Source: an uncultured Clostridia bacterium | GTDB taxonomy: Bacteria; Bacillota; Clostridia; TANB77; CAG-508 | Length of the DNA stretch: 64,000 nucleotides | Reading direction: 5' to 3' | Assembly (NCBI GenBank): GCA_947631785.1 | Contig: CANRMR010000002.1 | Coordinates: 706 to 64,705 of the forward strand | Shown: piece after piece, positions 1 to 64,000 of the stretch | Layout of the letters: each line of letters begins with the position of its first letter | How positions within the stretch are numbered: the first letter of the stretch is position 1 | The notes under the pieces: model-generated | Databases searched by the model: none | Told to the model about the DNA's origin: nothing | What the model saw: the letters and a program-made list of their open reading frames with translations, nothing else | Translations under genes and position numbers: made by a program

Positions 1-230
1 TTGAAGAACAATACACCTTACAAAGTACCTAAACAATAGTATTTTGTTTTTTATATTTCCTAATATTTACCAGTGATTTTTATATATTAAAAATCGCTTA
101 TTTGTGATGCTTATTTTTTTCTTGAAAAATTTTTTTATTTTTTTCAAAAAATGCTTGACTTTTTATAGTTGGTCTTTCTAATGCACAAATCTGGCTTAAA
201 AAAAATTGTAATTATTTTTTAGGCCTTTTG

Positions 231-686
231 TTAATCATTATCAATTAGATTAATAATCATATTTTTAAATAAATTTGCTCTTAATGCATCTTTATATTCT
301 TGAGGTACAATTAGTACTTTATCACTTGTTGCAACCTTAAGTAGTTTTGCTTCTTCTTTAGTAATGTATCCTTCTGATAGCATTGTACTAATATAAATAT
401 CTGTTTCATGAGATGTTACCTTTTGATCAATACTTTTTATTAAATTCATTAAATAATCATCTCTTGTAGTATTTATTTTTCTAATACGGATATATCCTCC
501 GCCACCTCTTCTACTTTCTACATAATATCCCTGTTCTGGATTAAACCTTGTAGATATAACATAATTTATTTGTGATGGAACACATTTAAAATATTCTGCA
601 AGCTCATTTCTTTGAATATCAATATATTCATTTTCATTTTTTAACAAATCCTTAATAAATGCTTCTATAACATCTGATATTCTCAA
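231..686 (-). CDS. ctsR: Transcriptional repressor CtsR (class III stress genes). Likely TTG start at 686.
   Basis: 151-aa product with the CtsR-typical glycine-rich HTH motif ESRRGGGGYIRIRK. A Shine-Dalgarno-like AAAGGAGAG sits upstream of the TTG. Confidence 0.85.
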   Translation of the reverse strand: MRISDVIEAFIKDLLKNENEYIDIQRNELAEYFKCVPSQINYVISTRFNPEQGYYVESRRGGGGYIRIRKINTTRDDYLMNLIKSIDQKVTSHETDIYISTMLSEGYITKEEAKLLKVATSDKVLIVPQEYKDALRANLFKNMIINLIDND

Positions 687-721
687 ATTACACTCACTCT
701 CCTTTTAACTTAAAATTGCTT

Positions 722-740
722 TTAACTTTCTTTGACTTTT
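722..740 (-). promoter_or_regulatory. Putative CtsR operator (heptad direct repeat) upstream of ctsR.
   Basis: Minus-strand sequence AAAAGTCAAAGAAAGTTAAA matches the CtsR box consensus (A/G)GTCAAA-NAN-(A/G)GTCAAA with one mismatch. It lies about 40 nt upstream of the ctsR start. Confidence 0.5.
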
Positions 741-760
741 AGTTATTAAAGAAAAGCCGA

Positions 761-1552
761 TTAAAGTACATCGGCAAAATCTTTTTTGCTTTTTTTAAAT
801 ACATAATTTCCCCAAACCATTAATATAATAGTAATAATCCAAAATACAGCTGTATATATGCCCCATCCTTGAGTTACAATATTTCCTTCTATAAATACTT
901 GTCTAAAGCCTGTTACCAAATATGTAAATGGCATACACTGAAATATTTTTTGTAATAACGGATGACTATTTAACATAGATAAATTCCATACAATTGGAGT
1001 AAACCACATAAATAACTGCATTAATATACCTAGTAATTGTGCAAAATCTGGTACTAATGTTGAAATTGCAGATGTAAACCTTGTAAATGCAATAATAAAT
1101 GCATATGCTGCAAATATAATATAAATAAGCATTAAAATATTTGGCATATAATTAAAAATAATACATACAATAATTGAAATTGTAAATAAAAATATAGATA
1201 CAAAGCTAGTTGCTATAATAGATATAATTGGAATTACATCTACTGGAAAAACTACTTTTTTTACTAAGTAACTATAATTTCTAATTGAACTGCTTGCACT
1301 TAAAATATTATCATTAATACACATCCACATAGACATTCCAGGTAAAAACCAAACAATGTAAGGGTCATTTCCTGCACTTCCAGTTTTTAAAATATATTGA
1401 AAAACAATAACATATGTAAACATAAATACAAATGGAGATAAAAATCCCCATAAACTTCCTAAACTAGTATTTGCAAATCTATTTTTAAAATCATTTTTTC
1501 CTAATTGAAAAATTAACTTTCTATTTTTTAATATGTTTTTTAAAAAATCCAT
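761..1552 (-). CDS. ABC-2 type polysaccharide/teichoic-acid export permease (TagG/Wzm/KpsM-like).
   Basis: 263-aa polytopic membrane protein with an ABC-2 permease signature, adjacent to glycosyltransferase genes. Confidence 0.75.
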   Translation of the reverse strand: MDFLKNILKNRKLIFQLGKNDFKNRFANTSLGSLWGFLSPFVFMFTYVIVFQYILKTGSAGNDPYIVWFLPGMSMWMCINDNILSASSSIRNYSYLVKKVVFPVDVIPIISIIATSFVSIFLFTISIIVCIIFNYMPNILMLIYIIFAAYAFIIAFTRFTSAISTLVPDFAQLLGILMQLFMWFTPIVWNLSMLNSHPLLQKIFQCMPFTYLVTGFRQVFIEGNIVTQGWGIYTAVFWIITIILMVWGNYVFKKSKKDFADVL

Positions 1553-1623
1553 ATTAGTATAACCTCCTAAAACATATTAATATTTTATATGTTTATTTAT
1601 TTTTTGTCAATATTTACATTTTT

Positions 1624-2631
1624 TTAAAAATAAAATATCCGAAAACATGGAAAATGGAATAAAACAATTTCTTTAAATATTCTTTTTCTTAATCCCTTTG
1701 CATATAAAAAACGAAAATATGATAAAATATTAAAATTTATAAATTTACTTTTTTCTATGTTTTCATAATAATTTAATATTTTATTTATAATTTCTATATT
1801 TTCACTTTTTATTGTATAATCTAGTGCCATTTTAGCACCATCTTTATATGAATTATTTATAACATATTTTCTGTAAGCTAAATAATCTTGGTATGTACTT
1901 CCATTTTGATTTTTCCATTTTTCAATATTTTTATCTAATTGTCTTCCACCATATATGTTAGATAAGTGTAAGCGATATTTTAAAAGTGGTTTTGGAATAT
2001 ATGAAATACCTTTTTCTTGATTTGCAATTACTACAGAAAGCCAATCATGTGCAATAACATCTTTTTGAAAAGGTATCATTTTTTCCTTTACATTCTTAGT
2101 TATTAATTGTGTACATCCAAGTATTGTATGTCTTGCAAATAATATTTTTTTATTTTTCCCGTCTAATATTGGTAAATTTTTATATTTCATATAACTTTTT
2201 TGTGTTAAATTATCTTCACTATCTATCTGCATTGCATCACAATATACCATATCTACATTTTTACTCTTTAATTGCTCTAAACTTATTTTAACCTTATCTT
2301 TGTCCCATATATCATCATGATCACAAAACATAATATATGGAGCTGTAGATTGTTTTAATAGAAATTCAAAATTTTTAACAAATCCAACATTTTTTTCTTG
2401 CAAAAAAATATTTATTCTTTTATCCTTCTTTTCATAGTCTATTAAAACTTCTTTAACACGTATATCATTTGATGCATCATCACTTATGTATATTTTTATA
2501 TTTTGATATGTTTGGCAAAGCAAACTATCTATTTGTTTTGTTAAATATTTAATTTCAGTATTGAAAGTAGTAACTAAAATATCTACTAAGTCATTTTCCA
2601 TTACATTTATTACCTCTTTCTTAAATTTCAT
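1624..2631 (-). CDS. Family 2 glycosyltransferase.
   Basis: N-terminal GT-A motif ILVTTFNTEIKYLTKQIDSLLCQTYQNIKIYISDDASND. An in-frame CGG at 1639..1641 lies 5 codons from the C-terminus, so the C-terminal reading is ambiguous. Confidence 0.75.
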   Translation of the reverse strand: MKFKKEVINVMENDLVDILVTTFNTEIKYLTKQIDSLLCQTYQNIKIYISDDASNDIRVKEVLIDYEKKDKRINIFLQEKNVGFVKNFEFLLKQSTAPYIMFCDHDDIWDKDKVKISLEQLKSKNVDMVYCDAMQIDSEDNLTQKSYMKYKNLPILDGKNKKILFARHTILGCTQLITKNVKEKMIPFQKDVIAHDWLSVVIANQEKGISYIPKPLLKYRLHLSNIYGGRQLDKNIEKWKNQNGSTYQDYLAYRKYVINNSYKDGAKMALDYTIKSENIEIINKILNYYENIEKSKFINFNILSYFRFLYAKGLRKRIFKEIVLFHFPCFRIFYF

Positions 2632-2673
2632 AATAGACGCACTAAAAAGTAGTACGTCTATTATGCATACAAT

Positions 2674-3012
2674 TTAAACTTTTTTCCAGAACCAATCCAA
2701 ACTGTTATCAATGCTTTTTTTGTTTCTAAATTTTGCTTCAATATCATCTATCCATAAATATGCAATGTATGTAACAAGTATAAATAAAAAGTCATAAGTT
2801 ATGCAATTAGATAGTTGGCCTGAAAGATATGAGTATTCTTCTGGCAATGTTACCATTTGCACAATGTGCATTACAATAAAAGCTAAATAAAGCAATAATA
2901 ATATAGCAGGAATAGCACTTCTTTTAACTTCTTTTCCAAGTAAAATAACACATACAGTAAGAAGTAAAAATGCTAACGCATAGCCTGGATTTGCTATATT
3001 TAAAATAAACAT
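2674..3012 (-). CDS. Small membrane protein, DUF2304-like. Typically found downstream of GT2 genes.
   Basis: 112 aa with 3 predicted TM segments and the gene context. Confidence 0.45.
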   Translation of the reverse strand: MFILNIANPGYALAFLLLTVCVILLGKEVKRSAIPAILLLLYLAFIVMHIVQMVTLPEEYSYLSGQLSNCITYDFLFILVTYIAYLWIDDIEAKFRNKKSIDNSLDWFWKKV

Positions 3013-3028
3013 CTTTCCCTTTTCCTCC

Positions 3029-4396
3029 TTAGTTTAAATTTTTTTCTATTAAATCTGCTAGCTTTTTTGCTTCAGCAGAGATATAGCTTTGGTCTTCACC
3101 TTCTATCATTACTCTAATTAATGGTTCTGTCCCAGAAGGTCTAATTAAAACTCTACCATTGTTTTTAAATTTATCTTTTAATTCATCAATTGCTTGTTTA
3201 ATTTGCTTATTTTCCTCATATTCCATTTTTCTTTTTTGATTAACTTTTGCATTTATTAAAACTTGTGGATATGTTTTTATAATTTTACTTAAATTTGATG
3301 CAGAAACATTTTCTTCTAACATAATTTTTATTAGCATTAAAGATGTAAATATACCATCTCCTGTTGGATTATAATCTAACATAATAATATGTCCAGATTG
3401 TTCCCCACCTAGATTATATCCATTTTCAAGCATTTTTTCTAAAACATATCGATCTCCTACATTAGTTTGCACTAAGTTTACATTATTATCATCTGCAAAA
3501 CGGTTCATTCCTAAATTACTCATAACAGTCGCAACTAAAGTATCTTTGTTTAACTTTTCTTTTTTCTTTAAATATTTTGCAAATATTGCAAGTAATTTAT
3601 CTCCATCTATTAAATTTCCTTTTTCATCAACTGCTAAACATCTGTCTCCATCGCCATCATAAGCAATACCTAATGAAAGTTTGTTATCTAATACAAATTT
3701 TTTTATATTTTCTATATGTGTTGAACCACAATTTTTGTTTATGTTTGTACCATCTGGATTATTGTTTATAATTTTATATGGTATTTTTAAACTTTTAAAT
3801 ATCTTTTCTGCAATCTTATAAGTTGCTCCATTTGCTGTATCAATTCCAACTATAAAGTCTTTTCTAGAATTGCACATTTGGTCAATATTTTCGAAATTAT
3901 TTATTACAAAGTTAATATAAGTATCAGACATATCACTTTTTACTTCAGAAATACCTATTTTATGTGGCACAGCATTTAACTTGCTAATTTTTCCAGAATC
4001 CATTATTTCTTCAATTTTTTCTTCTATATCGTCAGATATTTTCATTCCTTTATTACTAAAAAACTTAATTCCATTAAATTCATATGTATTGTGGGAAGCG
4101 GAAATTACAACACTTGCATCTGCATTATATTTTTTAGTAAGGTAAGCAACAGCTGGTGTTGGAATAACTCCTAGCAATTTTACATTTGCACCATAACTTA
4201 AAAATCCTGCTGTCATTGCGCTTTCAATAAGTGTTCCTGAAATTCTTGTATCTCTACCAATTAAAATAGTTGGAGTATTATTATTTTCTTTAGATAAAAC
4301 ATATGCTCCCGCTTTTGCAACTTTGTATACAAGTTCTGGAGTAAGTTCAGTATTTGCAATTCTTCTAATTCCATCTGTTCCAAAATATTTTCTCAT
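3029..4396 (-). CDS. glmM: Phosphoglucosamine mutase GlmM.
   Basis: FGTDGIRR N-terminus and the phosphoserine loop SASHNTYEFNGIKFF. Start assigned to the second ATG (MRKYF), preceded by a GGAGGT RBS. Confidence 0.9.
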   Translation of the reverse strand: MRKYFGTDGIRRIANTELTPELVYKVAKAGAYVLSKENNNTPTILIGRDTRISGTLIESAMTAGFLSYGANVKLLGVIPTPAVAYLTKKYNADASVVISASHNTYEFNGIKFFSNKGMKISDDIEEKIEEIMDSGKISKLNAVPHKIGISEVKSDMSDTYINFVINNFENIDQMCNSRKDFIVGIDTANGATYKIAEKIFKSLKIPYKIINNNPDGTNINKNCGSTHIENIKKFVLDNKLSLGIAYDGDGDRCLAVDEKGNLIDGDKLLAIFAKYLKKKEKLNKDTLVATVMSNLGMNRFADDNNVNLVQTNVGDRYVLEKMLENGYNLGGEQSGHIIMLDYNPTGDGIFTSLMLIKIMLEENVSASNLSKIIKTYPQVLINAKVNQKRKMEYEENKQIKQAIDELKDKFKNNGRVLIRPSGTEPLIRVMIEGEDQSYISAEAKKLADLIEKNLN

Positions 4397-4682
4397 ATAT
4401 ACCTCCAATATTTTTAATATTACTATATTTTATTCTATATTTTCTTTTATTGTTCTTTTAAAATGCAAGATGTACAAATCACTATTTTAAAATAATTATA
4501 TGTTAAATTCTTTTTCATGTCAATTATTTTTAATAAAGATTTTTTTAAGACAAAAGTTAAATATTAAATAATATTTTTTTACAAAATTTTAAATTATTTT
4601 TAATTAAATTTCTCATTTTCTATTGAATTTCTTCTTTTTTTGATATACTATATTGTTATATAAATACTAAGGAGGAAAAAAA

Positions 4683-5582
4683 ATGCCAAAAGATACATCA
4701 GAAAATGAAAAAAAACAAACAAAAAAACCAGTAAAATCAAAGAATAAATCAAATTCTGTTAAGGATTTAAATAAAGAAAATGTTACTAAAAAAACAACTA
4801 AAACAGCTAAAACAACAAAAAAATCCACAACTAAAACTTCTTCTAAAAGTAAAAAAGAAGATATTTCAAATAAATTAAATACTAAAAAAACTACTTCTAA
4901 TAAACTTAAGAAAAAAAATACAAAGGATACTAAAACTTCAAAGTCTAAAAAATTTCAAATAATAGAATATTATGACTTGCCATATAGCTATAATCAAACA
5001 ACTGTGAAAATTCTTTATCAAACCCCTACTACATTATTTGTATACTGGGATATATCAGAAGAAGATAGAAAAAATTATATAGAAAAATATGGTGATGAAT
5101 TTTTCTATAATTCTAAACCTGTTTTAATAATTCATAACTTAACTTATCAAACTAATTTTGAAGTAGAAATTAATGATTTTGCAAATAGTTGGTATTTAAA
5201 GATGGCTGAACCTAATTGTAAATATGAAATTGAACTAGGTAGAAGAATTACTAATTTAGACCAAAAATTCAATAGCAATAAAGAATATAACAAAAAAGCA
5301 GAAACCGTTTATTATAACCAATATATATTAGTTGCAAATTCAAATGATATATATATGCCTAATGATCATATATTACTAGAAAATATAAAACCTGGTACAA
5401 AAATACAATTTAAAAATGTAAAAACACACGAAATAACAACAAAAGAATATGGAACATTTATGTTTATGCCTGATATTTATAAATTATTTAGGTTTTATAA
5501 AGAAGTATATAAAGATGAAATTATGGAAGATACTAATAAAACCCTTTTATCTAACCCTTCTTCTTCTTCATTTTTTATGTAA
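4683..5582 (+). CDS. DUF4912-like protein with a Lys/Thr-rich low-complexity N-terminus.
   Basis: 299-aa product whose N-terminus is rich in K, T and S. Lies immediately upstream of the GH57 enzyme, the usual DUF4912-GH57 pairing. Confidence 0.45.
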   Translation: MPKDTSENEKKQTKKPVKSKNKSNSVKDLNKENVTKKTTKTAKTTKKSTTKTSSKSKKEDISNKLNTKKTTSNKLKKKNTKDTKTSKSKKFQIIEYYDLPYSYNQTTVKILYQTPTTLFVYWDISEEDRKNYIEKYGDEFFYNSKPVLIIHNLTYQTNFEVEINDFANSWYLKMAEPNCKYEIELGRRITNLDQKFNSNKEYNKKAETVYYNQYILVANSNDIYMPNDHILLENIKPGTKIQFKNVKTHEITTKEYGTFMFMPDIYKLFRFYKEVYKDEIMEDTNKTLLSNPSSSSFFM

Positions 5583-5619
5583 CAAAAAAATTTAATAGTA
5601 TTATAAAGGAGCATTACAA

Positions 5620-7212
5620 ATGAATAATAATATAAAAGGATATGTAAGTTTTATTCTTCATGCACACTTACCATTTGTACATCATCCAGAAAGTGATGAT
5701 TACTTAGAAGAAGAATGGTTATTTGAAGCAATTTCAGAAACATATATCCCATTGCTTATAAATTTTAAGAAATTAGAGGAAGAAAAAGTTGATTTTCGAA
5801 TTACTATGTCACTTACCCCTCCTCTTCTTTCTATGTTAGATAGTAAATTATTACAAAGAAAATATATTAACTATTTAAAAAAACATATTGAACTATGTAA
5901 AAAAGAAGTAAAAAGAACAATTTATGATTCAAGACTAAATGAACTTTCTAAATATTATCTTAATAGATATTCTAATGATTTACATTTATTTAAAGATGTA
6001 TATGAATGTAATTTAATTAATGCATTTAAACATTTTCAAGATATTGGTGTTTTAGAAATTATTACATGTGGTGCAACACATGGCTACTTTCCTATTTTAT
6101 ATTTAAATGAAAAAACAGTTAGAGCACAAATTGCAGTTGGAGTTCAAACATATGAAAAATATTTTGGCAAAAAACCTCGTGGCATATGGCTTCCAGAATG
6201 TGGCTATATTCCAGAGGCAGATAAATATTTAAAAGAATTTGGAATTGAATATGTTATTACAGAATCACATGGAATCTTATATGCAAACCCTACTCCTATT
6301 TATGGAACATATGCACCTATTGTTTCGCCTGAAGGCGTAATTGCATTTGGTAGAGATATAGAATCATCAAGGCAAGTTTGGAGTTCAATTAATGGTTATC
6401 CCGGAGATTTTAATTATAGAGAATTTTACAGAGACATTGGTTATGATGCAGACTATGATTATATAAAACCATATATTGCACATGATGGCGTTCGTGTAAA
6501 TACAGGAATTAAATATTATAGAATTACAGGAAAAACAGAATATAAAGATTATTATAATATACAGTGGGCACACGATTCAGCTGAAAAGCAAGCAGGTCAT
6601 TTTTTCGATTCTAGGCAAAAACAAATAGAAAATTTATCAAATTATATGGATACTCCTCCTATTATTTTATGTCCTTATGATGCCGAACTTTATGGTCATT
6701 GGTGGTATGAAGGTCCATATTGGTTATATATATTATTTAAAAAAATTTACTATGATAACTGTAATTATAAATTAATAACACCTAGTGAATATATAGATAA
6801 ATTTCCTAATATGCAAATATCTACTCCTTGCCGTTCTAGCTGGGGTGCTAATGGATATAGTAGGGTATGGCTAAATGAAACAAACGATTATGTTCATCGC
6901 CATCTTCATGTTGCAGGAGACAGAATGGTAGAGCTTGCTCACCTATTTCCAAATGAAAAGAAAAAAATAAAAAAACAAGCTTTAAATCAGTGTGCAAGAG
7001 AATTGCTTCTTGCTCAAAGTAGTGATTGGTTATTTATTATTACAAATGGAACAATGGTAGATTACGCAAAAAAACGTATTAAAGAACATATTGGAAGATT
7101 TACAAAACTATATAACCAAATTAAAAATGACGAAATTGATGAAACCTTTTTAAAAGAAATCTCGCAAAAGGATAAAATTTTTCCAGATATAGATTATATG
7201 ATTTATTATTAA
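5620..7212 (+). CDS. GH57-family 1,4-alpha-glucan branching enzyme (DUF1957-type).
   Basis: N-terminal GYVSFILHAHLPFVHHPE... motif characteristic of GH57 branching enzymes. 530 aa. Confidence 0.8.
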   Translation: MNNNIKGYVSFILHAHLPFVHHPESDDYLEEEWLFEAISETYIPLLINFKKLEEEKVDFRITMSLTPPLLSMLDSKLLQRKYINYLKKHIELCKKEVKRTIYDSRLNELSKYYLNRYSNDLHLFKDVYECNLINAFKHFQDIGVLEIITCGATHGYFPILYLNEKTVRAQIAVGVQTYEKYFGKKPRGIWLPECGYIPEADKYLKEFGIEYVITESHGILYANPTPIYGTYAPIVSPEGVIAFGRDIESSRQVWSSINGYPGDFNYREFYRDIGYDADYDYIKPYIAHDGVRVNTGIKYYRITGKTEYKDYYNIQWAHDSAEKQAGHFFDSRQKQIENLSNYMDTPPIILCPYDAELYGHWWYEGPYWLYILFKKIYYDNCNYKLITPSEYIDKFPNMQISTPCRSSWGANGYSRVWLNETNDYVHRHLHVAGDRMVELAHLFPNEKKKIKKQALNQCARELLLAQSSDWLFIITNGTMVDYAKKRIKEHIGRFTKLYNQIKNDEIDETFLKEISQKDKIFPDIDYMIYY

Positions 7213-7215
7213 AAA

Positions 7216-7258
7216 CAAAAAAATGTTATAATTATTTCTTAATTATAACATTTTTTTG
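7216..7258 (+). terminator. Rho-independent terminator after the GH57 gene.
   Basis: Perfect palindrome AAAAATGTTATAATTA-tttc-TAATTATAACATTTTTTT followed by a T run. Confidence 0.6.
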
Positions 7259-7364
7259 TTTTCACCTTTTTTTATAACAAGAATAAAATAATGTATAGCT
7301 AAATTATTTTAGTAGATAATATAAACATGGAATTATTCTAAAAGAAAGGAGAGATTCTTTTTTC

Positions 7365-8222
7365 ATGAAATCATTTTGCATTAAAGTAAATAATAAAAAT
7401 ATTCAAAATTATCTACTAAATAACTTTTTAGATTTAAATTTAGACTCTCTATTTGTTTCTCAAAATAAATTTTCAAAATATGAAAATATTGTAGTACATT
7501 ATAAAGGAGAAGATTTAGAATACTTTTATAAACAATTCTCTAATATCATGACAGATTGTATTTTGTTTTATTATGAAGATATTTTACTAAAAAAACTAAT
7601 AGATTTTGATTATTTTTATTTTTCAGAATTTGAAAAAAGACAAATTTTAAATATTGCTTCTTCTTATTTAGATTTAGATAATGAATACTCAAAAAGATAT
7701 ACATTAATTTTAGATGCTGTATATGATTATATAAAATCAGAAAAATCTATGATTTTAGGAGGATTTGTTTTTTTTAGATTATATAATTATATTAAATTAT
7801 TAGATACCTTGATAGATAACAGTGTTAATCAATTCTTAATACAAAAAGAATATATAGAATTTATTAATCTTTTAAAGGTTTTTGTTTCATCATCACCATG
7901 TCAAACAGAGGCTGTTCACTTAATATATAATGATTATCATAGCATTATTTTAGATGAAACATATAATATTATCCCAATTAATAACGATTTTTTTAAAGCT
8001 AAGTATATTTCAGACATTAGCTTTTCTGAAAACGATTATATATTAAATACATTACTTACAATTTTACCAAAAAAGATTACAATTCATTTTATTTCATCTA
8101 CAAAAGAAGATGAATTTATTAATACATTAAAACAGATTTTTGAAAAAAGAATTAAAATATGTACAGATTGTTCTATTTGTAATTTATATAAATTATCCAA
8201 AGATACTACAAACACATATTAA
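7365..8222 (+). CDS. Hypothetical protein (possibly YtxC-like sporulation protein).
   Basis: 285-aa ORF with an RBS AAAGGAGAG upstream. The family assignment is weak. Confidence 0.4.
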   Translation: MKSFCIKVNNKNIQNYLLNNFLDLNLDSLFVSQNKFSKYENIVVHYKGEDLEYFYKQFSNIMTDCILFYYEDILLKKLIDFDYFYFSEFEKRQILNIASSYLDLDNEYSKRYTLILDAVYDYIKSEKSMILGGFVFFRLYNYIKLLDTLIDNSVNQFLIQKEYIEFINLLKVFVSSSPCQTEAVHLIYNDYHSIILDETYNIIPINNDFFKAKYISDISFSENDYILNTLLTILPKKITIHFISSTKEDEFINTLKQIFEKRIKICTDCSICNLYKLSKDTTNTY

Positions 8223-8303
8223 TTAAGTGGCAAAAGCCAACTTTTCTTGTATTTACATTTTTTAATTGTTATGGTATTATTTATTTTAAGGTGATGTAAT
8301 ATT

Positions 8304-8961
8304 ATGAGTAGCTTTATGTTAAAAATGATTGCAATATTTACAATGCTTATAGACCATTTATATTTTGTAATACCAAATGCTGGATATATATATAGATATA
8401 TTGGAAGAATATCTTTTCCACTTTTTGCATTTCAAATATCTGTCCGGATATAGTCATACGAAGAATGTTAAAAAATATTGTATAAGACTTTTTTTATTTG
8501 CTCTTATTTCGCAAATTCCATTCATGCTATTATTTGAAACAAAATCATTAAATATATTTTTCACATTATTATTTGGATTAATTTGCATGATTTTATGGGA
8601 TAAGCTAAAAAATAAAAAAATTTCATTTATTTTAATATTTATACTTGCATTTATAGCAGAGTGTCTTAGTTTTGATTATGGTGCATTTGGTGTACTTAGT
8701 ATATTTGTTTTCTATATTTTTAGAGAAAAACATATTTTAATGGCATTATCTTTTATATTGCTTACAATATTAAATTTTTTACCTTCATTAATTGCAGCAA
8801 ATTTTTATTATGTTAATATTTTGTATATATTATTTACTATATTGCCTTTAATTTTTATTTTATTTTTTAATGGTAAAAAAGGAAAAGATATGAAATATTT
8901 TATGTACGCTTTTTATCCATTACATATTACAATTCTTTATTTAACAAAAATATTAACCTAA
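8304..8961 (+). CDS. traX: TraX family membrane protein, read through an in-frame CGG at 8445..8447 by a +1 shift.
   Basis: The N-terminal 47 codons (MSSFMLKMIAIFTMLIDHLYF...FAFQISV) end in CGG. The +1 frame continues with GYSHTKNVKKYCIRLFLFALISQIPF..., typical TraX motifs. The healed junction is FAFQISV-G-YSHT. Confidence 0.7.
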
Positions 8962-9009
8962 ACTATGGCAGTGTTTAGCCGCTATAGTTTAGGTTATATT
9001 TAGCTTAAG

Positions 9010-9951
9010 TTATATTGCATAATTTATTCCTCTTGCTACAACATCTTTCATGTTTTCTATTAATTCATCTATTTCTTTAGGAGTTACAATCATGTTAAAA
9101 TCATTTGGAACAAGTGCCTCTTTTATTTCTTCATAATTATCTTTTTCTTTTAATTTATTTAAAGATTCATTAGAATTTGCATCATTTTGAAGTTTTTCTA
9201 TAAATAAATCTAAACAATCATTTACAACTACTGCAGTTTCAACAACTGTTGGAATTCCCAGCGCAATTACAGGAATACCTAAACTTTCTTTGCTTAAATT
9301 TTTTCTAGTATTTCCAACCCCTGCTCCTGGTACAATTCCAGTATCTGCAAGCTGTACTGTACTACTTATTCTTTCTATACTTCTAGATGCTAATGCATCA
9401 ATAACAATAAGAAGTTTTGGATGAATATTATCTACAATTCCTTTTAATATTTCTACTGTTTCTATCCCTGTTGTTCCAAGTACTCCAGGAGAAATAGCTG
9501 CAACACTTCTTGTTCCTTCTTCTAAACATTCTGGCATATATTTTAAGATATGCCTTGTTACATCCACTTCATTAATTACTTTAGGTCCTAGTGAATCAGG
9601 TGTAACATATTGATTTCCAAGTCCTACAATTAATATAGGATCTTCCTTTCCAACATGTAAGTCTATAAGCTCTCTTAATTCTTTCGATAAAACCTCAGAT
9701 GCCCTTTGTATTTGCTCTTCAGTTGCTGTTTTTAATTTTTTTAAATCAATTGTTATATAATTACCAATAGGTTTACCAATGGATTGTGCACCATTTTCAT
9801 TTGTTACTTTAACCTTTGTAGTTTTTAAATTTTCAGAATATACTTGCTCTGTGGTTTCTATTCCGTCTATTTCATTTTCTATTTTATTTGCCTTTTTAAA
9901 AATATCTCTTCTTTCATCAGCTAAATCTGTTCTAAAATTATACATAAACAT
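9010..9951 (-). CDS. gpr: Germination protease GPR (spore endopeptidase).
   Basis: RTDLADE N-terminus and the LIVGLGNQYVTPDSLGPKV motif. Confidence 0.8.
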   Translation of the reverse strand: MFMYNFRTDLADERRDIFKKANKIENEIDGIETTEQVYSENLKTTKVKVTNENGAQSIGKPIGNYITIDLKKLKTATEEQIQRASEVLSKELRELIDLHVGKEDPILIVGLGNQYVTPDSLGPKVINEVDVTRHILKYMPECLEEGTRSVAAISPGVLGTTGIETVEILKGIVDNIHPKLLIVIDALASRSIERISSTVQLADTGIVPGAGVGNTRKNLSKESLGIPVIALGIPTVVETAVVVNDCLDLFIEKLQNDANSNESLNKLKEKDNYEEIKEALVPNDFNMIVTPKEIDELIENMKDVVARGINYAI

Positions 9952-10052
9952 ACCACCTTTATTTGTTTTTGCTTATGTATTTATTTTAAGAAAATTTATG
10001 TTTTTTATGCATTTTCTGTAAGTTTTGTTTTAACTTTTTATATTCAATACTT

Positions 10053-10772
10053 TTAGTTCCATAGTTCTACAACACTATTTACTGTATCTTCATTTTTTAA
10101 TACTACAATATGTTTATTATCTTTAAAAACATAATTACAAGTTATAACATCACCTAATTTTATTTCTTTTTTATAAGTAATTCTAATATTATCATATGGT
10201 CTTTTTATATACACATCTTCTGGTAGTGTTTCATATGCTAATTCTAAATAGTGTATATTATGCATATGTCCATTTACATCAATATTCCTTCTTGTAGGTT
10301 TAAATGTATAGGTATTTGTAAAACTATCTGGTATATTTATTTTTTCTATTTCTAATTCTTCAAAAACAGATTTATCTTCTAATTTATAACTATCAATAAC
10401 ATCCTGCGTTATTCTTGTTATTTTTTTATTTTTAGTATCCATTAATGCCCATTTGCTTGTCCCTATAACGCATAATTCCTTCTTTTCATTATAAATTTCA
10501 TAATCTCTATATGTTGTTACTTTTTTAACATTTCTTCCCCATGTTCTTACTAGTAATTTTTCTCCATAAATTGGTCTTTTTATAACTTTAATTTTCCAAT
10601 CTAATAAAAACCAACTTACCCCTTTTTCTTCAATGTCTAAAAGTCCATATCCTACTTTATCTGAATGATAACTACCAATATTCTCTAGTATTCTTAATAT
10701 TGTTCTATTAGTAATAAGGCCATTTTTTTCTACATCTTCTAGTCCTGTTTTCATTTCTTCTTCGTATATCAT
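10053..10772 (-). CDS. Acyl-ACP thioesterase.
   Basis: 239-aa hot-dog fold protein of the Acyl-ACP_TE family with the conserved NGHMHN region. Confidence 0.75.
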   Translation of the reverse strand: MIYEEEMKTGLEDVEKNGLITNRTILRILENIGSYHSDKVGYGLLDIEEKGVSWFLLDWKIKVIKRPIYGEKLLVRTWGRNVKKVTTYRDYEIYNEKKELCVIGTSKWALMDTKNKKITRITQDVIDSYKLEDKSVFEELEIEKINIPDSFTNTYTFKPTRRNIDVNGHMHNIHYLELAYETLPEDVYIKRPYDNIRITYKKEIKLGDVITCNYVFKDNKHIVVLKNEDTVNSVVELWN

Positions 10773-10836
10773 TATTATATTTCCTCCAAAAACAAAGTTT
10801 TAAACTGCTATTTTTTTAATTTTATCCTTAGTACTT

Positions 10837-20774: not shown

Positions 20775-21884
20775 TTATTTATTGTTAAACTCTTTAGAAA
20801 CTACATTTAGTGCTTCAAAAATCACTTTATCCATATCATAATATTTATATTGTCCAAGCCTTCCACCAAAAATAATATTATCATCTTTACTTGCTAATAA
20901 CTTATATTTTTCATATAAGTTATTATTTTTATCATTATTTATTGGATAATATGGCTCCTTTTCTTTATTCCAACTATCAGGATACTCTTTTGTAATTATC
21001 GTTTTAGGTCCATTTATATACTCAAAATGTTTATGTTCTATAATTCTTGTATACGGTACTTCATATTCTGTATAATTTACAACTGCATTCCCTTGATAAT
21101 TTTCTTCATCTAGAATTTCTGTTTCGAATCTTAAACTTCTATACTCTAATTCTCCAAATTTATAATTATAGTATTTATCAATAGGTCCTGTAAATATAAT
21201 TTTTTCTGCTATATTTTCTAATTCTTCTCTATTTTCAAAAAAATCGCAATTTAATTTAACTTCTATTTTATCTAACATTTTTTCTATTATTTTTGTATAA
21301 CCACCAATTGGAATACCTTGATAAATATCATTAAAATAGTTGTTATCATATGTAAACCTTACAGGCAATCTTTTAATAATAAAACTTGGAAGCTCCTCTG
21401 CTTTTTTTCCCCACTGTTTTTCTGTGTAACCTTTTACTAATTTTTCATAAATAGTTTTTCCAACCAAACTAATAGCCTGCTCTTCTAAATTTTTAGGATT
21501 AGTAATACCTGCTTCTTTCTTTTCTTCTTCTATTTTAGCCCTTGCCTCTTTTGGAGTTATAACTCCCCATAACTTATTAAAAGTATTCATATTAAATGGC
21601 ATGTTATATAACTCGCCTTTATATATTGCAACAGGAGAATTAGTATATCTATTAAATTCAGCAAATTGATTAATATATTCCCAAACTTCTTTATTACTTG
21701 TATGGAAAATATGTGCACCATATTTATGTACATTAATACCTTCAATATTTTTTGTATAAATATTTCCAGCTATATGATTTCTTTTATCTATAACTAAACA
21801 TTTCTTTCCTCTTTTATTTGCCTCATATGCAAATATAGCACCAAATAAACCAGCACCTACAATTAAATAATCATACATCTTCAT
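20775..21884 (-). CDS. glf: UDP-galactopyranose mutase.
   Basis: N-terminal FAD-binding YDYLIVGAGLFGAIFA motif. Size about 369 aa. Confidence 0.9.
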   Translation of the reverse strand: MKMYDYLIVGAGLFGAIFAYEANKRGKKCLVIDKRNHIAGNIYTKNIEGINVHKYGAHIFHTSNKEVWEYINQFAEFNRYTNSPVAIYKGELYNMPFNMNTFNKLWGVITPKEARAKIEEEKKEAGITNPKNLEEQAISLVGKTIYEKLVKGYTEKQWGKKAEELPSFIIKRLPVRFTYDNNYFNDIYQGIPIGGYTKIIEKMLDKIEVKLNCDFFENREELENIAEKIIFTGPIDKYYNYKFGELEYRSLRFETEILDEENYQGNAVVNYTEYEVPYTRIIEHKHFEYINGPKTIITKEYPDSWNKEKEPYYPINNDKNNNLYEKYKLLASKDDNIIFGGRLGQYKYYDMDKVIFEALNVVSKEFNNK

Positions 21885-21917
21885 TTACTCCTTACATTTA
21901 ATTTTGCTATATATAAA

Positions 21918-23066
21918 CTATTTTCTATCTTCAATTATAAAATATTTTTTAATTTTTTTTGTATTGCAGTTATTTTTAAATTTTTCTACAATATACATAA
22001 TAAATATTGAAAATAATATTGTTAAAATTATTATTATAGATAATTTTTGTATATATGTAAAATATGTTAATTTTTTATTTACTATTGATATAATCCATAT
22101 ATGATTTAAATATATTGGAAAACTTAATTTTTCTATATATTTAAAAAATTTTGTATTTGTATAATTAATAAATAATGTTTTCTCACTAAATGCCATTACT
22201 GTTGAAATAGATAATATAAGTAACATTATGAAATCATAATTTATACCAGCATCTTTTATATTAGTTATTAAAAATATAGAAAAGAAACCAACTATTTCTA
22301 TTAATGTAAATATAATTTTTGTTAATTTTGTATAATGTATTTTTTTTATTTTCTCAACTATTTCATATAATATAACTCCAAGGGATAATTCAAAAAAAGC
22401 TCTTAATAAACATTTGTATACAAAACCCGTATATTCCCATCCATTTAAAGTTCCATATGTATGAGATAACCATCCACCTATAAAAATAACAATTATAGGT
22501 GCAATTACATAAACAAAGTTCTTTTTATATTTTCTTATCAAAGGATATATAATTAGCATTGAAATTAACATTGCAGATATATACCAAGTTTGTCCAAGTA
22601 TTGATGTATATTTTATTCCTGATGTTTGTAAAAAGAATAAGTTCCATATTGAATTTATCAATTCATATCTTTTATACATTCCATTGTTATATATATTTAC
22701 AAATATTGTAATTATAAATGAAATTATCATATATGGAAAAAAGTTTTTAATTTTTTTCCATATAAAATCAAATGTTTCTTCTCCAATACTTGATTTTATT
22801 CTTTCTTTATTTAATGCATTTTTTGCAAGTAAATACCCAGATACAATGAAAAAAAATTCTACTCCTATATATCCATATTTAAATATAACATTTTCTGTTT
22901 TTGTAGAAATATTAAAATGATATACAACAATCATTAATGAAAACATAAATTTCCAAAAACCAATTATACCATTATGTGTTTTTTTATTTTTTTCTTTTAA
23001 CAGTTCCCCGTGTGTGTGTGTGTGTGTGTGTGTGTGTACAGTATCAATGGTTTCAAGCTTTTGCAT
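21918..23066 (-). CDS. Acyltransferase-3 family membrane O-acyltransferase. A (GT)14 dinucleotide repeat lies in its 5' coding region.
   Basis: Multi-TM acyltransferase_3 core (NGIIGFWKFMFSLMIVVYHFN...). The N-terminal leader MQKLETIDTV(HT)nG is encoded by (AC)14 on the coding strand. Confidence 0.7.
   Translation of the reverse strand: MQKLETIDTVHTHTHTHTHGELLKEKNKKTHNGIIGFWKFMFSLMIVVYHFNISTKTENVIFKYGYIGVEFFFIVSGYLLAKNALNKERIKSSIGEETFDFIWKKIKNFFPYMIISFIITIFVNIYNNGMYKRYELINSIWNLFFLQTSGIKYTSILGQTWYISAMLISMLIIYPLIRKYKKNFVYVIAPIIVIFIGGWLSHTYGTLNGWEYTGFVYKCLLRAFFELSLGVILYEIVEKIKKIHYTKLTKIIFTLIEIVGFFSIFLITNIKDAGINYDFIMLLILSISTVMAFSEKTLFINYTNTKFFKYIEKLSFPIYLNHIWIISIVNKKLTYFTYIQKLSIIIILTILFSIFIMYIVEKFKNNCNTKKIKKYFIIEDRK
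23010..23037. repeat. (GT)14 dinucleotide microsatellite inside the acyltransferase N-terminal coding region.
   Basis: gtgtgtgtgtgtgtgtgtgtgtgtgtgt at 23010..23037. Confidence 0.95.
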
Positions 23067-23103
23067 TTTCTATTTCTCCTTTTATTTTTTTTAAAACTAT
23101 CAT

Positions 23104-24147
23104 CTATAATAATTTAAAATACTCTATTGTTCTTTTTATTCCACTTTTCAAATTTGTACTTGGATTCCAACCAATACCCTCTAATTTCGTAGTATCTAGC
23201 ATTGTTCTTTTAAATTTAACATATTCATTATTATTTTCCTTTATATTAAATACAACATCAACTTTATTATTTAATAATTCTTTAATTAGATATGCTAAAT
23301 CTACAACCTTTATTTCTTCAGTTTCATTTGATAAATTATAAATTTCATTTTCATTATCATTTAATATTATTTTTAATAATCCATTTATTGCATCAGTAAC
23401 ATAGCAAAATGCTCTTATATCCTCGCCTTTACTTTTTAATATTATATTTTCATTTTTAACTGCATTTCCAATTAAATCTGACATTATTCTTCCATCATTA
23501 CTTATATTCATACCTGGACCATATACATGTGCAATTCTGGCTATTTTATATTTTATGCCATATTGATAAGCATAACTAATAATCAAATTTTCAGCCATTT
23601 TCTTACTTTCTGGATAGCATGACCTTAATTGTGTATTGTCCAAAACTCCCATGTCTGTTTCTTTTATTTTTTTTATAGAGTCATCTACTTTTCCATAAAT
23701 TTCTCTTGTTGATGGAAAGAATAATTTTGCATTCTTTTCTTTAGCAAGTTCTAAAACATTTAGTGTACCTAACACATTAGAATTAATAATTTCTACTGGT
23801 TTTTCAGTAATACTTTTTGGATTAGCGTTACTTGCCATATGTATAATATAATCAACATTTTCACTTATTTTTATTTTTTCATTTACATCTTGAACAATTG
23901 GTATAATATCATTTCTTTCATCATAATTTGTATTTTCTTTTAGCTTATTTACATTTCTAACTAAAGCAAATATTTTAATATTCATATTTTTGTTATCATT
24001 TAAAAACATAAGAAAATACATACAATAAGCTGCAAGCATGCCATTTGCACCTGTTATTAATATATTTTTATTTTTAAATTTCTCCAAATTGCTACTTTGT
24101 TTAAAAATAGTAACCATATCTTCCATAACTATTTTATTATTATACAT
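23104..24147 (-). CDS. NAD(P)-dependent extended SDR (epimerase/reductase). Likely the sugar-phosphate reductase partner of the cytidylyltransferase.
   Basis: Rossmann motif ILITGANGMLAAY and a YxxxK catalytic region. The start is chosen at the internal Met just after the upstream stop. Confidence 0.65.
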   Translation of the reverse strand: MYNNKIVMEDMVTIFKQSSNLEKFKNKNILITGANGMLAAYCMYFLMFLNDNKNMNIKIFALVRNVNKLKENTNYDERNDIIPIVQDVNEKIKISENVDYIIHMASNANPKSITEKPVEIINSNVLGTLNVLELAKEKNAKLFFPSTREIYGKVDDSIKKIKETDMGVLDNTQLRSCYPESKKMAENLIISYAYQYGIKYKIARIAHVYGPGMNISNDGRIMSDLIGNAVKNENIILKSKGEDIRAFCYVTDAINGLLKIILNDNENEIYNLSNETEEIKVVDLAYLIKELLNNKVDVVFNIKENNNEYVKFKRTMLDTTKLEGIGWNPSTNLKSGIKRTIEYFKLL

Positions 24148-24148
24148 A

Positions 24149-24865
24149 TTATATTTCCTCACACGCTTTATTTTTTCTTGCATAAATAGATTCTGCAAGT
24201 GCAATATCTTTTATTGTCGTAATTTTTATATTATCATAATCTGTTAAAACAACCGACAAAGGTTTATTATATTTATTCATTAATGTGCAAGAATCTATTG
24301 AATTAGTTATACCATCTTGCTGAGCCTTTATATGTACATTATAAATATCTTTTAAATAAAAACTTTGTGGTGCTTTAGCAATAAGTGATTCATTTCTTGG
24401 TATAACATATTTAATATTATTATTTTCATCTACCAAAACCTCTGTTTCTGTTGAATATACACTTGATATTGCACTACCTTTTTTCTTTACATTTTCAATA
24501 TTTATGTCTATTAATTCACTGTTAATAAATGGTCTAACACCATCATGTATTAAAACAATAGAATTTTCATCATACATTTTTTTTGCACATTTTAAGCCAT
24601 TAAATATAGACATTTGACCGGTTTCTCCACCTGGAACAATTTTACTTACTTTTCTTATATTATACACTTTAAGCAAATCTTTTAAATAATCAATCCATTC
24701 TACTTTTGAAGCTATAATTATTGCATCTATATTTTCGTTTTTTTCAAAAACCTCTAATGTATGTATTATAATTGGTTTATTGGATATTTCAATAAATTGT
24801 TTTGGTTTATCTGTTTGTCCCATTCTTTTGCCTACACCACCTGCAAATATGATTGCAATATTCAT
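24149..24865 (-). CDS. IspD/TarI-family nucleotidyltransferase (CDP-ribitol or CDP-alditol synthase type).
   Basis: N-terminal AIIFAGGVGKRMG...KQF motif of the IspD/TarI family. 238 aa. Confidence 0.75.
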   Translation of the reverse strand: MNIAIIFAGGVGKRMGQTDKPKQFIEISNKPIIIHTLEVFEKNENIDAIIIASKVEWIDYLKDLLKVYNIRKVSKIVPGGETGQMSIFNGLKCAKKMYDENSIVLIHDGVRPFINSELIDINIENVKKKGSAISSVYSTETEVLVDENNNIKYVIPRNESLIAKAPQSFYLKDIYNVHIKAQQDGITNSIDSCTLMNKYNKPLSVVLTDYDNIKITTIKDIALAESIYARKNKACEEI

Positions 24866-26325
24866 ACTATAACCTCTTTTCTTTTACTTTTTATTTTGCT
24901 TAATATATTTTTTATTGTATCGATTACTAGATCATCCTTTAATAATAATAAACTTATAATATAAACAGCTGATCCTATAACTATTTGTATTGACATCTTT
25001 ATGATTAAATTTAAATTAATAAAATTAATACCAACGATACATACAAGCATGATTATAGCCGATATTATCTTCTTCCAACTTGTTTCAACTAGACTTTTTA
25101 TATTATAAAAATTATTACAATTTTTTAGGTATAATAATGTTATAGTTAACTCTGCAATTATTGTTGCTATAACAGCGCCTTTACTCCATAAACCTGGTAT
25201 TAATACCAAATTTAGTATAAAATTAATAATTGCTCCTATTATAATAAATTTTGCACTCTTTAATCTTAATCCAGCTGGAGTATAATATTGGGAACCAAGG
25301 CAGTGACTTATACCAACTATAATAATAATTGGGCTTAGCAATTTTATTAATATACTAACATCATTATATCCTTCTCCAAAAAATATTGGTACAAAATTAT
25401 CTATAACACCTATTAGTCCAAAACAAGTACCTAATCCTATAAATAATATAAAGTTTATAGATTTTTTTATTTTTTCTTTTATTTCATCATACTTTCTTTC
25501 TGCAAAAAGATATGAAGTTCTTGAGCTAAGTACTGTATTTAAAGAAACAAATGTGATATTTTTGGCTACATTAATTATTTTTGTAGCTTGTTCATAATAT
25601 CCATTTTCGTCAGAATTTTTTGTGATAAGACCTATAAGAGTTTTATCTAAAACAGTATATATTGATGTCGCAATAGTAGGAATAAAATATTTTAATGTTT
25701 CTTTAAAATGTCTTAAAACTTTTAATTCTTTTAACTTTACTTTTTTAATAAATTTAGGAAGATATATCCACATTGATATTGTACCTAGTAAGGTTGTTAA
25801 AGACATTATAAATATGTATAATACTAAATCATTAGGATTTTTTATAAAAACAAACAATAGTACAGTACCTAATATTTTAAATAAAGAATTCTGAAGTATA
25901 GTATATTTAAATTGTTCTAAACCACTATAAAACCATGAAATATCAAATATAGTATTTAATAGGTTCATCGTTAAAATAATATATATAATTTTATGCTCAT
26001 TTGTTATAGCAATTAAAATTCCCCATGCAATTATACATATACTAGAAGTTAATATTGTTAATATTTCTATTTCCCAAAACAATTTACTTCTTACTGATTC
26101 ATTATCTCTATTTCTAGCTATTTCCCTAGCACCATATGATACAGTACCTAATGCTGCAAATAGCGTAAAAAAAGTTTGAATAGAAGATGTATAACTGTAT
26201 ATTCCAATCCCTGTGGCACCAATAACCCTTGATATATATGGAGTTGTTATAAATGGAATTAATATTGTCAAAATTTGATATATTGTATTATATATAATAT
26301 TTCTCTTTATACTTACACTTTTCAT
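24862..26325 (-). CDS. wzx: Wzx-type oligosaccharide flippase (MOP superfamily).
   Basis: 487-aa 12-14 TM polysaccharide biosynthesis protein. Confidence 0.75.
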   Translation of the reverse strand: MKSVSIKRNIIYNTIYQILTILIPFITTPYISRVIGATGIGIYSYTSSIQTFFTLFAALGTVSYGAREIARNRDNESVRSKLFWEIEILTILTSSICIIAWGILIAITNEHKIIYIILTMNLLNTIFDISWFYSGLEQFKYTILQNSLFKILGTVLLFVFIKNPNDLVLYIFIMSLTTLLGTISMWIYLPKFIKKVKLKELKVLRHFKETLKYFIPTIATSIYTVLDKTLIGLITKNSDENGYYEQATKIINVAKNITFVSLNTVLSSRTSYLFAERKYDEIKEKIKKSINFILFIGLGTCFGLIGVIDNFVPIFFGEGYNDVSILIKLLSPIIIIVGISHCLGSQYYTPAGLRLKSAKFIIIGAIINFILNLVLIPGLWSKGAVIATIIAELTITLLYLKNCNNFYNIKSLVETSWKKIISAIIMLVCIVGINFINLNLIIKMSIQIVIGSAVYIISLLLLKDDLVIDTIKNILSKIKSKRKEVIV

Positions 26326-26348
26326 TAATTAATCCTTTCACTACTTTA

Positions 26349-27170
26349 TTATCTCCAATATACTTCATTATCATGTTCTTTTATTTGTTTTTCTTTTGGA
26401 GGTAATTTCATATAATCGCCATAATGCTTAGTTAAATATTCATCATATCCAATTGGAGCCTTATATTTTTCACCTTCAAAATCTACTAATGTATAATCTT
26501 CTATATAACTACTTGGCATAACTTCTTTTTCTGCATATCTTCCACTTATACATGCTACTTTTTTAGTGTTTTTATATTTTATTGCAATATTATCTAAATA
26601 TTTTAATATTTTTGGAATTAACTTAAATTTTTTTATTATCATAAGCAATATTTTTTTTAAAAATAATTTTACTTTATTTTCAGTAACATCTGATATATTG
26701 TTATATTGATACATATATATTAATTTATATATTCTTCTGTATTTTTTCATGATTTTTTTGATCTTTTTTTCATTATCTGGTAAAAAATCTATAGGAAATA
26801 CATCAATGTATACGCCCATATCTTTTATTTGCTTATACTCATTTTCTATTAATATTGTTTTTGTATTAACTATTTTTGCAAAAGGATAATAATAATCATG
26901 TGTATTAATGTAATTAATTAATTTACAATTATCATTACATTCTATATTAAAATTATTTAATAAATTTTCATAATCTTTTCTTGGCATCATAATATCTATA
27001 TCATCATCCCAAGGTATATATCCCTTATGTCTTATTGCTCCTAATAACGTACCTCCACCTAAAAAAAAAGTTATATTATGAATTTCACAAACTCTTTTTA
27101 TTTCTTTTAATAGTTCTTGTTGTATATTTTTTTGTTCATCTAATGAAAGTTTCATATTACTGCTTATCAC
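26349..27170 (-). CDS. licD: LicD-family phosphotransferase (phosphocholine or alditol-phosphate transferase).
   Basis: LicD signature FFLGGGTLLGAIRHKGYIPWDDDIDIMMPRKDY. Confidence 0.75.
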   Translation of the reverse strand: MISSNMKLSLDEQKNIQQELLKEIKRVCEIHNITFFLGGGTLLGAIRHKGYIPWDDDIDIMMPRKDYENLLNNFNIECNDNCKLINYINTHDYYYPFAKIVNTKTILIENEYKQIKDMGVYIDVFPIDFLPDNEKKIKKIMKKYRRIYKLIYMYQYNNISDVTENKVKLFLKKILLMIIKKFKLIPKILKYLDNIAIKYKNTKKVACISGRYAEKEVMPSSYIEDYTLVDFEGEKYKAPIGYDEYLTKHYGDYMKLPPKEKQIKEHDNEVYWR

Positions 27171-28132
27171 CTTTTTTCCTTTAATCTTAATAAGAATTTT
27201 AATACATTTTTAAAGTAAATTGCAAGAAATATCTTTATTTTATCTATTTTATTAATTTTTCGATCTTTCATATAATATTTAAAATATTTTTTAATATTAT
27301 TTTTTAATTTATTATATATTTCAATATCTTGATTATATCTTAAAATTTTCATCATGCATGAATAATTTATTCTAATATATCTTTTTATTGCATATGGCAA
27401 AAGATCGTTAAAATTAATCTGGCAATCCTCAATAATGTTCTTACAAATTTGTATTTCTTTTTCCCAATCATCATTAAATTCACATGATGTTGTATTGCTT
27501 TTATGTAGCCTATAATAATAAGTATTTAAATTCGTATTTACTTTAATAATTTTCGAATTTTTTATCACATTATATAAATACACTAAATCTTCTGAAATTT
27601 TTAAATCTTCTCTAAACTTTACATTTTTTGCAATATTATTTTTATACATTTTAGACCATATAACTGAGGTATAAAATTTTTCGTTTAATAACTGCTTTAA
27701 AGCTTCTTCAGAATTTAAAATATTATCAAAAGGTATGCTTTTTTTAATAAATACATTATTATCGTCTATATCTATTGTCCCACAAATGCTAACATCTGCA
27801 TCACAACTTATAATTTCATCATATAAGAATTTAACATAATTTTTGTCAACATAGTCATCTGAATCAATAAATGTTATATATTTTCCATGTGCTTCATTTA
27901 TCCCAATATTTCTAGCTTTTGATACACCTTCATTTATTTTATGAATTACTTTCATTCGTTCATCTTTTTTTGAAAACTCATCACAAATTTTGCTAGAATT
28001 ATCTGTTGAACCATCATCTACTAATATAATTTCTATATTTTCATAAGTCTGTTTAGTAATACTATCTAAACACTCAAATATATATTTTTCTATATTATAA
28101 ACTGGAACAATAATAGAAATCAAGTCATTCAA
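27167..28132 (-). CDS. Family 2 glycosyltransferase.
   Basis: IVPVYNIEKYIFECLDSITKQTYENIEIILVDDGSTD followed by a DxD region. Confidence 0.8.
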   Translation of the reverse strand: MNDLISIIVPVYNIEKYIFECLDSITKQTYENIEIILVDDGSTDNSSKICDEFSKKDERMKVIHKINEGVSKARNIGINEAHGKYITFIDSDDYVDKNYVKFLYDEIISCDADVSICGTIDIDDNNVFIKKSIPFDNILNSEEALKQLLNEKFYTSVIWSKMYKNNIAKNVKFREDLKISEDLVYLYNVIKNSKIIKVNTNLNTYYYRLHKSNTTSCEFNDDWEKEIQICKNIIEDCQINFNDLLPYAIKRYIRINYSCMMKILRYNQDIEIYNKLKNNIKKYFKYYMKDRKINKIDKIKIFLAIYFKNVLKFLLRLKEKR

Positions 28133-28139
28133 TATTTCT

Positions 28140-29091
28140 TTATTCCTTTCTATACTTTATTTTCTTTAATTTTCCAATAAAAATCGGCATTAAATTATAA
28201 ATACATATTTCTACTTTTTTTAATATATTAACTGATTTTGATTTTATTATTAGATAAAATAGCTCTTTTTTCTTTTTGTATACTTTAGCTATATCAATTT
28301 TATTACCTATTAAACTATTTTTATAGATAATATCACAACATATTTTAAAAATATCAATATATAAATAATTTAAACTTTCAGCATAATTTTGTTTATATAC
28401 ATTTAGCAGTTTATCATATGAATCTAAAATAGTTAAATAATTTTTATTTAATTCTTTATTTAATGCACTTTGTGCATTATGGCTATAATGATATAATCTT
28501 TCATCAGTATAAGAACATTTTGTACATTTTAATAAATATTGGCAATTAAACCAAAAATCCTCAGCAATATAAAGCTTTTCATCAAACCTTATATTTTCTA
28601 TCTTATCTTTAATATATAATTTGTTAAATACATATCCTCTAAAATAATTTTTATTTATAATTAAGTCCATTGCTTCATTTACGGTAAATGTATTTTTAAG
28701 ATTTGTTTCTTTATTTGGAATATAATTACATATTGATATATCTGATTTATCTATTTGTATACTTGTTACTAATTTTTCTATCATCGTTTCTTCAATATAA
28801 TCATCAGCATCTATAAAACAAATATAATATCCGCATAGCATTATTAATACCTGCATTTCTTGCAGAAGATACTCCTTCATTTTTTTTGTGTATTACCTTA
28901 ATTCTTTTATCTTCTTTTTCAAAATTGCTGCAAATTGTACCTGATAAATCCGATGAACCATCATTTATTAGCAATATTTCTAAATTTTGATATGATTGAT
29001 TAATAATAGATTTTATGCATCTTTCTAAATATTTTTCAGCATTATACACTGGAACTATTACAGTTACCAATTTTTGTTCTATCTTTTCCAT
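28140..29091 (-). CDS. Family 2 glycosyltransferase, read through an in-frame CGG at 28831..28833 by a +1 shift.
   Basis: The N-terminal frame gives MEKIEQKLVTVIVPVYNAEKYLERCIKSIINQSYQNLEILLINDGSSD...ARNAGINNAM, then CGG. The +1 frame gives YYICFIDADDYIEE... The healed junction ARNAGINNAM-G-YYICFIDADDY reproduces the GT2 consensus seen in the paralog at 30240. Confidence 0.7.
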
Positions 29092-30211
29092 ATTGTTTAC
29101 CCCTATTAAATATACAATTACTTAAAATAAGTAATGGTACTGAAATTACTGTATTTATTATTAAATATTCTGTTAAGCCATACACAGCAAATAAAATCAT
29201 TATAATTTGGTCGTTAATTTTCATTTTCTTATTATTTCTTACAAATAAATATGATAATATTACAAAATAAATAATACCGTAATTAGAATATATTCTGGCA
29301 TACAAATTGTCCAATATTAAATATTTTTCCTTAAATTGAATTTTTTGTCCTATTAATGACATACCATCTTCATTTTTTGCCCTCTTCATATACCAAATTC
29401 TTCCACTTATTACTTCATCAATTTTTTTATCTACATTAGTATAATCTTTACTTATATATAAGAAAGATATTATAAGAATAGAAAATACAATAAAAATAAA
29501 TTTACTAGTTAATTGAAATATTTTTAGCTTTGCTTTAATATGCAAGTTTGATATTAAATGAAGTACAATTACAAGTGAAATTAAAATCATTGTTGTTCTA
29601 CTTTTTGTTGTAAATCCAATAAAAACTATTAATGCTATTCCAACAATATATTTAATTTTGTTCTTTTTATTATAGTATAATAAATACATATAAGCCATAT
29701 ATGTAACTAAAATAATTAATGAAGCATAATTTGGATTTCCTAAAAATAAATCATATTTTGGAATTTGATCTTTTGTATAGTGAAAACTCATTACATCTTT
29801 ATTAAATATTAAAAACCAAAAATAAATTATTGAATGTATCACTAACATAAAAATATTAAAGAAAATAATAATTTTTAATACTTTTTTTATATCTACATTT
29901 TTTATTCCTATAGCCATGAGTGCAGTTAATAAAATTAAATATTCTCCTGTTATATAAGATGTAATTGTTGTACATATAAGAATAAAAAATATCCCTATTT
30001 TTTGTGCTGTAGAGTATTTTTCCATACATATTTTTATAATTAATAAACCAATAATAGATATTGTTATTAATTTACTTAATATATTAGGAACTTTAAATAT
30101 TTCTGATGTAGAATAATATATTTTAAGTATCATTAGTATTATGCTCAAATAATATATCTCACTTTTAGTTATATTCTGTTTAGTAATTGTAAGTGGCTTT
30201 AACCATTTCAT
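29042..30211 (-). CDS. wzy: Wzy-type polysaccharide polymerase / O-antigen ligase-like membrane protein.
   Basis: About 390 aa with 10+ TM helices and a large periplasmic loop. Start trimmed to an internal Met to avoid overlap with the upstream GT2. Confidence 0.55.
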   Translation of the reverse strand: MKWLKPLTITKQNITKSEIYYLSIILMILKIYYSTSEIFKVPNILSKLITISIIGLLIIKICMEKYSTAQKIGIFFILICTTITSYITGEYLILLTALMAIGIKNVDIKKVLKIIIFFNIFMLVIHSIIYFWFLIFNKDVMSFHYTKDQIPKYDLFLGNPNYASLIILVTYMAYMYLLYYNKKNKIKYIVGIALIVFIGFTTKSRTTMILISLVIVLHLISNLHIKAKLKIFQLTSKFIFIVFSILIISFLYISKDYTNVDKKIDEVISGRIWYMKRAKNEDGMSLIGQKIQFKEKYLILDNLYARIYSNYGIIYFVILSYLFVRNNKKMKINDQIIMILFAVYGLTEYLIINTVISVPLLILSNCIFNRGKQYGKDRTKIGNCNSSSV

Positions 30212-30239
30212 TTTATATCTCCCTTCATCATTTATTTTA

Positions 30240-31217
30240 TTAGTTTCTTCCAGTAATTTTAGTGTACAAATACCAAAAAATTTTAAATACTGGTAATCCA
30301 ATATTTAATAAAACAATAGCTATTTTATCTCTTCTAGGTATTTCCTTATAAAAAAATACCTCTTTTTGATTTTCCTTAATTTTTAAAATTATATCTTTTT
30401 CCATTATTTTGTTTCGTGGATTCGTAAAAATAAGCATCCTAAGTATTCTAAAATTTGCATATAATTCAAATCTTTTTATTGATATTTCTAGTTCTGGATA
30501 CATTTGTTTAATATCTGCAAGCATGTTTTTTGTATGTTCAATATAATCTTCCTCATTTTTATTAAAACCATTTTGTTTTGAAATAGAATTTTTTCTTGCA
30601 ATATAATAATAGCATTTTTTATTGCCATATGCAATTGTACTTGCTTCTTCAATTAATTTATAAATTACAGCAGTATCTTCATATACTTTGCCTTTTGGAA
30701 ATTCAAAATTCTTCCACAAATCAGCTAAATACATTTTTGCATAAGCAGAAATTTCAATTCCCTTGTGAAGTAAAAGATTATTTAATGCTGATTTTGCATC
30801 TAGACACTCACTTTTTAAAATTTTTTCTTGTTTACATTTTTTGTTTTTCCAAACTACATTTACTCCACATATTGATAATTTTACATTATACTTCTTTATT
30901 AAATTATATAAATATTCTATATAATCTTCATCCACATAATCATCTGAGTCAATAAAAGAAATATATTTTCCTTTACATATTTTAATTCCTGCATTTCTAG
31001 CATCTGATAGTCCACCATTTTCTTTATGTATCACCTTTACCCTAGTATCTTTTTTAGCATATTCATCACAAATTTTACCACAATTGTCTGGTGAGCCATC
31101 ATCTACAAGAATAATTTCTAAGTTTTTATATGTTTGATTTATAATACTATCAATACATCGCTTTATATATTCTTCCACTTTGTATACTGGTACTATTACA
31201 CTAATTAAATCATCCAT
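30240..31217 (-). CDS. Family 2 glycosyltransferase.
   Basis: ISVIVPVYKVEEYIKRCIDSIINQTYKNLEIILVDDGSPDN...ARNAGIKICKGKYISFIDSDDY. Confidence 0.8.
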   Translation of the reverse strand: MDDLISVIVPVYKVEEYIKRCIDSIINQTYKNLEIILVDDGSPDNCGKICDEYAKKDTRVKVIHKENGGLSDARNAGIKICKGKYISFIDSDDYVDEDYIEYLYNLIKKYNVKLSICGVNVVWKNKKCKQEKILKSECLDAKSALNNLLLHKGIEISAYAKMYLADLWKNFEFPKGKVYEDTAVIYKLIEEASTIAYGNKKCYYYIARKNSISKQNGFNKNEEDYIEHTKNMLADIKQMYPELEISIKRFELYANFRILRMLIFTNPRNKIMEKDIILKIKENQKEVFFYKEIPRRDKIAIVLLNIGLPVFKIFWYLYTKITGRN

Positions 31218-31228
31218 AAATATTTTAA

Positions 31229-64000: not shown

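Follow-up and report, generated by a model that had tools for sequence, protein, structure and literature searches.

A perfect (AC)14 dinucleotide tract lies in the 5' coding leader of a putative capsule or cell-wall polysaccharide O-acyltransferase gene in a 64,000-nucleotide stretch of DNA from an uncultured Clostridia bacterium (the window, meaning the whole stretch that was analysed), and we consider it likely that the tract acts as a slipped-strand contingency switch. In the proposed mechanism, translation would start at the ATG at position 23066, run through a 10-codon leader and then through the stop-free tract, and only at repeat numbers (n) with n mod 3 = 2 would the ribosome read on into the enzyme. 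A replication slip of one AC unit would lead into a frame that ends 11-26 nt past the tract, leaving no functional enzyme and thus a polymer without that acyl group, and another slip would restore the frame. An initial annotation of this DNA had suggested phase variation of this kind, and every element of that reading that can be tested on sequence held, with the support coming from comparison. What we infer from it concerns switching in vivo and its rate, as well as the acyl group and the sugar that would receive it. The tract and its flank would be one copy of a leader-(AC)n module that stands before many genes in a lineage of low-GC Clostridia and in the phages that infect them.

The (AC)14 tract and its reading frame

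Analysis with Tandem Repeats Finder identified a repeat of period 2 at positions 23010-23037, with 14.0 copies, 100% matches and no indels, and the raw sequence agreed. The repeat reads (AC)14 on the minus strand, which carries the gene, and (GT)14 on the plus strand, confirming the perfect 28-bp tract of the initial annotation. Starting at the last base of codon 10, it spans codons 10-20 of a 382-aa Acyl_transf_3 open reading frame and encodes V-HTHTHTHTH. The minus strand reads ATG CAA AAG CTT GAA ACC ATT GAT ACT GT-(AC)14-GGG GAA CTG TTA AAA GAA AAA, and its translation gave MQKLETIDTV-HTHTHTHTH-GELLKEK, in accordance with the annotated start of the protein.

The GC content of the window is 25.3%, and its own dinucleotide frequencies predict about 2e-14 (AC)14-like tracts per strand in the window, which puts the observed tract far beyond chance. 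The runner-up dinucleotide repeats in the window are (AT)5, no homopolymer exceeds 9 nt, and no tetra- or pentanucleotide arrays were found in the 64 kb; therefore, (AC)14 is the only long simple sequence repeat (SSR) of the window, as had been claimed. Like the repeats of contingency loci, it is pure and uninterrupted, has a unit that is not a multiple of 3 and lies inside an open reading frame.

The leader consists of codons 1-10, MQKLETIDTV (23038..23066, minus strand). Its ATG (23064-23066) is the only in-frame start upstream of the invariant N-terminal core of the protein, and a Shine-Dalgarno sequence, AGGAG (23076..23080, minus strand), is located 9 nt upstream of it and can be read directly in AAAAGGAGAAATAGAAA-ATG. 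The conserved 5' flank ATTGATACTGT (23038..23048, minus strand), which encodes I-D-T-V, directly abuts the tract. The layout at this locus is thus AGGAG-N9-ATG, six codons and ATTGATACTGT-(AC)14-GGG, and it agrees in all parts with the definition of the module given below.

We varied n in silico and found that a full-length protein is encoded only at n = 11, 14 or 17, with the window gene in frame (ON) at n = 14. Any other n yielded a peptide of 21-28 aa, for example 26 aa at n = 13 and 23 aa at n = 15, bearing out the earlier claim that gain or loss of one unit shifts the frame. The tract itself encodes His and Thr in every frame and contains no stops, and the two OFF frames end at separate TAA codons downstream on the minus strand. 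When n mod 3 = 0 (e.g., n = 15), the stop is at 22997..22999 and the peptide (21-25 aa) ends in ...TGNC; when n mod 3 = 1 (e.g., n = 13), the stop is at 22984..22986 and the peptide (24-28 aa) ends in ...RGTVKRKK. No in-frame ATG, GTG or TTG was found between the tract and the internal methionine M41. A one-unit change therefore truncates the product with no alternative start between tract and M41, a further feature of contingency loci.

Other signals around the tract were also searched for. Without the tract, the 10-mer of the flank occurred in the window about as often as chance predicts (7 matches, 7.3 expected). A scan 3' of the window tract detected no strong T-run hairpin, the best candidate having a dG of -6.0 and lying inside the coding sequence. 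Being fused in frame to a 382-aa enzyme, the tract does not qualify as an attenuator of the type found at Streptococcus gallolyticus pil1. Rfam gave no RNA family match at the tract, and its sole match in the window was OLE RNA.

The acyltransferase and its polysaccharide operon

The gene (21918..23066, minus strand) encodes an AT3-only protein that matched Pfam PF01757 over residues 37-357 with E=5.6e-24 and a score of 85.2 bits (cut-off 31). The tract, at residues 10-20, thus lies between the start codon and the acyltransferase core, as the initial annotation had it. A total of 344 homologues were found, the nearest non-identical one at 61% identity, and the identical protein occurs once in the protein collection. 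The few homologues with names are labelled uncultured Clostridia or Bacillota (Firmicutes) MAGs. An AlphaFold2 model (mean pLDDT 88.7, pTM 0.87) was all-helical and, together with the alignment, showed the features expected of AT3 enzymes, namely a polytopic helical membrane fold, of about 10 TM helices in this family, with a basic residue and a His in the first transmembrane helix (TM1). This helix, predicted at residues 33-55 (22902..22970, minus strand), carries the invariant K39 and H50. Residues 1-27 had pLDDT values below 50 and are predicted to be disordered. Changes of three units (n = 11, 14, 17) would be tolerated because these residues, in the model, form a disordered cytoplasmic tail before TM1.

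The gene belongs to a polysaccharide operon on the minus strand (20220..33936), in which Pfam identified LytR-CpsA-Psr, Bac_transf (initiating sugar transferase), DUF4422, GT2 and LicD genes, as well as a Wzx flippase (24862-26325), an IspD-like cytidylyltransferase (24149-24865), an SDR (23104-24147) and Glf, a UDP-galactopyranose mutase (20775-21884). The AT3 gene probably is transcribed with the operon, because its start lies 37 nt after the SDR stop. At the end of the operon, the order is AT3, then Glf, then VanZ, and a terminator scan placed a terminator-like site at 20061-20080; one may speculate that the OFF state exerts polarity on glf and vanZ. The locus had been called a Wzx/Wzy polysaccharide locus. 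A Wzx-type flippase is indeed present, and the Wzy is only putative, being a 419-aa open reading frame with several hydrophobic segments and no Pfam match. The nearby CDP-alditol genes, LicD, Glf and Wzx suggest that the substrate of the enzyme is a surface polysaccharide. Elsewhere the window has the character of ordinary chromosomal DNA, encoding UvrA, AlaS and PolA; taken with the OLE RNA, this gene content is compatible with an anaerobe of the Bacillota.

Tract alleles among relatives and at the same locus elsewhere

The initial annotation had proposed a comparison of repeat number among strains, and we made it among AT3 relatives. Two homologues with 53-54% identity (P0015 at locus L001 and P0021 at locus L002), whose genes are found in different polysaccharide loci, carried GATACTGT(AC)11GGGGA in frame. 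At L170 (P0031), the ribosome-binding site (RBS), the ATG and the leader are intact and the tract is (AC)15; translation in the leader frame ends directly behind the tract, and the enzyme is encoded in a frame other than that of the leader, making n = 15 an OFF allele. Two further genes are frameshifted, one with a decayed tract, GATACTGTATACACACGGGA (L165, P0020), and the other with the tract lost (L166/L167, P0023). The alleles of the AT3 family, in which counts from short-read MAG assemblies may err by one unit, are therefore n = 11, 11 and 14 in frame and n = 15 out of frame. As far as these sequences go, a subfamily that is ON at n mod 3 = 2 and includes an OFF allele is the expected pattern for a contingency locus.

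The window locus itself was searched for in other samples. Exact-protein look-ups with the AT3 protein and with Glf found no contig, and those with the IspD-like, VanZ and SDR proteins showed the strain to be present in 4-5 samples of low coverage (ENA or Logan), none of which spans the tract. Only two other contigs (L174 and L179) reach the window site, and both, at about 3x coverage, break off inside the tract. They come from two independent samples and agree at every base with the leader and the first part of the tract, which confirms the existence of leader and tract. Their breaks were not counted as length heterogeneity, because a small-k-mer assembler at 3x breaks at an SSR anyway.

A leader-(AC)n module in gut Clostridia and phages

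Scanning one genome per GTDB species for GAYACNGT(AC)>=7 returned 44 stretches. Of these, 42 belong to 26 MAGs of uncultured Clostridia, Clostridium or Eubacteriales from the gut of rabbit, mouse and human, a single genome having up to 6. In the 42 Clostridia stretches, the flank and tract ...TTGATACTGT-(AC)n had n = 7-27, with all frame classes represented. About 10 more copies came from JGI metagenomes, where about 10 of 118 matches were relevant and the others were unrelated microsatellites with GC-rich flanks, and two came from IMG/VR viral contigs. A pattern-free look at the fetched loci added five leader-borne tracts with the variant flanks ATTGAGGTTGT, CTTGAGACTGT, ATTGGTACTGT, CTTGCTACTGT and ACTGAGGCAGT, one of which is on a Glucos_trans_II gene directly after the L001 acyltransferase. 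Altogether, roughly 60 related copies were found. When viral contigs were scanned for bare (AC)11, the TG-N5-GT leader flank was present in 8 of 21 tracts in AT-rich context, compared with 0 of 109 elsewhere.

The module was defined as an RBS and ATG, 2-16 codons, NTTGATACTGT or a close variant, and a sense-strand (AC)n, often with a Gly codon after it. In the large majority of copies, the layout was RBS, ATG, 2-16 codons ending in ...GCNnnAAnnnTTGATACTGT, and then sense-strand (AC)n with n = 7-27. Conservation was confined to about 20 nt 5' of the tract, and the RBS and promoter regions were unrelated among copies. Within the flank, Thr is encoded by ACT with few exceptions and L/V/I by NTT without exception, opposite to the codon preference in the window (ACA 68%, TTA 64%, GTA 57%).

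Tract length was also found to differ between loci with identical flanks. L081 has n = 16, whereas L067, L109 and L172 have n = 18, their 150-nt flanks being 100% identical on either side. Similarly, L192 (n = 11) and L265 (n = 18) are identical over the compared 45 nt upstream and 30 nt downstream. In open-access papers and bioRxiv, we found no earlier description of an (AC)n or His-Thr leader in Clostridia, and the conserved, reusable leader appears to be undescribed. The initial annotation had treated the window tract by itself and had missed its membership in a reused leader module.

Three arrangements of the module

The copies of the module were arranged in three ways with respect to the genes that follow. 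In the first (wiring A, the type found in the window), the tract is fused directly to a long open reading frame, and 9 such tracts were ON and about 13 OFF. The fused genes encode acyltransferases of the AT3 and hexapeptide types, a DNA methylase, a NUMOD4 protein, MaoC-like proteins and large proteins whose N-terminus is pilin-like.

The second (wiring B) was found at 20 distinct loci and has a strong hairpin and T-run (dG -10 to -28) downstream of the tract. In 20 of 20 loci, one of the frames enters or reaches this hairpin, compared with 2 of 40 for the other frames, and a structural gene with its own RBS comes next, sometimes only 15-35 nt past the T-run. The downstream genes mostly encode large surface proteins, including ones with DUF285/LRR, Listeria-Bacteroides repeat and FGE-like domains. 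Judged by anatomy, this arrangement may represent ribosome-dependent anti-termination as in S. gallolyticus pil1. Classical His/Thr leader attenuation was considered and rejected, since the genes downstream encode surface proteins and are not biosynthetic operons, and the repeat is a pure DNA repeat of variable n.

The third (wiring C) is an arrangement suggestive of translational coupling, found at L027, at L067/L081/L109/L172 and at L105, in which one leader frame ends at or just past the next start codon. The stop and start overlap as TAATG in L027 and in the L067 group, and the Shine-Dalgarno sequence of the downstream gene is buried in a hairpin of -11.8 to -16.7 kcal/mol. In the L067 group, n = 16 sets the leader stop on the TAATG overlap, and n = 18 stops 25 nt earlier. 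Altogether, about 25 loci carry the leader and tract unfused, ahead of terminators or ribosome sites. The genes controlled by the module (acyltransferases, a glucosyltransferase, large surface proteins, a DNA methylase) are typical targets of phase variation.

Alternative readings of the tract

The His-Thr run could instead be a functional N-terminal peptide, such as a metal-binding or spacer tail, that is stable and whose length differences are ordinary indels. The pattern [L/I/V]-[D/E]-T-V-(HT)n-G is conserved in proteins only 53% identical, and the in-frame alleles of n = 11, 11 and 14 all retain the tail. The run is written only in CAC and ACA, however. His codons in the window are CAT in 85% of cases, and the five His codons of the tract are all CAC, for which P is about 1.6e-5 if the peptide were selected; therefore, the repeat appears to be maintained at the DNA level and not as a selected His-Thr peptide. 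Out-of-frame alleles with an intact leader (L170 and about 13 fused loci), the roughly 25 loci in which leader and tract are joined to no protein, the differences of 2 or 7 units between loci with identical flanks and the predicted disorder of the tail also argue against a peptide function, which we regard as unlikely. A RiPP precursor was likewise rejected, since the same leader is fused to enzymes and is present in all three frames.

(AC/GT)n is a classical Z-DNA-forming sequence, and the flank contains TTGATA, which agrees with TTGACA at 5 of 6 positions. The tract could thus act mainly on transcription, through a Z-DNA-prone structure or as a variable spacer after a -35-like element. Tracts of 14-54 nt do not, however, fit a 17-nt promoter spacer, being far too long and variable, and a -10 element at a fixed distance downstream is lacking; TTGATA was rejected as a -35 element on these grounds. 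Moreover, an RBS and an in-frame ATG are found upstream of the tract at every locus, and stops are arranged in a frame-specific manner relative to open reading frames, terminators and start codons. A mainly transcriptional role is therefore very unlikely.

The initial annotation had itself raised the possibility that the true start is the internal Met (MFSLMIV...), in which case the tract would belong to the 5' UTR and its length would have no effect on the protein. Gene callers picked this Met as the start in P0020, P0023, P0026 and P0031, but these homologues are exactly those that are frameshifted upstream, with (AC)15 or a decayed or lost tract. The stretch KHNGII(G/S)FWKF upstream of the Met is conserved in more than 100 homologues, and an alignment of 48 sequences showed N32, I35, K39, F40 and H50 to be invariant, the first four of them upstream of M41. 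Since TM1 comprises residues 33-55, M41 falls in the middle of this helix. In OafB, R14 and H25 are essential (PMC9833829). The distance from K39 to H50 is 11 residues, the same spacing as from R14 to H25 of OafB, so that K39 aligns by spacing with the essential R14, with Lys instead of Arg. In addition, a good Shine-Dalgarno site is lacking at M41 but present, as AGGAG, at the upstream ATG. Because of the conserved residues upstream of M41, the position of TM1 and the OafB-like spacing, the tract must be translated for a full-length enzyme to be made. A start at M41 does not hold for the full-length enzyme, and we consider it exceedingly improbable as the true start; low-level initiation at M41 or M45 may occur in the OFF state.

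We give a negligible probability to an artefact of assembly or sequencing, and likewise to a neutral microsatellite in decay. In favour of such a reading are the probable origin of the sequence in a short-read MAG and the breaks of low-coverage contigs at the tract, but two independent samples repeat the leader and the start of the tract, independent assemblies of relatives show the same structure, and the tract is perfectly pure and in frame.

Discussion

A slipped-strand contingency switch is the reading that we favour for the window gene, and its consequence would be the stochastic presence or absence of one acyl decoration on the surface polymer. Changes of this kind alter phage and antibody recognition in other systems. 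Simple slippage does not explain why the nucleotides of the 5' flank are so strictly conserved, and therefore more than the textbook mechanism may act. Shared ancestry combined with constraint on the peptide does not account for the fixed third-codon positions of the flank. It is conceivable, and we put it forward tentatively, that the leader of about 20 nt (NTTGATACTGT and its variants) and (AC)n constitute a reusable, lineage-wide module with three wirings in which the flank is functionally required. Possible roles for the flank are an effect on the rate or direction of slippage, the provision of a second (TTG) initiation frame and recognition by a dedicated factor.

Studies of phase variation in gut commensals have dealt mainly with invertible promoters and with shufflons, in Bacteroides and in some Clostridia, and to our knowledge repeat-based contingency loci are known mostly from a few pathogens. 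The window locus and the roughly 60 copies suggest that low-GC gut Clostridia and their phages possess lineage-wide, repeat-based switchable genes. The suggested system would control capsule O-acylation, glycosyltransferases, large surface proteins, a DNA methylase and unannotated phage-borne genes. There are also practical implications for annotation and assembly: OFF alleles are mis-annotated by gene callers as N-terminally truncated genes (P0020, P0023 and P0031), and MAG assemblies break at leader-(AC)n tracts. By means of this simple motif, metagenomes could be searched for switchable surface genes and ON/OFF ratios could be obtained from reads.

One close known counterpart is Streptococcus pneumoniae wciZ, a capsule O-acetyltransferase gene with a TA repeat whose length changes frameshift the gene and abolish O-acetylation; the resulting switching between serotypes 15B and 15C is reported to be reversible (PMC5028725). 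Both genes have a dinucleotide repeat inside an O-acyltransferase gene of a Wzx/Wzy-type locus. In wciZ, however, the repeat is TA and lies near position 413 instead of in a 5' leader, and wciZ is a single locus with no conserved flank common to other genes.

Haemophilus influenzae oafA is described (PMC9558356, citing Fox et al. 2005) as a phase-variable AT3 LOS O-acetyltransferase gene with a simple repeat. Like oafA, the window gene combines an Acyl_transf_3 protein with a simple repeat and would act on a surface glycan. The repeat of oafA differs in being tetranucleotide, its host is a Gram-negative pathogen, and its target is LOS rather than a Wzx-dependent polymer. The phasome to which oafA belongs uses several different repeat units and not one shared leader.

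In S. gallolyticus pil1 and pil3, the position at which the ribosome stops with respect to a premature terminator is determined by a repeat within a short leader open reading frame (Danne et al. 2014, PMC3894217). A stop in or beside the hairpin leads to transcriptional read-through, which was shown experimentally (PMC3894217). It is the 20 related Clostridia loci with a terminator that resemble pil1, and not the window gene, in which the tract is fused directly and is followed by no terminator. Unlike the Clostridia loci, pil1 and pil3 have a GCAGA repeat, comprise two pilus operons only and come from a cultured organism.

The phasomes of Neisseria, Campylobacter, Helicobacter and Haemophilus comprise many genes for surface structures, glycan modification and methyltransferases with hypermutable repeats, producing combinatorial ON/OFF states. 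The Clostridia genomes resemble them in having several candidate switchable genes per genome, each with a repeat. Those phasomes, however, use homopolymers or assorted units with no common flank, whereas the Clostridia copies have one unit (AC), one orientation and one leader motif of about 20 nt. The principle of an SSR-switched O-acetyltransferase is already known from oafA and wciZ. What appears to be new, and what we have not found described, is the apparent reuse of one dinucleotide, in one orientation and behind one leader conserved at the nucleotide level, over dozens of host and phage genes in three wirings.

Genes fused to the leader-(AC)n module

The module of short leader and (AC)n tract, carried by the acyltransferase gene of the window, was found on other genes of related Clostridia. 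On contig L001 (7140-7260), the leader MKDDVTIEVV and an (AC)10 tract precede a Glucos_trans_II gene (535 aa) lying directly 3' of the acyltransferase gene of that contig; since the Glucos_trans_II gene possesses its own leader and tract, the two neighbouring glycan-modification genes of L001 carry one switch each. On the minus strand of contig L106, a leader-(AC)10 (tract at ~4146-4167) is fused to an N6_N4 DNA methylase gene (DPPY motif; Pfam E=8e-33) and is presently out of frame. This gene is a candidate phase-variable methyltransferase (phasevarion) of the lineage.

Equivalents of the window locus (23021-23070) were detected on contigs L174 (2555-2600) and L179 (1800-1869), from samples ERZ27249329 and ERZ27249118. 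Identity to the window runs through the leader, and both contigs break off within the (AC) run, as low-coverage assemblies are fragmented by SSR switches of this type.

Further tracts and phage-borne copies

Additional dinucleotide tracts were listed for L013, L019, L040 and L043, for L015 at 2042, which is (AG)9, and for L021 at 2116, which is (CT)13. The TFTELVDSLE paralogue family contains a short (AG)3-5 run ~35 nt 3' of (AC)n. These tracts are possible second switches.

Phage-borne copies of the module, on IMG/VR viral contigs compared in pairs (L192 with L265, L231 with L288), carried the flank variants CTTGGGGCTGT and CTTGAGGCTGT. L192 and L265 differ in repeat number (n=11 and n=18), and the sequence compared around the tract (45 nt on its upstream side, 30 nt on its downstream side) is identical. 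Both have an AGAGGTG ribosome site ~20 nt 3' of the tract; it was absent from the 30 nt shown for L231 and L288.

Additional features of the window

An OLE (ornate large extremophilic) RNA was detected over its full length at 17365-17966 (minus strand; 364 bits, E=2e-103), flanked by a phosphoglucomutase gene and a 188-aa ORF. At 58538-61277 (minus strand), DNA polymerase I seems to be divided between two ORFs, by either a natural split or a frameshift: one of 499 aa, whose match to the PolA model is limited to positions 393-889, and another of 402 aa upstream of it.

At 50026-50201, a 54-bp unit is repeated in 3.3 tandem copies and contains a palindrome, GTAGGGGCAGACGCCTCTGTCTGCCC, that is GC-rich in a genome with a GC content of 25%. 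This array lies within the LRR-adhesin-like ORF listed at 48025-50235, in its 5' portion, and the true start of the ORF may therefore lie downstream. Similar elements, GTAGGGGC...GCCCC, occur near the related loci L014, L024, L041 and L079, and these GC-rich palindromic elements look like REP-type elements.

Probable coupling and terminator-like arrangements

A third wiring of the module, in which the leader is probably coupled to the following gene, occurs in L027, in the L067 group (L067, L081, L109 and the IMG/VR viral contig L172) and in L105, where the next start codon is at, or just before, the endpoint of one leader frame. In L027 and the L067 group, this frame ends where stop and start codons overlap as TAATG, and in all of these loci the Shine-Dalgarno sequence of the following gene is paired within a hairpin (-11.8 to -16.7 kcal/mol). 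The natural allele of L081 (n=16) leads to the coupled frame, and those of L067, L109 and L172 (n=18) to an early-stop frame. The downstream protein had no Pfam match.

In 20 other loci (L007, L008, L009, L011, L014, L015, L016, L019, L022, L023, L024, L028, L030, L033, L037, L038, L041, L046, L079 and L102), the module is followed by a strong hairpin resembling an intrinsic terminator (dG -10 to -28), frequently ending in TTTTTGTCG. Next comes a gene for a surface protein, which has an RBS of its own. The hairpin was reached by one reading frame in all 20 loci, versus 2 of the 40 remaining frames. By analogy, this layout looks like a phase-variable attenuator of the S. gallolyticus pil1 type, from which the Clostridia loci differ in using a dinucleotide repeat.
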